Program-made: the position numbers and the translations under genes
Notes under the pieces: generated by a model
What the model was told of the DNA's origin: nothing
Databases searched by the model: none
What the model saw: the letters and a program-made list of their open reading frames with translations, nothing else
Shown: piece after piece, positions 1 through 64,000 of the stretch
How positions within the stretch are numbered: the stretch's first letter is position 1
Layout of the letters: every line of letters starts with the position of its first letter
DNA from: a virus
Lineage: Duplodnaviria > Heunggongvirae > Uroviricota > Caudoviricetes
DNA: 64,000 nt
Direction: 5' to 3' (one strand)
Virus record (IMG/VR): IMGVR_UViG_2541047857_000009

Positions 1-47
1 GCGCTGAGCAATGCAGAGGCGATAACTACAGCTGCTAATTTTTTCAT
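1..47 (-). CDS. Partial CDS, N-terminus of a signal-peptide protein (continues beyond window start)
   Basis: Reverse strand reads MKKLAAVVIASALLSA from ATG at 47..45; SD-like GGGAAG upstream. Confidence 0.35.
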   Translation of the reverse strand, partial: MKKLAAVVIASALLS

Positions 48-82
48 CTTCCCATCCCAGAGTAATTACTGTGTAAATTTTG

Positions 83-781
83 TTATGCGAATCTTTTATA
101 ATCGACTGACTGTCTCAGCAGTACTTTAGCCATGACGTAGAACGCGTCCTCATCTTCAGGCTCGACGTACCATTTTTCGTAAATCGGGTTATCGGATATT
201 ACTGCCAGCCTGTCTCGCTGCATCTGCAGGCGCTTAACGTGCAGTGTCTTCCCAAATACAAAGACGTATACACCGTCACCATCAAAGTGCGTAACACCGG
301 TATCAACGAAGATCTGATCACCTGGTGAAATAGTGCCGTCCATGCTGTCACCATTAACTGTGATCACTTTGACATGCGCAGCTGGACGATTGCCGAACAA
401 GGCTCGCGCCTGCTCAGTCGTGTATTCAATGGCTCGGATAGTTTCAATGAAATCGCTGGTGACAATGCTGCCCGGCCCAGCGCTGGCTTTAACGTCGAGT
501 ACATCCACGCGGTAAATCCCATTCAGTGACGGCTTAACCTGGTATAGCGCAGACGGTTCTCTTGCGCTACTTGAAGCCATTTCCCCTTCACCAGTAGACA
601 GCCACTCCGGCCGCACACCCAGAACAGAGGCAATCTCAACAGTTTTACGGGAGCCGTTCGCTTCCTTGAGTAGCTTATTGACGCTGGACTGAGCCATGCC
701 GACATCTTTGGCTAACCGGCCCTGTGTATATCCAGCATATTTCATTGCCTGCGCCAGGCGCTCCGAGAATCCCATATTCAC
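83..781 (-). CDS. cI: CI-like repressor (HTH plus LexA/S24 autopeptidase domain)
   Basis: N-terminal HTH region (QSSVNKLL); C-terminal S24 fold with GDSM and K dyad; divergent from cro-like gene. Confidence 0.85.
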   Translation of the reverse strand: MNMGFSERLAQAMKYAGYTQGRLAKDVGMAQSSVNKLLKEANGSRKTVEIASVLGVRPEWLSTGEGEMASSSAREPSALYQVKPSLNGIYRVDVLDVKASAGPGSIVTSDFIETIRAIEYTTEQARALFGNRPAAHVKVITVNGDSMDGTISPGDQIFVDTGVTHFDGDGVYVFVFGKTLHVKRLQMQRDRLAVISDNPIYEKWYVEPEDEDAFYVMAKVLLRQSVDYKRFA

Positions 782-806
782 CTCTGTTAATGACTCCTTT
801 AACTCT

Positions 807-847
807 ATCGCTCAAGCGATTATTTAGCAAAAAATCGCCTATGCGAT
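807..847. promoter_or_regulatory. Operator palindromes in cI-cro intergenic region
   Basis: ATCGCTCAAGCGAT (807-820) and ATCGCCTATGCGAT (834-847) share ATCGC half-sites; a third partial site near 873. Confidence 0.55.
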
Positions 848-875
848 TGACATTCGCTAAAGTGATAACCATAAT
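847..875 (+). promoter_or_regulatory. PR-like promoter for cro
   Basis: TTGACA (847-852), 17-bp spacer, CATAAT (870-875), overlapping the operators. Confidence 0.5.
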
Positions 876-902
876 CGCTTTAAACTGATAGCTGAGGTGA
901 TT

Positions 903-1154
903 ATGAAGACCCCAACAGTAGAGAAGAACTCCGCAGTAGAGAAAGCGATTGCCATCGCTGGCAGCCAGAAAGAACTGGCAAAACGTTGCGGTAAAGCCCA
1001 GTCCACTATCTGCGACTGGCTTAACGGAAAGAAACGCATCTCCCCAGTTCACGTTCCTGAGCTGGTGAAAGCGGTTGGTGGTGAAATCCAGGCTCATGAA
1101 TTCCGCCCGGACCTGCCTTCCATCTTTCCACACCCTGACAACCATGCCGCTTAA
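903..1154 (+). CDS. cro: Cro/YdaS-like HTH regulator
   Basis: Small HTH protein (SQKELAKRCGKAQSTICDWLNG) divergent from cI; GAGG SD before ATG 903. Confidence 0.75.
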   Translation: MKTPTVEKNSAVEKAIAIAGSQKELAKRCGKAQSTICDWLNGKKRISPVHVPELVKAVGGEIQAHEFRPDLPSIFPHPDNHAA

Positions 1155-1183
1155 CGGCGGCCCTAACCACGAAAGGGAAAGCA

Positions 1184-1750
1184 ATGCATTCACTTGCGTA
1201 TCAACAGAGTACCGGACTTGAACAACGTCCGTTGATTTCGATTTATCAAAGTGTTCCGCGTAATAACCGTAAGCTAACTCGAATACGGGAGGCAGTTAAG
1301 GCCTGGCAAAAAGCTACGCCGGGCCAGTCTCAGGTTCACATTTCTCAGCTGGTTGCGAAAGAGTGGCTGGCGCGCGGCGGGAAGGGGTTGTTACTGGCAG
1401 GTTCTGAACACAACACGAAGCAGAACTTCTTCCGGATGATTAACGATCCGGGCCCGAAGAACGACAAGGGGTTGATGCTACTGATCCCCGTCATTATCGA
1501 CGTGATGGCGCGGGATAACGAGAAAGTGGCGAGAGAGTTCGGTCTGGTCGCAAAGACTGAGGCCGAACTGATAGCCGAGGCCATGAAAGAGTGCACTGAA
1601 GCGCATCAGGCGAAGTTACTTGGTCAGCCGATACAACGCCTTGAGAAAGAGGTGAGAGAAGCTGCTGAAGCACTTCTGCGCTTTCTGCCCACTGAATCAA
1701 TCGCCGCGGTGGTGACAAGTCTGGCCGCTATGGCGCCGGGAGTTATGTGA
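1184..1750 (+). CDS. CII-like / YdaT-like regulatory protein
   Basis: Position immediately after cro; 188 aa; family assignment from position and general resemblance only. Confidence 0.5.
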   Translation: MHSLAYQQSTGLEQRPLISIYQSVPRNNRKLTRIREAVKAWQKATPGQSQVHISQLVAKEWLARGGKGLLLAGSEHNTKQNFFRMINDPGPKNDKGLMLLIPVIIDVMARDNEKVAREFGLVAKTEAELIAEAMKECTEAHQAKLLGQPIQRLEKEVREAAEALLRFLPTESIAAVVTSLAAMAPGVM

Positions 1751-1986
1751 TGGGAAGTATCAAAAACGGCGAAAGCCAGTCTGCTCGAACAGAACTGGCC
1801 TTCAGATGCAAATCGTGTGCACTCATTGCAGGAGGAATAATGGCAAAAAATCCACGCTATTACCATACCGCTGTACATAAAAACATAACCCGCGACCGCT
1901 TCATCCGCTCGGTTAACCCGATTGTGGCAGAGAAGATGCGCGCCATCCTGGAAGAACTGAAACGTAAGGAGAGTGGCCGTGGGTAA
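1747..1986 (+). CDS. Hypothetical phage protein
   Basis: 79-aa ORF, start overlaps upstream stop (ATGA), co-directional in early operon. Confidence 0.45.
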   Translation: MMGSIKNGESQSARTELAFRCKSCALIAGGIMAKNPRYYHTAVHKNITRDRFIRSVNPIVAEKMRAILEELKRKESGRG

Positions 1987-2878
1987 CGTATCCAATTTAG
2001 CCGAAGCCAGAGAGGCCAGAAGGCTCCAGAAACCGCGCACGAATGACGGTAAGGGGTTTGCCTTGCTGCACCGTAAAATTATGGATGTGCCGTTCTACAA
2101 GGACGCTGAGGCGGCTCATTTATGGGTTCACCTGCTCCTGCGCGCTAATCATGAACAGACACTGGTATCGACTGATGTCGGCGATGTGATCTGCGAGCGC
2201 GGAGAGTTCATTACCGGGCGAAACACGCTGGCAATGGAAACGGGTTTGACCGCTGATCGCGTTAAATCACTGCTCCGTAAATTCCAGAACCTGGGCATGA
2301 TCACCACCAAATCGAACAACCGTTTTACTGTTCTAAAAGTGGTCAAATATGACGAATATCAGTCAAATTTTTGTCCAGCCGATGTCCAGCCAGTGTCCAG
2401 CGCAAACGCAGCTATATCAATGCCTGCGGAGGCGGAGTGTCCAGCCGATGTCCAGCCAGTGTCCACAGATAACAATATATTAAATAACTTACTACCTAAC
2501 GGTAGTAAGTATGTCGCAAATGACCAGAAACCCGCTGAAGAGAAAAAGTCCCGTTTGTCATGCGATGAAGTATGGCAATGCCTGAAAGACGAACTGCCTG
2601 AAGCCCGGGGATGGAGATGCCTCACTGATGAGCGACGCAATCTGATCCGCACCTTCTGGGGTAAGGCTAACAAAATTGCCCGCAACCTGGACGGCAAGCC
2701 GATGGATATGGACGGTTTCAGAAGCTATCTGCGCTACATCGCTCAGAACTGCCGCTGGATGCTTGAAGACCGACCAGACCAGAAATCCGGGAAGACCTGG
2801 CGCCGCATGAAATTCGATAAGTTCCTGACCGAAAAGCTCTACATCGAAGTGCGCGAAGGGGATCGTGATGACCGCTGA
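1979..2878 (+). CDS. Replication initiation protein (lambda O-like), contains origin iterons
   Basis: Position before helicase; internal direct DNA repeats; probable GTG start after AAGGAG (start uncertain, ORF opens at 1973). Confidence 0.7.
   Translation: MGNVSNLAEAREARRLQKPRTNDGKGFALLHRKIMDVPFYKDAEAAHLWVHLLLRANHEQTLVSTDVGDVICERGEFITGRNTLAMETGLTADRVKSLLRKFQNLGMITTKSNNRFTVLKVVKYDEYQSNFCPADVQPVSSANAAISMPAEAECPADVQPVSTDNNILNNLLPNGSKYVANDQKPAEEKKSRLSCDEVWQCLKDELPEARGWRCLTDERRNLIRTFWGKANKIARNLDGKPMDMDGFRSYLRYIAQNCRWMLEDRPDQKSGKTWRRMKFDKFLTEKLYIEVREGDRDDR
2372..2466. repeat. Iteron-like direct repeats (putative ori) inside initiator gene
   Basis: TGTCCAGCCGATGTCCAGCCAGTGTCCA occurs at 2372-2400 and 2438-2465; TGTCCAG sub-repeat six times. 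Confidence 0.7.
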
Positions 2879-4301
2879 TTTCATGGCTGTACCACAAAAC
2901 CTCGAAGCAGAGCAGAGCGTTATCGGTGGCCTGCTGCTGGATGATGACAACAGCGAGCGAGTCCAGAAGGTTCTGGCGATGCTCAAGCCTGAATCGTTCT
3001 ACAGCCGACCTCACCAGCTGATCTTTGCCGAGATGCGCCAGATGTTCCGCGACAACAAGCCAGTCGATGGTCTGACATTGTTCGACGCGCTCGAAGGCAA
3101 AGGGCTCGCGGAGCAGGTAGGTGGCTTTGCTTACCTGGCGGAGATCGCCAAGAACACTCCCAGCGCTGCAAACATCGTGGCATACGCTGCGTCAGTCCGG
3201 GAAGCCGCAATGGAGCGCTACGGTATCAGCCGCCTGACCGAAGCTACTGAGCTGCTGTATTCCCGCAATGGCATGAGCGCCACGCAGAAGTACGAGGCCA
3301 TTCAGGGTATTTTCACCCAGCTCGCAGACCATTCAAAAACCGGTAGTCGCCGTGGGTTGCGGTCGTTCGGCGAGGTTATGGATGACTGGGTAGCAGATCT
3401 GGAGAAACGCTTTGACCCTTCAGGCGAACAGCGCGGCATGAGCACCGGCATCCCGTCACTCGACCGGCTGCTGGCGCCGAAAGGTCTGGTTAAAGGCTCT
3501 CTGTTCGTGATTGGCGCAAGGCCAAAGATGGGCAAGACAACCCTGTACGGTCAGATGGCGATCAACTGCGCGGTTCGTGAGAAAAAGCCAGCGCTGATGT
3601 TCAGCCTCGAAATGCCGGGCGACCAGATCCTCGAAAAACTGGTTGGTCAGAGGTCTGGAGTTAACCCGAGCATTTTTTACATGCCAGCCACGGATGACGC
3701 CGATGACCAGTACCAGGGCGATTACGACGGCGACTTTAAGAAGGCGATCGCCACCGCCGGGCGATTGAGTGAAATCGACATGCTGTACATCGACGATACT
3801 CCTGGCCTGTCACTGGCGCACATCGTTAGCGAAAGCCGCCGAATCAAGCGCGAGAAGGGCTGCGTAGGAATGATTCTGGTTGACTACCTGACTCTAATGA
3901 CCGCCGAAAAAGCCGACCGTAATGACCTGGCCTACGGGATGATCACCAAAGGTCTGAAGAATCTCGCCAAAGAGCTTGGCTGCGTCGTCGTGCTGCTGAC
4001 CCAGCTCAACCGCGAACTGGAGAAGCGAGTGAATAAACGCCCGTTGCCGAGCGATTCCCGCGACACAGGGCAGATTGAGCAGGACTGCGACTACTGGGTT
4101 GGTATCCACCGGGAAGGTGCTTTCGATGACAGCGTGCCGCCGGGAGAAACCGAGTTAATCCTGAGACTCAACCGCCACGGCAGCACCGGAACGGTTTATT
4201 GCAATCAGATCAACGGGGCAATTTACGACACAGACCAGCAGGCCGCCGCCGCAGAACGCCGCGGGCGCGAGCAGCAGCCGAAAAAGAAAGGGGGCTTCTG
4301 A
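2868..4301 (+). CDS. Replicative DNA helicase, DnaB family
   Basis: DnaB N-terminal domain (QNLEAEQSVIGGLL), Walker A GARPKMGKTT, RecA-like core; GAAGGGG SD. Confidence 0.92.
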   Translation: MTADFMAVPQNLEAEQSVIGGLLLDDDNSERVQKVLAMLKPESFYSRPHQLIFAEMRQMFRDNKPVDGLTLFDALEGKGLAEQVGGFAYLAEIAKNTPSAANIVAYAASVREAAMERYGISRLTEATELLYSRNGMSATQKYEAIQGIFTQLADHSKTGSRRGLRSFGEVMDDWVADLEKRFDPSGEQRGMSTGIPSLDRLLAPKGLVKGSLFVIGARPKMGKTTLYGQMAINCAVREKKPALMFSLEMPGDQILEKLVGQRSGVNPSIFYMPATDDADDQYQGDYDGDFKKAIATAGRLSEIDMLYIDDTPGLSLAHIVSESRRIKREKGCVGMILVDYLTLMTAEKADRNDLAYGMITKGLKNLAKELGCVVVLLTQLNRELEKRVNKRPLPSDSRDTGQIEQDCDYWVGIHREGAFDDSVPPGETELILRLNRHGSTGTVYCNQINGAIYDTDQQAAAAERRGREQQPKKKGGF

Positions 4302-4600
4302 TGAAAGGCAAACAGGCAATTCTTCGTTATCTCGAAACGCACCGGACCTTCACTGCGAAGGATGTGGCCACAGAGTGTGGCATGACCATCAACTGCATCA
4401 CGAAGAACGCTATCGATCTGGAGCGGGCCCGGAAGATTGTGCGCGTGAGCAAGGTCTGGCGAACGGTGACTTATCGCCAGGCGACGCCGGAAGAGCAGGA
4501 CGGCACCGCGCGCAGCTGCACCAACGGAATATTTCAGGGGTGCCGGAACAGTCCTGCGATGAAGCGAGTATTGATGGTTTGGGGGAGGGAAGGGGTATGA
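4301..4600 (+). CDS. Hypothetical protein (start overlaps helicase stop)
   Basis: ATG at 4301 overlapping TGA; 99 aa; larger listed ORF 4199 begins inside helicase. Confidence 0.5.
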   Translation: MKGKQAILRYLETHRTFTAKDVATECGMTINCITKNAIDLERARKIVRVSKVWRTVTYRQATPEEQDGTARSCTNGIFQGCRNSPAMKRVLMVWGREGV

Positions 4601-4794
4601 AAATCGAAGATATCAAAAACGTTGCGGTGTTCTTCAATTTTAACGGTAAAACGGTGGCTTTGCGCATGGATCCTGAGCAGAAGCGAATCGTCGCATTAAT
4701 GGCGCTTAACACGGCTGATGCCCGGGCAGAACTGATTGAGGTGCCGCACATGACTTTACCAGCAGACCCAGCCATGCAGGAGGCCGCCCAATGA
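4598..4794 (+). CDS. Hypothetical small protein
   Basis: 65-aa ORF MKIEDIKN..., start overlaps previous stop. Confidence 0.45.
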
Positions 4795-5396
4795 GCAACA
4801 TCAACAAACAGGAGCTGCGTGAAGCGGCGGAGAGAGCAGAATCCGATAGTTGGGGTTATGATCGCGATGAATTCAATGAGGCTCTAACCCCGTCCACCGT
4901 GCTGGCACTGCTAGATGAGTTGGAAGCCAAAGATTCCATGATAGCAGCACAACAACATGAGATCCGTACGTTACTGAATGCGCTTGAGGGCAGACCATGC
5001 CCTAAATGCAACGACACAGGCATGGCTGATAGTGGCGGTACGCAACCCTGGGGCGAGCCAATAAGCGTTCCATGTGATTGCGCCGCCCCGCCATCGCCGG
5101 TAGCTGTGCCTGAAGGATACAGGTTGCAGCCAATTTCTGAATATGACGCAATGTGCGCCGCCATGCTTCAGGGTGCCGAAAACGCCGAGTCGCGCTGCAC
5201 CATCAAGACCGCGCCAGCACTGGATTCTTTGACAAAAAATGCCGAGTCGCGCTGCGGCAACTCTCCGGTGATTCAGGATGGTTGGGTGCTGGTGCCAGAA
5301 GAACCCACCCATGAAATGCTTGAGGCTGGTGATGAACAATTCGGAACTTACGATGTGTATCGCCGGATGATAGCAGCATCACCGCAGCAGAAGTGA
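4791..5396 (+). CDS. Ead/Ea22-like phage protein
   Basis: N-terminal coiled-coil-like region and Cys-containing C-terminus as in Ea22-like proteins; internal 15-bp repeat GCCGAGTCGCGCTGC twice. Confidence 0.55.
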   Translation: MSNINKQELREAAERAESDSWGYDRDEFNEALTPSTVLALLDELEAKDSMIAAQQHEIRTLLNALEGRPCPKCNDTGMADSGGTQPWGEPISVPCDCAAPPSPVAVPEGYRLQPISEYDAMCAAMLQGAENAESRCTIKTAPALDSLTKNAESRCGNSPVIQDGWVLVPEEPTHEMLEAGDEQFGTYDVYRRMIAASPQQK

Positions 5397-5429
5397 TCTA
5401 TAATCCCCTCAAATAACCGAGGGGGTTTT

Positions 5430-5612
5430 ATGTCTAACGAAGAAATGACTCCAGCAGAAAAATATAAAGCTTCAATGAAAAGACATAAAAAGTTCTGGAG
5501 TAAATCACAAATTGCAAATGCGAAACGGTTTGATGCTGGAGAGGTTGAATCTGTTGATGGTTTTAGATCTCCTTATGAGACCAGAAAGAAGAGAGGGAGG
5601 ACTGCTGACTAA
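5430..5612 (+). CDS. Hypothetical small basic protein
   Basis: 60-aa ORF with GGGGT SD-like sequence upstream. Confidence 0.4.
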
Positions 5613-5866
5613 TGTCTGACTGGAACATTGCAGCAAAGCCGCAGGAAGAACGCGACAAGGTTAATGTTGACCTGGCAGCCTCCGGCGTGGCCTACAAAGA
5701 GCGCCTGAATATGCCGGTTATCGCCGAGCAGGTAGCTCGTGAGCAACCAGAGCATCTACGAGAGTATTTCATGGATCGCGTGCGGCACTATCGCGAGCAG
5801 AGCGTTGCATTGCCTAAGGCATCTGATCCTCGCTACATTGAAATGACTGAGCAAAATGCAAAATAA
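5612..5866 (+). CDS. Hypothetical protein
   Basis: 84-aa ORF, start overlaps previous stop. Confidence 0.45.
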
Positions 5867-5882
5867 ATTTTAGGAGATTCAA

Positions 5883-6143
5883 ATGGAAAATAGCATGAGC
5901 ATCACAACGATTCTTGAAAGAGAAAGGGAGCTTGATGATCTTGTTAAGGTGTGCCTCGATGAGCTTGAGGTGATTGACATCCATGGACAGGTTTACTCAA
6001 TTCCTCTTTCCCACCTAACGAACGCAGAGCAGGTGGTACATTGGGTCTGGAAGATTGCTGAGAGAGGTGATTTCGCCATGGATGTTGTTCGTAAATTTAC
6101 TGAAGTTGCGTCCCATCATGTGGGGTTTGACGCTAAAAAATAA
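5883..6143 (+). CDS. Hypothetical protein (AT-rich)
   Basis: 86-aa ORF with AGGAGA SD; AT-rich relative to neighbours. Confidence 0.45.
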   Translation: MENSMSITTILERERELDDLVKVCLDELEVIDIHGQVYSIPLSHLTNAEQVVHWVWKIAERGDFAMDVVRKFTEVASHHVGFDAKK

Positions 6144-6261
6144 ATCGCCAAGGACCGATTTAATAGCTATACACATGTTTTACATTCCGCTCGCATCTTA
6201 ACCAAATCTTTCTTGGTATAATGATTTTTTACAGGCGAATGACGTGTGAGGTCCGGGATTT

Positions 6262-6459
6262 ATGACTTGTGAAGTATGTAACAAACAACCCCTTGGACGA
6301 AGGGACCCGCCTCTTCCATGCATGGTCTTGCAAGGCGATAAATCCGTTAACTTCAGCCATCACGGACGCGAAGCAAACGAGCGTTATTACAAATGCTCGG
6401 AATGCGGTCATGAGTGGATGAGAGAGACAGGAAATTGCGGCGAAGGCTGGATTCCTTAA
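6262..6459 (+). CDS. Small zinc-ribbon protein
   Basis: CEVC...C and CSECGHEW Cys pairs; TGGTATAAT extended -10 upstream near 6213. Confidence 0.5.
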   Translation: MTCEVCNKQPLGRRDPPLPCMVLQGDKSVNFSHHGREANERYYKCSECGHEWMRETGNCGEGWIP

Positions 6460-6537
6460 CTATATATTGTCGCTATTCGCAAATTGATTTTCTCAAATCA
6501 TCCCGCCATAATTAAGTCGCAGTCGGCCTGAACACCC

Positions 6538-6635
6538 GATTGTGACTTCTGCGCATTTAAGGGGACTTAAATGCGACCACAATCTGAAATCCTCACCTTG
6601 TCACAGATGCAGAAATGCACCTGCGATTTTCTGCA
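6538..6635. promoter_or_regulatory. Two palindromic elements upstream of ninB (terminator or operator candidate)
   Basis: 10-bp inverted repeat CGCATTTAAG/CTTAAATGCG (6552-6575) nested in GATTGTG/CACAATC; second IR TGCAGAAA/TTTCTGCA (6608-6635). Confidence 0.5.
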
Positions 6636-6662
6636 TTCTGCGGTTTCCGTTAAGGAGGCCGT

Positions 6663-7118
6663 ATGACTCTTCCAGTAGACGGCATCAAGCTCCATCGCGG
6701 CAACTTCGCAGCCATCGGTCAGCAGATTCAGCCCTTGCTTGATGCCGGGCAATGCTTTCGCCTTCAGGTTAAGCCGTGGCGCGAGAAGCGCAGCCTGTCG
6801 CAGAACGCTCTCAGCCACATGTGGTACACGGAAATCAGCGAATGCCTCATCACCCGCGGCAAGACCTTCGCTACGCCTGAATGGGTCAAAGACGCGATGA
6901 AGCACACCTATCTCGGCTACGAAAGCAAGGACAGGGTAGACGTCGTGTCCGGAGAGGTAACCACGGTCCAATCCCTCCGCCATACGTCAGAGCTGGAAAC
7001 CGGCGAGATGTACATCTTCCTGTGCAAAGTCGAAGCCTGGGCGATGAATATTGGATGCCACCTGACCATTCCGCAGAGCTGCGAGTACCAGCAGCTGCGC
7101 GATAAGCAGGAGGCCTGA
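6663..7118 (+). CDS. ninB: NinB (Orf) recombination protein
   Basis: SLSQNALSHMWYTEISE motif typical of NinB; TAAGGAGG SD; position in nin region. Confidence 0.85.
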   Translation: MTLPVDGIKLHRGNFAAIGQQIQPLLDAGQCFRLQVKPWREKRSLSQNALSHMWYTEISECLITRGKTFATPEWVKDAMKHTYLGYESKDRVDVVSGEVTTVQSLRHTSELETGEMYIFLCKVEAWAMNIGCHLTIPQSCEYQQLRDKQEA

Positions 7119-7288
7119 TGTCTACTCCACTTTCCCGCGTCATCACCAACGAAATCTTCCGCGTTCCGGCGCGCCGCAAGCGTAAGCCAGCGGTTAAGCC
7201 GTCCGACATCCCGACTTTCAAGGACTACACCGCCCGCCTGGTCGATCAGAAATGGCTGCGTCTCGCGGCGAGGAGAGCGCATGGCTAA
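7118..7288 (+). CDS. ninE: NinE-like protein (56 aa)
   Basis: Own translation MSTPLSRVITNEIFRVPARRKRKP...[11 protein letters not shown] resembles NinE; not in ORF track because under 60 aa. Confidence 0.6.
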   Translation: MSTPLSRVITNEIFRVPARRKRKPAVKPSDIPTFKDYTARLVDQKWLRLAARRAHG

Positions 7289-7571
7289 TTTATGCAAAGC
7301 CGCACGCGGCCGCGAATGTCAGGTGCGGATCCCCGGCGTCTGTAATGGAAATCCTGAAACAACTGTACTGGCGCATATTCGGCTTGCTGGTCTGTGTGGT
7401 ACGGGAATCAAGCCGCCTGACCTGATCGCCACAATCGCATGCAGCAGCTGCCACGACGAGATTGATCGACGCACCCGTCTGGTCGATGCGGAATATGCAA
7501 AGGAGTGCGCGCTGGAGGGCATGGCCCGCACGCAGGTTATCTGGCTGAAAGAGGGGCTCGTGAAATCATGA
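7281..7571 (+). CDS. DUF1364 / YbcO-like putative nuclease
   Basis: Cys-rich motif [11 protein letters not shown]...CSSCHDEID; position between ninE and rusA as in DLP12-type nin regions. Confidence 0.7.
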
Positions 7572-7930
7572 ACCAATACCGTATCTCATTGCCATGGCCG
7601 CCGAGCAACAACCGCTACTACCGGCATAACCGCGGGCGCACGCATATCAGCGTAGAAGGGCAGGCGTACCGCGACAGTGTCGCCAGAATCATCAAAGACT
7701 CAATGCTGGATATCGGCCTGTCCACGCCGGTGAAAATTCGCATCGAGTGCCACATGCCGGATCGCCGCCGCCGTGACCTGGACAACCTGCAAAAGGCAGC
7801 GTTCGACGCGCTGACTAAATCAGGGTTCTGGCTCGATGACCAGCAGGTTGATTACTACAGCGTGAAGAGAATGCCTGTCGTCAAAGGCGGAAAGCTTGAA
7901 CTGACAATCACTGAACTGGAGGCAGCATGA
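7568..7930 (+). CDS. rusA: RusA Holliday junction resolvase
   Basis: [11 protein letters not shown] and [14 protein letters not shown] motifs; near-identical to my recollection of E. coli RusA. Confidence 0.9.
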
Positions 7931-8063
7931 AGCCAGAAGCGCTCGAGATAATCCGCACTCGTTGGCAGCGACTCCGTATTTACCGCCGCCCTGGATCCGT
8001 GCTGGTTGACTACCGAATCCTTCGAAACTTCGTCCGCATTTATCATCAAGCAGGAGCCACACA

Positions 8064-8753
8064 ATGAACAGTCAGCAACTGGAATACGTACGTCAGCAGC
8101 TCATTGTGGCGACCGCCGATCTGAGCGGGGCGACGAAAGGCCAACTGGTAGCTTTCGCCGAGAACGCGCAATTCACCGCTACAGCGCGTAGCCGGGGCCG
8201 GAAGAAAGTTTATGATGTGCAGAAAAAGCGCATGGTTAACCCTGATAGTCCGCCGATGAGCGGCAGCCAGTCCCGCGCCAAGGGATCGTCAATCGCTCTG
8301 GTGTGCCCGGTAGAGTTCATGACAGCATCATGGCGCCGCGCTGTCTTGTCTCTTGACGACCATCAGAAAGCGTGGCTGCTGTGGAACTACAGTGAGAACA
8401 TCCGCTTCGAGTACCAGGTGGCGATCACCCATTGGGCGTGGTCAGAATTCCGGGAGCAACTTGGCGCGAAGAAGGTGGCTGGCAAGACGATGGAGCGCCT
8501 GAAGAAGCTTATATGGCTGGCGGCGCAGGACGTTAAAGCGGAGCTGGCGGGGCGCGAGACGTACGAATATCAGGCGCTGGCGGAACTAGCGGGTGTTGCA
8601 AAATCAACCTGGACAGAGACGTATCTGCCTCACTGGCTGGCAATGCGTAACAGCTTTAAGCGACTCGATAGCGGTGCGCTTATCTCAGTAACGCGATCAC
8701 GTTCACAACAAAAGGCGACAAATTTGGATGTAAGTCTTGCAAAACCGAACTGA
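8064..8753 (+). CDS. Late-gene antiterminator Q-like protein
   Basis: Position after rusA and immediately before late terminator, tRNA and lysis genes; 229 aa. Confidence 0.6.
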   Translation: MNSQQLEYVRQQLIVATADLSGATKGQLVAFAENAQFTATARSRGRKKVYDVQKKRMVNPDSPPMSGSQSRAKGSSIALVCPVEFMTASWRRAVLSLDDHQKAWLLWNYSENIRFEYQVAITHWAWSEFREQLGAKKVAGKTMERLKKLIWLAAQDVKAELAGRETYEYQALAELAGVAKSTWTETYLPHWLAMRNSFKRLDSGALISVTRSRSQQKATNLDVSLAKPN

Positions 8754-8819
8754 AACGCATATATTTCATGTAAATATGATATCGTCGCCATAGCTTTGAT
8801 TGTCGACTGAATATAAAAA

Positions 8820-8845
8820 CCTCGCCACCGTGCGGGGTTTTGTCG
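8820..8845 (+). terminator. tR'-like intrinsic terminator downstream of Q
   Basis: CCTCGC-CACCGT-GCGGGG hairpin followed by TTTTGTCGTTT. Confidence 0.6.
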
Positions 8846-8859
8846 TTTCTGGAGCCAAC

Positions 8860-9186
8860 ATGTCCGAGAAAATCACAGAGCAATTGGTCTTTCGCCCTGC
8901 CAGTGAAAAACTGACAAAGGATCTGGATGGTGAGTGGGTGATTCTGCTCAATCCATGCGATGGCTGGCATATTGCCCATGTGGTGGCGCTGGAAGAGGAT
9001 GGCGAGGTCTACCATGTCGGAGCATATCAATTTGCAGGCGGCGAGTTCGAGCCGCACGAATTTTATGTTGCCTGGGCTTTGCTTCCAGACTCAATAAAAC
9101 TGTCTGATCGCTTTGAAGATCAGAGGATGAGTCAAGAAATTAGAGACGCTCGCTGGCGTGAATGGACAGCCAGCATCAATAAGTGA
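8860..9186 (+). CDS. Hypothetical protein, first late-region ORF
   Basis: ATG 8860 with GGAG SD; listed ORF 8800 start lies inside the terminator. Confidence 0.45.
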   Translation: MSEKITEQLVFRPASEKLTKDLDGEWVILLNPCDGWHIAHVVALEEDGEVYHVGAYQFAGGEFEPHEFYVAWALLPDSIKLSDRFEDQRMSQEIRDARWREWTASINK

Positions 9187-9201
9187 TTTCAAACCAAATT
9201 C

Positions 9202-9276
9202 GCCGGTCTAGTTCAGTGGCAGAACGGCAGCCTTGTAAGCTGCGCGTCAGAGGTTCGATTCCTTTGCCCGGCACCA
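9202..9276 (+). tRNA. tRNA, anticodon TGT (Thr-like), phage-encoded
   Basis: Hand-folded cloverleaf: D-stem GTTC/GAAC, anticodon arm GCAGC-CTTGTAA-GCTGC, T-loop TTCGATT, 3' ACCA; one acceptor mismatch. Confidence 0.55.
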
Positions 9277-9333
9277 GAACCCACTGCCTGGGACCCTTCG
9301 GCCATAGAGCCGGCATTGCCTTACCCTCACATT

Positions 9334-9357
9334 GCCAGCCTGTCGCTGGCTTTTTTA
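9334..9357 (+). terminator. Intrinsic terminator after tRNA
   Basis: GCCAGC-CTGTC-GCTGGC hairpin followed by TTTTTT. Confidence 0.6.
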
Positions 9358-9440
9358 TTTTCAGGCTCCGGGAACCATCATCGACACGCCTACTTGTTAA
9401 ATCGTCCCGAGGGCCTGAACCAACTACACACGGAATAAAT

Positions 9441-9842
9441 ATGTCTGAGACCTTCACTATCGTAGGCGTTGGTCTTACATCGTCATCAGTCGGTGTAACC
9501 TTTGCCACGCTGTTTCCGGAGGCGACTCCAGCAGTGATGCTCGGATCACTCGCCGGAACTGCGCTATACGTTCTGACCTCAGATCCCCATCAACTCTGGA
9601 AGCAGGCTATCTTTGCGCTGATATCGTTTATCAGTGGCGTGTTCTTCTCCGTACCCATGGCGAAAATCATGGCCGGAATCATCAACACGCCGTTAAGCCT
9701 GATGAAGCCACCAGCCAGCATTGAGGTATCGCCAGCTGTCGGTGCAATTGTCACTGCTTCCATTTCCGTGGCAGTCCTGCTGCGTATTCTCCGCAAATCC
9801 AAAAGCGGGAAGATGCCGGGGCTGGGGGAGGAAGATAAATGA
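9441..9842 (+). CDS. Holin-like membrane protein
   Basis: Three hydrophobic segments and charged C-terminus; first gene of lysis cassette. Confidence 0.6.
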   Translation: MSETFTIVGVGLTSSSVGVTFATLFPEATPAVMLGSLAGTALYVLTSDPHQLWKQAIFALISFISGVFFSVPMAKIMAGIINTPLSLMKPPASIEVSPAVGAIVTASISVAVLLRILRKSKSGKMPGLGEEDK

Positions 9843-10114
9843 CATGGCAGCTTCTTCTGATGGATGCAAACGCCATAGTTTGCCTGTTAATCATGGTCAG
9901 GCTGATGTTTTTCCGGAAAGAGGGAAAGCGTCATCGCCTGAGTGTCGCGGTGCTGGCCTACCTGGTCATACTTGCCGCCGGATTCAACGCCTTCAACATT
10001 CTGCTCGGCCACTACGTTCAGGTTAACCTTGGCGACCTGCTGCTGAACTCCGTCATATGCATGGCGGTGTGGCTGGCGCGTGGGAACCTGGCGAAGGTCG
10101 TTATAACGGAGTAG
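9839..10114 (+). CDS. Holin/antiholin-like small membrane protein
   Basis: 91 aa with two or three TM segments, directly upstream of endolysin. Confidence 0.6.
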   Translation: MTWQLLLMDANAIVCLLIMVRLMFFRKEGKRHRLSVAVLAYLVILAAGFNAFNILLGHYVQVNLGDLLLNSVICMAVWLARGNLAKVVITE

Positions 10115-10117
10115 TCC

Positions 10118-10558
10118 ATGCAAACCAGCGAAAAGGGCATTGCCCTAATCAAAGAATTCGAAGGCTGTAGACTCACTGCTTACCAGGACAGCGTGGGCGT
10201 ATGGACGATCGGCTATGGCTGGACTCAACCTGTGGATGGAAAACCAATCCGCGCCGGGATGACTATCAAGCAGGAAACAGCAGAACGTCTGCTGAAGACC
10301 GGGCTGGTCAGCTATGAAAACGACGTGTCCCGCCTGGTTAAAGTCGGCTTGACTCAGGGGCAATTCGACGCCCTGGTGTCGTTCACGTATAACCTCGGCG
10401 CTCGGTCATTGTCGACATCGACACTCCTGCGAAAACTCAATGCCGGTGATTACGCTGGTGCTGCTGATGAGTTCCCGCGCTGGAACAAAGCAGGTGGCAA
10501 AGTCCTGAACGGGCTAACCCGTCGGCGTGAGGCGGAGCGCGCTCTGTTTCTGTCGTGA
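10118..10558 (+). CDS. Endolysin, GH24 lysozyme (T4 lysozyme-like)
   Basis: KEFEGCRLTAYQDSVGVWTIGYG catalytic region typical of phage lysozyme. Confidence 0.9.
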   Translation: MQTSEKGIALIKEFEGCRLTAYQDSVGVWTIGYGWTQPVDGKPIRAGMTIKQETAERLLKTGLVSYENDVSRLVKVGLTQGQFDALVSFTYNLGARSLSTSTLLRKLNAGDYAGAADEFPRWNKAGGKVLNGLTRRREAERALFLS

Positions 10559-10941
10559 TTAGCGCACTGGTTAAGCGTTACTGGCTGCAACTGATTGTGG
10601 TGGCGGTAATCGGCGTGCTGGCGTTCTTCGTGAACCACTACCGCGACAACGCCATTACCTACAAAGACCAGCGCGACAAGGCGACGGTCAGGGCAGATAC
10701 ATCGGAGGCGATCACCAGCAACGTGATCACCACGATGAACCTCATCCGTGACATTTCACAGGCTACCCAGAATGCAAAGAACGAACTGGCCCATAAAGGC
10801 GAAACGCGCATTGTCTACATCAGGCAGGCGCTTGAAGGCGATCCGTGCGCTAACCAGCTTGTTCCTTCTGCCGCTGCTGACAGCCTGCGGGAATACGCAG
10901 ACAGTTTACGTTCCGGCCCCGGTGGTTCCGATAAGCGCTGA
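10555..10941 (+). CDS. Rz-like i-spanin
   Basis: N-terminal TM segment, coiled-coil periplasmic region, position after endolysin. Confidence 0.8.
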   Translation: MISALVKRYWLQLIVVAVIGVLAFFVNHYRDNAITYKDQRDKATVRADTSEAITSNVITTMNLIRDISQATQNAKNELAHKGETRIVYIRQALEGDPCANQLVPSAAADSLREYADSLRSGPGGSDKR

Positions 10942-11092
10942 CCTGACAGCTGACACGCCGATCCCCGGAATTACGGTTCCGTTCACGTGGCAGGCAAGTC
11001 TGGAGTTAAACGCTCAGCTCTACACGGCGCTGGGGCAGTGCAATCTGGATAAGGCTGCGATCAGGAAAATTGAAGAAGCGAGAAAAAAATAA
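10772..11092 (+). CDS. Rz1-like o-spanin lipoprotein (overlaps Rz in +1 frame and extends past it)
   Basis: Lipobox LLTAC then Pro-rich PAPVVPISADLTADTPIPGITVP; start codon uncertain. Confidence 0.6.
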   Translation: MQRTNWPIKAKRALSTSGRRLKAIRALTSLFLLPLLTACGNTQTVYVPAPVVPISADLTADTPIPGITVPFTWQASLELNAQLYTALGQCNLDKAAIRKIEEARKK

Positions 11093-11185
11093 ATTGAATT
11101 CGAGAAATGAAAGTAGTAAAAGTCAGTCATGCTGTGAGCAGACCAGCTGAAGAGAAATCACCAAGTATCAAAAACAAAATTCTGA

Positions 11186-11211
11186 GCCTCGGCAATCGCC
11201 GGGGCTTTTTT
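11186..11211 (+). terminator. Intrinsic terminator after lysis cassette
   Basis: GCCTCGG-CAATCG-CCGGGGC hairpin followed by TTTTTT. Confidence 0.65.
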
Positions 11212-11364
11212 GTATCCGCATTTCACCGCGCACCGCAGCGCATTCAACCCACGTCGAACCATACCCTTTGAAATGAGCCTTTGAGGAAGTCAGTTAGTGC
11301 TGGCGAGCCTCGACGGGCTGATTTCCTATGCGGCAAAGGTTCATCTCAAAGAAAGGTACACGCT

Positions 11365-11910
11365 ATGACATATCCAACTGTGATCGTGAATGGTGTCTCT
11401 GTCCGAGTGGACGAGAAGGGGCGCTATAGCCTGAATGATCTTCATGCCGCCGCTGTCCTGAAAGGTGAGGCTACTGAGTCACAAAAGCCGGGCAAGTTTA
11501 TTCGTAGTGCATCAGTAAAGCGTTTCGTTCAGGCGCTGGCAGGCAAAGGACAAAAATGTCCTTTGGAAGATAACCAGGCACTTAGAGTAATTCGCGGTGG
11601 TGACGAGCCCGGCGTATGGGCTGCAGAGCTACTCGCTATTAGATATGCCGCCTGGATTAAGCCGGAGTTTGAAATCCGCGTTTATGAAACCTTCCGCGAG
11701 GCTGTGCTCAACGGTCTTAGCAATATGAACCGACTCAACCGACTTGACCTGCTGATCGCCAATGAGACCAAAGAGGTCAGCGCATGTGCCCGGGCAATGA
11801 ATAAGTGGGGCGTCGGTGGTCGCAAGAAGCTTCTCAATTGCGCTCGTGAGCGGATCGTCAGCCAGATGGACCCTGACATGGTCACGCTTATGGAAGCGAA
11901 AGCAGGGTAG
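11365..11910 (+). CDS. KilA-N domain protein
   Basis: N-terminal KilA-N-like region (VSVRVDEKGRYSLNDLHAA); AAAGAAAGG SD; flanked by terminator. Confidence 0.7.
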   Translation: MTYPTVIVNGVSVRVDEKGRYSLNDLHAAAVLKGEATESQKPGKFIRSASVKRFVQALAGKGQKCPLEDNQALRVIRGGDEPGVWAAELLAIRYAAWIKPEFEIRVYETFREAVLNGLSNMNRLNRLDLLIANETKEVSACARAMNKWGVGGRKKLLNCARERIVSQMDPDMVTLMEAKAG

Positions 11911-12139
11911 CCAACGCAGAATTGCGTCGGCAAATAGCGGCATTACAGAAGCTCTTCACTGAGGGGCTTCGATAATGACAAGCAGAGGTAAATTATGATT
12001 GGCACCCTAACCTATAAAATGACACTTCGCCCATACATGAAGCCCTTGCTGTTTGTCGCGGCAATGACTAACTGGCACTGGTTAACCGATATCTGCTTCA
12101 AGAAAGAGATTGTCGCAGAAGGCGCGAAGGTGGAGCTAA

Positions 12140-12358
12140 ATGGCTGACATCTACCAAATCACGCTAACCACCCAAACAGGCGAAACCTTCACGGGCAAGA
12201 TGTCACGACGTCAGCCTGAGCTGGTTAACGGCTTTGTGCCGCTGGCGACCGAAACGGGGCAGTGGCTGTACTTCGCTCCTGCTGATGTAAAGCGTGTGGA
12301 GTTCACGCCAGTACCTGAAGAGCAGACCGAACAGCCAGAAGAACAAACAACGGAGTAA
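12140..12358 (+). CDS. Hypothetical protein with acidic C-terminal repeat
   Basis: 72-aa ORF ending PEEQTEQPEEQTTE. Confidence 0.45.
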   Translation: MADIYQITLTTQTGETFTGKMSRRQPELVNGFVPLATETGQWLYFAPADVKRVEFTPVPEEQTEQPEEQTTE

Positions 12359-12361
12359 CTC

Positions 12362-12994
12362 ATGGCAAGCGACGAAGAGAAAAGGCCACTGCCGAGTTCA
12401 GCATTCGTCGAAGAGTTCGCGCCATACACAAGACTGATTCCAGCTGATGGCGTGTGGCAGTGGGTACAAGCGAACATCATTGCCGAATCAGGCCACCTGC
12501 ATAACCCCGACCATATTCATCTGGCAGATGCTGATATCGGCTTCCTTTGGGCTGCTAATGCTTTCTCAAAGAAAGGGCGCACTGTTCTCGGGCAGGCCGA
12601 AGAAGTTATGTTTCGCGCTGGCGGGTGGCAAAAAGCCCGCATGGAGCAGCAGATGTATGAATGGTTCGGGCATAAGCCGGATTACATCATTACCCTTGCT
12701 GGCGACTTCTGCCTTAAGTGCTCTGATCTGGAATTCTGCGCCCTGATTGAACATGAGCTTTACCACATCGCCCAAGAGGTTGATGAGTTCAGCGCTCCCA
12801 AGTTCTACAGAGACAGTGGTTTGCCAAAACTTTGCATGCGTGGTCATGACGTCGAAGAGTTTATCGGCGTGGTTCGCAGATACGGCGCAAGCTCTGATGT
12901 GCAGGAATTGGTAGACGCTGCAAACAACCCCGCCGAAGTGGCGAAAATTAACATAGCCAGAGCATGCGGAACGTGCATGCTGAAGCTGGCTTAA
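12362..12994 (+). CDS. HExxH-motif protein, putative zinc metallopeptidase-like accessory protein
   Basis: LIEHELYHIAQE motif plus scattered Cys; no confident family assignment. Confidence 0.5.
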   Translation: MASDEEKRPLPSSAFVEEFAPYTRLIPADGVWQWVQANIIAESGHLHNPDHIHLADADIGFLWAANAFSKKGRTVLGQAEEVMFRAGGWQKARMEQQMYEWFGHKPDYIITLAGDFCLKCSDLEFCALIEHELYHIAQEVDEFSAPKFYRDSGLPKLCMRGHDVEEFIGVVRRYGASSDVQELVDAANNPAEVAKINIARACGTCMLKLA

Positions 12995-13024
12995 ATTTGT
13001 AATGCTTTGGAAGGATGGTGATTC

Positions 13025-13480
13025 ATGGCTGCACTAAAACCAGAGGTGAAAGCCGCCATCGTTCAAATGCTTGCGTGCTATGACACCCTGTCGATTGTGG
13101 TCGACTCCGTCCAAAAAGATTACGGGATAAAAGTCACCCCGCAGCAAGTCGAATCGCACGACCCGACTAAGGCCAGCGGGAAAGGGCTGGCGCAGAAATG
13201 GGTAGAACTATTCAACGAAACCCGCAAGCGCTTCCAGACAGAAATCAGCGACATCCCGATCGCTAACAAAGCCTATCGTCTGCGCGCGCTCGACCGGATG
13301 ATGACCAACGCCGAGAAGATGCGAAACATGGCTCTTGCCGCATCGCTAATGGAGCAGGCGGCGAAAGAGGTTGGCGATGCGTACAGCAACAAACAGAAGG
13401 TCGAGCACACCAGTCCGGACGGAAGCATGACGCCGAAGCCGACCATTATCCAGTTACTACCCGTTGAGCCTAAAGCATGA
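13025..13480 (+). CDS. Terminase small subunit
   Basis: 151 aa, immediately upstream of and overlapping large terminase. Confidence 0.7.
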   Translation: MAALKPEVKAAIVQMLACYDTLSIVVDSVQKDYGIKVTPQQVESHDPTKASGKGLAQKWVELFNETRKRFQTEISDIPIANKAYRLRALDRMMTNAEKMRNMALAASLMEQAAKEVGDAYSNKQKVEHTSPDGSMTPKPTIIQLLPVEPKA

Positions 13481-14724
13481 GTGAAGCCGTTCAACTGCCG
13501 ATCCCAGCGAAGCTTGCACCGCTGTTCACTGCTGTGAATAAGCGCTACCGGTGCTCGCACGGAGGACGTGGTAGCGCCAAGACGAGAACATTCGCCTTGA
13601 TGACTGCCGTAAAGGCGTATCAGGCGATGATGAACGGTGAAAGCGGTGTGGTGCTCTGCGCTCGCGAATTTATGAACTCGCTGGAAGAGTCGAGTATGCA
13701 GGAGGTGAAACAGGCGATCCTGTCTGTTCCGTGGCTGGCTTCCAACTTTGATATCGGCGAGAAGTACATCCGCACCATCGACAAGAGCGTTAACTACGTG
13801 TTCTGCGGTCTGCGGCATAACCTCGACAGCATCAAGTCGAAAGCGCGCATCCTGCTGTGCTGGGTTGATGAAGCGGAATCAGTCAGCGAAATTGCCTGGC
13901 AGAAGCTGAGCCCGACCGTTCGTGAAGAGGGGTCAGAGATTTGGGTGACGTGGAACCCGGAGCGAGACGGTAGCGCCACGGATAAGCGTTTCCGCAAAGA
14001 GGCAGGCGACGACTGCATCACCGTTGAAATGAACTATACGGATAACCCGTGGTTCCCTGATGTGCTGGAAGGCGAGCGACAGAACGATCAGCGCCGCCTC
14101 GACCCGGCAACATACGCATGGGTGTGGGAAGGGGCTTATCTCGAAAACTCCGATAAGCAGGTACTGGCCGGGAAATACCGGATTGCTGAGTTCTCGGACC
14201 AACTATGGAAAGAGGCCGAACGTCTGTTCTTCGGTGCTGACTTCGGTTTCGCCAAAGACCCTAACACGTTGGTGCGTTCGTTCATCCTGCATAACCGGCT
14301 GTACATCGAATACGAGGCATACGGTCAGCAAACTGAGCTCGACCACATGCCAAAGCTGTACGACACGATTCCAGGTGCGCGTGACTGGCCCATTAAAGCC
14401 GACTCCGCTCGACCCGAGACGATCAGCTATCTAAAGCGGCAGGGCTTCAACATCTCAGCCGCTGAGAAATGGCAAGGAAGCGTTGAGGACGGGATCGCAC
14501 ACCTTCGCGGATTCGACGAAATCATTATCCATCCGCGCTGCAAGAATGTGGCGCGAGAGGCCCGCATGTGGTCGTACAAAACAGACCGCATTACTGGCGA
14601 GGTGCTGCCGAAACTGGCCGACGGCTATGAACACTGCTGGGACGGTATCCGCTACAGCCTAGACGGGCACATTAAGCGTAAAGGCCAGATGGCCGGGATG
14701 ATGATCCCAAAACGGCTGCGATAA
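13477..14724 (+). CDS. Terminase large subunit (PBSX/Terminase_3-like)
   Basis: Walker A-like GGRGSAKT near N-terminus, C-terminal nuclease region, 415 aa. Confidence 0.85.
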   Translation: MSEAVQLPIPAKLAPLFTAVNKRYRCSHGGRGSAKTRTFALMTAVKAYQAMMNGESGVVLCAREFMNSLEESSMQEVKQAILSVPWLASNFDIGEKYIRTIDKSVNYVFCGLRHNLDSIKSKARILLCWVDEAESVSEIAWQKLSPTVREEGSEIWVTWNPERDGSATDKRFRKEAGDDCITVEMNYTDNPWFPDVLEGERQNDQRRLDPATYAWVWEGAYLENSDKQVLAGKYRIAEFSDQLWKEAERLFFGADFGFAKDPNTLVRSFILHNRLYIEYEAYGQQTELDHMPKLYDTIPGARDWPIKADSARPETISYLKRQGFNISAAEKWQGSVEDGIAHLRGFDEIIIHPRCKNVAREARMWSYKTDRITGEVLPKLADGYEHCWDGIRYSLDGHIKRKGQMAGMMIPKRLR

Positions 14725-14783
14725 TTTGTACGAATACCAAGCGAAGTCATAATTAAACTCCCGCCATATGATTCGGAGGTTTT

Positions 14784-15017
14784 ATGCATAGCTTTGAGCA
14801 CTTGGTTGCAGAAATAAGAGAAGAGTTAAGGCTTAGAGGGCTTGAGCATTCATCGCTAATTTTTACTAAGCTTGCTCAGCAATACGCCCCTTACTATCAA
14901 TCATTCGAACCTGAAAGAAAAGAGGCGTTACTGCTAAAGCTTAAGGCGCTTGAGAGAAGCGTGGGGCTACAGAAACCATTTGATTGGGAATCAGCCCTCT
15001 CAACGAAAAAAGAATAG
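14784..15017 (+). CDS. Hypothetical small protein
   Basis: 77-aa ORF between terminase and portal. Confidence 0.4.
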   Translation: MHSFEHLVAEIREELRLRGLEHSSLIFTKLAQQYAPYYQSFEPERKEALLLKLKALERSVGLQKPFDWESALSTKKE

Positions 15018-15067
15018 GTCGCTCAGGCGGCCTTTTTTATTGCCATAAATCCACCACCGGACAATCC

Positions 15068-16417
15068 ATGAATGACAAATTAACTCTCGCCGTCAACCAT
15101 GCGTTGAACGATGCGCGGATGGCTCGCGCCCGTATGGGGCTGATGGCGCCTACAATGGGGCTGGACAACAAGCGCCACTCTGCATGGTGCGAGTATGGAT
15201 TCCCTGAGCAGGTAACCTACGAAAACCTTTATGCCCTGTACCGACGCGGTGGTATTGCCCACGGCGCAGTAGAGAAACTGGTGGGCAAGTGCTGGCAGAC
15301 TAACCCGGAAATCATCGAGGGTGATCAGGCAGACAAAAAGCGCAAAGAAACCGCCTGGGAGAAAAAGGCCAAACAGGTATTCACCAACCGATTCTGGCGC
15401 TCATTCTCTGAGGCCGATCGCCGTCGTCTGGTGGGCCGTTATGCTGGCATCCTTCTGCACGTCCGCGATGAAAAAGACTGGAACCTTCCGGTAACCAAAG
15501 GGCGAGGTCTTCAGAAAATATCGGTGGCGTGGGCAGGATCGCTTACGGTGAGCGAGTGGGACACTGGCCTGAACTCGAAGACGTACGGCCAGCCTCAGAT
15601 GTGGCAGTACGCCGAACGCTTGCCGAATGGTTCAAGTCGCCGCGTCAATATCCACCCCGATCGCGTTTTCATCCTTGGTGATTACTCAGACGATGCTATT
15701 GGCTTCCTTGAGCCAGCTTATAACGCCTTTGTAAGCCTGGAGAAGGTAGAGGGTGGATCCGGCGAGTCATTCCTGAAGAACGCCGCGCGCCAGCTTAATG
15801 TCAACTTTGAGAAGGAAATCGACTTCAACAATCTTGCGTCACTTTATGGCGTGAGCATTGACGAGTTGCAGGATAAGTTTAACGAAGTTGCCGGGGAAAT
15901 GAACCGTGGCAACGATGTTTTGATGACAACCCAAGGGGCCACGGTCACACCGCTGGTGACTGCTGTAGCTGATCCTTCAGCGACCTATAACGTCAACCTG
16001 CAAACGGCTGCCGCCGGTGTTGATATCCCGACGCGCATTCTGGTTGGTAATCAGCAGGCCGAGCGCTCCAGCACCGAAGACCAGAAATACTTTAATGCTC
16101 GTTGTCAGTCGCGACGCGTAGACCTCTCTTTCGAAATAGAGGACTTCTGCGACAAGCTTATCGATCTACAAATCGTAGACTCAGTCAGTCAGAAGGCTGT
16201 TATCTGGGATGACCTTAACGAACAGACCGGTACTGAGAAGCTCACTAACGCCAAGACCATGGGCGAAATTAACCAGACCATGCAGGGCAGCGGCGAAGAG
16301 CCAGCGTTCAGCCGTGAAGAGATTCGTACAGCTGCGGGTTATGACAATGACGACGAAGAGCCGTTAGGAGAAGAGGATGGCGACGAACAAGACGAAGCCA
16401 CCAATTCTACCGCGTAA
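15068..16417 (+). CDS. Portal protein
   Basis: About 450 aa following terminase, acidic C-terminal tail; start taken at ATG 15068. Confidence 0.75.
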   Translation: MNDKLTLAVNHALNDARMARARMGLMAPTMGLDNKRHSAWCEYGFPEQVTYENLYALYRRGGIAHGAVEKLVGKCWQTNPEIIEGDQADKKRKETAWEKKAKQVFTNRFWRSFSEADRRRLVGRYAGILLHVRDEKDWNLPVTKGRGLQKISVAWAGSLTVSEWDTGLNSKTYGQPQMWQYAERLPNGSSRRVNIHPDRVFILGDYSDDAIGFLEPAYNAFVSLEKVEGGSGESFLKNAARQLNVNFEKEIDFNNLASLYGVSIDELQDKFNEVAGEMNRGNDVLMTTQGATVTPLVTAVADPSATYNVNLQTAAAGVDIPTRILVGNQQAERSSTEDQKYFNARCQSRRVDLSFEIEDFCDKLIDLQIVDSVSQKAVIWDDLNEQTGTEKLTNAKTMGEINQTMQGSGEEPAFSREEIRTAAGYDNDDEEPLGEEDGDEQDEATNSTA

Positions 16418-17303
16418 CTATCAGGATCCTACCGGAGCCGATGCGCTGGAACGACGGACAATGAAAGACTTCGCCAGGCGGATGAAAAAGATTGGCAAGG
16501 CGTACAAATCAGCACTCGACAAAATACCTTCCTCCCTCGCAGTAAACGCCAGATACGAATACCAGTTAAACCCAACGCTACTCTCCATCATCCTGAACGA
16601 TGCCAGTTACCTGGTGGATCAGGTGCTGCTTGAAGGTGGCGATTATGACCTGTGGTTTTACGAGTACATCGATCTGGCTTCGGAGAAGGGGACCGGGCAG
16701 TCATTCTACAACCTCAGCCAGCAGTCGCCGGTGTACGCCGCCGGTCGTGAGTCGCTGGCCTCCATCCTCGCAAGCGACCCTTACCAGCAACGCATGGCGC
16801 TGGTGCATGCCCGTGTGTTTGAGGAAATGAAGGGGCTGACGGCTGACGTTAAGCGCGACATGGCGCGCGTGCTGACTGATGGTGTGGGGCGCGGTCTCAA
16901 TCCGCTGGACATTGCCCGCAACCTCACAGAACAGACCGGCATCGAGAAGCGCCGGGCGAACCGGATAGCGCGCACTGAAGTGACTACCGCGCTGCGCCGG
17001 GCCAAGTGGGATGAAGACCAGGAGGCGAATGACCTCTTCGGCCTGAAAACTCTGCTGGTTCACATCTCGGCTCTGTCGCCGACAACGCGACATACCCACG
17101 CAGTGCGCCATGCCCACCTCTACACCAACGAAGAGGTGCGTGACTGGTACAGCAAAGATGGCAACTCCATCAACTGCAAATGCAGCCAGCAGTCGGTGCT
17201 GGTGGATGCGGACGGCAAGCCGGAATACCCGGACACCATCACGAAACTCAAACAGGAATATAAATCGATGCAGGCGAGCGGTTACGCCTGGGCGGAGAAA
17301 TAA
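16377..17303 (+). CDS. Head morphogenesis protein (SPP1 gp7 / Mu F-like)
   Basis: Position after portal and overall resemblance to gp7/F-like minor head proteins. Confidence 0.7.
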   Translation: MATNKTKPPILPRNYQDPTGADALERRTMKDFARRMKKIGKAYKSALDKIPSSLAVNARYEYQLNPTLLSIILNDASYLVDQVLLEGGDYDLWFYEYIDLASEKGTGQSFYNLSQQSPVYAAGRESLASILASDPYQQRMALVHARVFEEMKGLTADVKRDMARVLTDGVGRGLNPLDIARNLTEQTGIEKRRANRIARTEVTTALRRAKWDEDQEANDLFGLKTLLVHISALSPTTRHTHAVRHAHLYTNEEVRDWYSKDGNSINCKCSQQSVLVDADGKPEYPDTITKLKQEYKSMQASGYAWAEK

Positions 17304-17306
17304 CTC

Positions 17307-18629
17307 ATGAAATTCCAGGTAAACCACGAAGCACAGCGTCCAATCCAGGCACCGAAACATGGTGAGCATATTCAGGTCAACATCACCACAAAGGTGAACA
17401 GCCAGTCTATCCGGCGCGAAACATACAACGGGCGTGAGCACCTGGTGCTGCCGAGCTACACACTTCCAGCTAACGTCGTCATGAATGGCGGCTTGTACAC
17501 GCAAGAGCAAATCGACGCCCACTATAAGGGGCTGGAAGGTACCCTGGCGCCGCTGGGTCACCCTCAGGTTAACGGTCAGTTCGTGTCTGCTTTCTCTCCT
17601 GAGGGGATTAACGCAGGCCATATCGGCGCGTGGAACCGCAACGTTAAGAAGTCCGGTAATCGTATCTACCTCGAAAAGTGGGTTGATGTGGCCCGTGCCA
17701 GCGAGTCGGAAGGTGGCAGGGAACTGCTTGAGCGTGTCGCTGCCATTGAGCGCGGTGAAAACGTTCCGCCGATTCACACCAGCGTCGCTGCTTTCCTCGA
17801 CCAGCTTGAACCAAACGAACAGCAACGGGCCACTGGCGCTGAGTGGGTTGCGAAGATTTACAGCATGGATCACGACGCGATCCTGCTGCACGAAGTCGGA
17901 GCCGCCACCCCTGAGCAGGGCGTTGGCCTGATGGTAAACGCCGATCTGGCGCAGCCGCTTAAAGCGAACTCCGGCGCGCTGGTGGGTGAATCCTACCGGG
18001 AGCGCGAACAGCGTCTTGATCGCGCAGCCAAAGCGAAGTTTGCGGCGGGCGCGGATGAATATGCCTGGGTTGCTGACTTCACTGATTCGCAGGTAGTTAT
18101 CGTGCGAAATGGCGGCGATGCGCAGGTTTACGGCTATTCCGCTGATGGCGGGAAGATCGCTATCGACGATACCGGCACCGCAGTAGCGCGCCAGGAGTCG
18201 TGGGTGGCAGTCGTCGCTAACAAATTCAAAGCTCTATTCACACCGCAGGAACAGCCTGCACCAAACCACAAAACGGAGGGCGACATGCCTTTAACCAAAG
18301 AAGAACTGGAACAAATCGGCAGCATGATCGGCCAGGCTGTTGCGACCAATACTGAAGCGGCTATTAAGCCTCTCGCGGAAAAGGTTGATGCGCTGCAGGC
18401 CAATCAGAAGCAACTCGCGGAAACCCTGACCGCGAACTCCCGTGCCGAAGAGAAAGCAAAGCGCGAAGCGGTTGCGAAGGCCCATGGCGATATCGTCGCG
18501 AACGCTCTGTCAGGCGAAGCTCTGGACGCGATGTTCAAGTCGCTGGGCGAAGCTGCGCCGCTGGGCACCAACAATGCTCAGCAGCACAAAGAAACCGGCG
18601 CACCAGCCGCAGACGAACACTTCAAGTAA
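17307..18629 (+). CDS. Scaffold/prohead-associated protein (DUF2213-like)
   Basis: 440 aa with Ala/Glu-rich coiled-coil C-terminus, between head morphogenesis and capsid genes. Confidence 0.55.
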   Translation: MKFQVNHEAQRPIQAPKHGEHIQVNITTKVNSQSIRRETYNGREHLVLPSYTLPANVVMNGGLYTQEQIDAHYKGLEGTLAPLGHPQVNGQFVSAFSPEGINAGHIGAWNRNVKKSGNRIYLEKWVDVARASESEGGRELLERVAAIERGENVPPIHTSVAAFLDQLEPNEQQRATGAEWVAKIYSMDHDAILLHEVGAATPEQGVGLMVNADLAQPLKANSGALVGESYREREQRLDRAAKAKFAAGADEYAWVADFTDSQVVIVRNGGDAQVYGYSADGGKIAIDDTGTAVARQESWVAVVANKFKALFTPQEQPAPNHKTEGDMPLTKEELEQIGSMIGQAVATNTEAAIKPLAEKVDALQANQKQLAETLTANSRAEEKAKREAVAKAHGDIVANALSGEALDAMFKSLGEAAPLGTNNAQQHKETGAPAADEHFK

Positions 18630-18641
18630 GGAGCCGGAATA

Positions 18642-19091
18642 ATGCCACGTTATCGTCGCGTTAATATCGACGGTCAGTCTCTGTACAAGACCGAAACCCG
18701 CACTACGGCCGCCGCGCTGCTTCCCGGTACTGCGGCAACTATCAACTCATCCGATAAATTCGCTCAGGCCACCGCGCTAACCGGTCGCCTGTACATCATC
18801 GATGTTGGTTACCACCAGGGCCTGACCATCACTGAATCAATCCCTGCCGGTGATTCTGCTGTCGGCAACTACGTCGAAGAAGGTCGTGAGCTGGCGCTGC
18901 GCTGCCTGCCTGGTGCGTATAAGAAAGACAGTCCGATCAAGCTGGGTACTGCCGGTCAGTTTACCCTGGCAACCGATGATACTGATTCAGTGATCGGCTA
19001 CAGCCAGGATGAATACACCATCGCGGCCAGCACCACTGACTTCATTCGCGTGCGTATGCGCGTTGGCACTGTCGCCGCAGCTGGCGCGTAA
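18642..19091 (+). CDS. Head structural protein (DUF2190-like)
   Basis: 149 aa immediately upstream of major capsid gene. Confidence 0.55.
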   Translation: MPRYRRVNIDGQSLYKTETRTTAAALLPGTAATINSSDKFAQATALTGRLYIIDVGYHQGLTITESIPAGDSAVGNYVEEGRELALRCLPGAYKKDSPIKLGTAGQFTLATDDTDSVIGYSQDEYTIAASTTDFIRVRMRVGTVAAAGA

Positions 19092-19108
19092 CAAAAGGAC
19101 AAACACAT

Positions 19109-20185
19109 ATGTACTTCTCTAAAGAGACGCTGGCGACTAACTCCCGCCTCGGCGGGCACTGGAGCGAACTGTGGGCAAACCGCAACATGTGGAACCTTCA
19201 GAACGATTCCATCATCGCGGCTAACCGCGCAATCATGACGCCTGACATGCTGGCATGTAACGCCGTTGGCGGTTTCTCCCGTGACTTCTGGGCTGAGATT
19301 GACAATCAGGTGCTGCAACTGCGCGATCAGGAAGTTGGCATGGAAATCGTGAACGACCTGATCGGCGTTCAGACCGTGCTGCCGGTCGGTAAAACCGCCA
19401 AGCTGTATAACGTCGTTGGCGACATCGCTGACGACGTGTCAGTAAGCATCGATGGTCAGGCGCCGTTCTCCTTCGATCACACCGACTACGCGAGCGACGG
19501 TGACCCGATTCCGGTGTTCACTGCTGGTTACGGTGTTAACTGGCGTCATGCTGCTGGTCTGAACTCTGTTGGCATTGACTTGGTGCTGGACTCGCAGATG
19601 GCGAAGATGCGCAAGTTCAACCAGAAGCGCGTTAACTACTACCTGAACGGCGATTCAAAAATTCAGGTTCAGTCCTACCCGGCGCAGGGCATCAAGAACC
19701 ACCGCAACACCAAGAAGATTAACCTCGGTTCTGGTGCTGGTGGTGCGAACATCGACCTGACAACCGCTGACATGACCGCGATCTTTGCATTCTTCGGTAA
19801 AGGCGCATTCGGCACCACCGCACGCACGAACAAAGTCGCCGCCTACGATGTGATGTGGGTTTCCCCGGAAATCTGGGCAAACCTGGCGCAGCCGTACGTG
19901 GTGAATGGCGTCGTAAGCGGCACTGTGTTGCAGGCTGTTCTGCCTTTCGCGCCGGTGAAAGAAATCCGCATGAGCTTCGCACTGAGTGGTAACGAGTTTA
20001 TCGCGTACGTTCGTCGTCGTGACGTGATCTCCCCACTGGTTGGTATGGCTGTCGGCGTTGTTCCGCTGCCGCGCCCACTGCCTAACGTTAACTACAACTT
20101 CCAGATTATGTCTGCTGAAGGTCTGCAAATAACCGCAGACGATCAGGGCCTGTCTGGCGTTGTCTACGGCGCTAACCTGGCGTAA
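19109..20185 (+). CDS. Major capsid protein
   Basis: 358 aa, position and size; strong RBS context. Confidence 0.75.
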   Translation: MYFSKETLATNSRLGGHWSELWANRNMWNLQNDSIIAANRAIMTPDMLACNAVGGFSRDFWAEIDNQVLQLRDQEVGMEIVNDLIGVQTVLPVGKTAKLYNVVGDIADDVSVSIDGQAPFSFDHTDYASDGDPIPVFTAGYGVNWRHAAGLNSVGIDLVLDSQMAKMRKFNQKRVNYYLNGDSKIQVQSYPAQGIKNHRNTKKINLGSGAGGANIDLTTADMTAIFAFFGKGAFGTTARTNKVAAYDVMWVSPEIWANLAQPYVVNGVVSGTVLQAVLPFAPVKEIRMSFALSGNEFIAYVRRRDVISPLVGMAVGVVPLPRPLPNVNYNFQIMSAEGLQITADDQGLSGVVYGANLA

Positions 20186-20194
20186 GGAAACAGC

Positions 20195-20488
20195 ATGGCT
20201 AAATACGAAGTTGTGCGCCCATGGTTCGGCGTGAAGATTGGCGACGTGGTGGAGTTGAAAGAGCTTCACCCGGCGCTGAAGTCTAACGTCCGGCTGATGA
20301 AAGGCGAGGCTGGTGGCGAGCTGAAACCTGCAACACCTGATGCCGGTACCGGTGAGAAATCACGCAAAGAGGCTATCCAGGCTCGTTTGACTGAGCTGGG
20401 CATCGAGTTCAAAGGCAATCTGGGCGAAGAAAAGCTCAGTGAGCTGTTGCCTGACGGTGAGCTCGAAAAGCTTTTCCCTGCTGAATAA
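20195..20488 (+). CDS. Hypothetical head-associated protein
   Basis: 97-aa ORF followed by terminator. Confidence 0.45.
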   Translation: MAKYEVVRPWFGVKIGDVVELKELHPALKSNVRLMKGEAGGELKPATPDAGTGEKSRKEAIQARLTELGIEFKGNLGEEKLSELLPDGELEKLFPAE

Positions 20489-20490
20489 CA

Positions 20491-20513
20491 GCCGCCGCTA
20501 AGGCGGTTTTTTT
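20491..20513 (+). terminator. Intrinsic terminator after capsid module
   Basis: CCGCC-GCTAA-GGCGG hairpin followed by TTTTTTT. Confidence 0.6.
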
Positions 20514-20550
20514 ATGCCCCGCTCCGGCGGGGTATTTCACGGAGTCGATA

Positions 20551-20952
20551 ATGGTAACTCTCGAACAGGCGAAGGAGTATCTGGAGAGCCAGGGAATTAC
20601 CATTCCCGATTTTGTTCTTCAGGCTCTCGTCGACCAGGCCAACAGCATTCAGGAGTGTCTCGATGCGCATTATCCGGCATCGACCTCGCTGTTGATTCAG
20701 CTCTATCTGCTGGCGCTTATGGGGCTCGGGCAGGGGGACAAATACATCTCCAGCCAGACGGCTCCAAGCGGGGCGTCCCGCTCTTTCCGGTACCAGTCGT
20801 TCACCGACCGCTGGAAAGCATCAGTGAACCTGTTGCGGGGGCTGGATAAGTACGGTTGTGCAACCTCCCTTATTCCTGCCGACCCTACCGCCACCCCGGC
20901 ATTCGCTGGTATCTGGATCGGTAAGGGCGGCTGCATGTGCGGGGATAAGTGA
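20551..20952 (+). CDS. Head-tail connector / head completion protein
   Basis: 133 aa, first gene after capsid terminator. Confidence 0.55.
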   Translation: MVTLEQAKEYLESQGITIPDFVLQALVDQANSIQECLDAHYPASTSLLIQLYLLALMGLGQGDKYISSQTAPSGASRSFRYQSFTDRWKASVNLLRGLDKYGCATSLIPADPTATPAFAGIWIGKGGCMCGDK

Positions 20953-21125
20953 TGACGTATAAATCAGTGACGGAAGGCAAGCCGAAGCCGCTCACTCGCG
21001 TATGGGTTGAAACCGACACCCGGCGGGAGACTACCGCCTACGTGAAATCGGACGGCGAGTGGCATATAAACTGCCCGCGCATACGGGCTACTGGCGCGAA
21101 GGTGTTGAGGTGGAAAGATGGCTGA
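20952..21125 (+). CDS. Hypothetical small protein (57 aa)
   Basis: Own translation MTYKSVTEGKPKPLTRVWVETD...; start overlaps previous stop. Confidence 0.35.
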   Translation: MTYKSVTEGKPKPLTRVWVETDTRRETTAYVKSDGEWHINCPRIRATGAKVLRWKDG

Positions 21126-21351
21126 ACGATACGATGCGCATGCCTTTAAGTGCGAAGACAACTGGTCGCTGTTCATCTGGATGAACGACTCCGGAGTTAA
21201 GTTTATTGGCCGCCATGCTGAAACTTACGAGAAAGCCAAAGCTGACTTTCTGGAGCAGGCTGATGCTAAGCGCCTCGCCAGTCAATCAGGCTCGATGCGG
21301 CCTCTTGATGATTTCAGAATCGTTGAGAAGGTGGAGGTATTCACTCTATGA
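21118..21351 (+). CDS. Hypothetical protein
   Basis: 77-aa ORF in head-tail joining module. Confidence 0.45.
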   Translation: MAERYDAHAFKCEDNWSLFIWMNDSGVKFIGRHAETYEKAKADFLEQADAKRLASQSGSMRPLDDFRIVEKVEVFTL

Positions 21352-21698
21352 GCAGCGTGGCCAACTGGTCTTACACCGCCACGGCGACAATCTGGCGAAA
21401 GCTGGAAGGCAATGACGAATACGGCGATCCGCTGGGTTATGCCGAACCTGAGCAAATCCTCTGTGATTACGAGGGCGGGCTCAGCAAGAAGTTAGCCAGC
21501 CTGGGCGCTGAAATCGTCGTGAAAAATACCGTCTGGACGGAGTTCGCGCTGGCGGCCGCGGGGGATTACCTGCTGATTGGTGTATCGACTGAAGAAGACC
21601 CGGTTGTGGCCGGTGCCGACGAGGTGAGGCAAGTTATTCGCTATGCCGACACGTTCGAGCGCCTGGCGGATGATTACGCCATCCTGACGGGAGTGTAG
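21348..21698 (+). CDS. Head-tail adaptor-like protein
   Basis: 116 aa, overlapping start/stop with neighbours. Confidence 0.5.
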   Translation: MSSVANWSYTATATIWRKLEGNDEYGDPLGYAEPEQILCDYEGGLSKKLASLGAEIVVKNTVWTEFALAAAGDYLLIGVSTEEDPVVAGADEVRQVIRYADTFERLADDYAILTGV

Positions 21699-21700
21699 CC

Positions 21701-22165
21701 ATGGGCATAAAAGTGAAGGGCATCAGCCAGGCGAAGAAGCACCTGAACGATGTCATCAACGACGTTAAGGGCCGTAAGGTAATTCGCGCGTTGCAGTCAG
21801 CGATGATGCTTATCGGTACCCGGGCGGCATATTACACCCCGATCGACACCTCTACCTTGGTTAACAGCCAGTTCCGTGAAATCGACGCTGGCGGGGTGCT
21901 CATCACCGGGCGCATCGGTTACTCAGCCAACTATGCCGCGTACGTGCACGAGGCGTCAGGCAAGCTGAAAGGCCAGCCGCGCGCGCATTTTGGTGTGACC
22001 AGTAACCGGTCTGAGTTCGGCCCGCAGAAACCGAAAGAATTCGGTGGCGGGACAGGAAAGGGCAACTACTGGGATCCGCATGGTGAGCCGCAATTCCTGA
22101 CCAAAGGCGCAAATGACGAGCGCGATAACGTTGACGCGGTGATGCGCAAGGAGCTTTCGCTATGA
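21701..22165 (+). CDS. Tail component (HK97 gp10-like)
   Basis: 154 aa, position in head-tail joining module. Confidence 0.55.
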   Translation: MGIKVKGISQAKKHLNDVINDVKGRKVIRALQSAMMLIGTRAAYYTPIDTSTLVNSQFREIDAGGVLITGRIGYSANYAAYVHEASGKLKGQPRAHFGVTSNRSEFGPQKPKEFGGGTGKGNYWDPHGEPQFLTKGANDERDNVDAVMRKELSL

Positions 22166-22545
22166 CACCCATGATGCACGAGCGGGTGCGCAACATGTTC
22201 GGCGACGCCGGGCTAACGACCGGCTTCACGGTGCAGCAGTTGATGTACGACGACCCGGGCGACCAGTCGAAGGCGATCATGGTGTTCAGGCCAAACGGTG
22301 GTTCGAATATCCGCACTGATCTTGGCTCTGAGTACCACGTCTTGGTCGACGTTGTCGGCGCGAAAGATAAGCGCAGAGACGCGCTCAATGCAGTGCAGCG
22401 TATCGTCGATTATGTCCAGGCTAACCCAATGGCTGACGAATGCGTCGGCTACATCCAGAACATGGGCGCAATTCCCGCGCCGGTGCTCACAGAAGAAGGG
22501 CGAATAGTCTTCCGACTCCAGTTCGCCTGCACTTACGGCGAATAG
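22162..22545 (+). CDS. Tail completion protein
   Basis: 127 aa, followed by terminator then major tail gene. Confidence 0.5.
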   Translation: MTPMMHERVRNMFGDAGLTTGFTVQQLMYDDPGDQSKAIMVFRPNGGSNIRTDLGSEYHVLVDVVGAKDKRRDALNAVQRIVDYVQANPMADECVGYIQNMGAIPAPVLTEEGRIVFRLQFACTYGE

Positions 22546-22562
22546 CCATCCCAACCAAATAA

Positions 22563-22585
22563 CCCGCTCCGGCGGGTTTTCTTTT
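22563..22585 (+). terminator. Intrinsic terminator
   Basis: CCCGC-TCCG-GCGGG hairpin followed by TTTTCTTTT. Confidence 0.6.
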
Positions 22586-22607
22586 ATACGTCAAAGAGGA
22601 GTTTCAC

Positions 22608-23351
22608 ATGGCTAATTGCCAGAACTCGAACGAGCGCCTGTTCGGCGGTGCGGTCGTGCTGGAAGTCGCCGATGGCTGCCCTGACGTCAAGCCACTTGAA
22701 TCTGAGTGGATGGCGCTGGCGGCTGGTACGTCGAAGGGCTTCGACTTCAACCCGAACTCGGTTACCTCTGATGCAGATGACGGCGGCGGCTATGTCGAGA
22801 CCATCATCACCAACAGTGACTTCACCCTGAGCTTTGAAGGCGAAGTGCGCAAGAAGGACAAGCTGGATCAGTACGGTGTCGGTAAGTTCATCAAGTATTT
22901 TGCTGATGAACTGAAGGCCAAGCGCCAGCCCGGTATCTGGGTGCGCATGGACTACGGCCCGGTCGAATTCATCGGCTACATGAATATCACGGCGCTGAGC
23001 TCTGACGGTGGCACGAACGATATCGTCACGTTCTCCACTGAGTTCAAAGTCGGCGACGCTAGCACCATCGAAGTGAACGAAATCACTGCGGTAGCGGTGA
23101 CTGGCGTGACGGTAACACCGGCAACCAGCACTGGCGCGGCGGGTGGTACCAGCACCTTCACGGTGAATATCGCACCAACCGGCGCAACAAACACAGGCTT
23201 CACCGTTGCATCAACTGATCCAGCCAAAGCCACTGCCACAGCATCCGGTACCACCGTCACGGTGAACCGCGTCGCCACCGGCAGCGCGCAGATCATCATC
23301 AATACCGAAGACGGCAACTTTGTGGCCGTGCATACGGTTACCGTTACCTAA
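22608..23351 (+). CDS. Major tail protein with C-terminal Ig-like domain
   Basis: C-terminal Thr/Val-rich Ig-like region (VTGVTVTPATSTG...TVTVNRVATGSAQI). Confidence 0.7.
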   Translation: MANCQNSNERLFGGAVVLEVADGCPDVKPLESEWMALAAGTSKGFDFNPNSVTSDADDGGGYVETIITNSDFTLSFEGEVRKKDKLDQYGVGKFIKYFADELKAKRQPGIWVRMDYGPVEFIGYMNITALSSDGGTNDIVTFSTEFKVGDASTIEVNEITAVAVTGVTVTPATSTGAAGGTSTFTVNIAPTGATNTGFTVASTDPAKATATASGTTVTVNRVATGSAQIIINTEDGNFVAVHTVTVT

Positions 23352-23408
23352 CGGACATTCCAAAGGGCGGCGTGCTGCCCTTGATAATGACCGTTTACTG
23401 GAAGGCAT

Positions 23409-24077
23409 ATGACCGCTTTAACCGATATTGGCGAACTCTCTATCAGCGACAGCCGCGCAGGCGGTAAAGACTACCTGCTCAGGCCCTCATTCGAGGCTAT
23501 GACGAGGATCGGCGCTCCAGAGGAGATTGTGCAGGCGTATGCCACCATCCACGGCAAAGACGTCGCACAGCTGGTTGAGGTGTGCGCTGGCATGCTGGGG
23601 CGCTTTCCTGAATGGCTATCACCTTCATTCAACCGTGCAGCCGAGAAGCTGTTATCGACGTGCATGCTTGTGCTACAGGCGTGCTGTGAGGACGACCTGA
23701 CGCCAATGATCGGCGAATGGAAAGGATGGCGGCATTGTGTCGTCTACCGCCCGGGCCAGATGCCTAAGAACGACATTATCGTACTGGCGCAGCACCTCAT
23801 GCAGCACGGCATCGTCGGAAAGGCAAAGGTTCGCCAGTTGCAGCGCCACGAGACTGGCGAGCGCACTACGGAGTTCAAAGCCTTCGACTACATCAGCGCA
23901 GCACGTAGTCACTTTGGAATGAACCGCGCCGAAGCCTCTCAGTTAACGATGACCGAATTTCAGATGCTGCTGGCGGCGAAATACCCCGATCAGAAAGGTT
24001 TCACTCGCGATGAGTATGACAGCATCGCCGACGAATACCTGGCTAAACAGGCTGCACGTAGAAAGAAAGCCCAATAA
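23409..24077 (+). CDS. Tail assembly chaperone (putative)
   Basis: 222 aa between major tail and tape measure genes. Confidence 0.5.
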   Translation: MTALTDIGELSISDSRAGGKDYLLRPSFEAMTRIGAPEEIVQAYATIHGKDVAQLVEVCAGMLGRFPEWLSPSFNRAAEKLLSTCMLVLQACCEDDLTPMIGEWKGWRHCVVYRPGQMPKNDIIVLAQHLMQHGIVGKAKVRQLQRHETGERTTEFKAFDYISAARSHFGMNRAEASQLTMTEFQMLLAAKYPDQKGFTRDEYDSIADEYLAKQAARRKKAQ

Positions 24078-24090
24078 ATTGGGCTCTATT

Positions 24091-24303
24091 TTAGAAAACC
24101 AACGTCAAATGCTCTCTACCAATCCGGGCTAAATCACTGACGTTCATTGGTACTCGGCCCCTAACGTCGATTTTAATGTGACCACCGGCATTAGCTACGG
24201 TTCTTATTAAGTCAGAAATATTCATTGGAATTGCACAATCGGCAGTAATTTCTATATGAACTCCAGTTCTGGCTATATCACTAATATTCATTGGTAACGG
24301 CAT
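24091..24303 (-). CDS. Hypothetical small repeat protein on opposite strand inside tail module
   Basis: 70 aa with three PMN(I/V)SD(I/L)(A/I)R repeats; AT-rich; convergent with chaperone gene. Confidence 0.4.
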   Translation of the reverse strand: MPLPMNISDIARTGVHIEITADCAIPMNISDLIRTVANAGGHIKIDVRGRVPMNVSDLARIGREHLTLVF

Positions 24304-24417
24304 AAATCCTCCATTGTTTTAAAAACAGCAATCATTTCAGCACGTTCATTACTTTTCTATTGTGATGAGCCTTAAGATTCAGCGAAATACCATCGTCAGT
24401 ACTATTTGGAGAATGAC

Positions 24418-27348
24418 ATGGCTGGTGAGAAGAACGCCGGTAGCATCGTTTATGAAATCAGCGCTGACGTTGAGCCGCTGCTGCAGGGCGGGAAGCAGGC
24501 CATTGATGCTCTGGATAAATTGGATGCGGCAGCTCAGCAGTCCGGCAAGGGAATGGATAACCTCGATCAAAGCACGTCTCAAACCGGATCCGCGTTTACT
24601 GAACTGGCTGGTTATGCCAACTCGATGGATAACCAACTGCGCAAGCTTAACACCAATGTGAGCGGGATCGCCCGCGCAATGGAAGAGGCCCGCAGCGGGA
24701 CCGGTGGCGCCAACAGTGAGTTCAATCGCGCTGAATCCATCATCGAGGCGCTGGGTAACCAACTCGCTGTGCTGGACGAAGCACAGGAGAATGGCGCTCG
24801 CAGTGCTGCCGTTCTGGCTGCCCAGTTGCGCGCCGGGTCAAAAGCGACCGATGAAGAGAAGCAGAAGATCGGCGAATTGACCGGCCGACTGTATGACATG
24901 AAAACAGGCGTGGAAACCGGAGCGAAAGGAACTGGAGCCTGGAAAAACAGCATGCAACAGGCTGGGTACCAGGTTCAGGACTTTATCATTCAGGTTCAGG
25001 GCGGCCAGTCCGCGCTGGTAGCGTTTGCACAGCAGGGCTCTCAACTTGCCGGTGCATTCGGGCCGGGTGGTGCGGTAATTGGTTCTGTTATCGCACTGAG
25101 TTCTGTCCTGGCCGGTGTGCTCATCACTTCTCTGAATGGCGGCAAGAACGCCATGGATGCGCTGAAAGACGCAGCCGAGGCGATGGACAAGGTCATTACC
25201 ATTTCCCAAAATGGCGTGGCCGCTCTGTCTGATAAATACGCATTGCTCGCGAAAACGAATACCGAAGTAGCAACGCTGATGCGTAACCAGGCACTGCTGG
25301 AATACAACGAGGCTATCAACAAGATACCGAAGGCGATTAGCGATGCTTCGAGCTCGTTACTTTCCTTCGGCGATAAGGCACTTTCTGCATTTTCCGGTGG
25401 TTATGCGTCAGTCGATGGCTTTAACGATCGTCTGGCTACTCTTGAAATCACCACGGATAACTATTCCGAGGCGATGAAGCAGGCATACGGTGCCGGGCAG
25501 GCATTCCAGGCGACCGCAAACAGCATTGGCAACACCGTCGGAGCCGTTGCCGACAAGTTCGGGATATCAGAGCAGAAAGCCTTCGAGTTCAGCAAGCAAC
25601 TTTCCGATATTGCCAAAAACCCAACACCGGAAGCCCTGCAGCGACTTGCTACTGAACTGCAGAACACTCAGAGCTCAACCGAGAAAGGGCAGACTGCGCT
25701 CACGGCATTTGTTGGGAAACTGGTTGAGTTATCACGTGAAGCCGTCATTGCTAAAGGTAATGTTGCTGCTCTGAAGCAGGAAACGGATAACCTTACCGCC
25801 GGGCAGAAGAACCTTATCAAGCAGTCAGAGCGTAACCTTGCGCTGTCAAAACTGCAGGGTGAGGCTCGCGCCCGACTTCAGGCGCAATATGCCGCTGAAG
25901 ATGCGGGGTTTGCAAAAGATGATCCGCACGCCAAACAAATGGAAAATGACGCTGCCGCTACGTACAAAAATACGCAGGCGCAGAAGACACTTCAGTCCGA
26001 GCAGAAGAAAGGTGCTTCCCAGGCTGATTCTATTGCTCAGAAACTGGCGAACCTGAAACAGCAATCAGAGCTCGCTGCCGACTCAACAAGCAAGCTGAGC
26101 CGGGAACAAGCGATCCTGAATGCTCAGCAGTCACTTGGTAAAGGCGCAACGAAGGAGCAGATCGCGCTGGCTGGGCAGTACGCCGCAACAAAATGGGACA
26201 CTGCTAACGCCATTAAAGCGCAAGCGGCAGCTGAGAAGCTTCTCCCTGAGGCGCGTGAGAATGCCAGTTACAAGCAGGATGTAGAGGATCTGAACACCGC
26301 TCTGGCTGCGAAGAAAATCAGTCAGGAGCAGTTCAATCAGACTTCCGAGCGACTGGAGGCAACTCACCAGGCAAACCTCGCCAAAATCCGCGCCCAGCAG
26401 GCTGTGACGCCACAGCAGGATGCAGTCGGTGGAGTTGACCCTGTTCAGCAACTTGCTAACGAGAACGCTCGCAAGCTAGCGCTCATTCAGGCATTCGAAC
26501 AGCAGGGGCTTATCACTCACCAGAATGCGCTCATGCTGCGCGCTACAGCTGACAAGGAGTATGAGCAGGCTCGCATCGCTGCCCAATGGGAGATCTTCCG
26601 CAATCAGAGCGCAGGTAATGAAGCACTGGCGGCGTCCTTCGATGCACTGGCCGGTAATGCGTCCAACGCCTTAACCGGCATCATTACCGGGAGCATGTCA
26701 GCGTCTGATGCCCTGCGCTCGATCGGGAATACCGTACTGAACAGCCTCATCAACACCTTCGTTCAGATGGGCGTTGAGTGGGTGAAGTCAGCCATCATGG
26801 GGCAGACGGCCACCACTGCTGCAGTTGCAGCATCGACCACTGCTCAGGCGGCAGGCATTGCCACTACCACGGCGACGTCTACCGCGGCGGCGGCGGCTAC
26901 GACAGCGGCCTGGACTCCGGCAGCCATTATGTCATCCATCGCCTCATTCGGTGGTGCGGTGGCGATCGGCATCGGAGCTATGGCTGGCATCCTGGCGCTG
27001 TCTGGCAAGCGAAAGAACGGCGGGCCCGTTTCGGCTGGCGGAATGTACCAGGTCGGCGAAGGCGGGATGCCTGAGATTTACCAGGCCAGCACCGGAAAGC
27101 AGTACATGATACCGGGCGACAACGGTCGAGTGATCAGCAATAAGGACATGGCTTCAGGAGGTGGTGGCGGGGTGGTAATCAACATCCAGAACTACACGTC
27201 ATCCTCGGTCGATGCGCAAGCTGGCACGGATGCCAATGGGGGCGTGACCGTCGATGTCATCGTCGCTGACCTGAATAATGGCGGGCCGATTAGCAGCGGT
27301 ATAACCAGCAACTTCAATGTCAAACGCAAGCCAAGGGGGCAGGGCTGA
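24418..27348 (+). CDS. Tail tape measure protein
   Basis: About 975 aa, Ala/Gln-rich coiled coil, hydrophobic Ala-rich segment near C-terminus; GGAGA SD. Confidence 0.9.
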   Translation: MAGEKNAGSIVYEISADVEPLLQGGKQAIDALDKLDAAAQQSGKGMDNLDQSTSQTGSAFTELAGYANSMDNQLRKLNTNVSGIARAMEEARSGTGGANSEFNRAESIIEALGNQLAVLDEAQENGARSAAVLAAQLRAGSKATDEEKQKIGELTGRLYDMKTGVETGAKGTGAWKNSMQQAGYQVQDFIIQVQGGQSALVAFAQQGSQLAGAFGPGGAVIGSVIALSSVLAGVLITSLNGGKNAMDALKDAAEAMDKVITISQNGVAALSDKYALLAKTNTEVATLMRNQALLEYNEAINKIPKAISDASSSLLSFGDKALSAFSGGYASVDGFNDRLATLEITTDNYSEAMKQAYGAGQAFQATANSIGNTVGAVADKFGISEQKAFEFSKQLSDIAKNPTPEALQRLATELQNTQSSTEKGQTALTAFVGKLVELSREAVIAKGNVAALKQETDNLTAGQKNLIKQSERNLALSKLQGEARARLQAQYAAEDAGFAKDDPHAKQMENDAAATYKNTQAQKTLQSEQKKGASQADSIAQKLANLKQQSELAADSTSKLSREQAILNAQQSLGKGATKEQIALAGQYAATKWDTANAIKAQAAAEKLLPEARENASYKQDVEDLNTALAAKKISQEQFNQTSERLEATHQANLAKIRAQQAVTPQQDAVGGVDPVQQLANENARKLALIQAFEQQGLITHQNALMLRATADKEYEQARIAAQWEIFRNQSAGNEALAASFDALAGNASNALTGIITGSMSASDALRSIGNTVLNSLINTFVQMGVEWVKSAIMGQTATTAAVAASTTAQAAGIATTTATSTAAAAATTAAWTPAAIMSSIASFGGAVAIGIGAMAGILALSGKRKNGGPVSAGGMYQVGEGGMPEIYQASTGKQYMIPGDNGRVISNKDMASGGGGGVVINIQNYTSSSVDAQAGTDANGGVTVDVIVADLNNGGPISSGITSNFNVKRKPRGQG

Positions 27349-27845
27349 TGCCAATTATAGACTATCCCGACTGGCTGCCGCTGGCGCAGAAGGCCAGCAA
27401 AAACATGACTCTCGATACCGGGTTCCAGGCCGATCAGCCAGCGGTCGGCCCGGCCATCTTCGAGAATCAAACCGACGACCTGAAAGTGACCTGGTCGCTG
27501 ACGTGGATATTCACCCTGGCGCAGGAGCGCGCTTTCCAGCAGTGGCTGCGCAGCCCGAACTATCTCAACCGGGGCCTGAACTGGTTCCGGATGAATATCA
27601 ACCTGGGCGGCAGTGGCCTCCAGCTGCAGGAGCTTCATTTCACGCAGATGCCGGTGCAAACCAGTATCGACGGCGGGGTGGTGACCTGGACGGGAACCGT
27701 TATTGCGAACCACCTCTACAATGCCGACGACGAATTTGACGACATCATTGTTGAACTGCCGCCGCCGTGGGATTCCTGGCTGGATATCGTTGTCACTGGC
27801 TATCCGGACGGACGCGATCCTGAATCACTACCGAGGGTGCCGTAA
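27348..27845 (+). CDS. Minor tail protein
   Basis: 165 aa directly after tape measure. Confidence 0.6.
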   Translation: MPIIDYPDWLPLAQKASKNMTLDTGFQADQPAVGPAIFENQTDDLKVTWSLTWIFTLAQERAFQQWLRSPNYLNRGLNWFRMNINLGGSGLQLQELHFTQMPVQTSIDGGVVTWTGTVIANHLYNADDEFDDIIVELPPPWDSWLDIVVTGYPDGRDPESLPRVP

Positions 27846-28315
27846 TGCCGAGCTTCAGGGAGTATAAGCAGCAGCGGCCGACGCGCGGGCTGTACGACAC
27901 CATCACGTTCTACCATCCATCCTTTGGCTACGTCCGCCTGGTCGACAAGCAGTTCTTTCCGAAGACGCTCGGCGGCCAGACGTATATGCCAGCGCGCTTT
28001 GAAATCGAAGAGAGCCAGCAGAGCGGCACGCCGGTGATCGACGCGACGGTGAAGTTAGGGCGGCTTTCGTCGGACATCAAAGCGCTGATGAAGCAGTGGA
28101 AGGGCGCGGCCCGGCTGACGGCCATCACGGCCACAAGGCAGATCTTCGATAGCGGGGACGTGTCTGTGCCGATTAAGTCCTGGCAGTTATACGTCAAGAC
28201 AGTGGACATCGATGCTGACTCCGCGTCGGTCACTCTGTCCGTCACCAACCCGCTGAACAACAACATCGGAAGGCTCTATGACCCAACGGAATATACCGGC
28301 CTGCAGTACCTCTGA
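27845..28315 (+). CDS. Minor tail protein
   Basis: 156 aa, overlapping start/stop. Confidence 0.6.
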   Translation: MPSFREYKQQRPTRGLYDTITFYHPSFGYVRLVDKQFFPKTLGGQTYMPARFEIEESQQSGTPVIDATVKLGRLSSDIKALMKQWKGAARLTAITATRQIFDSGDVSVPIKSWQLYVKTVDIDADSASVTLSVTNPLNNNIGRLYDPTEYTGLQYL

Positions 28316-28694
28316 TTTTGCTCGGAAGGTGATCGGCGTGCCGTGGGCTAACCGGGCCTGCTCGTTCGATAGGGTCGACTGCTGGGGCTTGTGCGTGCTG
28401 TATTACCGGCACGTTCTCGGCATTGAACTGCACCAGACGCCGGACTACGAAGCCGGTGAGGACTTCTTCACCTGCTATCAAAGTGATGTCGTTTTCTGGC
28501 ACCCGGTGGATAAGCCGGTCGAGGGCGGGATATTCGTCGGGTACCGCGGCGCGCAACCGGCGCATGTTGGCCTGGTACTGAACCGGCAGGCGCTGCACTC
28601 GCGCGGCGAGAACGGAAGCGTACGCATGGACTCGTTGCTGGTCATTCAGCGGGCATTCACCAAAGTGGAGTTTTTCGAATATGGCGCTGGTTGA
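28278..28694 (+). CDS. Tail-associated NlpC/P60 (C40) peptidase-like protein
   Basis: Cys/His pair (DCWGLCVLYY ... AQPAHVGLVL) as in lambda gpK-like tail proteins; start uncertain. Confidence 0.65.
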   Translation: MTQRNIPACSTSDFARKVIGVPWANRACSFDRVDCWGLCVLYYRHVLGIELHQTPDYEAGEDFFTCYQSDVVFWHPVDKPVEGGIFVGYRGAQPAHVGLVLNRQALHSRGENGSVRMDSLLVIQRAFTKVEFFEYGAG

Positions 28695-39516: not shown

Positions 39517-40155
39517 ATGAAAAAGTTAACAGTGGCGGCTTTGGCAGTAGCAACTCTTCTCTCTGGCAGTGCCTTTGCACATGAAGCCGGCGAATTTTTT
39601 ATGCGTGCAGGTTCTGCAACCGTACGTCCAACAGAAGGTGCTGGTGGTACGTTAGGAAGTTTGGGTGGATTCAGCGTGACCAATAACACTCAACTGGGCC
39701 TGACGTTTACTTATATGGCGACCGACAACATTGGTGTGGAATTACTGGCAGCAACGCCGTTCCGCCATAAAATCGGCACCCGGGCGACCGGCGATATTGC
39801 AACCGTTCATCATCTGCCGCCAACACTGATGGCGCAGTGGTATTTTGGTGATGCCAGCAGCAAATTCCGTCCTTACGTTGGTGCAGGTATTAACTACACC
39901 ACCTTCTTTGATAATGGATTTAACGATCATGGCAAAGAGGCGGGGCTTTCCGATCTCAGTCTGAAAGACTCTTGGGGAGCTGCCGGGCAGGTGGGGGTTG
40001 ATTATCTGATTAACCGTGACTGGTTGGTTAACATGTCAGTGTGGTACATGGATATCGATACCACGGCTAAGTACAAATCTGGTGTTACTACCGTAAAAGA
40101 CTCGGTACGACTGGATCCGTGGGTGTTTATGTTCTCCGCAGGATATCGTTTTTAA
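39517..40155 (+). CDS. ompW: Outer membrane protein W
   Basis: Signal peptide MKKLTVAALAVATLLSGSAFA, beta-barrel, C-terminal aromatic residue. Confidence 0.9.
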   Translation: MKKLTVAALAVATLLSGSAFAHEAGEFFMRAGSATVRPTEGAGGTLGSLGGFSVTNNTQLGLTFTYMATDNIGVELLAATPFRHKIGTRATGDIATVHHLPPTLMAQWYFGDASSKFRPYVGAGINYTTFFDNGFNDHGKEAGLSDLSLKDSWGAAGQVGVDYLINRDWLVNMSVWYMDIDTTAKYKSGVTTVKDSVRLDPWVFMFSAGYRF

Positions 40156-40159
40156 TTTT

Positions 40160-40194
40160 CTCTGCAAAACCTCTGCAAAACCCCTCTGCAAAAC
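40160..40194. repeat. Triple direct repeat CTCTGCAAAAC at ompW/int junction (candidate att region)
   Basis: CTCTGCAAAAC at 40160, 40171 and 40184, between ompW stop and integrase 3' end. Confidence 0.6.
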
Positions 40195-40218
40195 TGGTCA
40201 TCAAATGACCAGTTTTTT
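40194..40218 (+). terminator. ompW intrinsic terminator overlapping integrase 3' end
   Basis: CTGGTCA-TCAAA-TGACCAG hairpin followed by TTTTTT. Confidence 0.65.
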
Positions 40219-41331
40219 CCATTCCTTACCGCGTGCGTCGTTGTAAATATCGGTCATTTTTTGATTCGAATGGCCCAGCAAAATTTTGGTATCAACCCCC
40301 TGCTCTCTGAACAATCGCTCTGATAAAGATCTCTGCTCATGGAAAGAGGGTGGGGTGCCATTAGCACGCCAGTTGTAATCCACAGAATCCCGGGCTTTTT
40401 TAAATGCAACGGTTAATGTTGCTGGCTTAACCATCCCGCCGCGCTTAGCTGTCCCTTTCGCGTGATGGTGGTGCAATAGCCACGGACTAAGAACGCAATC
40501 GCGGCAGGATGACACCACATCATCTAGGGTGAGATTTAATTTATCGCAACGCAGAGCCAGAGGGATGGCAATCCGGGTTCCTGTTTTTTGCTGTTCGACA
40601 TGAAGATAACCATCCCGGATATCCGAAAATTGCATTTTGCAAATATCTGAAAGGCGCTGGCCTGTCATCAGTGCCAGCAGCATACCGCGCTGTAAAAAGT
40701 AACCATCCTTTTCCGCTGCGTTATAAATCATCATCCACTCATCAAAAGTCAGTCGCTGTCTTGATATCCGCACCTGCGGTTTTTTTGCCGATTCTGCAGG
40801 GTTAAAGCCTGGCGGGACATCGCCCGTTTGCTGAGCTTCCCGGAAAACATCGATCAGTACTTTCCTGAAAATTTGTCCCATTCTGTTATGTCCTCTGGCC
40901 TTGTACTCTTCCAGTACTGATACCACATCTTTTACGGTTATGGCATCTAACGGTCTGGTGCCAAAACGTTCATCAAATACCCTGAGAGGGGCCGCTTTCT
41001 GTTTCAGCGTGTTGAGTTTGATCTCGCCGTTTTCATATCTTTCCTGTTGAATTTTTCTGTAATTATTCAGAAAAATGGTAACGGTTGATGAACCGCCGGT
41101 GTCACTAATAATTTTCTCCTGCAGACTGAGCATTTGTTCCATTTGCTGCCGGGCAAGACGGCTGTTCGCTTCTGCTGCAATAGTTTCTGCCAGTTTCTGG
41201 TCAATACTGCCGAGACCGTGATTTTTGCCTGTTATGGGATGCCTGTAACGCCAGTAAACTTTGTTATTTCTTTTGTCAAAATACGGAGATAATCCCGGAA
41301 CATCGGTTTTATATTTTCGCGGGCGCGCCAT
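40201..41331 (-). CDS. int: Tyrosine integrase
   Basis: C-terminal catalytic region with R, HxxR and Y (HSNQKMTDIYNDARG). Confidence 0.9.
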   Translation of the reverse strand: MARPRKYKTDVPGLSPYFDKRNNKVYWRYRHPITGKNHGLGSIDQKLAETIAAEANSRLARQQMEQMLSLQEKIISDTGGSSTVTIFLNNYRKIQQERYENGEIKLNTLKQKAAPLRVFDERFGTRPLDAITVKDVVSVLEEYKARGHNRMGQIFRKVLIDVFREAQQTGDVPPGFNPAESAKKPQVRISRQRLTFDEWMMIYNAAEKDGYFLQRGMLLALMTGQRLSDICKMQFSDIRDGYLHVEQQKTGTRIAIPLALRCDKLNLTLDDVVSSCRDCVLSPWLLHHHHAKGTAKRGGMVKPATLTVAFKKARDSVDYNWRANGTPPSFHEQRSLSERLFREQGVDTKILLGHSNQKMTDIYNDARGKEWKKLVI

Positions 41332-41557
41332 CTTCCAGTATCCTCTTCAAAGCAGGGTGATCTGTGGCGATCACCTCCGGCTTGTTTACCATTCCGACAA
41401 AGCGAGCTTGCGGATCCACTCGCCAGCGTCTTCCAACTTTTTTGGGGAGAGGAAATATCATTCCGGCTTTAGCGTATTTACTTAACGTACTCGGGGTAGG
41501 GACCGGTTCACTGAATTCCTCCTTTGCCCACTCAGTGAGCAGAATAAGTCTTGCCAT
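41309..41557 (-). CDS. xis: Excisionase-like protein
   Basis: 82-aa basic protein directly upstream of and overlapping int. Confidence 0.65.
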   Translation of the reverse strand: MARLILLTEWAKEEFSEPVPTPSTLSKYAKAGMIFPLPKKVGRRWRVDPQARFVGMVNKPEVIATDHPALKRILEDGAPAKI

Positions 41558-41621
41558 GAGCGTCGTTCGCTAATCATGGTCGCCGCCACTATAGCTGGTG
41601 GGCAACGACCGGGGTTGAACA

Positions 41622-44093
41622 TTAAAAATCAGCCTGATTTGGGATCAGTTTTTGCCAGATAGCTGAAACGTATTTTGCCTGGTAACGGGCGTCATCAAGT
41701 GCATTATGGCGCTCACCTTCGAATGGAATAGCCGTTCTGGCATCGAAGTCTATGGCTTTCCCCAGCTCAACGATTGTGCGTACATCGCGATCGTTGTAGT
41801 AACGCCACGGGCAGGGGATCCCCTGCCGTTCGTATGAACGGCGCAAAATCGTGTTGTCGAAGTTGGCTCCATTTCCCCAAACCTGAACAAAAAATTCACC
41901 GGAGTTTTCGTCGATAAATTCCCGCAATTGTAACAGTGCATCATCTAACGGGATTTCATCGGTCATAATGGCAGATTGCGCTTCGCGTGATTGCTTAAGC
42001 CACCATTTAATGGTGTCCCGATCAATGACTCCGCCAGCAGTTTCCAGATCGATAGTCTTACTAAATTCCGGTCCCATATCTCCGGTTTGCGGATCGAAAA
42101 ATATTGCACCTATTGAGATGATCGGGGCATCAGGATTTTTTCCCATGGTTTCAAGGTCGATCATTAGATGGTCACACGTCCTGCTGGTGGATGTGATTTC
42201 GTGATGACCGTTCACCTTAATTGGGTGATCTGCCGTCTCGCCAGTTTCATTATCGCTATTGTGATGCTGATTGCCGCCAGTGTTCTCCTTGTGTGGATGT
42301 TCAGCGCCTTCCATTTCCTCCGGATCATCTTCCTGAACTTCAACCTGATACTCTTCATCGAATGTTTCTTGGTATGTTGCGTCGCCCATCACCGCGCCAC
42401 AATCAGGACAGTTGCCGCCGCCGGTCTGACCGCAGGCGGTGCAGGCTTTTTCCACTTCCTGGTGCGCCACTGGTTCAGGCTGTTTCGTTTCTGGCTCGTT
42501 TTGTAACGCATTTGGACTGTTTTGTTCCGCTTTTTGGTAGTTCCGTTCCGATTCATGCTGGTTCTGGCTCACAGAATCGCGGGTCTGGATCCCCTTAATC
42601 CATTTCGGATCATTCGGGTCACTAATCCCTTCAACAAATTCACCACGTGATGCAGCAAGCAACTTATCGGCGTCAGGCTGGCTGATATTGGCTGCCTGCA
42701 TAATTTTGTTTACTTCGTCAGCGGTAACTTTTATCGGCTCTGGTTGTTCTGAATCTTCAGCGGTATCTACATTTTGCGGTAAGCCCGTGTATGTGCCATT
42801 TTTTCGGGCAAAATATTCTTCTTTTGTGATTTCAGTGGCGCCAGCAGCCAGTGCCTTATCCAGACCAGAAAGTTTGTTTGCGCGACCGTATTTTTCTCCG
42901 TCCTTATCTGCGAAGAGGAAATAGAACGGCCCCTCACGCTCTACAGATGGTTCAGCTTCCGGCGCGGTTTCATTTTTTGGGATATCAGATACCTCAGTTT
43001 CCACTGCATCAGTTTGTGTTTCTGATGACTGGAGAACATCAACAGTGCCCAGGTCTGTTTCTTCATTCTCAAACACGCCCTTTGTCGTCAGGTATTCGCA
43101 GATATATTTGTTCAGTGCTACGGGATCTTTGTGAATGTCGATCGGACGCTCACGGACAAGGCCAAAAATAGTTTGGCGGTCGTAGCGAAGGGCATCAGGC
43201 TGTTTGCGCATTGATGCCGAGATACGCTTCCAGTCTTCGCGGTCGTTGTCGATAACTTCTTTTTTTGCCCAGCGATGGATGCTGCCGTCAATGTTTCCGG
43301 CATCCACATCACCAGGCCAGAGAGCGTAGGCCAGTTCGTCATCCAGTGTTTTCCATGTCTGCTTGTATTCGCGATGAATGGCAGCAATGACCGGGCTGAT
43401 TTTTCCTGTTGAATTTTCAGTGTACTGTTGATTGGCTCTGGCGCGGGCGAGATCAACAACAGACGTGTATTTTCCGGTTTCCTTGCGTTCACCTTCGCGA
43501 CGTTTTTTCCAGATGCGCATCTCTGCCTGAATTTCGGGCCATTTAGCACCAGGAATACATTTATGCTTAACCCACCCAATGGCGTGCAACTTAAGCTCCG
43601 GATACATGGCGTTAACTTCTGGCATTTTCATCAACGCTTCAACGATATGTCCGTCGAATGTTGCCATGTCTTCCTGCAACAATTCCTGTGCGCTAATAAC
43701 CATATCAACGGTGATGTTTTCACATGTGTCGAACTTAACCATGACAGCGTTCTGTACTTCAGGGGCCAGCTTGTCAAAAGTGACGTTCATCGGATCGGAT
43801 TCAGTCTCGACCGGAACAAAGGAAGCAGACGCCTCATCCCAGCGGTTTTCCTGCATATATTCAGCATCCCAGGAATCGAGGGCAGGGCGGGGTATACCGG
43901 GTTTATCCTCGCAAACAAGAAATTTATAAGCGCAGTCCTGAGCAGCCGGATAATGTTCCAGGAATTGCCAGTGAAATTTTGCGCGGGCGCGACGTTCATC
44001 ACCGGCTTCAATGGCAGTGGCTACAGCGACGGCACCTTCTTCCTTTATTGCCTGTTCGTCCGGAATGGCGGCGCAAATAAAGACTTTACTCAT
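41622..44093 (-). CDS. Large prophage exonuclease with C-terminal DEDDh 3'-5' exonuclease domain
   Basis: C-terminus carries DLETMG, FDNTIL and HNALDDARY motifs; central CTACG...CPDCG zinc ribbon; 823 aa. Confidence 0.7.
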   Translation of the reverse strand: MSKVFICAAIPDEQAIKEEGAVAVATAIEAGDERRARAKFHWQFLEHYPAAQDCAYKFLVCEDKPGIPRPALDSWDAEYMQENRWDEASASFVPVETESDPMNVTFDKLAPEVQNAVMVKFDTCENITVDMVISAQELLQEDMATFDGHIVEALMKMPEVNAMYPELKLHAIGWVKHKCIPGAKWPEIQAEMRIWKKRREGERKETGKYTSVVDLARARANQQYTENSTGKISPVIAAIHREYKQTWKTLDDELAYALWPGDVDAGNIDGSIHRWAKKEVIDNDREDWKRISASMRKQPDALRYDRQTIFGLVRERPIDIHKDPVALNKYICEYLTTKGVFENEETDLGTVDVLQSSETQTDAVETEVSDIPKNETAPEAEPSVEREGPFYFLFADKDGEKYGRANKLSGLDKALAAGATEITKEEYFARKNGTYTGLPQNVDTAEDSEQPEPIKVTADEVNKIMQAANISQPDADKLLAASRGEFVEGISDPNDPKWIKGIQTRDSVSQNQHESERNYQKAEQNSPNALQNEPETKQPEPVAHQEVEKACTACGQTGGGNCPDCGAVMGDATYQETFDEEYQVEVQEDDPEEMEGAEHPHKENTGGNQHHNSDNETGETADHPIKVNGHHEITSTSRTCDHLMIDLETMGKNPDAPIISIGAIFFDPQTGDMGPEFSKTIDLETAGGVIDRDTIKWWLKQSREAQSAIMTDEIPLDDALLQLREFIDENSGEFFVQVWGNGANFDNTILRRSYERQGIPCPWRYYNDRDVRTIVELGKAIDFDARTAIPFEGERHNALDDARYQAKYVSAIWQKLIPNQADF

Positions 44094-44185
44094 TTTGTTT
44101 TACCTCATTACAGATTTAAGGGTGAACAAATCCCTGCCATTGCTGGCATATAAGAATGAAATCGGATGTTTATTACGGAACTGTT

Positions 44186-44377
44186 TTAAAGACCTGCCGG
44201 GATTTCGTTATTATCCTGGTGAATAACTTTATCGACCGGGTAACAGTTACCGGGAATTTTCTGTTCGGTTGCTGCAGTCACACACTCCTGCATTGTCCTG
44301 TGAACACTGACTGCAGTATCAACTGGCTCTCCGGAAACAAGAAAAACTGTCAGAACAAGTGCAAATGCTGTATTCAT
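44186..44377 (-). CDS. Small secreted protein (signal peptide, two Cys)
   Basis: MNTAFALVLTVFLVSG signal-like N-terminus; AT-rich; start overlaps upstream stop (ATGA). Confidence 0.45.
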   Translation of the reverse strand: MNTAFALVLTVFLVSGEPVDTAVSVHRTMQECVTAATEQKIPGNCYPVDKVIHQDNNEIPAGL

Positions 44378-44667
44378 TGCCAGCATCCTTTTTGTATCGG
44401 ACGTAAACGGGCCAACATTGAAAGAATGCATATTTTATTTAATAGCTCCCGTTCGTGTTTTCTCTTGTTAATGGCATCTTCAGTAAATACAGGGTTACTG
44501 ATAGTGACACCAATTTCAAAACAACCTTCAGACGTATTAACGTTTGGTAATAACGTTTCCATTATCGCGTCCTCAACAATGAATTTTGTGATGCGGTGCC
44601 TGGTGCTTCCAGGTGACGTTAACCAGTTAACAATTAACGCCGGATACAGAGAATCCACCCATAACAC
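44374..44667 (-). CDS. Hypothetical protein (AT-rich; start may be internal Met at 44562)
   Basis: 97-aa ORF upstream of and overlapping the secreted-protein gene. Confidence 0.4.
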   Translation of the reverse strand: MLWVDSLYPALIVNWLTSPGSTRHRITKFIVEDAIMETLLPNVNTSEGCFEIGVTISNPVFTEDAINKRKHERELLNKICILSMLARLRPIQKGCWQ

Positions 44668-45127
44668 TGTTTTTGGTTTTAACTGTTCCGCGTGCGCTTA
44701 GCCGCATTCACCGCATCACAAAATTCACTTTAAAAAGGGCGGCAGAGCAGTCACGGAGTAAAACTGATACCGCCAAACGTCACCAGAAAATTGATAACAG
44801 AGGGCGTTGCAGCGGGGTTGTCACTTAAGCGTATGGTCAACCTGACAACCCGGTGTCCTCAACGGTGGAAGGAATAACCCCGCCATACTTACCGCCGCGC
44901 CATTTCGCGGATTGCCACAACCGGAAGCGCACGGTCGACGAAAATTTAACGACAGGCTATCTATGAACCAGCTACCTCGCCGTGCGCTTTCGCGTTATGG
45001 TCTGACTTTTCAGGGAAATATCCTTTCAGTAAACTGTCAGTGCCGGATGCTCACCCGTGTCCGGCGCACGCACTCCACCTCACCCGTGGAGAACTCCTTA
45101 ATTACCAACCTTAGCTTCGTTGGTTAG

Positions 45128-45349
45128 CTATTCACGCGGGTATGTAATCATTCTGGCAATGCTTAATGCCGCTGCTTTTTCCAGATTGGTGATATCCTGC
45201 TCCAGAGCGGACAGATTTTCAGCCTGCTTAGCCCTGGCTTCATTGGCCCATTTCAAATCCTGCGCTGCATTAATTTTCTGGCGCATCCACTCATAAAGTT
45301 CATCATTGGTATAGTCTGGCGCGATGATGACGGGTTCTCGTTTCTGCAT
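45128..45349 (-). CDS. Hypothetical early-left protein (YdfC-like)
   Basis: 73-aa ORF with downstream hairpin CCAACC...GTTGGTTAG; resemblance to Qin ydfC is from memory. Confidence 0.5.
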   Translation of the reverse strand: MQKREPVIIAPDYTNDELYEWMRQKINAAQDLKWANEARAKQAENLSALEQDITNLEKAAALSIARMITYPRE

Positions 45350-45378
45350 ACTGATTCCTCGCGGTGCTGCTTCGCTTA

Positions 45379-45507
45379 TCAGCCGTTAGATTTTGCCGAG
45401 CTGGAAAGCGCCTGTTTAAACTCACTGAAGCTGAGAGCTTCTTCGCCTTCGGCAAGGCCTTCGAAGTATTCTTCGTAAGCCTTTTCCATGATTGTGTCGA
45501 AATCCAT
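45379..45507 (-). CDS. Small acidic protein (YdfB-like, 42 aa)
   Basis: Own translation MDFDTIMEKAYEEYFEGLAEGEEALSFSEFKQALSSSAKSNG; below ORF-track cutoff. Confidence 0.45.
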   Translation of the reverse strand: MDFDTIMEKAYEEYFEGLAEGEEALSFSEFKQALSSSAKSNG

Positions 45508-45508
45508 A

Positions 45509-45745
45509 TCACTCACCTGAGTTTCTTTCCAGCCAGCGACGGGCACCATTTTCGGTTTTAAACGTTTTGCTTTTGGTATACGTCATCGCGGTGAACGTAC
45601 CGTCCTGGTTGGGGAACACGCCACATACCAGAGATTCGCTGTTGCCAAGATCGATAGTATCCATGCTGACCTCATTTCCCCTTAACGCCGGGGTAGCGGA
45701 ACAAAAACCTGCTGCATAGTTATTAAAGTTGAACCCTGCCGTCAT
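45509..45745 (-). CDS. Hypothetical early-left protein
   Basis: 78-aa ORF co-directional with neighbours, downstream of cI on same strand. Confidence 0.45.
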   Translation of the reverse strand: MTAGFNFNNYAAGFCSATPALRGNEVSMDTIDLGNSESLVCGVFPNQDGTFTAMTYTKSKTFKTENGARRWLERNSGE

Positions 45746-45956
45746 GTTCTTACGCCTCGGGCTGGCTACTTAACCCCTGACCACTGCCTGGTAACTAGAA
45801 GTATTGCCCTGCATTCTGTGGGGTGGGGAGAGGGAATGAATTAAGTTTAGAAAAATGAACTTTTCAGGTCAATGTTTTTTTATCAAAACATTTTAAGCAG
45901 GCAGCTGTTAAGCCATCACCACGATGGCATACAGTTAATCAAATAGATGAGGTCGG

Positions 45957-46595
45957 TTAAATATTTTGTTGAATTTTAAAGCATACGCCCAATATGCAAG
46001 ATAGATCATCCAGCATAATTGAAGGGTAGCGAGGATTCGTGGGGACTAAAAGAATATCCGGCCCTTCTATCTCCAGTTTACGAATGACAGGTGTTGTGGT
46101 CCCTTTGGGTAAGGCAAGGACAATATTTCCTGGTTGTACGGTTCGATCGGGATCAACAAAAACTGTTGAACCATTTGGGATGGAAACTCCCCCACCAGAT
46201 GTTGACATACTGTCACTCTCTAGAACAACTGCAAAGGTATTGGCCGGGATTTCTCCGACAAGCTGCACACAAGAGGTTATTGAGGAATTTTTCATATAAT
46301 CACTCCAGCTTGCTGCCTGCTGAAGTGATAGTAGCGGAACCGTTTTTATCGGCGGTAAAGATAGATCAAGCGAATCACCTGTATTTAACTCTCCTCCATT
46401 AAGAAGCCAATTTTCGTTTACTTTCAATATTTTTGCCAGTGAACTTATGTAACGCGAGGACGGCGCTCCTCCACCGTTCATCCATTGACTTACGGAGCCT
46501 TTTGATGCGCCAGTGGCATTGACAAGGTCTTTGCCTTTCAGGTTTAGCGCATGCATACGTTGGGTTATGCGTTCAGATATTGTTTGCTTGTTCAT
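45957..46595 (-). CDS. cI: CI-like repressor (HTH plus S24 autopeptidase)
   Basis: HTH (GASKGSVSQWMNG), catalytic SDSM Ser and conserved Lys; divergent from cro-like gene. Confidence 0.85.
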   Translation of the reverse strand: MNKQTISERITQRMHALNLKGKDLVNATGASKGSVSQWMNGGGAPSSRYISSLAKILKVNENWLLNGGELNTGDSLDLSLPPIKTVPLLSLQQAASWSDYMKNSSITSCVQLVGEIPANTFAVVLESDSMSTSGGGVSIPNGSTVFVDPDRTVQPGNIVLALPKGTTTPVIRKLEIEGPDILLVPTNPRYPSIMLDDLSCILGVCFKIQQNI

Positions 46596-46686
46596 GTTTT
46601 GATTTTAAAACACAGATGGTTTTGTTTCTTGACTTTCTTTGGTTTTGATTATTAAACTTTTGGCGTTCAGTTTTATGGAGCGACTC

Positions 46687-46929
46687 ATGAAAAAATCAGA
46701 AGTATTAGGCTATTTTGGCGGAGTTGTTAAAACAGCCGCAGCTCTAGGAACGTCAAAAACCACAGTCAGCATGTGGGGGGAAGAGGTTCCGTGGAAATGG
46801 GCGTTGCTAATTCAGGCAGTCACTGCCGGGGCGCTCAAATATGAGTTACACATACCGACGGTTGTCATTCCCGGTTCTGATCATAATCCGCCTTCTAACC
46901 AAGGGGGGATTCATGAAAATCAAGCATGA
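46687..46929 (+). CDS. Cro/YdaS-like HTH regulator
   Basis: MKKSEVLGYFGGVVKTAAALGTSKTTVSMW HTH; GGAG SD; divergent from cI. Confidence 0.7.
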   Translation: MKKSEVLGYFGGVVKTAAALGTSKTTVSMWGEEVPWKWALLIQAVTAGALKYELHIPTVVIPGSDHNPPSNQGGIHENQA

Positions 46930-47338
46930 ACACATCCGCATGGCGATGAATGCCTGGGCGCGTCCTGATGGCGAAAAAGTTCCGGCAGCTGGAATAACCC
47001 AGGCTTATTTTGAGTTGGGTATGACGTTTCCTGAACTGTACGACGACAGCCATCCGGAAGCCCTGGCTCGCAATACCCAGAAAATTTTCCGCTGGATAGA
47101 GAAAGACACCCCTGATGCAGTTGAAAAAATTCAGGCGTTGTTACCAGCGATCGAAAAGGCAATGCCACCTTTGCTGGTGGCCAGAATGCGCAGCCACAGT
47201 TCAGCTTATTTTCGGGAGCTGGTGGAGACGCGGGAGCGACTGGTGAGAGACGCTGATGATTTTGTCGCAGTGGCAATCGCCGGTTTCAATCAGATGAACC
47301 GTGGTGGCCCGGCAGGAAATGCTGTGGCAGTACATTGA
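46913..47338 (+). CDS. YdaT-like / CII-position regulatory protein
   Basis: MKIKHEHI N-terminus as recalled for Rac YdaT; AAGGGGGG SD; follows cro. Confidence 0.6.
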   Translation: MKIKHEHIRMAMNAWARPDGEKVPAAGITQAYFELGMTFPELYDDSHPEALARNTQKIFRWIEKDTPDAVEKIQALLPAIEKAMPPLLVARMRSHSSAYFRELVETRERLVRDADDFVAVAIAGFNQMNRGGPAGNAVAVH

Positions 47339-47409
47339 CTGACAATAGCCATATCGAATCGCTTCCGGCAACTCGTGAGTAAAAAGATTCGGTATCAGAA
47401 GAGGTGAGT

Positions 47410-48480
47410 ATGGCTAACGCCTGGCTCAGATTATGGCATGACATGCCAAATGACCCTAAGTGGCGAACAATTGCCAGGGTGTCAGGGCAGCCAATTGCAA
47501 CAGTGATGGCAGTGTATATCCACCTCCTGGTGAGCGCGTCACGAAATGTCACGCGAGGTCACATTGATGTCACGACAGAAGATTTGGCAAGTGCGCTCGA
47601 CGTGACAGAAGAGGTAATTGATTCAATTTTGCAGACGATGCAGGGGCGGGTACTTGATGGTGATTTAATCACTGGATGGGAAAAACGCCAGGTGCTTAAA
47701 GAGGACAACGGCAATATTTCGCAAACCGCAAAATCTCCTGCAGAGCGCAAGAGGGCGCAGCGAGAGAGGGAAAGAAAGCGGGAACAAAATGGCGATTGTC
47801 ACGGCGCGTCACGAAATGTCACGCACATGTCACGACGAGTCACGACAGATAAAGATACAGATAAAGATACAGATCAAGAAGATCAAAACACTATGGTCCA
47901 TGGCGTAAAAAACGCCACGAACCAGGCAGGGGATGTTCAGACCGTCAATCTTGGTCAGCCAGCAGGCACGACACCGGAAGCCGATTCAGCGTATGCGCTG
48001 AAAGCCGATTCGGGCGCTGTGCAGCAGGTGATGACCGCAAGGCCGGAGCAATCACACCAACTGCAGCAGCCCGAAGCCGATTCCGCCATTCAGCGGGAAG
48101 CCGATCGGGTAGTCCCGGAAAACACCGGGCAGTCTGTGGGACGAGTGGATTATCCGGATGTGTTCGAACAGGTCTGGCGGGAGTACCCGTTGCGTGCTGG
48201 GGCAAACCCGAAGAAATCCGCTTTCAGTGCCTGGAAGGCCAGATTACGCGAGGGGGTGCCACCAGAGGCCATGCTGGATGGCGTGAGGCGTTACGCAAGA
48301 TACTTGGCGGCTACCGGGAAAACGGGAACGGAATTTGTTCAGCGAGCGACGACGTTTTTTGGACCGGACCGGAATTTTGAGAACCCCTGGTTGCTCCCGG
48401 TAAGCGGCACGAACAACCAGCGTTGTGTGAATCATATTTCTGAACCGGATAACGAAATTCCGCCGGGCTTCAGGGGGTAA
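47410..48480 (+). CDS. Replication initiation protein with internal iterons
   Basis: N-terminal DUF1376-like region, basic linker (ERKRAQRERERKRE), internal direct DNA repeats. Confidence 0.65.
   Translation: MANAWLRLWHDMPNDPKWRTIARVSGQPIATVMAVYIHLLVSASRNVTRGHIDVTTEDLASALDVTEEVIDSILQTMQGRVLDGDLITGWEKRQVLKEDNGNISQTAKSPAERKRAQRERERKREQNGDCHGASRNVTHMSRRVTTDKDTDKDTDQEDQNTMVHGVKNATNQAGDVQTVNLGQPAGTTPEADSAYALKADSGAVQQVMTARPEQSHQLQQPEADSAIQREADRVVPENTGQSVGRVDYPDVFEQVWREYPLRAGANPKKSAFSAWKARLREGVPPEAMLDGVRRYARYLAATGKTGTEFVQRATTFFGPDRNFENPWLLPVSGTNNQRCVNHISEPDNEIPPGFRG
47536..47880. repeat. Iteron cluster (putative ori) within replication gene
   Basis: CGTCACGAAATGTCACGC at 47538 and 47806; GTCACGACAG twice; tandem GATAAAGATACAGAT repeats near 47851. 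Confidence 0.7.
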
Positions 48481-48520
48481 GTGTTAATTTCTGGTCATGA
48501 GGTAATTTTCAGGAGGGCTT

Positions 48521-48943
48521 GTGGCAAAAGTTTTTACACAAGAAGAGCGGGAAAAAATTAAAGGACAGGTTGTTGAACTCGTACGCCAGAGTGGGCGTGA
48601 GACGTTACGGCAACTGGAAGTCAAGACAGGTGCGACAAGATATCTGATGAGCGTTCTCGCAAGAGAGCTGGTTGCCAGCGGCGATGTATGCAACTCTGGT
48701 TACGGGTTATTCCCGTCTGAACAGGCGCGTAAGGACTGGCAAAATGCCAGTAAAAAGCTCTCAAGGGCAAAGCTGAAGAAACCATCTGCGGTTGATCCGG
48801 ACCTTATCTGGTCATTACCTGACGGAGAAATACGTCGCTACGACAGGCGTCAGAACATAATCTGTCGCGAGTGCCGGAAGAGTGAAGTTATGCAGCGCAT
48901 ATTGTCGTTTTATCAGGGTGATGTTCGGTATTTATTGAAGTGA
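48521..48943 (+). CDS. Hypothetical protein
   Basis: 140-aa ORF after replication gene. Confidence 0.5.
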   Translation: MAKVFTQEEREKIKGQVVELVRQSGRETLRQLEVKTGATRYLMSVLARELVASGDVCNSGYGLFPSEQARKDWQNASKKLSRAKLKKPSAVDPDLIWSLPDGEIRRYDRRQNIICRECRKSEVMQRILSFYQGDVRYLLK

Positions 48944-49092
48944 CGAGATTAAAGTGCATTAGTTCAGATGCAAATTGACATTTTGTGGCACAGGGTAGAG
49001 CTAGCGTGGTTGTCCGCTTTGTGCCAATAGCGGACATTGCTGGCTCATGGTATGTTAGTTTAAGGAGGCAGGTTATGCCCTGTATTTCGCTG

Positions 49093-49101
49093 TGGTATAA
49101 T
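49093..49101 (+). promoter_or_regulatory. Extended -10 promoter element for the AT-rich cassette
   Basis: TGGTATAAT at 49093-49101; second TGGTATGTT near 49042. Confidence 0.5.
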
Positions 49102-49134
49102 AGTTGCGCAATTGATACAAGGGAGCGTTACATC

Positions 49135-50097
49135 GTGAAAATTGTTTTCGAGGTTAATGGAAAGAAAGTTCCACTAAAATCTTTAAAATACATAAGCAAA
49201 AAAGATCAACTCGAAGTAATGAAAAACTGGTTCTTTGAAAACTTTGAAGATCCGGCAAATGCTTGTCCGTATGAAAGTAGAGAAGGTGGCTATGCTTACA
49301 TATATGGCGGGCCGTATGATGCGAGCGAAGAACTACAATCCATCTTCGGTCAATATGTTAAATCTGAGTATATTGAGGAATTAGTAGATGAATTACAAAC
49401 ACAATGTTTTGACTGGTCTGGAAACTCAAATAATATAGATGATTGGTACGATGATGATATCTACGACGCTGTAACGTCTTCCGGTAATCCGTATTTAAAA
49501 TTCATTGATAATATCGATAAAATAAAAAAACTTGCAAAAGATAAAACTGAACAACAGCAAAAAAACCACTTGCTTAGTTTGCTCTACACGAATGTTATTA
49601 CAGCTTTGGAAACGCTTTATGTTGAGCTATTCATTAATTCTATAGAGAAAGATGATGTCTACATAGCCAATTGTATAGAAAAAGGTAAGACTGAATTTAA
49701 AGTAAGCAAAGATATTGCTGCGTTGCCTTTCAAGGGTGAACCCATCGAGAAAATTAGGGGAGAGCTAATCAGGTCAATCAAGGAACACTTGATCAGTGCA
49801 AGCTGGCATAGCACTAAAAAGGTAATCGACCGCTATGAAGCTACATTCGATATAAAAGTACAAAAAGACTGTCCGATAGAAGCTATTGAATTGGCAACCC
49901 TCAATCGAAATCACTTAGTGCATCGTGGTGGAAAGGATAAAGAAGGGAACCTCGTAGTGATTACAGACCAGGATCTTGAAACGCTGATTGAAAATGCATC
50001 GAACCTGGCAATTATGCTCTACAACAGTTTAAATGTAGCAACGAATAAAACCACCATTTTGCAACCAGATGACAAACCGTTCATTCATGAATTTTAA
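49135..50097 (+). CDS. Candidate defence protein A: unknown N-terminal domain plus C-terminal HEPN-like RNxxxH motif
   Basis: AT-rich ORF; GTG 49135 with AAGGGAG SD (alt ATG 49075 with AAGGAGG); C-terminal LATLNRNHLVHRGG. Confidence 0.6.
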   Translation: MKIVFEVNGKKVPLKSLKYISKKDQLEVMKNWFFENFEDPANACPYESREGGYAYIYGGPYDASEELQSIFGQYVKSEYIEELVDELQTQCFDWSGNSNNIDDWYDDDIYDAVTSSGNPYLKFIDNIDKIKKLAKDKTEQQQKNHLLSLLYTNVITALETLYVELFINSIEKDDVYIANCIEKGKTEFKVSKDIAALPFKGEPIEKIRGELIRSIKEHLISASWHSTKKVIDRYEATFDIKVQKDCPIEAIELATLNRNHLVHRGGKDKEGNLVVITDQDLETLIENASNLAIMLYNSLNVATNKTTILQPDDKPFIHEF

Positions 50098-50112
50098 TAG
50101 CGCAGGTCATAC

Positions 50113-51114
50113 ATGGATATTCGCACACGAAAGACAAAATTTTTAGAGTCGTTAGATTCAACTGAAGTGATACGCAAAGCAGTAAGTCTCGCTATAGATT
50201 GCATTATTGATAATCATAATAGTAATGAAGATACCCCCTTAGTTATTACCAGCTATGATGATCTCTGTAGAATCCAGGTGCTAAATTATGTACAGGAGTT
50301 TTGCGAAGCTGCATTCCCTGATATGGATGAATATTACTTTAGTCCTAACATACTTCGCATCAACGGCAAGACTAGTGAAGAAGCTTGTATTAACTTAATT
50401 AAACTCTTAAGAAGTACAAAAGGCATGCTATTCTGGTCCGATGCCCCATCGTGGTTCGCTAGCCTCCCCGACGGATTATTCCATGTTGTTAACATTGATC
50501 AAAAAATCGTTACTCGCGGCCTTAATAAGAAAAACTCTAAGCCGACAATAATCAATAAAGATTACAGTGTAGATACACTACTATCAGAGCTATTTTTGAA
50601 TGGCGCACACATGGAGCAACCCAACGTACACAACGTTTCTGAGGGAAACATGAAGTTCTATGATGAATGCCATGCTGGATTAATCAGACCAATACCCGCT
50701 CCAATAGGCGCGTCATACGATGAAGAGATCACAATTAATTCTCCAGATTGGCAAAAGCTCGCGTGTGTAGCTTTACGCCGCTATCAGTCGAAGGAATGTC
50801 ATGACGGAATGCAATGGGATACAACCGATCATGGTTGGACTGATGTAATCGCGTATCCATTCGTCGAAGAAATACAATCAATGGATAATAGTGGTTATCG
50901 ACAATGTTTAGTTGGGCTGGTCACAATAAACAATTCAAATGCAAATTCTCCGTACCTATCTACCGTTTGGATACATCCATTTTATCGCAGGAGAGGGTTA
51001 TTAAGTAAGTTATGGCCAAAATTACAAGAGTTATATGGAAGTAACTTCGAAATTGAGCGACCTAATGAAAATATGAAAGCATTTCTGAAAAGTGCGAAAC
51101 ACGCAGATTACTAA
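50113..51114 (+). CDS. Candidate defence protein B: unknown N-terminal domain plus C-terminal GNAT-like region
   Basis: AT-rich ORF 15 nt after protein A; C-terminal LVGLVTI...VWIHPFYRRRGLLSKLW resembles GNAT motif A. Confidence 0.6.
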   Translation: MDIRTRKTKFLESLDSTEVIRKAVSLAIDCIIDNHNSNEDTPLVITSYDDLCRIQVLNYVQEFCEAAFPDMDEYYFSPNILRINGKTSEEACINLIKLLRSTKGMLFWSDAPSWFASLPDGLFHVVNIDQKIVTRGLNKKNSKPTIINKDYSVDTLLSELFLNGAHMEQPNVHNVSEGNMKFYDECHAGLIRPIPAPIGASYDEEITINSPDWQKLACVALRRYQSKECHDGMQWDTTDHGWTDVIAYPFVEEIQSMDNSGYRQCLVGLVTINNSNANSPYLSTVWIHPFYRRRGLLSKLWPKLQELYGSNFEIERPNENMKAFLKSAKHADY

Positions 51115-51225
51115 TTTATGAATCAGTCTGTGGAGTTAGGGTTGGTGTCAACAAGTAGGGTAAGAGCCTCAACGTGATGCTATGCCGACCTGCTCCCTGA
51201 GAATTCACACAGAAGGCTGCTAGCA

Positions 51226-51516
51226 ATGTCTGCAGATCGCTCAAAGCGGACTAGAAGGTTAGCTTGCGTCGGACTTGGCGTATTTAAAGAAGTGCTGGTG
51301 GTGACTGGTTGTTGTGTTCCATTTCTACAGAACAAAATCACAGAAACTATACCCAATAGTTATATTGAATCAATGATGAGACAGCCTCATATTTATCAGA
51401 ACTGGTGTACGTCCAATACAGGAGGTTGTCGTGCTGGTTCTCAAATGTGCGCTAGCTATTGCGGCTGTAATGGCAATTTATTGTCTTGCTGTTGTTCTTA
51501 TGGATCGCCTTTCTGA
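51226..51516 (+). CDS. Cys-rich small protein (hypothetical)
   Basis: C-terminal CTSNTGGCRAGSQMCASYCGCNGNLLSCCCSYGSPF; AT-rich; start uncertain. Confidence 0.35.
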   Translation: MSADRSKRTRRLACVGLGVFKEVLVVTGCCVPFLQNKITETIPNSYIESMMRQPHIYQNWCTSNTGGCRAGSQMCASYCGCNGNLLSCCCSYGSPF

Positions 51517-51731
51517 TTGATTTTATATTGGCGAGGTGACGGGAGTTAAGTAGAATTGCTGCGGGTGCTTGAGGCTATCTGCCTCAGGCATGAACACCAA
51601 AGGCAGATAGAGAAAAGCCCCAGTTAATATTACGCGTCCTGCAAGACGCTTAACATTAATCTGAGGCTCAATCTATGAACGGCAAATCTAGGTTAGCCTC
51701 TTACGTGCCGAAAGGCAAGGAGAAGCAGGCT

Positions 51732-51887
51732 ATGAAGCAGCAAAAGGCGATGTTAATCGCCCTGATCGTCATCTGTTTAACCGTCATAGTGACGGCACTG
51801 GTAACGAGGAAAGACCTCTGCGAGGTACGAATCCGAACCGGCCAGACGGAGGTCGCTGTCTTCACAGTTTACGAACCTGAGGAGTAA
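51732..51887 (+). CDS. hokD: Hok-family type I toxin (HokD-like)
   Basis: MKQQKAMLIALIVICLTVIVTALVTRKDLCEVRIRTGQTEVAVFT matches recalled HokD almost exactly. Confidence 0.85.
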   Translation: MKQQKAMLIALIVICLTVIVTALVTRKDLCEVRIRTGQTEVAVFTVYEPEE

Positions 51888-52054
51888 GAGACCCGGCGAG
51901 GGAGAAATCCCTCGCCACCTCTGATGTGTCAGGCATCCTCAACGCACCCGCACGTAACCCGCTTCGGCGGGTTTTGTTTTTTCCTGGCATTCTGGTTTAC
52001 AATTCGCACGCCAGCCTGAACAACTGGCACCTGCTGCGCCAGCAGAGACAACCG

Positions 52055-52333
52055 ATGGCGCACGATACCAAATTACACAATTCTGATGATTCTGCCGTCT
52101 TTGCCAGCAGGCACGGGCGGCGTTCCCGCACTTTCAAATCTGACTGGTTCCAGCATCCCCCATGCACTGAAGAACAGGCCGAGTGGCTAATTCAGTGCTA
52201 CCGCAGACACGGATACGAGATTAAGAAAGCCCTCAGCCTCGATTATCGTCACTGGATAATCTCCGTCAGGCTTCCTTACTCCGAACGATCACCGCGTCCG
52301 TCCCGCACATTCCAGCAACGCATCTGGAGGTAA
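52055..52333 (+). CDS. Hypothetical protein (start uncertain)
   Basis: Internal Met of listed ORF 51926..52333; start overlaps next gene. Confidence 0.4.
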   Translation: MAHDTKLHNSDDSAVFASRHGRRSRTFKSDWFQHPPCTEEQAEWLIQCYRRHGYEIKKALSLDYRHWIISVRLPYSERSPRPSRTFQQRIWR

Positions 52334-52334
52334 C

Positions 52335-53381
52335 GTGCGAGTATTACTTCGACCTGTTCTGGTACCGGAACTCGGGCTGGTGATCGTTAAGCCGGGCCGT
52401 GAATCCATGCCGGTATTCCACAATACCCGGGTACTGGTGGAGCCGGAACCGAAAAGCATGCGTAATCTGCCGTCCGGGGTTGTTCCTGCCGTTCGCCAGC
52501 CGCTAGTGGAAGACAAAACATTGCTGCCGTTTTTCAGTAACGCACGGGTGATTCGTGCTGCTGGTGGTGCTGGTGCATTGTCTGACTGGCTGTTGCGCCA
52601 TATTAAATCCTGCCAGTGGCCACACGGCGATTATCATCACAGCGAAACCGTCATTCACCGTTATGGTACCGGCGCAATGGTGTTGTGCTGGCACTGCGAC
52701 AACCAGCTGCGTGACCAGACATCCGAATCACTCGAGCAACTTGCTCATCAAAACCTGTCAGCATGGATGATTGACGTCATACTCCATGCAATGAATGGCT
52801 CGCAGGAACGGGAATTATCGCTGGCTGAATTATCCTGGTGGGCGGTCCGCAATCAGGTGGCGGACGCGCTACCGGAAGCGGTATTACGTCGTTCGCTGGG
52901 GTTGCGTGCGGAAAAAATCCGCTCAATGTACCGTGAAAGCGACATCGTACCGGGAGAGCAGACCGCCACCAGCATACTGAAGCAGCGCACAAAAAATCTT
53001 GCGCCGCTGCCTCACGCCCACCAGCAAAACCCGCCACAGGAAGAGACGGTGGTCAGCATTGCCGTTGATCCTGAGTCTCCGGAATCTTTCATGAAACGAC
53101 CTAAACGTCGCCGCTGGGTTAACGAGAAATACACACGCTGGGTGAAGACACAGCCGTGTGCGTGTTGTGGTAAGCCAGCCGACGATCCCCATCACCTGAT
53201 TGGTCATGGTCAGGGCGGAATGGGGACAAAATCTCACGATATTTTCACGCTACCGCTGTGTCGGGAGCATCACAACGAGCTTCATGCGGATCCTCTGGCG
53301 TTCGAAGAAAAGCATGGTTCTCAGGTTGATTTAATTTTTCGTTTTCTTGATCACGCCTTTGCAACTGGCGTGCTTGGGTAA
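52335..53381 (+). CDS. DUF968 protein (YdfU-like, HNH-like C-terminus)
   Basis: C-terminal CACCGKPADDPHHL...CREHHNELH metal-binding motif; nin-region position. Confidence 0.7.
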   Translation: MRVLLRPVLVPELGLVIVKPGRESMPVFHNTRVLVEPEPKSMRNLPSGVVPAVRQPLVEDKTLLPFFSNARVIRAAGGAGALSDWLLRHIKSCQWPHGDYHHSETVIHRYGTGAMVLCWHCDNQLRDQTSESLEQLAHQNLSAWMIDVILHAMNGSQERELSLAELSWWAVRNQVADALPEAVLRRSLGLRAEKIRSMYRESDIVPGEQTATSILKQRTKNLAPLPHAHQQNPPQEETVVSIAVDPESPESFMKRPKRRRWVNEKYTRWVKTQPCACCGKPADDPHHLIGHGQGGMGTKSHDIFTLPLCREHHNELHADPLAFEEKHGSQVDLIFRFLDHAFATGVLG

Positions 53382-53393
53382 AAGAGGTGACTG

Positions 53394-53768
53394 ATGCTCA
53401 TAGATTTGGTTTTACCTTACCCGCCGACGGTGAACACTTACTGGCGACGCCGTGGCAGCACATATTTTATCTCGGAGGAGGGAAAGCGTTATCGCCGGGC
53501 TGTGGCGCTTATTGTTCGCCAGCAGCGGCTGAAATTAAGCCTGTCCGGAAGGCTGGCGATAAAGGTGATTGCAGAGCCACCGGATAAGCGTCGTCGCGAC
53601 CTGGACAATATCCTGAAAGCACCGCTGGATGCGCTGACGCATGCGGGAGTGTTAATGGACGATGAGCAGTTTGATGAAATCAATATCGTTCGTGGTCAGC
53701 CAGTATCTGGTGGACGTATGGGGGTGAAGATTTACCCCATAATGCATGAAGAGCAGGTCAAAAAATGA
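53394..53768 (+). CDS. RusA-family Holliday junction resolvase
   Basis: PPTVNTYW and RRDLDNILKAPLDALT motifs; upstream of Q. Confidence 0.8.
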   Translation: MLIDLVLPYPPTVNTYWRRRGSTYFISEEGKRYRRAVALIVRQQRLKLSLSGRLAIKVIAEPPDKRRRDLDNILKAPLDALTHAGVLMDDEQFDEINIVRGQPVSGGRMGVKIYPIMHEEQVKK

Positions 53769-54586
53769 AACTGGAAGATTTACCGAAATACTACTCCCCA
53801 AAATCCCCTGGCCTGACCGATGCATCGGCCTCAACGTCAAAAGATGCGCTGAGTATCACTGATGTGATGGCCGCGCAGGGCATGACACAGAATCGGGCTG
53901 AGATGGGGTTTTCTGCGTTCCTGGGGAAAATGGGCATCAGTATGAATGACAGGGCGCGGGCAACAGAATTACTGGCAGATTATGCACTCAGTCGGTGCGA
54001 TCGTGTGGCGGCGTTGAGAAAACTTCCGGCAGAAATAAAACCGGTAGTGATGCGCATTATGGCTTCGTATGCGTTTGAAGATTATGCCCGTAGCGCGGCG
54101 AGCAAAAAACAGTGCCCTTGCTGTCACGGAAAAAAATTTATTGAAAGCGAGGTTTTTACAAACAAGATCCAGTATCCGGATGGTAAGCCACCAGTGTGGG
54201 CAAAGTGCACAAAAGGCGTGTATCCGTCTTACTGGGAAGAATGGAAAAAAGTCAGGGAGGTGGTAAAAGTTGCCTGTCCGGAGTGTGGCGGAAAGGGTGA
54301 GGTTTCCACCGCCTGTAAGGATTGCCGTGGGCGTGGTGTCGCCATTCATCGTGAAGAGTCGGTAAAACGTGGTATGCCTGTTATCAGAGATTGCCAGCGT
54401 TGTGGTGGTCGTGGCTGTGAAAGGCTGCCATCAACGGAGGCATTTAATGCCATATGCAAAGTGACGAGTGCTATCACGCTTGATACGTGGAAAAAATCAG
54501 TGAAACGCTTTTACGATACGTTGGTGGTTCGGTTTGACATTGAAGAGGCATGGGCGGAGCGGCAGTTAAAGAGGGTAACGCGATAG
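53765..54586 (+). CDS. Antiterminator Q (zinc-finger type)
   Basis: CPCCHG and CPECGGKGE...CKDCRGRG...CQRCGGRG zinc-binding motifs; followed by late terminator. Confidence 0.75.
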   Translation: MKLEDLPKYYSPKSPGLTDASASTSKDALSITDVMAAQGMTQNRAEMGFSAFLGKMGISMNDRARATELLADYALSRCDRVAALRKLPAEIKPVVMRIMASYAFEDYARSAASKKQCPCCHGKKFIESEVFTNKIQYPDGKPPVWAKCTKGVYPSYWEEWKKVREVVKVACPECGGKGEVSTACKDCRGRGVAIHREESVKRGMPVIRDCQRCGGRGCERLPSTEAFNAICKVTSAITLDTWKKSVKRFYDTLVVRFDIEEAWAERQLKRVTR

Positions 54587-54667
54587 TGTTGTTGATTTTT
54601 CCCGAATCTGTGGTAAATTTGCTCTAACGATGGGCGTTTTATGCCTGACGTTAGAAGATTTTTTACA

Positions 54668-54696
54668 CCCCGCCGCCTGGCGGGTTTTTTATGACT
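54668..54696 (+). terminator. tR'-like terminator downstream of Q
   Basis: CCCGCC-GCCT-GGCGGG hairpin followed by TTTTTTAT. Confidence 0.7.
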
Positions 54697-54810
54697 GAAA
54701 TCGCGTCAGTACAGTAAACGCGCTGGTGGCGGTGAATACCTGTCTTTCAGCTTGCTGGCTTTTTCGACAAGAGTTATTGGTGTGTCACGTTAACCGGAAA
54801 AGGAAAAGAC

Positions 54811-55008
54811 ATGCTAAAACAGCAGGATATGACAGAAACCGCCAGAGTGGTGTTTAATGAATTAAGCGTTACCGACCCGGCGACAGTCGGGGAGATAGCG
54901 CAGAATACTTACCTTTCACGCGAACGCTGCCAGTTAATACTGACTCAGCTGGTTATGGCGGGTCTGGCAGACTATCAGTTCGGTTGTTACAGACGCCTTC
55001 CGCAGTGA
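54811..55008 (+). CDS. Hypothetical small protein
   Basis: 65-aa ORF with AAAGGAAAAG SD-like sequence, followed by terminator. Confidence 0.45.
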   Translation: MLKQQDMTETARVVFNELSVTDPATVGEIAQNTYLSRERCQLILTQLVMAGLADYQFGCYRRLPQ

Positions 55009-55019
55009 AGGCTTTTTTA
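54995..55019 (+). terminator. Intrinsic terminator
   Basis: GCCTTC-CGCAGT-GAAGGC hairpin followed by TTTTTT. Confidence 0.6.
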
Positions 55020-55158
55020 TTTGTGGTAAATGGGCGGCTGGTGGGTGTTAGGGGCACCCACCAGCCATCTGCTCATGCGTCCGGATCACAAGCAAACCTC
55101 AGGCCCACTGCTTTGCGCAAAAGCAGAATGAGCCTATCAGAGACAGGCTTAATGATCC

Positions 55159-56208
55159 ATGCTTAATACTGTAAAAATATCCAGTTGTGAGTTAATCAAC
55201 GCCGACTGCCTGGAATTTATCCGGTCGTTACCCGAAAATTCTGTTGACCTGATAGTCACGGACCCGCCGTACTTTAAAGTGAAGCCTGAGGGCTGGGATA
55301 ACCAGTGGAAGGGCGACGATGATTACCTGAAGTGGCTGGACCAGTGTCTGGCGCAGTTCTGGCGGGTGCTGAAACCTGCCGGAAGTCTTTACCTGTTCTG
55401 TGGTCATCGCCTGGCATCTGATATCGAAATCATGATGCGTGAACGCTTCAGTGTGCTGAACCATATTATCTGGGCGAAGCCGTCCGGACGCTGGAACGGA
55501 TGCAACAAGGAAAGCCTGCGGGCGTATTTCCCCGCCACAGAGCGCATTCTGTTCGCGGAACATTATCAGGGGCCGTATCGTCCGAAAGATGCCGGGTATG
55601 CGGCGAAGGGCAGTGCACTGAAACAGCATGTGATGGCCCCGCTGATTTCTTACTTTCGTGATGCGCGCGCGGCCCTGGGGATAACGGCAAAACAGATTGC
55701 AGATGCCACAGGAAAGAAAAACATGGTGTCGCACTGGTTCAGTGCCAGTCAGTGGCAGCTACCGAATGAAAGCGATTATCTGAAATTACAGGCGCTGTTT
55801 GCCCGGGTGGCAGAAGAGAAGCATCGGCGTGGTGAACTGGAAAAGCTCCACCACCAGCTGGTGGATACGTATACCTCACTGAACCGGCAGTATGCGGAGC
55901 TGCTGAGTGAATATAAACATCTGCGGCGGTATTTTGGCGTGACGGTGCAGGTGCCGTATACCGATGTGTGGACGCATAAACCGGTGCAGTTCTATCCCGG
56001 GAAACATCCGTGCGAAAAACCGGCAGAAATGCTGCAGCAGATAATCAGCGCAAGTAGCCGTCCTGGTGATCTGGTTGCGGATTTTTTCATGGGGTCGGGT
56101 TCAACGGTAAAAGCGGCGATGGCACTGGGGCGTCGTGCGATTGGTGTTGAGCTGGAGACCGGACGTTTTGAGCAGACAGTCAGGGAAGTTCAGGATTTAA
56201 TCGTTTGA
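55159..56208 (+). CDS. DNA N6-adenine (or N4-cytosine) methyltransferase, orphan
   Basis: DPPY catalytic motif (VTDPPYF) and SAM-binding FFMGSGST; no adjacent restriction gene seen. Confidence 0.85.
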   Translation: MLNTVKISSCELINADCLEFIRSLPENSVDLIVTDPPYFKVKPEGWDNQWKGDDDYLKWLDQCLAQFWRVLKPAGSLYLFCGHRLASDIEIMMRERFSVLNHIIWAKPSGRWNGCNKESLRAYFPATERILFAEHYQGPYRPKDAGYAAKGSALKQHVMAPLISYFRDARAALGITAKQIADATGKKNMVSHWFSASQWQLPNESDYLKLQALFARVAEEKHRRGELEKLHHQLVDTYTSLNRQYAELLSEYKHLRRYFGVTVQVPYTDVWTHKPVQFYPGKHPCEKPAEMLQQIISASSRPGDLVADFFMGSGSTVKAAMALGRRAIGVELETGRFEQTVREVQDLIV

Positions 56209-56257
56209 AACGGATGAGATTGCAGAATTAATTACGCACCATTATTATTCTGCTCCC

Positions 56258-56333
56258 GGCCCTTTAGCTCAGTGGTGAGAGCGAGCGACTCATAATCGCC
56301 AGGTCGCTGGTTCAAATCCAGCAAGGGCCACCA
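56258..56333 (+). tRNA. tRNA with CAT anticodon (ileX/ileZ-like; Ile2 or Met)
   Basis: GGCCCTTTAGCTCAGTGG...CTCATAA...TTCAAATCC...GGGCCACCA; perfect acceptor stem. Confidence 0.85.
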
Positions 56334-56340
56334 TCACATA

Positions 56341-56417
56341 CCGCCATTAGCTCATCAGGAAAGAGCGCCAGCCTTCGAAGCTGGTTGCGCGGAGTTCGGG
56401 TCCCCGAAGGCGGTCCA
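56341..56417 (+). tRNA. tRNA-Arg-like (anticodon TCG), degenerate stems
   Basis: Clear anticodon arm CCAGC-CTTCGAA-GCTGG, D-stem GCTC/GAGC, T-loop TTCGGGT, 3' TCCA; mismatches in acceptor and T stems. Confidence 0.45.
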
Positions 56418-56440
56418 TTATCTGTATCCTGCGTTGTTAG

Positions 56441-56517
56441 CTCAGCCGGACAGAGCAATTGCCTTCTAAGCAATCGGTCACTGGTTCGAATCCAGTACAA
56501 CGCGCCACACTTATTTT
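56441..56517 (+). tRNA. tRNA-Arg (anticodon TCT)
   Basis: Perfect cloverleaf: acceptor GCGTTGT/ACAACGC, anticodon loop CTTCTAA, T-loop TTCGAAT, 3' GCCA. Confidence 0.85.
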
Positions 56518-56522
56518 CCCTG

Positions 56523-56548
56523 GCTCGCTTTTGCGGGCTTTTTTTTAA
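56523..56548 (+). terminator. Intrinsic terminator after tRNA cluster
   Basis: GCTCGC-TTTT-GCGGGC hairpin followed by TTTTTTTT. Confidence 0.6.
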
Positions 56549-56550
56549 AT

Positions 56551-56767
56551 GTCTCACAATTCAGGCGGTTGACTGTTGTCTGGTTTGCGGGGAGTTTGTT
56601 AAAAGAAACTGGCATGGTGAATCCCCCTGTGCGGAGGGGCAATCAGCGAGTAGGTATATGGGATAATCGCGGATTCAGGTGCTGGTACTGAATTCACCGG
56701 GAGGCACCCGGCACCATGCAATGGCACATAGCGCCACTCTCCAGCCCCTCTCCGGAGGGGCTTTTCT
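56551..56767 (+). ncRNA. Putative structured sRNA-like module, copy A
   Basis: Shares blocks CTCACAATTCAG, TTGACNGTTG, GCATGGTGAATCCCCCTG-GCGGAGGGGC, CACCGGGAGGCACCCGGCACCATG with copy B; ends in GCCCCTC-TCCG-GAGGGGC plus TTTTCT. Confidence 0.45.
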
Positions 56768-57020
56768 GTGCCGGATACATCACAGTTTCTGGAACCTTAG
56801 GTACTACAGTATCAGTCAGGGTGCTATATTTTCAGATGTGATGAAAGCCTGTCAGCAGGCAGGGCGTATCGGAAATGACCCAGTAGAGAAAACGTTGACT
56901 CAGATACCGGTGCTGAGTTACCGGGAAACCGGCATCACATGACCGCTATCCTTCCAGGCCCATCCGCTCCGGTGGGCCTTTTTACTGCAGAAAACAGGTT
57001 CCCCGTTAAATGCTATGTTG

Positions 57021-57253
57021 CTCACAATTCAGTAAGTTGACAGTTGCCTGTCAGACTGGGCATTTGTTAAAAAAATTTCGCATGGTGAATCCCCCTGAGC
57101 GGAGGGGCGACTGGTGACGGTATAATCTCTGATTATCAAAACGAGAATGACGCGGGTTTAGTGGCACCGGGCTGAACTCACCGGGAGGCACCCGGCACCA
57201 TGTGCATGATGATACAGATACGCGGCTTTAGCCCCTCTCCGGAGGGGTTTTCT
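57021..57253 (+). ncRNA. Putative structured sRNA-like module, copy B
   Basis: Same conserved blocks and terminal hairpin as copy A; contains TATAAT near 57130. Confidence 0.45.
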
Positions 57254-57482
57254 TGTGGGCAAAAAAAGCCCGCGCTGGGAGACGCGGGCGGCAAGGAATA
57301 AACAATAAAACGTGAAGTAATATTTCAGCTGGCGAATAATACCCCATAGTAATCACTCTGCGCAACTGCGCGGTCTTTTTCGAATTGCGGGCTGTCGTCT
57401 CTCTTCTGCCATTGTCCTGTAACTTCCGGACTTCAGCCCGCTCCTTATTTTACTCACAATATTATCCCGGCCGGGAGGATTC

Positions 57483-57710
57483 ATGGCATTTAAACACTAT
57501 GACGTGGTCAGGGCGGTATCGCCGTCAGACCTTGCGAAACGACTGACACAAAAACTGAAGGAGGGCTGGCAGCCGTTTGGTAGTCCGGTGGCCATAACCC
57601 CTTATACCCTGATGCAGGCGATTGCAGCAGAAGGTGATGTGGTGGTCAGTGGTGCAACTGAGCCGGATTGGTACTACGTCATCGTACTGGCCCGGCATTC
57701 CAGGCCATAA
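57483..57710 (+). CDS. Hypothetical protein
   Basis: 75-aa ORF with strong SD GGGAGG six nt before ATG. Confidence 0.55.
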   Translation: MAFKHYDVVRAVSPSDLAKRLTQKLKEGWQPFGSPVAITPYTLMQAIAAEGDVVVSGATEPDWYYVIVLARHSRP

Positions 57711-57978
57711 AAGACAGTCTGGCAGTGGGACTAAATGCACTGACGCTGATGGATATTACCAAAAATGTAACGTATGGCGTTGAGATAGAAAGTCTGGCGC
57801 TGGAGATAAATGCACCGGCATCATCATAAAAAGTGAGCCAGTCAAATGGAAGGTATCGTTAAACTCACCGGTAGTGTCAGTGGGTCGTCTGAGACGCTTG
57901 CATGAGTTATCAGAGCCATCAGTAGTTAACTGGTGGCTTTTTTATTGTTTTCAGCTTCCGGATAACGGGAGACGGGGT

Positions 57979-58194
57979 ATGGACCAGATGGAAAAAATCA
58001 CAACAGGTGTGTCATACACCACGTCAGCGGTGGGAACGGGCTACTGGTTCCTGCAGTTGCTGGACAGGGTTTCCCCGTCTCAGTGGGCGGCAATAGGCGT
58101 GCTGGGGAGTCTGCTGTTTGGGCTGCTGACATATCTGACTAACCTGTATTTCAAAATCAGAGAGGACCGTCGTAAGGCGGCACGGGGAGAGTAA
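57979..58194 (+). CDS. Holin (EssQ/EssD, phage 21 S-type)
   Basis: [29 protein letters not shown]...[15 protein letters not shown]; dual-start Met-X-X-Met. Confidence 0.85.
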
Positions 58195-58198
58195 TTCA

Positions 58199-58543
58199 AT
58201 GACTCAAAACTATGAACTGATTGTGAAAGGGATCCGCAATTTTGAGAATAAAGTTACGGTAACTTTAGCATTACAGGACAAAGAACGCTTTGACGGTGAA
58301 ATTTTTGACCTGGACATCTCGCTGGACCGTGTTGAAGGTGCTGCGCTGGAGTTTTATGAGGCAGCGGCCAGAAGGAGCATCAGACAGGTCTTCCTGGATG
58401 TCGCTGCCGGGTTATGTGAAGGGGATGAGCAGTCGCCGGAAAAGCGCCCCGTAATTTTAGAGGCGCAGAATGTATGGATAACCTACAAAGGAAAGCTACC
58501 GGGAAGGATTACTGGTTCCCTGAAGACTCCGCCGAAATGGTAG
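58199..58543 (+). CDS. Hypothetical protein between holin and endolysin
   Basis: 114-aa ORF with GGAGAG SD. Confidence 0.5.
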   Translation: MTQNYELIVKGIRNFENKVTVTLALQDKERFDGEIFDLDISLDRVEGAALEFYEAAARRSIRQVFLDVAAGLCEGDEQSPEKRPVILEAQNVWITYKGKLPGRITGSLKTPPKW

Positions 58544-58781
58544 TTTTGCCAGCATAATTTTCTTCCAGCAATGCCGCCAGCCACTTGAAAGAATTTTGTT
58601 GTTCCTGGGACCATTTGGGGTTGCGTGATTCAAAATGAATGGATGCCAGCGTTGGCAGCATTTGCTCCCTGGGAATTGATAAGGCCAGATGTGAAAATGC
58701 AACAGTGAGGGCATTTACATCATCCCGAAGCCTGGAAATGCAGTCGAGCAACTCCTGTAGAGAAATGGTGCTATTGTCCAT
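58509..58781 (-). CDS. Hypothetical protein on opposite strand
   Basis: 90-aa ORF with AAGAGGA SD; convergent overlap with upstream gene. Confidence 0.4.
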   Translation of the reverse strand: MDNSTISLQELLDCISRLRDDVNALTVAFSHLALSIPREQMLPTLASIHFESRNPKWSQEQQNSFKWLAALLEENYAGKTTISAESSGNQ

Positions 58782-58886
58782 AAATAATCCTCTTGATTGT
58801 CTTTACCTTTTCCCCGCCTGATTCAACAGGCCGGGACAGATAAACATATCCAGGGTTCAGAAACCGATAAATCCTGATAAATATCC

Positions 58887-59421
58887 ATGAACGCAAAAAT
58901 CAAATACGGCCTGTCAGCTGCAGTTCTGGCGCTGATTGGAGCAGGCGCATCAGCTCCTCAGATACTTGACCAGTTTCTGGATGAAAAAGAGGGTAACCAC
59001 ACTACGGCATACCGCGATGGTTCCGGCAACTGGACCATCTGTCGGGGGGGCCACGATGGTGGATGGAAAACCCGTTTTTCCCGGTATGAAACTGTCGAAG
59101 GAAAAATGCGACCAGGTCAACGCCATTGAGCGTGATAAGGCGCTGGCATGGGTGGAGAAAAACATCAAAGTGCCATTGAGCGAACCCCAGAAAGCGGGGA
59201 TCGCGTCATTCTGTCCGTACAACATTGGTCCCGGTAAGTGTTTCCCGTCGACGTTTTATAAACGAATTAATGCAGGTGATCGCAGGGGAGCGTGTGAGGC
59301 GATTCGCTGGTGGATTAAGGACGGTGGCAGAGACTGCCGTATTCGTTCAAACAACTGCTACGGTCAGGTATCCCGTCGTGACCAGGAGAGCGCGCTGGCG
59401 TGCTGGGGTATCGACAGATAA
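58887..59421 (+). pseudogene. SAR-type endolysin (lysozyme) interrupted by +1 frameshift in a G7 tract
   Basis: Two overlapping frames (58887..59129, 58936..59421) give one lysozyme if G-run 59044-59050 is six G; N-terminal SAR-like hydrophobic segment. Confidence 0.8.
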
Positions 59422-59619
59422 GCAGAATATTTTGCTGAAAAATAAGGCATGGCCACGCGGGCGGATAACATGAAATCCTGCGAAGTGGCGAAACGTAAGT
59501 GAATAAAAGTAAAAACCCCGTTTGTTGGCACCAAGCGGGGTTTTGTGTTTCCTGACTCCGGAAAAGTCAAAGGAGAAAGTGTGTTTGATTTTAGCAAACT
59601 GATTCGGGAGATTCGAGTG

Positions 59620-59718
59620 ATGGCTGAAAAATTATCCACCTGGAAGTTCATTCTTATCTGGCTGGTGTTTGTGATTATGGCCTCTGGTTATTTCATCGGT
59701 CAGATACGCTGGTGGTGA
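59620..59718 (+). CDS. Small hydrophobic peptide (32 aa), hypothetical
   Basis: Own translation [39 protein letters not shown]; stop adjacent to Rz start. Confidence 0.3.
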
Positions 59719-59719
59719 A

Positions 59720-60184
59720 ATGAACCGCGTACTGTGCGTGGTCATCATTGCCCTGCTGGTGGCCTGTGGTGCGCTTAGTCTGGGGCTGAATCATTACCGT
59801 GATAACGCCATTACCTACAAAGCCCAGCGCGACAAAAATGTCAGAGAACTGAAGCTGGCGAACGCGGCAATTACTGACATGCAGATGCGTCAGCGTGATG
59901 TTGCTGCGCTCGATGCAAAATACACGAAGGAGTTAGCTGATGCGAAAGCTGAAAATGATGCTCTGCGTGATGATGTTGCCGCTGGTCGTCGTCGGTTGCA
60001 CATCAAAGCAGTCTGTCAGTCAGTGCGTGAAGCCACCACCGCCTCCGGCGTGGATAATGCAGCCTCCCCCCGACTGGCAGACACCGCTGAACGGGATTAT
60101 TTCACCCTCAGAGCGCGACTGATAATAATGCAAAAACAACTTGAAGGGGCACAGCTATACATTCGAGAGCAATGCCTCAGATAA
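59720..60184 (+). CDS. Rz i-spanin
   Basis: N-terminal TM segment, periplasmic coiled coil; lambda Rz-like. Confidence 0.85.
59940..60122 (+). CDS. Rz1 o-spanin lipoprotein (embedded in Rz, +1 frame)
   Basis: Lipobox VVVGC then Pro-rich [21 protein letters not shown]. Confidence 0.85.
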
Positions 60185-60491
60185 AAACCGGCCAAGGATA
60201 ATCCGCTGAAGATTCGCCGGTGGCTAAAGTGTGCCAAGAGTTCAATTTACGCAATTACTCCTGTCGATGCTATGTACCGTCTTTGTGAAGTCAATGGATA
60301 CCTGATTTATTTCTGTGCGCTGTATCGTCGCTGTACTCTTGCATTAATTATGACTGTAGCCTGACGGGGAACTCCTTCTGCACAAGTGTGGGGGAATAAT
60401 CAAAAACGATGCACACCGGGGTTACCGGGTACACATATTTCATCATGCCAGCGAGTCCGGTTCTGGCACGGAAGAAACCGGACGTTATGAT

Positions 60492-60917
60492 TTAGTGCGG
60501 AAATATTTGTGTAGTGTTCTGAATGTTCTCAGTAAAGAGTAATGAATTATCAAAGGTATAGTAATACCTTTTGTTTTCGTGGATATTTGTAATCCATCTG
60601 AAAACCCCTGCTGTAGCAAGATTTTTCCTGTATTCGTAAAATGATAACTCTCCTGATTTGAATCCTTTTAAGGTGGCTTCTATAAGGCATTTATTTTTTG
60701 AAAATCTTACATTTACAACCTTACCCTGTCCTTTTATTAAAACCGTATTATCGTTTTCAAGAACAAGATGAATATTCTCTGTGGCTAAATAGTAAATGTA
60801 ATGTGAGACATTGTGACGTTTTAGTTCAGAATAAAACCAGTGATAGTTTAAATTATTTCGCACTTTATCGAATATTTGTTTAAAAATGGCAATCTGAGCC
60901 ATTGTAGTACCTTCCAT
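60492..60917 (-). CDS. Hypothetical protein (AT-rich moron between lysis and packaging genes)
   Basis: 141-aa AT-rich ORF on opposite strand; possibly ybcV-like, uncertain. Confidence 0.5.
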
Positions 60918-60959
60918 GTGATATGAGGGGGGGTAGTCTGCACGATTATCTAAATTGCT

Positions 60960-61193
60960 TCAATCTGGTCTGACCTGTTTTCTGAGCAATTCAGTAATGT
61001 CACTCTTTTCTTTGTTTGCTTCAGGCGAAACTCTTTTTTCTGAGCACAGTCTCCGGCGGCAGGCTTCAATGACCCAGGCTGAGAAATTCCCGGACCCTTT
61101 TTGAACAAGAGCGATGTTAATTTGTTCAATCATTTGGTTAGGAAAGCGGATGTTGCGGGTTGTTGTTCTGCGGGTTCTGTTCTTCGTTGACAT
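60960..61193 (-). CDS. Small basic DNA-binding-like protein (possible ribbon-helix-helix)
   Basis: 77-aa ORF; basic N-terminus MSTKNRTRRTTTRNIRFPNQMIEQINIAL. Confidence 0.45.
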   Translation of the reverse strand: MSTKNRTRRTTTRNIRFPNQMIEQINIALVQKGSGNFSAWVIEACRRRLCSEKRVSPEANKEKSDITELLRKQVRPD

Positions 61194-61579
61194 GAGGTTG
61201 CCCTGTATTCAGTGTCGCTGATTTGTATTGTCTGAAGTTGTTTTTACGTTAGGTTGATGCAGATCAATTAATACGATACCTGCGTCATAATTGATTATTT
61301 GACGTGGTTTGATGGCCTCCACGCACGTTGTGATATGTAGATGATAATCATTATCGCTTTACGGGTCCTTTCCGGTGATCCGACAGGTTACGGGGCGGCG
61401 ACCTCGCGGTTTTTCACTATTTATGAAAATTTTTCAGGGAAAATCGTGTCGGTACTTCTCGAATATAACTTTTTGTTTTTTTTAATATTGCATTCATAAA
61501 TGTCCGACATGAAAGTGTCCGAAAATGCCTTTTTCTGGCGTTTTCATGTCGGGCCTTGTATTTGATAATGGGTTGTTCT

Positions 61580-62128
61580 ATGAAGGTTAATAAAAAGAGG
61601 CTTGCCGAAATTTTTAACGTGGACCCGCGGACGATTGAACGCTGGCAGTCTCAGGGGCTCCCTTGCGTCTCCAAAGGCAGTAAGGGCATTGAATCTGTAT
61701 TTGATACTGCCATGGCAATTCAGTGGTATGCGCAGAGGGAAACTGATATCGAAAACGAAAAGCTCCGCAAAGAACTGGCCGATTTGCGTGCGGCAGCGGA
61801 GTCAGATTTACAACCCGGCACCATTGACTATGAACGCTACCGGCTCACAAAAGCGCAGGCAGATGCGCAGGAACTGAAAAATGCCCGTGAAGACGGAGTA
61901 GTGCTGGAAACTGAACTGTTTACCTTCATTCTGCAACGTGTGGCACAGGAGATTTCGGGGATACTTGTGCGTGTGCCGTTGACATTACAGCGTAAATATC
62001 CGGACATTTCACCATCACACCTTGATGTGGTGAAAACTGAAATCGCGAAAGCCTCCAATGTTGCAGCTAAGGCCGGTGAAAACGTGGGCGGGTGGATCGA
62101 TGATTTCAGACGCACAGAAGGCAGCTAA
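61580..62128 (+). CDS. nu1: Terminase small subunit Nu1
   Basis: [12 protein letters not shown]...ERWQSQGLP and [16 protein letters not shown] closely resemble lambda Nu1. Confidence 0.9.
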
Positions 62129-64000
62129 TGCAGCCGGTGCGATAGCTACAGGGCTTTTATCTCTCATTATTCCTGTTCCACTGACGACAGTTCAGTGGGC
62201 CAATAAACATTATTACCTTCCTAAAGAGTCGTCTTATACCCCGGGGCGGTGGGAAACACTGCCGTTTCAGGTTGGCATCATGAACTGTATGGGCAACGAT
62301 TTGATTCGCACTGTTAACCTGATTAAATCTGCCCGTGTTGGTTATACAAAGATGTTGCTGGGAGTGGAGGCTTATTTTATTGAGCATAAATCACGCAACA
62401 GCCTTCTTTTTCAGCCCACGGACTCAGCTGCTGAAGATTTTATGAAATCTCATGTTGAGCCAACGATAAGGGATGTTCCTGCATTGCTGGAGCTGGCTCC
62501 ATGGTTCGGAAGAAAACACCGCGATAATACGCTCACCCTGAAGCGTTTTTCCTCCGGTGTGGGTTTCTGGTGTCTGGGGGGAGCGGCAGCAAAAAACTAC
62601 CGTGAAAAATCCGTGGATGTGGTTTGTTATGACGAGCTTTCCTCGTTCGAACCGGATGTTGAAAAAGAGGGTTCGCCAACCCTGCTGGGGGATAAACGTA
62701 TTGAGGGCTCTGTATGGCCAAAATCCATTCGCGGCTCGACGCCTAAAATCAAAGGCTCCTGCCAGATCGAAAAAGCCGCTAACGAGTCGGCACATTTCAT
62801 GCGTTTTTATGTGCCCTGTCCGCACTGTGGGGAGGAGCAGTATCTGAAATTTGGCGATGATGCCTCGCCTTTCGGTCTTAAGTGGGAGAAGAATAAGCCA
62901 GAAAGTGTTTTCTACCTTTGTGAGCATCATGGCTGTGTGATCCATCAGTCTGAGCTTGACCAGAGTAACGGGCGGTGGATCTGTGAAAACACGGGCATGT
63001 GGACTCGTGACGGTCTGACATTTTTCAGCGCCGCGGATAATGAAATTCCGCCGCCGCGCTCCATCACATTCCATATCTGGACGGCGTACAGTCCGTTCAC
63101 CACCTGGGTACAGATTGTCTATGACTGGCTGGATGCACTGAAAGATCCCAACGGCCTGAAAACCTTTGTGAACACCACGCTGGGCGAGACCTGGGAAGAG
63201 GCCGTGGGCGAAAAACTCGATCACCAGGTGCTGATGGATAAGGTTGTGCGTTACACGGCTGCGGTGCCTTCCCGGGTGGTTTATCTGACGGCGGGCATTG
63301 ACTCGCAGCGAAACCGTTTTGAGATGTATGTCTGGGGATGGGCTCCGGGAGAGGAAGCCTTTCTGGTGGATAAAATCATCATTATGGGGCGTCCCGATGA
63401 GGAAGAGACGCTGTTACGTGTGGATGTGGCGATCAACAAAAAATACCGCCATGCAGACGGAACCGAAATGACCATTTCCCGTGTCTGCTGGGACACCGGG
63501 GGGATCGATGGCGAAATTGTCTATCAGAGGTCAAAAAACACGGTGTTTTCCGGGTGCTGCCGGTAAAAGGTGCATCTGTTTATGGCAAGCCGGTGATCAC
63601 CATGCCAAAAACCCGCAATCAGCGGGGCGTGTATCTGTGCGAAGTGGGGACGGACACCGCAAAAGAAATTCTCTATGCCCGTATGAAAGCCGATCCCACG
63701 CCTGCGGATGAAGCCACGTCGTATGCCATCCGTTTTCCTGATGATCCGGAGATTTTTTCGCAGACAGAGGCGCAGCAACTGGTGGCGGAAGAGCTTGTGG
63801 AGAAGTGGGAAAAAGGAAAGATGCGTCTGCTGTGGGATAACAAAAAGCGGCGTAACGAAGCGCTGGACTGCCTGGTGTATGCCTACGCGGCATTACGTGT
63901 GTCCGTGCAACGCTGGCAGCTTGATCTGGCTGTACTGGCAAAATCCCGGGAAGAAGAGACGACCCGGCCAACCCTTAAAGAACTGGCAGCGAAGCTGTCC
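62100..64000 (+). pseudogene. Terminase large subunit gpA-like, -1 frameshift in an A6 tract; C-terminus beyond window
   Basis: Lambda gpA-like through ISRVCWDTGGID; frame breaks at A-run 63533-63538 and continues as FRVLPVKGASVYGKPV in another frame. Confidence 0.8.

Follow-up and report, generated by a model that had tools for sequence, protein, structure and literature searches.

Two contrasting spanin layouts occur in the window, by which we mean the whole 64,000-nucleotide stretch of DNA analyzed, as the preliminary description had proposed for its two prophages. Positions 10555-11092 very probably carry the final two genes of an intact lysis cassette (holin, holin, endolysin, spanins) belonging to a lambdoid prophage (prophage 1), together encoding a two-component spanin in the overlapped layout, with the o-spanin (the Rz1/LysC equivalent) most likely translated from TTG 10832. 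In prophage 2, the layout is embedded. The contrast extends to family membership, with LysC (PF23793), PHROG 456 and PHROG 214 identifying the prophage 1 pair and PF03245, PF06085 and identity to lambda identifying the prophage 2 pair. Both layouts are established categories, and their occurrence in two neighbouring E. coli prophages is ordinary and of a kind already known. According to Kongari et al. 2018 (PMC6139136), the overlapped layout is the commonest, accounting for 228 of 528 two-component spanins, with 182 embedded. Coordinates are collected in Table 1.

Table 1. Positions in the window of the prophage 1 lysis genes, their internal features and the prophage 2 spanin pair
Feature	Coordinates	Strand	Remarks
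Antiterminator Q	8064-8753		Upstream of holin candidate 1
tRNA-Thr	9202-9276		Upstream of holin candidate 1
Holin candidate 1	9441..9842	+	133 aa; Pfam Phage_holin_8 2.5e-11; phrog_198 (holin) 1.9e-30
Holin candidate 2	9839..10114	+	91 aa; Pfam Phage_holin_3_7 1.9e-20; phrog_217
Endolysin	10118..10558	+	146 aa; T4-type lysozyme fold family; Pfam Phage_lysozyme 3e-51; phrog_7
i-spanin (Rz equivalent)	10555..10941	+	128 aa; phrog_214 'Rz-like spanin' 2.7e-35
Transmembrane segment of i-spanin	10579..10635	+	Residues 9-27, YWLQLIVVAVIGVLAFFVN; top 19-residue Kyte-Doolittle window, mean 2.16
Segment just after i-spanin membrane anchor	10633..10680	+	16 residues, 48 nt; common to the prophage 2 lambda-type Rz
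Alternative o-spanin start, ATG	10772..10774	+	38-residue signal peptide, 8 positive charges
Shine-Dalgarno-like AGGCAGG	10822..10828	+	3 nt before TTG 10832; formed by Rz codons AGG (Arg) and CAG (Gln)
o-spanin (Rz1/LysC equivalent)	10832..11092	+	Start most likely TTG; 86-aa precursor, 68-aa mature lipoprotein (predicted)
Lipobox L-L-T-A-C	10874..10888	+	Read from sequence, within LFLLPLLTA-CG; region conserved in relatives
o-spanin part past Rz stop	10942..11092	+	Residues 38-86; predicted C-terminal helix with invariant Cys (GQCNLDK)
Intrinsic-terminator-like hairpin and T run	11184..11217	+	10-bp stem, 7 GC pairs, then TTTTTTGT
Prophage 2 i-spanin, lambda Rz type	59720..60184	+	154 aa; Pfam Phage_lysis (PF03245) 1.4e-52, 177.7 bits
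Prophage 2 o-spanin, lambda Rz1 type	59940..60122	+	60 aa; Pfam Rz1 (PF06085) 5.4e-20, 71.3 bits

The prophage 1 cassette runs in the order Q antiterminator, tRNA, two holin-family genes, lysozyme, spanins and terminator. The two holin-family genes and the lysozyme gene lie directly upstream of the spanins, with overlapping stops and starts: the ATG of holin candidate 2, which has strong Shine-Dalgarno pairing (-11.3 kcal/mol), overlaps the stop of holin candidate 1, and the GTG start of Rz overlaps the endolysin stop (GTGA). The terminator-like hairpin sits 92 nt downstream of the o-spanin stop.

By hydropathy, the prophage 1 Rz has one transmembrane segment, near its N terminus and directly after K7 and R8; the remainder of the protein is polar and is the predicted periplasmic C-terminal body of an i-spanin. 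Rz is 38% identical to phage SfV Rz over 120 aa, nearly its full length, and the C-terminal motif C..xVPxAAADxLR is common to the prophage 1 Rz, SfV Rz and Mu gp23. No Pfam family matched it significantly; DUF2570 (PF10828), which is NCBI's name for the partner i-spanin, scored 14.9 bits, below the gathering threshold of 26.6. In the segment following the membrane anchor, 44 of 48 nt are identical between the prophage 1 and prophage 2 Rz genes, which are otherwise unrelated. Database similarity breaks at this segment, diversity among relatives drops at 10633 from about 0.4 to about 0.05, and the post-anchor motif precedes both spanin types in viral contigs.

The o-spanin ORF is open from 10748 to 11092 in the +1 frame relative to Rz (coordinates modulo 3 are 1 for Rz and 2 for the o-spanin ORF). 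From TTG 10832 it overlaps Rz by 110 nt and then continues for 151 nt beyond the Rz stop, in agreement with the extension of about 150 nt given in the preliminary description; the +1-frame overlap and the LLTAC lipobox that it reported are likewise read in the sequence. The o-spanin gene thus begins within the i-spanin gene but in a different frame, and continues past the i-spanin stop, which is the mark of the overlapped layout. Its product matches Pfam LysC (PF23793) with an E-value of 1.4e-14 (54.2 bits against a gathering threshold of 27) over ORF residues 43-111 and profile positions 2-68 of 69, matches phrog_456 (4.9e-25) and is 50% identical to SfV Rz1. The 123 database homologues are spread across Enterobacterales and have an invariant C-terminal motif and a conserved lipobox, the latter being absent from 47 of 120.

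When translation begins at TTG 10832, the signal peptide comprises 18 residues (MKAIRALTSLFLLPLLTA) with 2 positive charges and is followed by CG. The lipobox Cys (codon 10886-10888) is then Cys19, and residue +2 of the mature protein is Gly, so that there is no Asp inner-membrane retention signal. Checked by rule, this N terminus combines the positive N-region, hydrophobic core, lipobox Cys and freedom from +2 Asp that characterize a lipoprotein signal. An earlier characterization of the protein as 'Pro-rich' is partly apt: Pro is present, at 6 of the 68 mature residues and all within the first 32, but is sparser than in the lambda-type protein (10 of 41). The invariant residues are C70, N71, D73 and K74. 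An AlphaFold2 model, of low pTM (0.37), predicts a helix for the signal peptide, then an extended linker that contains Pro, and finally a C-terminal helix modelled with confidence at residues 53-85 (pLDDT about 86-91).

In prophage 2, Rz1 lies wholly inside Rz in the +1 frame, as previously described. The Rz1 start lies 220 nt inside Rz and the Rz1 end 62 nt short of the Rz stop (220 and 59 nt in lambda), and its Shine-Dalgarno pairing is -8.3 kcal/mol. Both proteins of this pair score above the Pfam thresholds for their lambda-type families; a Pfam search with the prophage 1 pair gave no match to PF03245 or PF06085. A search of NCBIfam with both spanin pairs (four proteins) returned no match to a spanin model.

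The overlapping frame was also examined through codon-position variability in 72 distinct relatives of the prophage 1 genes, most of which are >80% identical and hence not independent. Upstream of 10832, variability is highest at Rz third positions (0.157-0.176), and between 10832 and 10886 it moves from the Rz frame to the +1 frame. From the Cys codon on, inside the overlap too, +1-frame third positions show values of 0.153-0.164 compared with 0.014-0.029 at the remaining positions, and past the Rz stop (10942..11092) they show 0.164 versus 0.029 and 0.016. The overlapping frame is therefore under coding selection. Judged by this coding-type periodicity in relatives and by the LysC match, the +1-frame ORF is not a chance ORF.

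The preliminary description had called the start of this gene 'not obvious', and with reason. There are five in-frame candidates (GTG 10748, ATG 10772, TTG 10832, TTG 10859 and GTG 10922) and public annotations disagree, assigning at least four different starts to near-identical genes. The most likely start is TTG 10832. Its pairing with the 16S 3' end (-6.5 kcal/mol) is the best among the +1-frame candidates, pairing of -6 kcal/mol or better being found at about 10% of cassette positions. The TTG and its Shine-Dalgarno-like triplet require the Rz codons CTT (Leu, 16% usage) and AGG (Arg, 6%), and the combination arises in 1% of synonymous Rz recodings. The TTG is kept in 70 of 72 relatives (the close relatives L021 and L024 are without it) and the AGG Arg codon in 67 of 72. 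A start codon lies 14-19 codons ahead of the Cys in 94 of 99 distinct relatives; distant relatives have an ATG at the position of TTG 10832, and L112 has an open frame for no more than 17 codons ahead of the Cys.

A possible but rather unlikely alternative is that the same spanin pair is made with the o-spanin translated from ATG 10772, giving a 106-aa precursor from a gene that overlaps Rz by 170 nt; use of both starts is also conceivable. No other ATG lies in the stretch over which the frame is open. All 72 distinct close relatives keep ATG 10772, although of the 66 Rz third positions in the surrounding region (10633-10831) just 5 do not vary; across relatives overall it is found in 86 of 99. 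GenBank and the curated spanin table of Kongari et al. 2018 (PMC6139136) both give the equivalent long start for SfV Rz1 (112 aa) and APSE-1. However, its Shine-Dalgarno pairing is weak (-2.5 kcal/mol), and its presence is unsurprising because it is expected in 31% of synonymous Rz recodings. Variation within 10772-10831 falls on Rz third positions, which are second positions in the +1 frame, and so reveals no protein-level constraint in that frame. The ATG is also missing from 13 of the 99 distinct relatives, nine of which have a start codon 15-19 codons before the Cys; in four of the 13 the frame is closed upstream of -38. A signal peptide of 38 residues would, moreover, be unusually long for signal peptidase II.

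The open +1 frame across 10772-10831 was considered as an argument for the ATG start and rejected as uninformative, since this interval is open by chance in 77% of synonymous recodings. Two functional starts, with ATG 10772 and TTG 10832 yielding long and short precursors, are a further, weaker possibility. N-terminal proteomics cannot reveal the start, because all residues ahead of the lipidated Cys are cleaved off by signal peptidase II no matter where translation begins.

It is very unlikely that the product is instead the short protein annotated by NCBI, which has 57 aa, begins at the equivalent of GTG 10922 and is without a signal peptide. RefSeq WP_001472179.1 ('Rz1-like lysis system protein LysC') is so annotated in two E. 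coli genomes, and the homologues without a lipobox would be in keeping with it, but this start forfeits the conserved signal peptide and lipobox that are the defining traits of an o-spanin, has Shine-Dalgarno pairing of just -1.7 kcal/mol and lies downstream of the point where +1-frame periodicity already begins. Wrong starts are a common annotation error according to Kongari et al. 2018 (PMC6139136), who list 64 o-spanins with wrong starts and 196 that were missed.

In all relatives in which both genes can be delimited, the layout is overlapped and the o-spanin gene ends 103-217 nt beyond the i-spanin gene; on this comparison of relatives, the overlapped layout is a family trait. A recent accident, in which a frameshift or premature stop shortened a longer Rz with an embedded Rz1 in a decaying cassette, might account for two further observations: the phrog_214 profile has 176 positions, with a weak match (E = 0.004) between its last 43 and the C-terminal end of the +1-frame product, and in one relative (L098, Kosakonia cowanii) Rz and Rz1 are fused into one reading frame. 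We nevertheless regard such an accident as highly improbable. The 128-aa length of Rz and the position of its stop are constant in all close relatives, and the protein is of similar length in SfV (130 aa), Mu (128 aa) and APSE-1 (129 aa). Every informative relative is overlapped and has a separate, lipobox-bearing o-spanin, whereas the fused forms are exceptional, have no o-spanin with a lipobox and resemble the products of frameshift mutation or of sequencing error.

Scarcely conceivable, finally, is an untranslated frame open by chance in and after Rz, leaving prophage 1 without an o-spanin: gene callers often skip or shorten the ORF and synonymous recoding readily leaves 10772-10831 open, but the LysC match is far over the cut-off, the Enterobacterales homologues keep the lipobox and C-terminal motif, the third-position periodicity includes the 151 nt past the Rz stop and the relatives are without frequent stops or frameshifts in the o-spanin frame.

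What is known of the spanin mechanism comes essentially from lambda Rz/Rz1, and beyond the 16-residue motif the prophage 1 proteins are not related to that pair. The prophage 1 i-spanin would be an inner-membrane protein with an N-terminal anchor and a periplasmic body. Translation of the o-spanin from TTG 10832 would make use of the Shine-Dalgarno-like AGGCAGG embedded in Rz codons, and signal peptidase II would then cut before Cys19, which would become lipidated. Since residue +2 is Gly and not Asp, the outer membrane is the proposed destination of the o-spanin. On the analogy of lambda Rz/Rz1, the two proteins may pair across the periplasm and, once the cell wall has been degraded by the endolysin, complete lysis by disrupting or fusing the outer membrane.

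Spanin modules appear, from these sequences, to have been exchanged at the post-anchor segment. With about even chances of being right, we suggest that 10633-10680 is a recombination joint in the i-spanin gene, at which one and the same holin-endolysin-anchor module is joined to one of two bodies, the lambda type with its embedded Rz1 or the SfV/LysC type with its overlapped Rz1, the layouts being swapped as cassettes between otherwise near-identical lysis regions. Kongari et al. 2018 (PMC6139136) report no i-spanin family that spans embedded and overlapped layouts and, if the suggestion is true, embedded/overlapped chimeras would be a small addition to their picture. The joint would also illustrate neatly how phage mosaicism can place a breakpoint within a gene, and could guide chimera experiments on how anchor and periplasmic body work together.

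The biological weight of the two pairs is little, as the layouts are textbook ones and near-identical genes are already in public databases. Their interest is chiefly for annotation. The prophage 1 o-spanin is best called from 10832 (TTG) to 11092, as a probable outer-membrane lipoprotein; the NCBI pipeline cuts it to 57 aa without a signal peptide in E. coli relatives, and does not call an embedded Rz1 like that of prophage 2 at all.

The overlapped two-component spanin was reportedly defined by Summer et al. 2007, with P2 LysB/LysC as the prototype. As in P2 lysB/lysC, the prophage 1 o-spanin gene starts within the i-spanin gene in the +1 frame and passes its stop by a similar length: the overlap is 146 nt with 145 nt beyond in P2 and 110 nt with 151 nt beyond in prophage 1. 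Both o-spanins belong to Pfam family PF23793 LysC, and both spanin gene pairs lie at the end of the lysis genes. Pairwise identity between the o-spanins is only 26% (E = 0.006), and pairwise comparison of the i-spanins gave no significant similarity. The surroundings also differ, P2 being a myovirus with lysA between the endolysin gene and lysB, whereas the prophage 1 cassette is lambdoid (Q, holins, endolysin, spanins).

The lambda system is represented more directly by prophage 2, whose Rz is 86% identical to lambda Rz and whose Rz1 is 97% identical (58/60 residues) to lambda Rz1, with the same geometry. Prophage 1 shares with lambda the combination of a membrane-anchored i-spanin and a predicted outer-membrane lipoprotein encoded in the +1 frame. 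Unlike in lambda, its o-spanin gene is not contained in Rz, and the protein bodies are unrelated to those of lambda, with only the post-anchor segment in common. The mature prophage 1 o-spanin is also longer than the lambda-type protein (68 residues versus 41 in prophage 2), has fewer Pro and has a predicted C-terminal helix.

The closest named phage homologues of the prophage 1 pair form the SfV Rz/Rz1 group, which also takes in SfII, SfIV, Mu (gp23 and an unannotated partner) and the APSE phages. Unlike the prophage 1 Rz, SfV Rz is without the lambda-type segment (11 residues) after the membrane anchor, and annotation gives the SfV o-spanin a long ATG start (112 aa), whereas that of prophage 1 most likely begins at a TTG (86 aa). 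The SfV pair is listed as 'ovl' in Kongari et al. 2018 (PMC6139136), and the prophage 1 pair is likewise overlapped.

The window comprises the E. coli chromosome around ompW/yciC, flanked by one prophage on either side. The preliminary description held that the spanin genes of the two prophages are arranged differently, and the ORF coordinates and frames confirm that those of prophage 1 are overlapped, whereas those of prophage 2 are embedded. The features that it gave for the prophage 1 o-spanin gene (a lipobox, the +1 frame and about 150 nt past the Rz stop) can also be read directly: the ORF encodes LFLLPLLTA/CG, with the Cys codon at 10886, and extends 151 nt past Rz. The pair closes a lambdoid late region made up of Q, tRNA-Thr, two holin-family genes, lysozyme and spanins, and is followed by a terminator, a KilA-N gene and the terminase. 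The lysis genes run stop-to-start, with the starts of the second holin and Rz overlapping the preceding stops and the endolysin ATG lying 3 nt after the holin stop. Both prophages carry phage-borne tRNA genes directly 5′ of the lysis region.

Coordinates of the lysis-region features and of the segments scored for nucleotide diversity
Feature	Coordinates	Details
Antiterminator Q	8064-8753	prophage 1 late region
tRNA-Thr(tgt)	9202-9276	prophage 1, just 5′ of lysis genes
Holin-family gene 1	9441-9842	prophage 1
Holin-family gene 2	9839-10114	prophage 1
Lysozyme (endolysin)	10118-10558	prophage 1
Rz	10555-10941	prophage 1; 128 aa; GTG start overlaps endolysin stop as GTGA
o-spanin ORF	open 10748-11092	prophage 1; +1 frame relative to Rz
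In-frame o-spanin start candidates	GTG 10748, ATG 10772, TTG 10832, TTG 10859, GTG 10922	prophage 1
Terminator, hairpin and T-run	11184-11217	3′ of prophage 1 spanin genes
tRNA-Met(cat), tRNA-Arg(tcg), tRNA-Arg(tct)	56258-56507	prophage 2, just 5′ of lysis region
Endolysin fragments	58887-59129 and 58936-59421	prophage 2; 80 aa and 161 aa
Rz	59720-60184	prophage 2
Rz1	59940-60122	prophage 2; 60 codons, +1 frame, wholly within Rz
Diversity segment	10633-10831 (two segments)	Rz position 1 0.056-0.059, position 2 0.029-0.046, position 3 0.157-0.176
Diversity segment	10832-10885	Rz position 1 0.069, position 2 0.024, position 3 0.069
Diversity segment	10886-10941 (still within Rz)	Rz position 1 0.153, position 2 0.019, position 3 0.014
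Diversity segment	10942-11050	Rz position 1 0.164, position 2 0.029, position 3 0.016

The +1-frame product of prophage 1 passes Pfam PF23793 (‘Rz1-like lysis system protein LysC’, 54.2 bits versus a cut-off of 27) and also matches phrog_456. The 128-aa Rz is a clear match to phrog_214 (‘Rz-like spanin’, 2.7e-35) and lies under the cut-off of Pfam DUF2570 in the profile comparison. The phrog_214 profile spans 176 positions and its tail matches the Rz1 C-terminus, probably because of fused ORFs such as that in L098, a related locus from Kosakonia cowanii. There, at about 1200-1700, the i-spanin frame continues without a break into the mature part of the o-spanin (...AADSLREYATVYVPAPVV...). The outcome is one Rz-Rz1 ORF without a separate lipoprotein, apparently the result of a frameshift mutation or of a sequencing error.

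To follow selection on the two frames, nucleotide diversity was scored per codon position in an alignment of the window with 82 related loci (72 distinct sequences), Rz position 1 being +1-frame position 3. The resulting pattern shows that coding selection acts on the +1 frame, beginning at about 10832-10886. At 10886-10941, variation falls on o-spanin rather than Rz third positions. Inside the overlap, the o-spanin frame dominates the variability pattern of the 72 distinct sequences, and o-spanin constraints seem to govern the evolution of the final 18 Rz residues, in agreement with the divergence of i-spanins in their overlapped C-terminal part (Kongari et al. 2018, PMC6139136). The layout is also overlapped in 50 more distant bacterial-genome loci, wherever both genes could be delimited, with the o-spanin ending 103-217 nt past the i-spanin stop. 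As most relatives are closely similar, these counts do not stand for independent events.

The prophage 1 Rz1 start had been described as not obvious, and indeed there are five in-frame candidates, on which public records differ. We consider TTG 10832 the probable start. The lipoprotein signal peptide that it yields is canonical, with 18 residues and two positive charges, and of the +1-frame candidates this codon has the strongest pairing with the 3′ end of the 16S rRNA (−6.5 kcal/mol via AGGCAGG; about 10% of cassette positions reach −6 kcal/mol or better). For this TTG, Rz must encode Leu by CTT (16% usage in prophage 1), and for the Shine-Dalgarno-like AGGCAGG it must encode Arg by AGG (6%); the two occur jointly in 1% of synonymous Rz recodings. 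Among the relatives, the TTG is kept in 70 of 72 and the AGG in 67 of 72, and a start codon lies 14-19 codons before the Cys in 94 of 99 distinct sequences. Distant relatives have an ATG near the equivalent position (MMIAL..., MRIVL...), the o-spanin frame of the related locus L112 opens just 17 codons before the Cys, and variation at 10772-10831 tracks the Rz frame only (72 distinct relatives). Initiation at ATG 10772, with dual use possible, is a less likely alternative. This codon is invariant in 72/72 relatives, compared with 5/66 neighbouring Rz third positions, is present in 86/99 and serves as the SfV and APSE-1 start in the curated table of Kongari et al. 2018 (PMC6139136), but it is expected by chance in 31% of synonymous Rz recodings and its 16S pairing is only −2.5 kcal/mol. 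A start at any other codon is improbable.

Database entries begin the gene at several of these codons. The NCBI pipeline calls a 57-aa ‘LysC’, without a signal peptide, from the equivalent of 10922; phage CobraSix is annotated from the equivalent of 10859, SfV and APSE-1 from that of ATG 10772, and many Enterobacter and Klebsiella entries from that of TTG 10832 (MKAIRALT...). No lipobox at all is present in 47/120 database homologues. Mis-annotation is seen in RefSeq for relatives (L001 2305-2478, L003 2221-2394 and L004 2421-2885): LysC-type o-spanins are shortened to 57 aa without the lipobox, and in the lambda-type pair the embedded Rz1 is unannotated. The useful products of the analysis are a best-supported start coordinate, a record of systematic mis-annotation and a small observation of module exchange.

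In the prophage 1 i-spanin, residues 9-27 form the membrane segment and Cys98 is the only periplasmic Cys. Its partner has a lipobox, Gly at +2, an extended linker that contains Pro (6 within mature residues 1-32) and a confidently predicted C-terminal helix (residues 53-85), which contains an invariant Cys within GQCNLDK and is coded wholly by the 151 nt past the Rz stop. By analogy with lambda Rz/Rz1, the o-spanin would be lipidated, sorted to the outer membrane and paired with the i-spanin across the periplasm; once endolysin had cleared the cell wall, the pair would disrupt or fuse the outer membrane.

Apart from a 16-residue motif just after the membrane anchor, the window's two Rz proteins are unrelated; in the motif, the DNA is identical at 44/48 nt (10633-10680 versus 59786-59833). 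Database similarity to prophage 1 breaks exactly here: Enterobacter phage ENT1 and E. coli XJ5.2 and L73 match at 94-95% from the holin through the motif and end there, and in CobraSix the similarity (94%) begins at the motif and continues downstream. In XJ5.2, the shared upstream module leads into a lambda/P22-type Rz of 156 aa that contains an embedded Rz1. Relatives show a diversity of about 0.4 up to 10633 and of about 0.05 from there on. At least 120 viral contigs bear the motif; of the 120 listed, 85 lead into Pro-rich Rz1 types that are embedded, 10 into the LysC type and one into a truncated Rz, and 24 ended at the contig end or were unclassifiable. The simplest reading is that the motif functions as a recombination joint inside the i-spanin gene. 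Functional constraint on the segment could explain its conservation, and is compatible with such a joint. The last 14 or so o-spanin codons (11051-11092) vary widely between relatives, with a diversity of 0.21-0.46 and alternative tails such as EARKK, SSRASQ, EERQHAK and SSRQGKNAQPQ; this variability suggests that the gene has another mosaic boundary at its 3′ end.

In prophage 2, the endolysin (rrrQ type, 58887-59421) is broken by a frameshift into two ORFs; E. coli ATCC 11775 has an identical sequence, which its annotation lists as a ‘lysozyme, frameshifted’ pseudogene. The lambda-type pair therefore lies within a probably defective lysis cassette. A small ORF directly 5′ of Rz (59545-59718) encodes a hydrophobic C-terminal segment; in ATCC 11775, its counterpart is simply labelled a hypothetical protein of 45 aa.

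Prophage 2 Rz and Rz1 are 86% and 97% identical to those of lambda, with the same offsets. The named phages nearest to the prophage 1 pair are SfV (o-spanin 50%, i-spanin 38% identity), SfII, SfIV, Mu and the APSE phages; SfV Rz is homologous to the prophage 1 Rz body but lacks the motif. P2 lysB/lysC, the family prototype, nearly matches the prophage 1 geometry, with an overlap of 146 nt and an extension of 145 nt past the i-spanin stop, but at only 26% sequence identity. Kongari et al. 2018 (PMC6139136) defined embedded, overlapped and separated layouts (182, 228 and 118 of 528 two-component spanins) and classed SfV, Mu and APSE-1 as overlapped. The contrast between the two prophages is therefore real, ordinary and already known.

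What the first reader, a model, noticed from the sequence alone, without database searches (positions are those of the whole stretch)
12362..12994. HExxH-motif accessory protein between lysis and packaging genes of prophage 1
Seen in sequence: a 210-aa ORF carries LIEHELYHIAQE (HExxH) and several Cys, and lies in the lysis-to-terminase gap that often hosts morons. Inference: a zincin-like metallopeptidase of unknown target, possibly anti-defence or regulatory; I cannot assign a family from sequence alone.
Basis: partly seen in the sequence, partly recalled or inferred. Interest (0 to 1): 0.45.

Follow-up and report, generated by a model that had tools for sequence, protein, structure and literature searches.

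The report
Conserved phage metallopeptidase beside small terminase
The ORF is a real member of a catalogued but unstudied phage zinc-metallopeptidase family (Pfam PF18894), and it is not a free-floating accessory gene: it almost always sits directly in front of the DNA-packaging genes, so it probably acts at packaging, on an unknown target.

The parts
12362..12994 (+). PF18894 'putative phage metallopeptidase' gene (MP), 210 aa
12752..12766 (+). HELYH (H131-E132-x-x-H135): two presumed zinc ligands and the general-base Glu
   Evidence: Invariant in 124/124 divergent relatives; lies in predicted helix 122-134
12845..12856 (+). H162-D163-V-E165 (GHDVEE motif); H162 is the presumed third zinc ligand
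   Evidence: H162 in 124/124, D163 in 116/124, E165 in 119/124. The ligand role is inferred from HExxH...H zincins such as Spartan and the minigluzincins; the geometry could not be measured
12512..12520 (+). H51-x-H53, conserved; possible half of a second metal site
   Evidence: H51 in 122/124 and H53 in 119/124; joint H-H-C-C pattern with C202/C205 in 107/124. Still present in the short Bordetella homologue that lacks the CxxC, so the pairing is uncertain
12965..12976 (+). C202-G-T-C205 (CxxC) near the C-terminus
   Evidence: C202 in 124/124, C205 in 112/124; this part of the model has low pLDDT (52-72)
12140..12358 (+). 72-aa ORF (phrog_6581, unknown function); its stop is 3 nt before the MP start
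   Evidence: a homologue is present in only 44 of 166 close loci, so it is not part of the conserved unit
13025..13480 (+). DUF2280 gene, 151 aa: the conserved partner and probable small terminase (TerS)
   Evidence: Pfam DUF2280 E=3e-46; its stop overlaps the TerL start at 13477; directly downstream of MP in 241/246 loci; C-terminal tail types track TerL type; a few GenBank records call it the small terminase
13477..14724 (+). Large terminase (Terminase_3 + Terminase_3C)
14984..16417 (+). Portal protein
   Evidence: Pfam Phage_portal_3 and PHROG 146
11184..11207 (+). Strong terminator-like hairpin after the lysis cassette, upstream of the KilA-N gene and the MP unit
   Evidence: 10-bp stem with 7 GC pairs and a T-run

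Best explanation
The ORF encodes a soluble cytoplasmic zinc metallopeptidase of Pfam family PF18894. It has a minimal zincin core. Zinc is presumably held by H131, H135 and H162, with E132 as the general base. A conserved HxH...CxxC set may bind a second, structural metal. The gene is not a moron. It forms a conserved two-gene unit with the DUF2280 gene, which is the probable small terminase, at the head of the packaging operon. It is most likely transcribed late together with the lysis and packaging genes. My proposal is that it acts as a protease at or near packaging initiation. It would reach DNA or the terminase complex either through the small terminase or, in about a quarter of family clusters, through its own fused helix-turn-helix. 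Its target would be a protein: either the small terminase itself (processing or turnover) or proteins bound to the DNA that is to be packaged, by the same logic as Spartan and Wss1. What is shown: family membership, the fold, residue conservation, the synteny and purifying selection. What is inferred: late expression, protease activity, the link to packaging and the substrate.
For: Family: PF18894 at 145 bits, full length. There are 708 clusters at 50% identity.

Catalytic set: H131/E132/H135/H162 are present in 124/124 relatives.

Synteny: DUF2280 lies directly downstream in 164/166 close loci (165 counting a frameshifted copy) and in 77/80 divergent loci. The three divergent exceptions still have MP followed by a small ORF, TerL and portal. 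Genus counts of phage records carrying MP and DUF2280 match: Acinetobacter 62/62, Pseudomonas 44/44, Vibrio 8/8, Burkholderia 7/7.

The pair persists while its surroundings change. TerL falls into four unrelated clusters of 126, 62, 31 and 11 loci. Upstream ORFs are highly variable. Only 11 of 166 loci have the KilA-N gene. MP and DUF2280 co-diverge (r=0.75).

Selection and expression signals: dN/dS is 0.12 for MP against 0.16 for DUF2280. GC is normal, and no promoter- or terminator-like site lies between the 72-aa ORF and TerL on the + strand.

Link to DNA: 34 of 124 representatives have an N-terminal extension of 40 aa or more, and about 20 of them give weak HTH matches. Five relatives give weak SprT-like matches.

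DUF2280 as TerS: its stop overlaps the TerL start. Its tail types track TerL cluster (tail identity 0.32 versus 0.23 at equal core identity). No other TerS candidate lies in the interval.
Confidence: 0.45

Rival explanations
1. It is an accessory or anti-defence protease: a late-expressed zincin that cleaves a host factor, for example an immune sensor that recognises terminase or portal proteins. On this view it stays beside the packaging genes only because that junction is a stable module boundary.
Against: Presence and position hold in about 98% of 246 loci across three proteobacterial classes, despite four TerL types and variable upstream genes. dN/dS is 0.12, as low as for DUF2280. GC is normal. 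There is no promoter or terminator of its own and no meaningful PADLOC match. Known counter-defence genes are typically patchy among related phages. That last point is general knowledge and was not tested here.
Confidence: 0.25
2. It is a regulatory pair of protease and DNA-binding protein, like ImmA/ImmR, IrrE/DdrO or CapP/CapH. On this view DUF2280 is a helix-turn-helix regulator that MP cleaves to switch late or packaging functions, and is not the small terminase.
Against: There is no Pfam Peptidase_M78/ImmA match. The best structural neighbours are the minigluzincins, Spartan and M48, not IrrE or ImmA. DUF2280 overlaps the TerL start, its C-terminal tail co-varies with TerL type, and no other TerS candidate exists in the window. 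The pair sits at the head of the structural operon, not in an immunity region.
Confidence: 0.1
3. It is not a peptidase but a zincin-fold metal hydrolase that acts on nucleic acid, like YbeY. It would assist terminase cutting at pac or cos, analogous to the HNH endonucleases found beside terminase genes.
Confidence: 0.07
4. It is the head-maturation (prohead) protease of this phage.
For: No canonical prohead protease was recognised in the head module. The 440-aa phrog_760 protein there is of unknown function.
Against: MP is not tied to any head type. Only 83 of 166 close loci share this portal family and only 43 share this TerL, yet MP is conserved in all. As far as I know, known prohead proteases are serine or herpesvirus-type proteases encoded between portal and capsid, not zincins upstream of TerS (general knowledge).
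Confidence: 0.03

Closest known systems
Pfam PF18894 (PhageMetallopep, 'Putative phage metallopeptidase'); PHROG 513
   Same: It is a full-length member: 145 bits, covering profile positions 1-134 of 134. It has the same length class (about 200-220 aa) and the same invariant HExxH...H and C-terminal CxxC as 124 divergent members.
   Different: Nothing distinguishes it from typical members. The family has no known function, and PHROG's label 'transposase' is not supported for this protein (no transposase domain).
Minigluzincins (projannalysin 4jix, proabylysin 4jiu, selecase 4qhf) and the M48/M56 catalytic cores (BepA, HtpX, BlaR1)
   Different: Identity is only 11-14%, and no sequence-profile match was found. 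The phage protein is twice as long, with a family-specific N-terminal region (RPxPP, HxH) and a C-terminal CxxC. The minigluzincins are archaeal stand-alone proteins with no phage or terminase context.
SprT/Spartan/Wss1 DNA-dependent metalloproteases (repair of DNA-protein crosslinks)
   Different: The window protein does not match Pfam SprT-like at E<=1. It has no recognised DNA-binding domain of its own, and DNA dependence is untested.
ImmA/IrrE (COG2856) and CapP protease-repressor pairs
   Same: A zincin protease gene lies next to a small gene for a probable DNA-binding protein, in mobile-element contexts.

Membership tests
Pfam PF18894 PhageMetallopep | Score above the curated gathering threshold, with full domain coverage | tested here: met
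   145.3 bits against a cut-off of 23.7; profile positions 1-134 of 134; residues 32-188
Pfam PF18894 PhageMetallopep | Conserved HExxH motif shared with family members | tested here: met
   H131/E132/H135 in 124/124 representatives, all of which match PF18894
Zincin metallopeptidase fold | HExxH on an active-site helix packed against a mixed beta-sheet; structural similarity to solved zincins | tested here: met
Zincin metallopeptidase fold | A third zinc ligand positioned next to the two HExxH histidines | tested here: inconclusive
Zincin metallopeptidase fold | Zinc-dependent peptide-bond hydrolysis | not testable with these tools
   Requires biochemistry
SprT/Spartan/Wss1 family | Match to the Pfam SprT-like (PF10263) or WLM profile | tested here: not met
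   No match for the window protein. Only 5 of 124 relatives match weakly (best E=0.012)
SprT/Spartan/Wss1 family | DNA-binding module and DNA-activated proteolysis | tested here: inconclusive
   The window protein has no DNA-binding domain. 34 of 124 relatives carry an N-terminal extension, and about 20 of these give weak HTH matches. Activity is not testable here
ImmA/IrrE (COG2856, Peptidase_M78) | Profile match, and adjacency to an Xre-type repressor in an immunity region | tested here: not met
   No Pfam match. The neighbours are the lysis and packaging genes
Transposase (the PHROG 513 label) | A transposase catalytic domain or a transposase HTH in the protein | tested here: not met
   The window protein has no such domain. 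Only 6 of 124 relatives have a weak HTH_Tnp_1 match, in an N-terminal extension that the window protein lacks
Moron (independently acquired cargo gene) | Patchy presence among related phages, own promoter and terminator, deviant base composition | tested here: not met
   The gene holds the same position in about 98% of 246 loci. No promoter- or terminator-like site brackets it on the + strand. GC is 0.50-0.54 against 0.50-0.57 in the neighbours. dN/dS is 0.12

The most novel reading that the evidence does not exclude
PF18894 proteins are a so-far unrecognised third component of a widespread class of phage packaging modules: a zinc protease tethered to DNA or to the small terminase. It would either process or turn over the DUF2280 small terminase, or strip proteins from the DNA being packaged. 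This would be a proteolytic step in packaging initiation that no model phage is known to use.
Probability: 0.2. Interest if true: 0.7.

Novelty: new member of a known kind. Interest (0 to 1): 0.35.

Why it matters
The gene itself is one more copy of a catalogued family, so this instance is ordinary. What could matter is the family-level pattern that emerged. A strictly conserved, strongly constrained zinc protease sits in front of the small-terminase gene in hundreds of temperate phages of Acinetobacter, Pseudomonas, Klebsiella, Enterobacter, Vibrio, Burkholderia and rhizobia, whichever large terminase follows. I found no description of this in the searchable literature. If the protease acts in packaging, it would add a new enzymatic step to a process considered well understood. 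If it is a counter-defence factor, it is an unusually fixed one. On a practical level, the 'transposase' labels in PHROGs and GenBank for this family, and 'hypothetical' for DUF2280, look wrong or uninformative and could be corrected.

Tried and rejected
2. The first AF2 run used 38 sequences from two clades and was too weak (pLDDT 57). I discarded it in favour of the 133-sequence run.
3. The AFDB fold libraries were unavailable. BFVD returned only distant members of the same family.
4. NCBIfam gave no match, and PADLOC gave only a spurious 13-bit match.
5. Idea: the HTH extension of fused MPs is homologous to the DUF2280 N-terminus. hhalign probability was 0.6%, so I rejected it.
6. Idea: Salinibacter phages carry a cryptic MP upstream of DUF2280. 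Rejected, because that gene encodes an unrelated membrane protein.
7. Idea: the small ORFs that replace DUF2280 in L195 and L204 are divergent DUF2280 genes. Rejected, because only a tail-like segment matches weakly.
8. Idea: the 72-aa upstream ORF belongs to the unit. Rejected, because it is present in only 44 of 166 loci.
9. DUF2280 has no relative among solved structures and only sub-threshold winged-helix Pfam matches.
10. Model coordinates could not be read, so metal-site distances were not measured.
11. Six literature searches found no functional study of PF18894, DUF2280 or JBD44 gp16.

Full report
**Observation.** The ORF at 12362..12994 (+) is real. It has an ATG start, 210 codons and a TAA stop. 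A GGAG lies about 8 nt upstream of the ATG, and only 3 nt separate it from the stop of a 72-aa ORF at 12140..12358. LIEHELYHIAQE is residues 128-139, and the protein has six Cys. The ORF lies between the lysis cassette and the large terminase. The lysis cassette is holin 9839-10114, lysozyme 10118-10558 and Rz 10555-10941. The large terminase is at 13477-14724 (Terminase_3/3C). The same interval also holds a KilA-N gene (11281-11910) and a DUF2280 gene (13025-13480), whose stop overlaps the TerL start.

**Family.** The protein matches Pfam PF18894, "Putative phage metallopeptidase", over the whole model: 145 bits against a cut-off of 23.7, E=1.5e-42. It also matches PHROG 513 (E=8e-97), which PHROGs labels "transposase". 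NCBIfam gave no match and PADLOC nothing meaningful. The nearest database protein is 98% identical and comes from Enterobacter hormaechei. The family is large: 4,741 clusters at 90% identity in the word-indexed search and 708 clusters at 50% identity in the exhaustive search. tblastn finds it in 144 phage records, mostly temperate phages of Acinetobacter, Pseudomonas, Klebsiella, Vibrio and Burkholderia. The records label it variously as transposase, metallopeptidase, toxin or hypothetical.

- Spartan SprT domain, 6.6
- selecase, 6.6
- proabylysin, 6.3
- BepA, 6.0
- YbeY, 5.7
- a predicted zincin-like metalloprotease (3e11), 5.6
- BlaR1 and Wss1, 5.5

These alignments cover about 90 residues at 8-15% identity. 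The HExxH therefore sits in a minimal zincin core, with extra N- and C-terminal elements specific to the family. In 124 representatives that are 32-54% identical to the query, H131, E132, H135, H162 and C202 are invariant. H51, H53, D163, E165 and C205 are nearly invariant, and the joint H51/H53/C202/C205 pattern is intact in 107 of 124. I read H131/H135/H162 as the zinc ligands and E132 as the general base, by analogy with HExxH...H zincins. This is an inference, because the coordinates could not be inspected. A second metal site formed by HxH and CxxC is possible but uncertain: a 173-aa Bordetella homologue keeps the HxH and lacks the CxxC.

**Context: the main result.** In five distant phages (Cronobacter ENT47670, Pseudomonas JBD44 gp16, Acinetobacter Aclw_8, Vibrio Athena1 and Rhizobium RHph_N28_2), the homologue sits directly upstream of a DUF2280 gene that precedes TerL. 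I then fetched 160 close loci at 64% identity or more and 80 divergent loci at roughly 40% identity to the window protein.
- DUF2280 lies on the same strand directly downstream in 164 of 166 close loci. The usual gap is 20-40 nt. One of the two misses is a frameshifted DUF2280.
- The same holds in 77 of 80 divergent loci.
- The three divergent exceptions still have MP followed by an unrelated small ORF, then TerL and portal.
- The surroundings, by contrast, are mosaic. Only 43 of 166 loci share the window's TerL type, 83 its portal, 44 the 72-aa ORF and 11 the KilA-N gene.
- TerL downstream of the pair falls into four clusters that BLAST does not link (126, 62, 31 and 11 loci) and that belong to different Pfam terminase families.
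- Mechanically called upstream ORFs fall into about 170 clusters. That number is probably inflated by spurious ORFs.
- MP and the DUF2280 core co-diverge (r=0.75).
- Counts of phage records by genus agree for the two genes.

The retrieval patterns came from MP alone, so the presence of DUF2280 is not circular. The loci are, however, the best 80 per scan and not a random sample.

**Limits of the linkage.** 181 Salinibacter phage records have DUF2280 with an unrelated membrane protein upstream. The 31%-identical homologue in Bordetella phage PHB04 lies among small hypothetical genes, about 2.8 kb from a GpA-type terminase. In 27 divergent loci, a gap of 240-700 nt between MP and DUF2280 holds varied ORFs, mostly on the reverse strand. 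That junction therefore tolerates insertions.

**Is DUF2280 the small terminase?** It has no solved relative, no literature and only sub-threshold winged-helix matches. Four things point to TerS. It overlaps the TerL start. It is the only candidate in the interval. Its conserved core is followed by variable C-terminal tails whose types track TerL cluster: tail identity is 0.32 within a TerL type and 0.23 between types, at an equal core identity of 0.58. A few GenBank records call it the small terminase. One replacement small ORF (L195, Terminase_3-type TerL) ends in a tail that weakly resembles the window's. I regard TerS as probable but not proven.

**Not a moron.** GC is 0.50-0.54, like the neighbours. 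No sigma-70-like promoter or + strand terminator brackets the gene. The only strong terminator-like hairpin lies at 11184-11207, after the lysis genes. dN/dS is about 0.12, against 0.16 for DUF2280, in 229 usable pairs. Late co-transcription with the lysis and packaging genes is inferred from this layout.

**HTH fusions and the "transposase" label.** 34 of 124 representatives carry 40-117 extra N-terminal residues. Most share the pattern Y-S/T-E...AL...GD...AAK...VP...L..W and give weak matches to HTH_Tnp_1, Fis-type HTH_8, MerR and similar families. This probably explains the "transposase" label. The window protein lacks the extension. The extension is not detectably related to DUF2280. Loci whose MP ORF appears N-terminally extended also have DUF2280 downstream. 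Five relatives give weak SprT-like matches.

**Mechanism.** The best-supported reading is an active, cytoplasmic, late-expressed zinc protease attached to the packaging module. It would act on a protein at or near packaging initiation. It would reach DNA or the terminase either through the small terminase or through its own HTH in the fused forms. Candidate substrates are the small terminase itself or proteins bound to the DNA to be packaged, by the same logic as Spartan and Wss1. My confidence is about 0.45 for this general statement and much lower for any particular substrate. The rivals are:
- an accessory or anti-defence protease that merely sits at a stable module boundary (0.25);
- an ImmA/ImmR-like protease-regulator pair (0.1);
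- a YbeY-like nucleic-acid hydrolase that helps terminase cut (0.07);
- a head-maturation protease (0.03), which is disfavoured because MP is not tied to any head or portal type.

**Comparison and novelty.** The protein is an ordinary member of PF18894, so this instance is a new member of a known kind. The family itself is uncharacterised. The papers that mention it list it as an accessory gene of unknown role (PMC12860723), or list DUF2280 as unknown (PMC7760358). Further searches found nothing functional. I did not find the family-wide coupling to the small-terminase position described anywhere. It is the one result here worth following up experimentally.

Noticed in passing
window 13025-13480, and DUF2280 genes in loci L001-L247: DUF2280 has a highly conserved core of about 120 aa, followed by a few discrete types of variable C-terminal tail (for example ...TIIQLLPVEPKA, ...EMLEDDDC, ...[11 protein letters not shown], ...VASVMDEIGDEDL). 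The tail types track the type of large terminase downstream. This is the pattern expected of a small terminase with a swappable TerL-docking tail. Pfam and PHROGs list the family as of unknown function.
   Followed up: partly
L168-L247, between the MP and DUF2280 genes: In 27 divergent loci the MP/DUF2280 junction is widened to 240-700 nt. It holds varied, mutually unrelated ORFs, mostly on the reverse strand, including zinc-ribbon-like and membrane proteins. This looks like a moron insertion hot spot just upstream of the small-terminase gene.
   Followed up: partly
L248 (Salinibacter phage 4_20), 3432-4480: 181 Salinibacter ruber phage records carry DUF2280 (36% identity) without the metallopeptidase. 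The gene in the MP position encodes a 172-aa multi-pass membrane protein.
   Followed up: partly
window 9202-9276: A tRNA-Thr (TGT) lies just upstream of the holin and lysis cassette, as in lambdoid phages that carry tRNAs downstream of their late regulator. A long mechanical ORF (9183-9842) overlaps it and is probably spurious at its 5' end.
   Followed up: no
window 56258-56507: A cluster of three tRNA genes (Met-CAT, Arg-TCG, Arg-TCT) lies far from the finding. It may belong to a second prophage or mark an integration site.
   Followed up: no
window 11281-11910: A KilA-N domain protein (PHROG 129; its homologue is annotated 'antirepressor' in phage ENT47670) sits between the lysis terminator (11184-11207) and the MP unit. 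It is present in only 11 of 166 related loci, so this gene, not MP, behaves like the variable cargo of the interval.
   Followed up: partly
window 12140-12358: A 72-aa ORF (phrog_6581, unknown function) with an acidic PEEQTEQPEEQTTE tail ends 3 nt before the MP start. A homologue is present in 44 of 166 close loci.
   Followed up: partly
window 14700-15100: GC dips to 0.435 between TerL and the portal gene, around a 77-aa ORF (14784-15017). This may be a small inserted gene or a regulatory region.
   Followed up: no
window 17307-18629: A 440-aa protein of PHROG 760 (unknown function) lies between the Mu-F-like head morphogenesis gene and the decoration and major-capsid genes. That is the position usually occupied by a scaffold or prohead protease. 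No canonical prohead protease was recognised in this head module.
   Followed up: no
L008 (IMGVR_UViG_3300045988_038386): An IMG/VR viral contig of 34.9 kb carries a 100%-identical MP with the same neighbours (KilA-N, lysozyme, Rz, DUF2280, TerL, portal). It is essentially the same phage as 'prophage 1' of the window.
   Followed up: no

Follow-up and report, generated by a model that had tools for sequence, protein, structure and literature searches.

The 330-bp insert described here is a self-contained, horizontally variable moron cassette that occupies a slot flanked by the DUF6246 and tape measure genes of a prophage, where it lies antisense to the late operon. The host prophage is a lambdoid-regulated siphovirus, contained within a 64,000-nucleotide stretch of caudoviricete DNA (IMG/VR record IMGVR_UViG_2541047857_000009) that is referred to below as the window. 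The minus-strand ORF of the insert is a genuine gene for a 70-residue protein built of three repeats. It is a well-supported accessory gene of the ordinary moron kind rather than an element of a new kind, and its protein family is uncharacterised. On balance, the evidence favours a self-contained moron that is expressed in lysogeny and probably plays a role in phage-host conflict.

The insert, its flanks and its expression signals

The features of the locus are as follows.

24078-24407: low-GC insert of 330 bp, delimited by alignment to the empty sites of E. quasiroggenkampii, E. hormaechei and phage CobraSix and by the GC profile
23409-24077, plus strand: left-flanking DUF6246 gene (Pfam PF19759, E 3e-72; PHROG 791, unknown function)
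24418-27348, plus strand: right-flanking tail tape measure protein gene, named from the annotation of E. coli 20A24; its homologues match PF20155 (TMP_3)
24091-24303, minus strand: protein-coding gene of 70 aa, an ORF with an ATG start and its stop codon at 24091-24093, belonging to the three-repeat family PHROG 23044
24307-24312, minus strand: Shine-Dalgarno sequence GGAGGA, 3 nt 5' of the ATG, read from the sequence and kept in the related loci L005 and L006
24334-24342, minus strand: weak candidate extended -10 element TGCTGAAAT, identified by eye only and conserved in L005
24068-24085: palindromic, GC-rich hairpin AGCCCAAT-AAAT/ATTT-ATTGGGCT, found by a terminator scan of the plus strand, as an inverted repeat and by RNA folding

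The insert stands in place of a dinucleotide, CC, that is present in the empty site, and alignment to the empty sites shows that the stop codon of the DUF6246 gene and the Shine-Dalgarno sequence (GGAG at 24408-24411) and ATG of the tape measure gene are intact despite it. A sequence-only reading of this DNA had described an AT-rich gap of 230 bp within an otherwise co-directional tail operon. The AT-rich composition is confirmed: the flanks have a GC content of 0.53-0.60 (about 0.57), and in the gap it drops to 0.35-0.41. The actual intergenic gap measures 340 bp (24078-24417). The co-directionality of the operon also holds, since the rest of the late region lies on the plus strand, and in the 20A24 prophage every gene from terminase to tail fibre is on that strand except this ORF. 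The upstream gene, which had been called a tail chaperone, does sit in the chaperone position, between the tail tube and tape measure genes; its sequence, however, is that of DUF6246, and its placement as a tail assembly chaperone is inferred from that position only.

The small gene has a ribosome-binding site and a terminator-like hairpin of its own, and probably a weak promoter. A consensus promoter scan of positions 23900-24600 found no consensus sigma-70 promoter on either strand, and the extended -10-like element matches at 4/6 positions. The hairpin begins 5 nt past the stop codon of the small gene, carries T-runs on both strands and is terminator-like; on the minus strand its RNA folds with -14.5 kcal/mol (z -2.2) and UUUCUUUCU then follows. 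It is conserved in L005, and the only Rfam hit, a sub-threshold one, falls on it. Its left arm reaches into the end of the DUF6246 gene, covering the last codons and the stop, and late transcripts of the plus strand also meet the hairpin. Other phage-borne genes of the family each have a strong Shine-Dalgarno sequence and a downstream hairpin.

The prophage carrying the insert

The insert is 100% identical in E. coli 20A24 (NZ_CP147044.1), the sole carrier among 5,426 complete E. coli genomes. The window and the 20A24 prophage share 99.6% identity over 13418-40157 and over 3093-7276, and the segment between (7277-13417, with nin, Q, lysis, KilA-N and metallopeptidase genes) is mosaic relative to 20A24. 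The window cannot be the 20A24 genome, being mosaic outside the stretches of 99.6% identity. In the remaining part (40158-64000) a second prophage lies at 44-50 kb, with YdaT, DUF977 and LexA-family genes; E. coli ATCC 11775 is among the strains that share it at 100% identity.

8064-8753, plus strand: Q antiterminator gene (Pfam PF06323, E 1e-83)

Because the window has its own Q antiterminator, the late operon interrupted by the insert is Q-driven. Holin and lysozyme genes lie 3' of the Q gene and are followed, in the part shared with 20A24, by the packaging, head and tail genes on the plus strand. Two further parts of this prophage deserve mention. A 449-aa plus-strand gene after the large terminase (window about 15067-16416) bears in 20A24 the RefSeq name 'anti-CBASS protein Acb1 family protein', which looks like an annotation artefact on what is, by position, the portal gene. 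The right end of the prophage (window about 33835-38600), as annotated in 20A24, carries cargo: after the GDSL-esterase tail protein comes a minus-strand acyltransferase gene, possibly an O-antigen-modifying moron, and next come an S24 peptidase and a Y-family polymerase gene (umuDC-like) and then an SOS-response-associated peptidase gene.

Empty sites and a cargo hotspot

The spacing between the DUF6246 and tape measure genes is 12-15 bp in Enterobacter phage CobraSix, Hafnia phage Pocitis76 and nine prophages, in eight of which the DUF6246 protein is 91-95% identical. Among 48 DUF6246 loci drawn from GTDB species representatives, the gap was measurable in 33; it is 12 bp in nine of these and reaches 4.2 kb in others, a range that marks the site as a cargo hotspot. 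The GC content of filled gaps is 0.39-0.50, with only three at 0.47 or above, and that of the neighbouring DUF6246 gene is 0.48-0.56. Comparison with related prophages had been suggested by the sequence-only reading as a way to learn whether the insert is variable, and it is: the gap varies in length as described, and the nearest relatives are empty. The view of the ORF as an inserted moron, put forward at the same time, is upheld by these empty sites, the foreign composition, the gene's own Shine-Dalgarno sequence and terminator hairpin, and the purifying selection and family conservation described below.

None of the 48 related loci carries a member of the ORF's family; blastn of the insert against phages gave no match, nor did a tblastn search of 50,697 phage records with the ORF and P0017 as queries. 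The remark that a reverse-strand gene is unusual at this place holds in so far as the gene is rare. It fails in so far as such a gene recurs at the site in four diverged lineages, and an opposite-strand immunity gene in a Q-controlled operon is already documented, namely taiEcA of phi80 (PMC11364771).

Other cargo is found at the same site. Enterobacter phage ENT1 (L002 2194-2490, minus strand), BHUENT3 and BHUENT6 carry, in an AT-rich insert at this junction, a 98-aa minus-strand ORF (MTKMQTKLIAELKK...) that is unrelated to the 70-aa ORF and has no Pfam, PHROG or PADLOC match; this insert also replaces the last codons of the DUF6246 gene. Many related prophages, including L044, L058, L060, L063, L065, L066 and L069, have, in a gap of low GC content and about 430-560 bp directly 5' of the tape measure gene, a plus-strand ORF of 100-137 aa, which may be a second recurrent cargo of the hotspot or a true tail-module gene missing from the phage of the window.

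A conserved protein of three repeats

The ORF translates as MPLPMNISDIARTGVHIEITADCAIPMNISDLIRTVANAGGHIKIDVRGRVPMNVSDLARIGREHLTLVF, in which three copies of one short unit can be recognised.

24268-24294, minus strand: repeat 1, PMNISDIAR, residues 4-12, the helix start of the first helix-strand unit
24202-24228, minus strand: repeat 2, PMNISDLIR, residues 26-34
24124-24150, minus strand: repeat 3, PMNVSDLAR, residues 52-60

The three PMN(I/V)SD(I/L)xR units of a 70-aa minus-strand ORF, and a repeated DNA motif within it, had already been reported from the sequence alone, and both are present. A repeat search recovers DNA copies at 24119-24152, 24190-24228 and 24256-24296, 72-79% identical over 34-39 nt, which match the protein units. 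The 64-kb window has only two exact copies of the 9-mer ATTCATTGG (24220 and 24286), both within the ORF, and a one-mismatch copy stands at 24142; since three same-strand copies fall within 153 bp, the arrangement is not due to chance. This 9-mer is the reverse complement of CCA-ATG-AAT, the codons for Pro-Met-Asn. In the annotation of the 20A24 prophage the ORF is WP_001514209.1, a 'hypothetical protein'.

An exhaustive HMMER scan of 1.84 billion representatives returned 12 proteins, which align essentially end to end, and a profile search returned 35 clusters. Hit lengths span 53-75 aa, 35 of the 37 homologues having 66-75 aa, and neither search found a relative longer than 75 aa. Members come from Serratia, Burkholderia, Vibrio, Herbaspirillum, Methylophilus and metagenomes, the same three-repeat layout is seen in 39 of 39 aligned sequences, and the family is conserved as protein at 24-40% identity in unrelated genomic contexts. 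PHROG 23044, a family of unknown function, matches residues 1-70 of the 70 (E 6.2e-52). Neither the ORF nor the family has a match in Pfam, NCBIfam or PADLOC, with no PADLOC-DB 2.0 defence family hit by the ORF at E up to 1; a PDB sequence-profile search with the family gave nothing significant, and a search of the literature for the accession numbers, PHROG 23044 and DUF6246 found nothing relevant. Inspection of the sequence shows neither a signal peptide nor a membrane segment, and the product is predicted to be soluble.

A word-indexed search found one close homologue, P0001, at 90% identity over its full length. Between the two genes there are nine synonymous and seven non-synonymous changes (dN/dS 0.21, binomial p 0.004), and three further pairs of family genes give dN/dS of 0.11, 0.02 and 0.14; these ratios indicate that the ORF is under purifying selection. 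The P0001 locus is a decayed prophage remnant, represented by L005 (metagenome contig k141_1036842) and L006, from which about 8 kb of head and tail genes have been deleted and in which the 70-aa gene and its flanks are intact. Within L005 5145-5876 and 1934-4966 the first residues of the tape measure protein (1 to about 49) are fused in frame to a C-terminal fragment of the type I restriction protein HsdR (T1RH-like_C, E 2e-85), and after this fusion stand two UvrD-like helicase genes.

Predicted structure and evolution of the repeats

An AlphaFold2 model built from only two sequences was unusable (pLDDT 51). The model built from an alignment of 39 sequences (pLDDT 75.5) folds as (helix-strand)x3. 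In this alignment the consensus repeat reads (L)PxTLExLARxG..H(I/V)T(I/V), with a His/Asn ladder preceding each strand. The helix segments show 57% identity among the repeats within one protein against 38% for the same repeat across proteins, and the strand segments show the opposite pattern, with 32% within one protein and 47% across proteins.

The likeness of the repeats does not come from gene conversion or another homogenisation of the DNA, which is ruled out by codon differences. Among 196 pairs of identical residues between repeats in 11 family genes, the codon is shared by 60 (31%). The Burkholderia sequence PQTLETL, for instance, is encoded as CCG CAA ACT CTC GAA ACG CTG in one repeat and as CCA CAA ACA TTA GAG ACG TTG in another, and in the gene of the window Ser has the codon AGT in one repeat and TCT in a second. 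With identical residues written in different codons, the likeness must be kept at the level of the protein, and selection would appear to hold the three helix surfaces alike within each protein while the lineages diverge. This pattern would suit either three equivalent contact surfaces or the ladder packing of a solenoid, between which the data cannot separate; together with the model it makes the protein a candidate binding module. Repeats matched within a protein by selection and without gene conversion are an unusual evolutionary signature, and one that offers a handle for mutagenesis and for a target search.

Genomic contexts of the family

The family gene lies reversed in the gap between DUF6246 and tape measure genes in four diverged lineages, with 33-40% protein identity, and the flanking DUF6246 proteins of the lineages that share the gap are 52-54% identical.

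Lineage 1: the E. coli type, in the window, 20A24 and L005
Lineage 2: Serratia liquefaciens (L007-L010), within a 4-kb island
Lineage 3: Serratia sp. (L016-L018)
Lineage 4: a metagenomic prophage (L082), again directly convergent with the DUF6246 gene, with a GC content of 0.40 against 0.58

The low-GC island in the S. liquefaciens gap (L008 4242-8084) holds three genes for probable secreted proteins or lipoproteins (148, 106 and 111 aa), one for a small membrane protein, one for a 160-aa protein just past the family gene and one for a 301-aa protein in which caspase-like 'TGHG ... GQCYAG' motifs can be seen by eye; none of the island proteins has a Pfam or PADLOC match.

Elsewhere the gene is found in varied company. 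On a P22-like phage contig it is one of two small reverse-strand genes. In Burkholderia it marks the edge of an island with a resolvase gene, next to bacA and directly 3' of a variable gene. The upstream gene at this chromosomal site is swapped between species, being DUF6338 in B. multivorans (L011/L012 5209-5874) and, in B. ubonensis (L025-L027 3954-5897), the gene of a GmrSD/HEC-06-like type IV restriction enzyme, and the small gene and the nearby resolvase gene are kept in both arrangements; the site has the look of a defence slot whose content varies and whose edge gene is conserved. The Herbaspirillum member adjoins a TIR gene and lies beside a prophage; ThsB-TIR and SLATT genes stand another two to three genes away. 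In Vibrio the gene lies between those of an integrase and a HEPN protein, and in one MAG a Schlafen/AlbA_2 gene is two genes away. The Methylophilus member belongs to a two-gene insert between gltX and miaB, with a single small neighbour and otherwise housekeeping genes. No constant partner gene was found across the contexts examined; a toxin-antitoxin or other two-gene system with a fixed partner is ruled out, as the neighbours differ in every context. The link with defence is one of guilt by association over about 13 contexts.

Comparison with known accessory genes and folds

The term moron is applied to lambdoid phages as in PMC10884400 (citing Juhala et al. 2000), an example being gp15 of HK97, which acts in superinfection exclusion. 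The present cassette resembles lambdoid morons in being an extra gene between genes that are adjacent in relatives, in its foreign, AT-rich composition, in having its own terminator and in its location in a late structural operon. It differs in that the gene runs against the operon and in that its product is a three-repeat protein, predicted to be soluble; HK97 gp15 is an inner-membrane protein.

A comparable layout is that of phi80 taiEcA/atiEcA (Tai standing for tail-assembly-inhibition immunity), an E. coli lambdoid prophage locus in which the late operon, antiterminated by Q, is likewise interrupted by an accessory gene on the opposite strand. The taiEcA gene, which shows 'noncontiguous operon' behaviour, is expressed in the lysogen, and its level is reduced when Q is supplied (PMC11364771). 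It provides an experimentally tested model for lysogenic expression with damping by late transcription. The two proteins differ about threefold in size, FLAG-tagged TaiEcA running at 26.1 kDa on a blot (PMC11364771) against about 7.7 kDa estimated for the 70-residue protein. The usual place of Tai genes is 5' of the packaging module (PMC11364771), and the present gene lies in the tail module; unlike taiEcA/atiEcA, no adjacent counter-defence gene is evident at the present locus.

Tab of Pseudomonas phage JBD26, a protein of 83 residues whose activity is linked to the tape measure protein and which has no sequence similarity to proteins or domains of known function, is likewise a small orphan and shows that proteins of such a size and location can be anti-phage effectors (PMC10884400). 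The tab gene differs in being flanked by the terminase genes, its product is not reported to have a three-repeat architecture, and the link of the present gene to the tape measure is one of position only. At the level of the fold, the predicted (helix-strand)x3 layout of the family, with its ladder, may resemble the alpha/beta solenoids of leucine-rich repeat (LRR) proteins and differs in having only three repeats and no caps. No LRR model of Pfam matched the ORF or 14 family members at E up to 1, and Rossmann and TIM fragments score as well as or better than LRR-like solenoids.

Mode of action and competing explanations

A gene that runs against a Q-dependent late operon and has signals of its own is for that reason most likely transcribed in lysogeny. 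Transcription would start in the silent prophage from the gene's own weak promoter. After induction, the Q-modified polymerase would pass the hairpin, which may otherwise stop plus-strand transcription before the tape measure gene, and this late read-through would be antisense across the small gene and would tend to damp its expression. The product is probably a small binding module with a part in conflicts of phage with phage or of phage with host, for example in superinfection immunity, defence or counter-defence. It would bind through three near-identical helix surfaces that selection keeps alike within a protein and that differ between lineages. A role in one or other of these conflicts, exerted through binding, is probable given the genomic contexts and the sequence pattern.

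A different function, in the lytic tail assembly of the phage itself, is suggested by the location, where the protein might serve the tape measure as an accessory chaperone or as a self-immunity factor of an 'anti-Tab' or Ati-like kind. Occupation of the same gap in four lineages whose proteins have diverged to 33-40% identity, with flanking DUF6246 proteins 52-54% identical, is compatible with long co-residence, and tape measure proteins are trimeric or hexameric (PMC10884400), which would suit a protein with three equivalent surfaces. We nevertheless regard a tail function as unlikely, since a gene on the opposite strand is not co-transcribed with the tail genes, its absence from all 48 related prophage loci and the empty sites of CobraSix and Pocitis76 show that assembly can dispense with it, and the members in Burkholderia, Vibrio, Herbaspirillum, Methylophilus and the P22-like podovirus have no tail genes nearby. 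The convergence of the gene with DUF6246, whose last codons its terminator overlaps, raises the thought that antisense RNA or convergent transcription tunes the DUF6246 or tape measure gene, with the ORF incidental; in phi80, opposing transcription does tie an immunity gene's expression to the late operon (PMC11364771). This is improbable, given that four independent gene pairs show strong purifying selection on the protein and that it is conserved as protein down to 24-40% identity across unrelated contexts; moreover, the transcript would miss the ribosome-binding site of the tape measure gene (24408-24420), and no Rfam family is matched.

The sequence-only reading had also allowed for a regulatory element in which the repeats bind a protein, and (A/G)TTCATTGG, present three times on one strand at spacings of 66 and 78 bp, with the exact 9-mer absent from the rest of the 64 kb, does have the look of an iteron or operator. 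This idea did not survive comparison. The motif is CCA-ATG-AAT in reverse and so encodes the protein repeat; in P0001, at 90% identity, the 9-mer is lost and the three copies become ATTCACTGG, ATTCAATGG and GTTCGTAGG, all Met codons having changed (to Val, Leu and Thr) while the frame stays open and the residues NxSD(L/I)xR persist; and across 11 family genes the repeats are alike in amino acids with only 31% codon identity. Protein-binding sites are therefore a highly improbable function of the repeats. Even less credence can be given to a spurious ORF or to a fragment of a decayed larger gene, a suspicion invited by a short, AT-rich, orphan-looking frame that neither Pfam nor NCBIfam recognises and ruled out by the comparative data, namely the uniform length of 35 of the 37 homologues, the want of any longer relative among 1.84 billion representatives, the purifying selection and the strong Shine-Dalgarno sequence. 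A moron expressed in lysogeny, with a probable part in phage-host conflict, is the account we prefer.

A bolder form of the binding hypothesis, which we think rather doubtful, is that the family represents a new, minimal class of (helix-strand)x3 solenoid employed in phage conflict, whose three surfaces, matched by selection, grip a target that is periodic or trimeric. Such a target might be the tape measure of competing siphophages or their tail-assembly complex. If so, the protein would be the third, unrelated immunity protein that blocks tail assembly, after Tab and Tai, encoded beside its own phage's tape measure gene and turned down by antisense late transcription.

Significance

Prophage morons are a proven source of anti-phage and counter-defence functions, as HK97 gp15, Tab and Tai attest. 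To these the present locus adds a defined cargo hotspot between the DUF6246 and tape measure genes of a widespread group of Enterobacterales siphoviruses, as well as an orphan family of about 70 residues that returns repeatedly to that hotspot and to defence islands.

Follow-up and report, generated by a model that had tools for sequence, protein, structure and literature searches.

HepS of the Salmonella prophage Gifsy-1 is a solo HEPN abortive-infection protein that acts against incoming phages; it is an inactive tetramer until a phage tail protein opens the tetramer, and tRNA cleavage follows (Nature 2026, PMC13043305). An Abi-like role had been predicted computationally for proteins in which a HEPN/RES-NTD1 domain is joined to a HEPN domain (the MAE_18760 and RiboL-PSP-HEPN families), and fusion of NTD1 to RES is documented in the same catalogue (Anantharaman et al. 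2013, PMC3710099). Closest of all to the locus described here is DS-33 (working id 'GNAT'). The supplementary tables of the DefensePredictor paper, including Table S6, give it as a transcription unit with the genes for WP_014639476.1 and WP_000354965.1, and have the entry defensive = TRUE for it (Science 2026, PMC13092281); it is absent from the main text of that paper. [quoted passage not shown] The DefensePredictor log-odds of the first protein is 9.45 and that of the second 1.08, with a cut-off of 4, and by HHblits the first remotely matches PD-T4-2_B (probability 96.1, coverage 0.55) (PMC13092281).

The window analysed here is the whole 64,000-nucleotide stretch of viral DNA. E. coli UTI89 and ATCC 11775 both carry the DNA of the locus without a difference, and the prophage that concerns us is a Qin/Rac-like lambdoid element adjoining ompW in a B2-type E. 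coli. Between its DUF977 gene, on the side of the replication genes, and hokD (Rfam places sok at 51563-51737) lie two plus-strand open reading frames 15 nt apart, A at 49135-50097 (320 aa, GTG start) and B at 50113-51114 (333 aa), both of which RefSeq labels hypothetical proteins (WP_014639476.1 and WP_000354966.1). Their GC contents are 0.36 and 0.39, as compared with 0.49-0.52 in the flanks and an average of 0.508 over the window; local values run from 0.35 to 0.43 over the two frames and from 0.50 to 0.56 on either side. The earlier note on this DNA, made from the sequence alone, had called two co-directional AT-rich frames with exactly these boundaries, and both the frames and the GC contrast were recovered. 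It had also placed the cassette at 49040-51114; alignment with sister prophages puts the borders at ~49036 and ~51236, so that the right border lies slightly further out. The resulting 2.2 kb AT-rich cargo cassette (49036-51236, plus strand, GC 0.386) moves as one unit. Among 5426 complete E. coli genomes 209 have it, and it is also known from IncF and phage-like plasmids, Erwinia and Aeromonas. The proposal that it was horizontally acquired is correct, and the accessory-slot assignment made at the same time also held.

Protein A is identical to DS-33A (WP_014639476.1) over 320/320 residues, and B agrees with DS-33B (WP_000354965.1) at 332/333 residues; gene order and spacing match as well. 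The module had been presented as a candidate undescribed one and without a match to any named system, and neither statement survives this identity, which came to light through the supplementary tables of PMC13092281; literature searches by accession numbers, PHROG ids and the combination of HEPN with GNAT gave no direct match. The sole difference is at residue 289 of B (codon CCA, 50977-50979, plus strand), which is proline here and leucine in the allele that was tested. This residue stands at the start of the acetyl-CoA loop WIHPFYRRRG and is proline in 37/37 B homologues and at all 13 other loci checked. The published dispensability of B was thus shown for the L289 allele and not for the one in the window, which has the consensus P289. 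We note in passing that the main text and supplementary tables of PMC13092281 do not raise the P289L caveat.

What each gene contributes can be read from the mutant panel of that study, for which log10 protection is given below as two replicates (PMC13092281). Wild-type DS-33 gave 3.8/2.6 against T7, 3.3/2.4 against T3, 4.0/2.0 against Bas67, 5.0/5.9 against Bas26 and 0.8/0.1 against T5 (PMC13092281). With the HEPN gene deleted the corresponding values were 0.1/-0.3, -0.5/0, 0/-0.2, 0.5/0.3 and 0.5/0.1, and with the R258A substitution they were 0.8/0.5, -0.3/0.3, 0.5/0, 0.7/0.4 and 0.4/0.3 (PMC13092281). Deletion of the GNAT gene gave 4.8/4.3, 3.3/3.3, 4.0/3.3, 5.0/4.9 and 1.7/0.5, that is, T7 protection rose by 1.0 and 1.7 logs (PMC13092281). 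These assays demonstrate that A alone gives anti-phage activity, being sufficient within that construct, that R258 is needed for it, and that B in its L289 form is unneeded for defence against the phages tested (PMC13092281). The suggestion that the cassette is a phage-defence module is thus confirmed by plaque assays in which protection is lost with R258A (PMC13092281).

The residue in question belongs to the HEPN Rx4H catalytic motif R258-N-H-L-V-H263 (codons 49906-49923, plus strand), within the stretch LNRNHLVHRGG, in which R258, H263 and R264 are invariant among 38 homologues. The modelled C-terminal domain has the alpha-helical fold of HEPN proteins and matches HEPN structures, and the RNxxxH reading proposed from the motif is secured by this fold match together with the invariant R258 and H263. 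Upstream of the RiboL-PSP-type HEPN domain, residues 26-92 resemble HEPN/RES-NTD1 (PF18870) at 22.2 bits (E 1.9e-4), which is below the cut-off of 27.4; two relatives of A, P0113 and P0117, pass it at 29.6 and 28.7 bits, and the core WFxxNFEDP...GGYxYIxGGP is invariant. Similarly, A itself has no RiboL-PSP-HEPN (PF18735) match in Pfam, and homologues 28-39% identical to it do pass that model (P0101 at 36.1, P0087 at 35.4 and P0108 at 30.8 bits; cut-off 28.4). Elsewhere NTD1 is found C-terminal to PIN_8, in one frame with HTH and ImmA/IrrE, and ahead of unassigned C-terminal regions, a distribution that fits its 2013 description as a module, predicted to be Abi-like in role, that HEPN and RES effectors have in common (PMC3710099). 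In A it is likely a sensor or auto-inhibitor.

Database searches for both proteins were otherwise sparse. Neither A nor B had a meaningful match in PADLOC, NCBIfam or PDB sequence searches, the last of which detected no sequence relation of A to any solved structure, and PHROGs gave solely families of 'unknown function'. Among sequenced phages megablast returned no match, and the only matches with tblastn were two genes distantly like A, on faecal phage contigs that lack annotation; B had none.

The cassette carries its own expression signals. By sequence reading, an extended -10 element TGGTATAAT lies at 49093-49101 (plus strand) within the cassette, with counterparts GTGGTACAAT in Erwinia and GTGATACAAT in Aeromonas; a simple -35/-10 promoter scan did not call this site. 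A Shine-Dalgarno sequence AGGGAG (49120-49125, plus strand) stands 9 nt ahead of the GTG of gene A, and AAGGAG plus GTG is kept across genera in the Erwinia and Aeromonas copies. Both elements had been noticed beforehand, and both are present and conserved in those two genera. A 340-aa form of A beginning at the upstream in-frame ATG 49075 was considered and rejected, as that ATG is unconserved, which supports the GTG start and makes the 320-aa reading the correct one. The published clone, as said, contained the native promoter region (PMC13092281).

In protein B an N-terminal alpha/beta domain peculiar to this family (~1-185) precedes a GNAT fold (~190-333), which has the beta4-alpha3 acetyl-CoA loop (R/Q-x-x-G-x-G/A). 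The GNAT-like designation it had received is clear by fold and borderline by Pfam, where B itself scores 19.9 bits against a cut-off of 20.7 and 30 of 37 homologues match. Within the N-terminal 185 residues D29, C30, N34, R135 and N138 are invariant, and this domain had no relative outside the family when Pfam was run on 37 members and profiles were run against PDB sequences and against 1.84 billion representatives. The family is rare: a profile search of those 1.84 billion proteins found 23 representatives, each of which has this two-domain architecture or is a piece of such a protein. The best Foldseek matches in the PDB are protein lysine acetyltransferases such as HAT1, MYST and ESCO1, which are weak (TM 0.27) and driven by the GNAT core, and TacT- and AtaT-type toxins are absent from the top GNAT matches. 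As a predicted acetyltransferase, B probably acts on a protein or other macromolecule.

Do the two genes belong together in nature? The earlier note had read the pair as a two-component module and had named co-occurrence in other prophages as a check on it. B stands beside A at 2 of the 80 genome loci with an A relative (the E. coli-type locus and one Erwinia), leaving 78 without B; as a pair, A and B are confined to one narrow clade of Enterobacterales/Aeromonas. When all neighbours within 3 kb of these 80 loci were clustered no conserved partner of A emerged, and PADLOC and Pfam run on 150 neighbours showed no recurrent family, only integrases and phage, CBASS, restriction-modification and housekeeping genes. 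In Aeromonas taiwanensis, Yersinia alsatica and an E. coli island, A genes of 71-76% identity stand as monocistronic units, with an intrinsic terminator directly after A and no trace of B. Homologues of B at 39-62% identity likewise stand alone, on an ICE, in a Mu-like phage, in a cluster that resembles a defence island and in the ordinary chromosome; one homologue has a TerB/BrxC-like/DEAD cluster on one side and Mrr_cat plus HEPN_Toprim_N genes on the other. The two-component claim fails on these grounds, as both families are mostly solo elsewhere, and on the published deletion of B, which leaves defence intact or ~10-fold stronger (PMC13092281).

Within its clade the pair is mobile as a unit: besides the E. 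coli prophage, it is carried by IncF and phage-like plasmids (E. coli, Klebsiella, Citrobacter), by Erwinia, and by an island of Aeromonas caviae that bears a relaxase, where SIR2 is its neighbour. Within the clade A and B keep their 15-nt spacing, dS is equal for A and B within each pair, and dN/dS values of 0.13-0.21 for A and 0.16-0.6 for B indicate purifying selection on both. At close B-only loci, deletions with four distinct endpoints have cut A down to a 3' remnant, with B intact behind it, and on a Providencia plasmid A is frameshifted twice and B is intact, so that A was lost at least five times independently with B kept. Purifying selection on B persists, at a dN/dS of 0.2-0.5. The reverse was seen once, in strain SW07163, where A is intact and B is frameshifted by a 1-nt insertion. 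In one lineage, as a separate observation, a deletion has left the C-terminal 200 residues of B fused to a DnaC-like gene. DS-33 is a defence of a single gene, the HEPN gene, to which an autonomous GNAT gene is linked, and not a two-component system, and comparative genomics in this way accounts independently for the published deletion result. The GNAT gene is under selection and outlasts the HEPN gene.

The DUF977-hokD slot in which the cassette resides is a hypervariable cargo hotspot. On its left border a perfect inverted repeat (GTCCGCT-ttgtgccaat-AGCGGAC, 49012-49035) is followed directly by variable cargo, and conservation with sister prophages stops at 49035; folded as single-stranded DNA this hairpin has -9.3 kcal/mol (z = -3.3). 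The right border, TCGCTCAAAGCGGAC at 51237-51251, represents the 3' half of another hairpin that shares this stem; sister prophages have that second hairpin in full, and in L101 it has -9.2 kcal/mol (z = -3.8). On the IncF plasmid the copy stops precisely at the right-border AGGGAC-type arm, AGCGGAC. Between the same flanks sister prophages carry an unrelated single HEPN protein, DUF5677, FRG, DUF4209 or QueH, others carry HicAB, RelE/ParE, an HNH endonuclease or a three-gene cassette, and some have merely ~400 bp of non-coding DNA; in K-12 Qin, relBE is directly upstream of hokD in the same slot. Cargo may be swapped by recombination at the two hairpins with the stem GTCCGCT/AGCGGAC. The many cargo genes of this slot could be mined for new defence systems.

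We consider it probable that the cassette is DS-33 carried as an independently promoted moron in the DUF977-hokD slot, with A as the effector and B autonomous. A would be a self-contained abortive-infection-type RNase, in which the single HEPN domain would pair with that of a second copy to build the active site, the N-terminal HEPN/RES-NTD1 would keep the protein inactive until a phage cue arrives, and RNA cleavage would then halt phage production. The one indirect sign of metal-independent RNase activity at a dimeric active site is the loss of defence with R258A (PMC13092281). B would have come to lie behind A in a single Enterobacterales/Aeromonas lineage and would have its own selected function. 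Beyond R258-dependent defence by A, we infer the elements of this mechanism (RNase activity, oligomer, trigger and abortive infection), and A presumably acts like other solo HEPN abortive-infection proteins, among which HepS is the closest worked case.

The tight linkage of A and B could nevertheless reflect a functional tie, and the gain in T7 protection upon deletion of B hints that B modulates A. If the two formed a true two-component system, B would have a dampening, antitoxin-like part, for instance by acetylating A or its RNA/tRNA substrate and so curbing the cost of A. The tight operon, conserved spacing and equal dS agree with such a system, as do the ~10-fold greater protection against T7 in both replicates (and against T3 and Bas67 in one) when B is deleted (PMC13092281) and the asymmetric decay, with A lost at least five times beside an intact B and the opposite seen once. 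It is nevertheless unlikely, given that the B-less strain is viable and still defends (PMC13092281), that monocistronic A-only relatives with an intact Rx4H motif and no conserved neighbour are common, that B homologues remain under purifying selection with no A nearby, and that SW07163 tolerates an intact A with a frameshifted B. A toxin-antitoxin pair had also been tried as the main model and was rejected on the 78 of 80 A loci that are without B, the lack of a conserved neighbour among them and the terminators that the A-only units have of their own; the viability and defence of the published B-less strain speak against it as well (PMC13092281).

Other possibilities concern B by itself. It might be a second stand-alone defence gene stacked behind A, with a range that escaped the 24-phage panel or did not show with the L289 allele, and the distribution of B over prophage, phage-like plasmids, ICE, Mu-like phage and integrative islands, the homologue flanked by the TerB/BrxC-like/DEAD cluster and the Mrr_cat and HEPN_Toprim_N genes, the retention of B after loss of A and the alteration of an invariant residue in the tested allele all point in this direction. 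We regard this as rather unlikely in view of the A-less strain, which is unprotected against the five phages tested, and of the log-odds of 1.08 against a cut-off of 4 (PMC13092281); B in addition has no PADLOC match, and some of its homologues sit amid housekeeping genes. B might instead serve the mobile element that carries it, as a counter-defence or host-modifying acetyltransferase comparable to AcrVA5, which is a GNAT anti-CRISPR. The location of most B loci on mobile elements is consistent with this, as is the resemblance to HAT1, MYST and ESCO1, and a family-unique N-terminal domain is what would be expected of a dedicated target-recognition module; however, structural matches at TM 0.27 are generic for GNATs and some chromosomal copies lie outside obvious mobile elements, so that we hold this explanation to be very unlikely. 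Elements of these readings can also be joined, in that B with P289 would work by itself as an acetyltransferase that mobile elements carry, would have a conflict function of its own and would also tune A. This combination is put forward tentatively, as possible and not as probable. On it, the published test would have missed the function of B, as the cloned allele has leucine at an invariant residue of the acetyl-CoA loop. The conflict function would in that case be either a second defence or counter-defence, and B may act on proteins.

Returning to DS-33 as a moron with A as its effector, how does the locus compare with the systems described before? HepS is the best working model of the possible action of A: A is likewise a single HEPN protein with an Rx4-6H motif and no conserved partner gene, and each of the two is encoded by a lambdoid prophage, in an accessory slot that follows the replication genes. 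With the proteins of the 2013 catalogue A shares its domain architecture, and its homologues pass both PF18870 and PF18735; A differs in that it falls below the PF18870 cut-off and does not match PF18735 directly. The relation to PD-T4-2 is confined to the HEPN half of A, which is related to the RiboL-PSP-HEPN protein PD-T4-2B, and the partner gene there is not the same as in the cassette; the PD-T4-2 models in PADLOC matched neither A, nor B, nor any of 38 A-family members (E <= 0.01). Unlike the HEPN-MNT (HepT/MntA) and GNAT-RHH (TacAT/AtaRT-type) toxin-antitoxin pairs, the cassette has neither an MNT nor a DUF1778/RHH partner, its A is tolerated alone, and B, in the L289 form, is dispensable (PMC13092281). 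From DS-33 as published it differs in having the consensus P289 in B where the tested DS-33B has L289. The defence call made from the sequence was right, yet the system had already been cloned, named and mutated as DS-33 (PMC13092281). As we see it, DS-33 is a one-gene NTD1-HEPN defence of the HepS kind whose GNAT gene was tested in an allele with a change at an invariant proline, and the residual interest of the locus is in the orphan GNAT family of B and in the hairpin-bounded hotspot that carries it.

The variable cargo slot between the DUF977 gene and hokD is flanked by two hairpins that have the stem GTCCGCT/AGCGGAC in common and differ in their loops. They lie at 49012-49035 (left) and 51237-51251 (right) in the window, and among the comparison loci they are present at 3001-3024 in L101, at 669 and 4002 in L115, and at 4973 and about 7183-7193 in L113. 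The last of these loci is the E. coli IncF plasmid NZ_CP069974, whose cassette copy is homologous over precisely the stretch delimited by the outer arms of the left and right hairpins; of the left hairpin, a Citrobacter phage-like plasmid retains the right half alone. The hairpins that bound the slot, taken together with the homology endpoints in these two plasmids, suggest that cassette exchange is mediated by the hairpins. Alternative cargo of the slot includes an unrelated 310-aa HEPN protein with an RSKAVH motif (L099 895-1827), a DUF5677 protein (L100 1971-2996) and a cassette of three genes for hypothetical proteins (L115 891-3893), all of which seem worth testing as defence candidates. 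Just 3' of hokD, at window 51896-51977, there is also a weak match to an isrK-like sRNA (27.8 bits versus a gathering score of 50, E 0.003).

On NZ_CP069974 the cassette is adjoined by a relB gene, a copy of IS26 lies ~340 bp downstream, and the region also bears qnrS1 and erm(B); a resistance plasmid appears to have taken up prophage cargo. The pair formed by the HEPN protein DS-33A and its GNAT-fold neighbour DS-33B (hereafter A and B) is also carried on a relaxase-bearing element in Aeromonas caviae (L082-L084), and there a convergent SIR2 and cREC_REC gene pair is ~1.2 kb away, an arrangement that looks like a small defence cluster.

Several copies of A and B are altered or decayed. In nine contigs that represent a single E. 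coli prophage lineage, a deletion has placed residues 133-333 of B behind the first 132 residues of a DnaC/YdaV-like ATPase, giving a 320 aa chimera (L095 5644-6606), and the same deletion removes A completely. In the Providencia rettgeri plasmid pNR1418-2 (L112 3334-5305) B is intact (85% identity) and A is pseudogenized, with two frameshifts and with conserved positions substituted as follows: G58S in the invariant GGP motif and H260Y inside the Rx4H motif. E. coli SW07163 has an intact A while its B is annotated as frameshifted (L102 4604-5606) by a one-nucleotide insertion, ctctt to ctactt, which is not in a homopolymer and may reflect either a genuine mutation or a fault in the assembly.

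Conservation across the whole A family peaks at residues 44-59 (window 49264-49311), the glycine-rich stretch PYESREGGYxYIxGGPYDA, and it is there that the confidence of the AlphaFold model is lowest (pLDDT <50). This stretch may be a flexible loop that becomes ordered only upon binding of a ligand or partner. Codon 289 of B (window 50977-50979) encodes proline in the window, in 37 of 37 homologues and in all 13 of the other loci checked, and the DS-33B allele that was assayed in the published study (PMC13092281) has leucine at this position instead. Because proline is present in all the others compared, DS-33B as tested may be a weakened allele.

Follow-up and report, generated by a model that had tools for sequence, protein, structure and literature searches.

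This locus raises the question of whether a Cys-rich open reading frame (ORF) lying upstream of hok encodes a Cys-rich toxin, a bacteriocin-like peptide, or a metal-binding peptide, as the original prediction had proposed, or whether the ORF is spurious, the alternative that it had allowed. The ORF lies at 51226–51516 of the window, by which we mean the whole 64-kb (64,000 nucleotides) stretch of DNA analyzed; the window matches E. coli UTI89, along with further strains of the ST95 type, at 100% identity. We consider it likely that the Cys-rich ORF is not a gene but the +2-frame reading of a conserved 29-codon gene, hereafter ORF-B, predicted to encode a single-pass hydrophobic protein. The original prediction overlooked the real signal, a conserved 29-aa hydrophobic ORF that overlaps the Cys-rich tail in another frame. 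The features first needed are the following.

51226–51516 (+): Cys-rich 96-aa ORF, judged to be a non-coding frame shadow
51237–51375 (+): left part of the conserved block, found in some lineages only
51376–51430 (+): conserved core of the block, a putative 5′ leader including the ribosome-binding site, found in 26/26 unique homologs and on pCP301
51420–51425 (+): Shine-Dalgarno (SD) sequence AGGAGG, 5 nt ahead of the GTG at 51431
51431–51520 (+): ORF-B, predicted gene for a small hydrophobic protein; GTG start, TGA stop at 51518–51520, 29 aa

Composition and conservation of the Cys-rich frame

The Cys-rich ORF runs from an ATG at 51226 to a TGA at 51514–51516 (96 codons), and the AT-rich composition and C-terminal string ascribed to it were confirmed (GC 42.6%, compared with 50.8% for the window). 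The 11 Cys residues that had been assigned to its C-terminal 40 residues are, however, the tally for all 96 residues, with 8 in the last 40 (or 36). ORFs of at least 96 aa with an ATG arose by chance at 0.155 per shuffle of the local 2.7 kb, or a few per 64-kb window, so the length of the ORF is by itself unremarkable. An older GenBank record carries it as UTI89_C1473 (ABE06953.1), and older gene-finder calls of this frame in many genomes vary from 47 to 104 aa, showing merely that the frame is open. Current RefSeq carries no annotation of the Cys-rich ORF.

To leave variation in the block unbiased, homologs were retrieved by anchoring on the hok leader and not on the block itself. This yielded 133 upstream regions which, with the window, gave 89 unique sequences, and the block was present in 26 of them. 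The Cys pattern was poorly kept among these 26 unique homologs: the TGT codon at 51490–51492 is replaced by TAT in 17, the TGC at 51460–51462 by TAC in 7, and the TGC at 51448–51450 by CGC in 5. Only 2 Cys are left in the last 23 residues on the Shigella plasmid pCP301 and 1 in L142, a more distant homolog. Conservation of the Cys spacing, a check set beforehand, was thus absent, with the Cys count in the last 23 residues falling from 7 down to 1.

The candidate start codons fared no better. The ATG at 51226 is common to the nearest relatives only, and no SD sequence was found before the candidate starts of this frame. A 47-aa form starting at an internal Met had also been suggested; the Met-Met pair is indeed present at 51373–51378, but these two codons are CTG-ACG in most homologs. 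The frame is interrupted by a TAA at 51427–51429 in one homolog (L008) and carries frame-breaking indels upstream of about 51375, and its last 23 codons are open in all block-type homologs. The pN/pS ratio of the Cys frame was 0.34–0.52 against close homologs and 1.0–3.4 against distant ones, and 11 of 43 substitution events were synonymous (expected 30%, p = 0.78).

Searches of Pfam, NCBIfam, PHROGs, and PADLOC returned nothing meaningful for either the Cys frame or ORF-B. No maturation, export, or immunity genes were found among the neighbors of the Cys-rich ORF (GNAT-like, HEPN-like, hok, a rem-like ORF, DUF968, RusA, and Q). Likeness to microcins, bacteriocins, and metallothionein-like peptides is confined to the high Cys content of the off-frame translation; unlike those peptides, the Cys frame has an unconserved Cys pattern, no genes for a leader, maturation, export, or immunity, and no sign of selection.

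The Cys content itself is accounted for by the overlapping frame. Six Cys of the last 23 residues (6/6) correspond to NNT|GCN or NNT|GTN codon junctions of an Ala/Val-rich frame, that of ORF-B, and the +2 frame of a related 34-aa subfamily described below is likewise Cys-rich. An Ala/Val-rich transmembrane (TM) helix that uses T-ending codons thus gives rise to the Cys richness as a side effect. Of the readings offered by the original prediction, only that of a spurious ORF survives; the proposed toxin, bacteriocin-like, or metal-binding peptide finds no conserved Cys, starts, or frame, and its pN/pS rises to 1.0–3.4 at a distance.

ORF-B and its family

The predicted ORF-B product is a 29-aa peptide (MLVLKCALAIAAVMAIYCLAVVLMDRLSD) with a GRAVY of 1.81 and one predicted TM helix; the best 19-residue Kyte-Doolittle window is 2.70 in both the 29-aa and the 34-aa subfamilies. 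A TM-length segment followed by an M-D/E-R-L-S/G-D/N tail is conserved across the family, and the peptide stops 5 residues past the TM segment. The translation signals are also kept. The SD core is GGAGG in 22 of the 26 unique homologs and GGAGA in the other 4; it is GGAGG on pCP301 and TGGAGA in L142, and the start codon is GTG in all prophage copies and ATG on Shigella pCP301 (pINV). The frame was unbroken in every homolog examined; since ORF-B has only 29 codons, this intactness carries limited weight. Indels within its body are in-frame (one additional codon in L142, one fewer in P0116), and an 11-nt deletion at the very end of ORF-B in L009 results only in a longer tail.

Replacements in ORF-B were almost all swaps among A, V, T, I, L, F, and M. 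Against the distant homologs (pCP301, L016, and L142), its pN/pS ratio was 0.32–0.48 (about 0.34), and the peptide is kept while DNA identity drops to about 65–73%. Of 43 events, 19 were synonymous in this frame (expected 30%, p = 0.038). In the 34-aa subfamily, 10/16 events were synonymous in the corresponding frame (p = 0.007), compared with 1/16 in the +2 frame. These substitution patterns indicate that the ORF-B peptide is under purifying selection. Close homologs fail to separate the two frames because Ala↔Val transitions, which fall at codon position 2 of ORF-B, are synonymous in the Cys frame, and this inseparability is the main weakness of the local codon signal. The weak codon signal among close homologs (p = 0.038) speaks against ORF-B as a gene, as does the lack of PGAP annotation among the matches listed.

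We then examined the relatives of ORF-B. A 34-aa ORF (MSDDISLAMEGALAV[VI]AVVGVYCLVVFLMDRLGN), with the SD sequence AAAGGAGGG and an ATG start, occupies the same slot in many other hok loci. Its N terminus is 5 codons longer than that of ORF-B, and the two peptides share 48–55% identity (DNA, ~65%), with L8, A9, V13, Y17, and L19 invariant between the subfamilies (alignment A2). For the homolog search, a 46-aa in-frame translation around ORF-B served as the query. In an exhaustive HMMER search of 1.84 billion (1.84e9) representative proteins, a profile of the 29–30-aa members recovered the 34-aa subfamily (E = 3.7e-4, whole library). The yield was only 16 clusters, with the motif C-terminal in all of them; the family is therefore small, hok-syntenic, and, in these searches, seemingly limited to Escherichia/Shigella. 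Diverged members from this search (P0136 and P0137) read MLAALKGFVAILAVVAIYCLVVVLMDRLSD and MLIIKGVLAIVIVVAIYCLVVTLWERLSD, and the former is the immediate upstream neighbor of a HOK_GEF gene, again within a lambdoid prophage. No PDB sequence matched the family profile. Other members gave weak NCBIfam matches to ATP-synthase subunit c and KdpF (E > 0.01), far below the cut-offs.

One 34-aa member is annotated: ECs_5710 (YP_009502606.1), which is XECs145, in prophage Sp6 of E. coli O157:H7 Sakai. It resembles ORF-B in using the same reading frame, with 55% identity over the aligned peptide (EGALAVIAVVGVYCLVVFLMDRLGN versus KCALAIAAVMAIYCLAVVLMDRLSD), in having one TM helix and a strong SD sequence, and in lying directly before the hok/mok promoter of a lambdoid prophage. 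It differs in being 34 aa long, with an acidic stretch of 5 extra residues at the N terminus and ATG as the start codon, in having a second small TM ORF (M[IN]WPEAF...CRWG) ahead of it, and in having a palindrome between it and the hok promoter. RefSeq annotation and Ribo-seq support are features of ECs_5710, not of the GTG-start variant in the window.

For XECs145 grown in LB, a transcriptome RPKM of 79, a RIBOseq RPKM of 346, an RCV of 4.35, and a coverage of 0.99 have been published (Huecker et al. 2017, PMC5597208). The same study gave an RCV of 1.14 in BHI and predicted an inner-membrane protein with one TM helix (PMC5597208, S2 and S8 tables). Thus, a member of the ORF-B family, the Sakai paralog, is transcribed and translated in the lysogen during ordinary growth. 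Databases already list members of the family as hypothetical proteins lacking names, and the window variant is a new, largely unannotated member; a string search of main-text literature returned no mention of ORF-B-family peptides or of UTI89_C1473.

Together, the conserved ribosome-binding site, start, and frame, the purifying selection, the homology to ECs_5710/XECs145, and the synteny with hok form the comparative evidence by which the status of ORF-B as a gene is supported.

The hok/sok locus and the variable cargo slot

The following features flank ORF-B.

48985–50097 (+): cargo gene, 370 aa, with a weak HEPN/RES N-terminal-domain (RES-NTD1) match
50113–51114 (+): cargo gene, 333 aa, with a weak GNAT match
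51528–51556 (+): hok promoter-like site TTGGCG-17-TAGAAT, kept in all hok loci retrieved
51563–51737 (+): hok mRNA leader and sok target region (Rfam RF01794, 113.3 bits, E = 1.7e-26)
51675–51887 (+): mok/hok reading frame (RefSeq hokD, 51732–51887)
51956–51973: hok terminator

The position upstream of hok given in the original prediction was borne out, and the hok/sok locus is intact. Its promoter-like site begins 8 nt past the ORF-B stop, and Hok is encoded 212 nt downstream of ORF-B. A weak Rfam isrK match (27.8 bits against a gathering score of 50, E = 0.0017) at 51896–51977 (+) spans the hok 3′ end and terminator and is probably a mere terminator-like resemblance.

When complete E. coli genomes were searched (5,426), 1,933 held the 295-nt block upstream of hok; among the matches listed, neither a CDS nor any other feature was annotated beneath it (RefSeq/PGAP). 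Roughly one in three of these genomes therefore probably carries ORF-B as a conserved gene for a small membrane protein, unannotated among the RefSeq matches listed. In the window region, RefSeq leaves the interval from the GNAT-like gene to hokD without a CDS. The core of the block (about 51376–51520) was found in 26/26 homologs and is continuous into the hok promoter. Its left part carries indels of 14 + 1 nt in one lineage and 1 + 6 nt in another, and probably represents either a leader that is not translated or DNA at the junction that follows the variable cargo slot.

The surrounding prophage is lambdoid, with the order YdaT-like gene, replication genes, DUF977 gene, two cargo genes, block, hokD, rem-like ORF, DUF968, RusA, and Q. 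The two cargo genes, between the DUF977 gene and the block, are AT-rich (GC ~32–45%) and co-oriented, and neither had a PADLOC match. In other genomes, the same slot holds a restriction enzyme, SIR2, NUDIX + HAD, methyltransferases, or QueH, which suggests that it is a defense/moron hotspot. Since the genes to the left of the block differ by genome, the block marks the right edge of the cargo slot; ORF-B can accordingly be used as a marker of the right boundary of a variable cargo/defense slot in lambdoid prophages, tightly linked to hok/sok.

In the window, ORF-B sits immediately ahead of the hok promoter and in the same orientation, an arrangement shared by 6 of 7 sampled E. coli genomes (L005–L010), L142, and Sakai Sp6. 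The same pre-hok slot can hold ORF-A (M[TN]WPEAF..VGIAMAVALVVYSICRWG, ending ICRWG), a 27-aa TM ORF that is unrelated to ORF-B and has the SD sequence AGGAGG. Among the 89 unique hok-upstream sequences, ORF-B was found in 37, ORF-A in 29, both in 11, and neither in 34. ORF-A lies about 41 nt before the hok leader in L017, L032, L092, and L130, and the 11 sequences with both carry ORF-A and then ORF-B in tandem (e.g., L016, L033, and L143, with ORF-A at 2345–2428 in L143). A tblastn search found no relic of ORF-A in the window.

Several loci showed rearrangements around ORF-B. In loci with both ORFs (L143, Sakai Sp6, 2420–2620; L016; L033; L085), a direct repeat, GGGTAAAAACG(G)TT(C/T)GC, brackets ORF-B, and a perfect 22-nt palindrome, CGATATGGGAATTCCCATATCG, follows ORF-B before the hok promoter; the bracketed ORF-B looks as if it had been inserted as a cassette. 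In three IMG/VR sequences (L014, L021, and L060), ORF-B is reduced to its final ~23 nt (ATGGATCACCTTTCTGATTGA, reading MDHLSD*), located ~23–45 nt before the hok leader and fused to unrelated upstream DNA. These fusions show that recombination junctions can fall inside ORF-B. In E. coli SW071619 (L004, 1501–1800), an intact ORF-B block lacks hok downstream: the homology ends a few nt past the ORF-B stop and is followed by a DUF1971 gene on the opposite strand. ORF-B and hok are therefore separable modules.

On the Shigella flexneri virulence plasmid pCP301 (NC_004851; L140, 2001–2230), the sequence after an intact ATG-start ORF-B comprises the hok promoter and ~60 nt from the start of the hok leader; the hok gene has been lost. 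This pCP301-type relic was found on 124 Shigella virulence plasmids. It lies upstream of icsP/sopA, an outer-membrane protease gene whose CDS begins at 2423 of L140, a few hundred nt downstream of ORF-B, and icsP reportedly has two promoters.

Possible role of ORF-B and competing accounts

The product of ORF-B is most likely a single-pass inner-membrane small protein. The promoter search found none convincing for ORF-B, which would therefore be translated from rightward transcripts entering from the cargo or early-right region. A weak candidate, ATCACA-18-TATATT at 51337–51366, was not established as its promoter; the −10 element is TGTATT in most homologs. The peptide would insert into the inner membrane with one TM helix (residues ~6–24) and a short charged tail (M-D/E-R-L-S/G-D/N). 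Against this, the two subfamilies (29 aa and 34 aa) differ in charge distribution such that opposite topologies are predicted. It would probably act by binding a membrane partner and not by bulk membrane damage. Partner binding is favored by the conservation of Y17, L19, a near-invariant C18, and the LMDRL tail and by the heavy ribosome occupancy of the Sakai homolog in normal growth.

MgtS, AcrZ, MgrB, PmrR, and KdpF are inner-membrane proteins of small size that work by binding to larger proteins of the membrane, and they serve here as a functional analogy only. As far as its predicted properties go, ORF-B resembles them in its length of ~30 aa, single TM helix, and charged tail, and in having been missed by automated annotation. 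It has no sequence similarity to them, and they are encoded by core genes whereas ORF-B is prophage-borne. The finding of ORF-B does not overturn current understanding.

The position of ORF-B invites comparison with its neighbor. Like Hok/Gef (PF01848), ORF-B specifies a small hydrophobic peptide with a single predicted TM segment in the same prophage module, and the two are adjacent. Unlike Hok/Gef, it has no Pfam match at E ≤ 10, and the hhalign probability is 1.2%, a value obtained with a Hok alignment assembled partly by hand. It lacks the ~25-residue periplasmic domain of Hok with its conserved Cys, as well as a mok-like overlapping frame and an fbi/tac leader, shows no sign of a sok-like RNA, and has an unsequestered SD sequence. 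That ORF-B is a remnant or duplication of hok was rejected on the hhalign value (1.2%) and the lack of a PF01848 match.

We regard it as unlikely that the hok/sok modules of prophages include ORF-B as a third functional component. As such, it might modulate the action or insertion of Hok, as a brake or a helper, or might couple expression of the cargo/defense slot to hok. If true, this would explain why ORF-A and ORF-B repeatedly occupy the slot just before the hok promoter.

It is likewise improbable that ORF-B is a type I toxin, that is, a membrane-depolarizing peptide repressed by an antisense RNA in tandem with hok/sok. A small hydrophobic peptide (29 aa, GRAVY 1.81) adjoining a known type I system fits such a toxin, and a minus-strand site resembling a sigma-70 promoter (51549→51520) is a candidate source of RNA antisense to the ORF-B 3′ end. 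However, the −10 element of this site is not conserved: it is TGAAAT, with the key A2 lost, in 16 of the 26 homologs, and the site is missing from the 34-aa subfamily. The minus strand has no terminator, Rfam match, or stable structure (z = 0.0). The SD sequence of ORF-B is strong and unsequestered (MFE z = −1.16); the alifold consensus of its leader is weak and places the SD sequence in a marginal 3-bp helix. In addition, the RCV of the Sakai homolog in LB (4.35) is unlike that of a tightly repressed toxin, and the peptide is unrelated to Hok.

That neither frame is coding, so that the block would be conserved non-coding DNA or RNA (a mosaic junction, a hok regulatory region, or an sRNA), is quite improbable. 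The absence of an annotated CDS under the match among the RefSeq genomes listed, block boundaries that fall at recombination junctions, and the weak codon signal among close homologs are consistent with such a block. Several observations argue against it: the peptide is conserved at about 65–73% DNA identity with a pN/pS of about 0.34, the SD sequence and start are conserved through a GTG→ATG change, and indels are in-frame in the ORF body and frame-breaking in the left part. Moreover, among the 89 unique upstream sequences, which share the hok promoter and leader, 52 lack the block, and hok therefore does not require it. An sRNA or structured RNA found no support and is unlikely: the block has no Rfam family, its structure does not exceed that of shuffles on either strand (z = −1.16, plus; 0.0, minus), and the alifold consensus is weak. 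Ribo-seq also supports the Sakai paralog as a translated gene.

Very unlikely, in turn, is a role of ORF-B in cis as an upstream ORF that tunes read-through into the hok promoter, with the peptide unimportant. The ORF-B stop does lie 8 nt before the hok −35 element with no terminator between them. Against this stand the purifying selection on the peptide sequence, the spacing from stop to leader (42 nt here compared with 76 nt and an extra palindrome in the 34-aa subfamily), and the persistence of ORF-B without hok (L004) or with a truncated hok (pINV).

Least credible of all is that the Cys-rich ORF, in its 96-aa form or in the 47-aa form from the internal Met, encodes a genuine Cys-rich peptide (a toxin, bacteriocin-like, or metal-binding), perhaps in overlap with ORF-B: the ORF exists, has been called by older gene finders, and keeps its last 23 codons open with a low close-homolog pN/pS, but its Cys sites are replaced, both Met starts are lost or unshared and lack an SD sequence, the frame is broken in homologs, it has no family match or accessory genes nearby, the distant pN/pS and synonymous counts show no constraint, and codon junctions of ORF-B explain its Cys content.

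The preferred reading, in which the Cys-rich ORF is probably the shadow of ORF-B, points to a general pitfall. When Ala/Val-rich TM segments are encoded with T-ending codons, their +2 frame appears as a Cys-rich peptide, and composition flags for "Cys-rich peptides" therefore need to be checked against the other frames. In some records, the wrong frame, that of the Cys-rich ORF, has been deposited as a hypothetical protein.

Follow-up and report, generated by a model that had tools for sequence, protein, structure and literature searches.

The DNA analysed here, called the window below, is one stretch of 64,000 nucleotides (IMG/VR record IMGVR_UViG_2541047857_000009), and it carries a lambdoid prophage whose integrase gene lies at 40201-41331. 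The late region is arranged in the order DUF968 protein, RusA, Q, pR'/tR', a 65-aa ORF, a terminator, the hairpin studied here, a methylase gene, tRNA genes, STnc100 and holin. The Q gene (53765-54586) matches PF03589, and its 273-aa antiterminator product contains DnaJ-type CXXCXGXG zinc-finger repeats besides the Antiterm (PF03589) domains. Downstream of it lies a late promoter region (54594-54690) with a close resemblance to lambda pR'. A putative pause-like element, AACGAT, follows pR', and a short transcript from this promoter would end at tR' (54669-54690). Because a lambda-like pR'/tR' stands downstream of Q, the hairpin lies within a Q-antiterminated late operon. The module is common to phages with differing Q genes, and its left boundary is at tR'. 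[quoted passage not shown] The features around the hairpin are the following.

54594-54690, plus strand: late promoter pR' (TTGATT-17-TAAATT) and terminator tR' (54669-54690), downstream of the Q gene
54811-55008, plus strand: small ORF of 65 aa (phrog_331) with a weak TrmB-like winged-helix match
54995-55022, plus strand: intrinsic terminator GCCTTC-CGCAGT-GAAGGC plus TTTTTTATTT, with a 6-bp stem and a 6-nt loop, overlapping the small-ORF stop codon
55024-55164, plus strand: methylase leader of ~140 nt, non-coding, with the composite hairpin, further candidate helices and a start region free of a Shine-Dalgarno (SD) sequence
55030-55076, plus strand: composite stem-loop, made of a lower stem, a 4-nt 3' bulge and the 12-bp hairpin on top
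55031-55035 with 55103-55107, plus strand: candidate leader helix UGGGC/GCCCA of the leader model
55036-55047, plus strand: left (5') arm GGCTGGTGGGTG, invariant in all major E. coli phage haplotypes
55048-55054, plus strand: loop TTAGGGG, where RNAfold adds two U·G pairs and leaves a 3-nt loop
55055-55066, plus strand: right (3') arm CACCCACCAGCC, which pairs with the left arm
55071-55077 with 55087-55093, plus strand: candidate leader helix P1b, GCUCAUG/CACAAGC, of the leader model
within 55108-55126, plus strand: candidate leader helix CUGCUUU/AAAGCAG of the leader model
55159-56208, plus strand: predicted beta-class N6-adenine DNA methyltransferase of 349 aa (PF01555), of the M.EcoGI/M.EcoGII family

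An initial annotation of this DNA had described a perfect 12-bp stem-loop, GGCTGGTGGGTG-TTAGGGG-CACCCACCAGCC, at 55036-55066. Letters and coordinates agree exactly with the window, and a repeat finder returned the 12-nt inverted repeat with arms that are 100% complementary. The stem-loop was said to stand directly after a terminator, upstream of a methyltransferase gene and without a T-run of its own, and all of this holds: the canonical terminator occupies 54995-55022 with the hairpin 13 nt further downstream, ATCTGCTCATGCG comes directly 3' of the hairpin, and the ORF at 55159-56208, whose ATG is 92 nt from the hairpin, matches PF01555 with E = 4e-43. Among E. coli phages the stem of the terminator at 54995-55022 is conserved and its loop variable. 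The TrmB match of the 65-aa ORF falls below the Pfam threshold. This phrog_331 ORF precedes the leader and the methylase in most genera, and about a dozen methylase loci retain the hairpin with no tblastn match for the small ORF.

On the other side of the methylase gene lies a cluster of three tRNA genes (56258-56507; anticodons CAT, TCG and TCT), the first of which is called Met by ARAGORN and tRNA-Ile (ileZ) in RefSeq annotations of homologous prophages. In Stx phages the tRNA cluster is directly upstream of stx. Downstream of the tRNA genes the prophage sRNA STnc100 (RF02076) is present in strong copies at 56583-56773 and 57051-57260 and in a weak one at 56812-56985. The known prophage sRNAs Pas, STnc100, AgvB and AsxR were considered as identities of the hairpin element and set aside, as they belong to other sites, near esterase or holin genes.

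The hairpin is not a product of chance. Folded as RNA it reaches -26.5 kcal/mol (z = -4.9 against dinucleotide shuffles), a value equalled by 0 of 200 shuffles. The window contains two perfect 12-bp hairpins with loops of 3-10 nt, against a mean of 0.047 in 300 dinucleotide shuffles, of which 10 contain any such hairpin; even at 3 mismatches, the sequence of the present one is unique within the window. The other perfect hairpin, AAAACTGGTCAT-CAA-ATGACCAGTTTT, is AT-rich and lies at 40190-40216, just downstream of the integrase gene. The initial annotation had missed a lower helix, in which AUGGGC (55030-55035) pairs with GCUCAU (55071-55076), the bulge AUCU (55067-55070) separating it on the 3' side from the 12-bp stem. 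The resulting composite stem-loop of ~47 nt folds at -33.7 kcal/mol (z = -4.15).

With 12 perfect pairs and its folding energy, the hairpin provides the stable GC-rich stem-loop of an intrinsic terminator, but not the U-tract (at least 4-5 U in 8 nt, beginning 0-2 nt past the stem): AUCUGCUCAUGCG follows instead, and the terminator scan omits the hairpin. Since the U-tract is absent, termination by the E. coli hairpin alone is not to be expected. A sigma-70 promoter candidate, TGTGAAAAT/TGGTAAAT, lies just upstream and would start transcription at the base of the hairpin, which could then serve as a 5' stabiliser; it was rejected as the main reading because the -11 A or the -7 T is absent in most variants. 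A consensus scan of both strands of the window found no promoter. Full-text literature searches with the arm sequences returned only unrelated primers and aptamers.

Within E. coli the element is common. The region is present in 24 deposited phages, mostly Stx2 and phiP27-like, and the leader occurs in 2109 of 5426 complete E. coli genomes (about 40%), with up to 7 copies per genome. The left arm is virtually unchanged among the copies in IMG/VR and GenBank. The right arm occurs in the variants CACTCACCAGCC, CACCTGCCAGCC and CACCTGTCAGTC, which arise by transitions only (C>T or A>G), each of them leading to a G·U pair in the sense RNA, and the loop varies by transversions in relatives. No compensatory changes were found among the E. 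coli phages, where only one-sided changes to G·U occur and the shuffle control was uninformative; these sequences are too similar for covariation to appear. All E. coli-level copies are 90-100% identical over the entire region, so invariance at this level carries little information.

Distant relatives proved decisive: relatives of the methylase were sought in one genome per species. This gave 80 loci with 61-98% protein identity to the methylase of the window, from Escherichia, Salmonella, Citrobacter, Klebsiella, Enterobacter, Kluyvera, Buttiauxella, Mixta, Erwinia, Morganella, Providencia, Proteus, Photorhabdus and Xenorhabdus; two had no upstream sequence, which left 78 usable. The initial annotation had named conservation as a check, and conservation proved to be strong: a hairpin stands at the equivalent position in 76 of the 78 species-level loci. 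It can be seen that, first, 47 loci carry the full leader (cmsearch E < 1e-20), alignable over ~140 nt from GUG(R)AAAUGGGC to the AUG. Secondly, 29 loci, of Photorhabdus and Xenorhabdus, carry a short hairpin module, GGUGAA-AUG-N-[hairpin]-UUCACC. The leader is missing at the remaining two methylase loci (L200 and L216). A covariance model (R1), built from a MAFFT alignment and a hand-drawn structure, scores 55024-55164 at 124 bits, its sole strong match in the window.

Column identity in the leader is 0.75-0.84, compared with 0.44 at third codon positions of the methylase and ~0.5 in the upstream ORF. The leader is thus conserved above the neutral level and at a fixed position relative to one gene family, and, judged by these comparisons, it is under purifying selection. 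Reading frames inside it are not conserved. A leader peptide starting at the invariant AUG at 55030 was considered and rejected, as this codon has no SD and its ORF is of 7, 18 or 33 codons depending on the lineage, in an unconserved frame. A scan of 53500-58000 and of four diverse homologous loci against Rfam 15 (E <= 1) gave no credible family over the leader; the sub-threshold overlaps, P26 on the minus strand (E = 0.35) and mir-5881 (E = 0.08), are hairpin noise. Known riboswitch classes, for example SAM or SAH, were likewise dropped for want of an Rfam match.

The helix of the hairpin also covaries between genera. In 48 distinct leaders realigned with the model, 7 of the 12 pairs have changed on both sides and 97.6% of cells are paired (97.9% over the composite stem-loop), counts that come from related sequences in an alignment fitted to the model. 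None of 500 shuffles reached the observed values, and slid controls yielded 1-3 two-sided pairs. Compensated stems can be read in the raw sequence as well, as GACUGUAAAGGUG/CACCCUUACAGUC in Providencia and GACAGUGAGGAUG/CAUCCCCGCUGUC in Proteus. A single additional base bulges out of the 3' arm in most genera, so that the arms are of 12 and 13 nt. The hairpin is the most conserved part of an apparently undescribed structured leader, which precedes M.EcoGI/M.EcoGII-family methylase genes in prophages of the lambdoid type, with a range that extends from Escherichia to Proteus.

Many Xenorhabdus loci have UUUU(A/C) after the homologous hairpin, so that it forms a canonical intrinsic terminator; a few retain nothing of the hairpin but the lower stem. 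The U-tract is absent in Photorhabdus and the Enterobacteriaceae. The space between the small ORF and the methylase gene always contains at least one strong sense-strand hairpin, which fits the insulation of a deleterious gene from transcription by polymerase that is not Q-modified.

The strand on which the structure is formed can be judged from the wobble pairs. In the hairpin, 30 cells would be G·U and 7 A·C on the sense strand, and variation in the lower stem is limited to G·U, G-C and A-U. All 26 distinct Xenorhabdus and Photorhabdus modules fold better as sense RNA (for example, -25.5 versus -12.6 kcal/mol), with 70 G·U among 399 pairs, and the phiP27 allele folds at -63 kcal/mol on the sense and -46 on the antisense strand. 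Covariation across genera, together with G·U pairs that exist on the sense strand only, indicates that selection has acted on a structure which the methylase sense strand forms as a single strand. Whole-leader folding energy and alifold were also tried for strand assignment and were uninformative, the strands being nearly equal: mean z was -3.3 for sense and -3.6 for antisense, and alifold gave -31.5 versus -35.3 (-90.6 versus -88.9 with RIBOSUM scoring). Helix P1b (55071-55077 with 55087-55093) shows tandem C·A/A·C mismatches that become wobble pairs on the antisense strand only (93 cells versus 0), a preference that conflicts with that of the hairpin. In helix P3, 23 cells pair on antisense only and 2 on sense only. 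By such comparisons the sense strand seems the better candidate for the hairpin and lower stem; elsewhere the leader looks ambiguous.

The main rival explanation starts from these antisense-preferring helices. A cis-antisense small RNA might be transcribed on the minus strand from the start of the methylase ORF back through the leader and repress the toxic methylase; it would end at the hairpin, GGCUGGUGGGUG-CCCCUAA-CACCCACCAGCC followed by GCCCAUUU, with the hairpin as its 3' terminator stem. Besides P1b and P3, several observations agree with such an RNA. Third positions of methylase codons 1-10 (window 55159-55190) are 0.85 identical across genera, versus ~0.44 elsewhere in the gene; a weak minus-strand promoter-like motif (TCAACA-16-TATTTT, or TACAGT) lies over these codons in 31 of 49 loci; the left edge of conservation is a sense A-run, that is, an antisense U-run beside a GC-rich stem; and alifold is slightly better on the antisense strand. 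The hairpin and lower stem themselves, however, carry sense-only G·U pairs, and the antisense fold is the poorer one in every Xenorhabdus and Photorhabdus module and in phiP27. The U-run is just 2-4 nt long and lies 5 nt away from the stem, the -11 A of the candidate -10 element is missing in about a quarter of the sequences, and the consensus scan gave no promoter on the minus strand of the window either. From the copy in the window alone, a minus-strand terminator reading was judged weak, with GCCCAUUUACC after the stem, and was not retained. Control of toxic genes by cis-antisense RNA is known from type I toxin-antitoxin systems (hok/sok) and from antisense RNAs of restriction-modification systems. 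The present locus resembles them in having a toxic gene silent in the lysogen and in its hints, where the ORF begins, of a minus-strand promoter and, in part of the leader, of antisense-specific pairing, and differs from them in that the hairpin prefers the sense strand and the promoter and terminator signals are weak. An antisense RNA is, in our estimate, unlikely to be what the hairpin serves.

A second explanation places the selected property in the DNA. The Chi octamer GCTGGTGG, overlooked by the initial annotation, is present in both arms, at 55037-55044 (+) in the left and at 55058-55065 (-) in the right. The plus strand is the sense of Q, methylase and holin, the late-sense or 'top' strand. 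From 40201 to 64000 there are 12 plus-strand and 4 minus-strand Chi sites, versus 0.53 and 0.27 in shuffles. Of the four on the bottom strand, two exist as a consequence of a palindrome, one in the hairpin and one in CCACCAGCTGGTGG. The latter is a second Chi palindrome at 55851-55864, within the methylase ORF (codons H-H-Q-L-V), in which two Chi overlap by two bases. The protein of phage 1720a-02 reads HHQLL there, so this palindrome is probably not conserved.

In Chi-rich lambdoid phages relying on host RecBCD, top-strand Chi sites are clustered near the right end, and the active orientation is that of the top, late-sense strand (Zheng et al., PMC12315714); that paper makes no mention of hairpins or palindromes. 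The Chi pattern of the prophage matches this Chi-rich class and is similar to that of the class which Zheng et al. 2025 (PMC12315714) describe as 'no Rec module, high Chi'. The left-arm site likewise matches the octamer exactly, and it lies on the top strand, within the right-end region of a Chi-rich prophage, in an orientation that should suit RecBCD entering from the cos-proximal right end; here it lies inside the arm of an RNA structure and is dispensable for that structure in Providencia and Proteus.

The plus-strand Chi is retained in most Enterobacteriaceae leaders, which, with the Chi-richness of the prophage and the crossovers described below, speaks for a Chi element. The minus-strand Chi, however, is found only in the perfect right-arm allele and has been lost in most E. 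coli alleles (CACTCACC, CACCTGCC), where G·U preserves the pairing, and the compensated stems of Providencia and Proteus have replaced Chi entirely. Chi recognition requires no hairpin. Since Chi needs none, and since it is lost where the stem is kept, Chi explains part of the left-arm sequence and not the structure. It is probably functional as a secondary, DNA-level property of the left arm, and it is quite unlikely to be the reason for the hairpin.

The hairpin also lies at a mosaic junction of the E. coli phages. In class B phages (e.g. PhiR5_1) homology ends right after the left arm, and in class C phages (e.g. Stx2k) a degenerate hairpin is followed by a different gene. In many phages Chi recurs ~2.03 kb downstream, within the stretch GCTGGTGGCGGGTGT of a small DUF3927 gene; this stretch is absent from the window itself. 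Class B corresponds to a recurrent deletion of ~2.03 kb between the direct repeats GCTGGTGGGTGT of the hairpin and GCTGGTGGCGGGTGT downstream, compared over 16 loci (L260, E2348/69, 3100 versus 5130; L001, PhiR5_1, 2870-2890). The deletion loses the right arm of the hairpin, the methylase gene and the tRNA genes, and its junction is 4 nt 3' of Chi. The crossover of this recurrent deletion of ~2 kb takes place at the Chi-containing stretch of the left arm.

Classes B and C bear on a third explanation, that the hairpin has no present function in E. coli and is a decaying terminator remnant kept by linkage and by the youth of the prophage modules. The class B phages, which are without half the hairpin, and the class C phages, which have a degenerate arm, are presumably viable; the U-tract is gone, and the near-identity of the E. 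coli copies makes their invariance little informative. Against a remnant, compensatory pairing has been kept between genera whose methylases are 61-80% identical, and conservation of the leader is roughly double that of synonymous sites. We regard a mere remnant as very unlikely.

The initial annotation had also offered a protein binding site, and a palindromic DNA operator for a dimeric regulator, possibly the adjacent 65-aa winged-helix protein by analogy with the controller-protein boxes of restriction-modification systems, is the least probable reading and a highly improbable one. It would agree with the perfect 12-bp inverted repeat of the window, whose arm centres are 19 bp apart, and with the small HTH-like ORF immediately upstream, which is found beside the methylase in most genera; half-sites that co-vary symmetrically could also look like covarying base pairs. 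Yet the half-sites, symmetric in the window, are not conserved as a symmetric pair, because the right arm is one base longer in most genera and the arms are out of register, and a symmetric operator, unlike an RNA helix, could not accommodate a one-sided bulge; asymmetries of the G·U type are common, the hairpin persists at the loci lacking a small-ORF match, the TrmB match is sub-threshold, and the flanking lower stem and leader are conserved and structured too. A binding site of this kind is therefore disfavoured. The other proposal of the initial annotation, an RNA processing or stability element, is broadly right in so far as it implies a selected RNA structure on the sense strand, as covariation, sense-only G·U pairs and the conserved leader indicate.

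The preferred reading, a sense-strand RNA element, is tied to the gene that follows. The translation of this gene contains the DPPY (N-terminal) and FMGSGS (C-terminal FxGxG) motifs of a methylase; the protein shares 98% identity with its syntenic counterpart of 349 aa in E. coli O104:H4 2009EL-2050 and 95% with the methylase of phage 1720a-02. The 1720a-02 methylase is very similar to M.EcoGII (Murray et al., PMC5778455), and through the 1720a-02 and O104:H4 enzymes the present protein is assigned to the M.EcoGI/M.EcoGII family as a predicted non-specific adenine methylase. M.EcoGII is a non-specific adenine methylase that is silent in the lysogen; clones expressing it constitutively grow slowly and are unstable, and no mechanism for the silence of its gene in the lysogen is offered (PMC5778455). 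The start codon of the present gene (55150-55161 region) has no Shine-Dalgarno sequence, and its surroundings are A-rich and highly conserved, so further translational control by the leader is plausible. In-frame TAA and TGA codons stand just 5' of the start, and all 49 aligned leaders have GATC at -8 to -5.

Structure, conservation, covariation, the preference of the helix for the sense strand and linkage to the methylase gene were all observed by sequence analysis. That the hairpin acts as a sense-strand RNA cis-element has, in our view, about an even chance of being correct. With the same middling confidence, the best explanation is that an RNA stem-loop derived from a terminator contributes, within the late transcript, to restricting or processing the expression of a deleterious methylase. 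On this explanation the hairpin would be the apical helix of a composite stem-loop of ~47 nt at the 5' end of the ~140-nt leader, and this stem-loop would be related by evolution to an intrinsic terminator whose U-tract was kept in Xenorhabdus and lost in E. coli. tR', the adjacent terminator, the stem-loop and the remaining leader would together silence the methylase unless RNA polymerase is Q-modified. In the late transcript, the intercistronic stem-loop might then set the processing or stability of the mRNA and the access to the SD-less start codon. We infer that transcription is late only and that the effect is on termination, processing or translation.

Two kinds of known elements are comparable with such a stem-loop. 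Like intrinsic terminators, including those of the lambdoid tR' type, it is an intergenic GC-rich stem-loop, with Xenorhabdus homologues that end in UUUU(A/C); the sense A-run on its 5' side resembles the A-tract of bidirectional terminators. It differs from intrinsic terminators in having no U-tract in the window and other Enterobacteriaceae, in its longer stem (12 + 6 bp) and in its position inside a conserved leader of ~140 nt. The second kind consists of the RNase III processing and stability hairpins of phages, such as the T7 R1.1-type signals, lambda sib and the N-leader sites. By analogy with these, the composite structure would be an irregular hairpin of ~18-20 bp that has an asymmetric internal loop and separates two cistrons of a long phage transcript, and cleavage by RNase III would leave a protective 3' hairpin on the upstream RNA. 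Set against the substrate of RNase III, some two turns (~20 bp) of largely double-stranded RNA in which an internal loop is common, the predicted fold offers 6 + 12 bp plus two loop-closing U·G pairs, with a 4-nt asymmetric loop; the sequence has no similarity to those sites.

A broader proposal is possible, and we put it forward tentatively. The ~140-nt leader may be an undescribed riboregulatory element, possibly a sense leader together with a cis-antisense RNA, that gates an M.EcoGII-family methylase in lambdoid prophages of the Enterobacterales, and the Chi of its left arm may at the same time offer a portable site of crossover by which the methylase-tRNA module is gained and lost. If true, this riboregulatory element would explain how a toxic methylase is kept silent in lysogens. 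The enzyme M.EcoGII is in wide use for non-specific 6mA 'footprinting', and its relatives are often encoded immediately upstream of stx genes. The structured leader with its covarying stem-loop is a candidate for the control by which the methylase is silenced and a new RNA motif for curation, and the overlap of an RNA helix with Chi, as a point of deletion or crossover, provides a worked example of the shuffling of Chi-rich lambdoid modules beside toxin genes.
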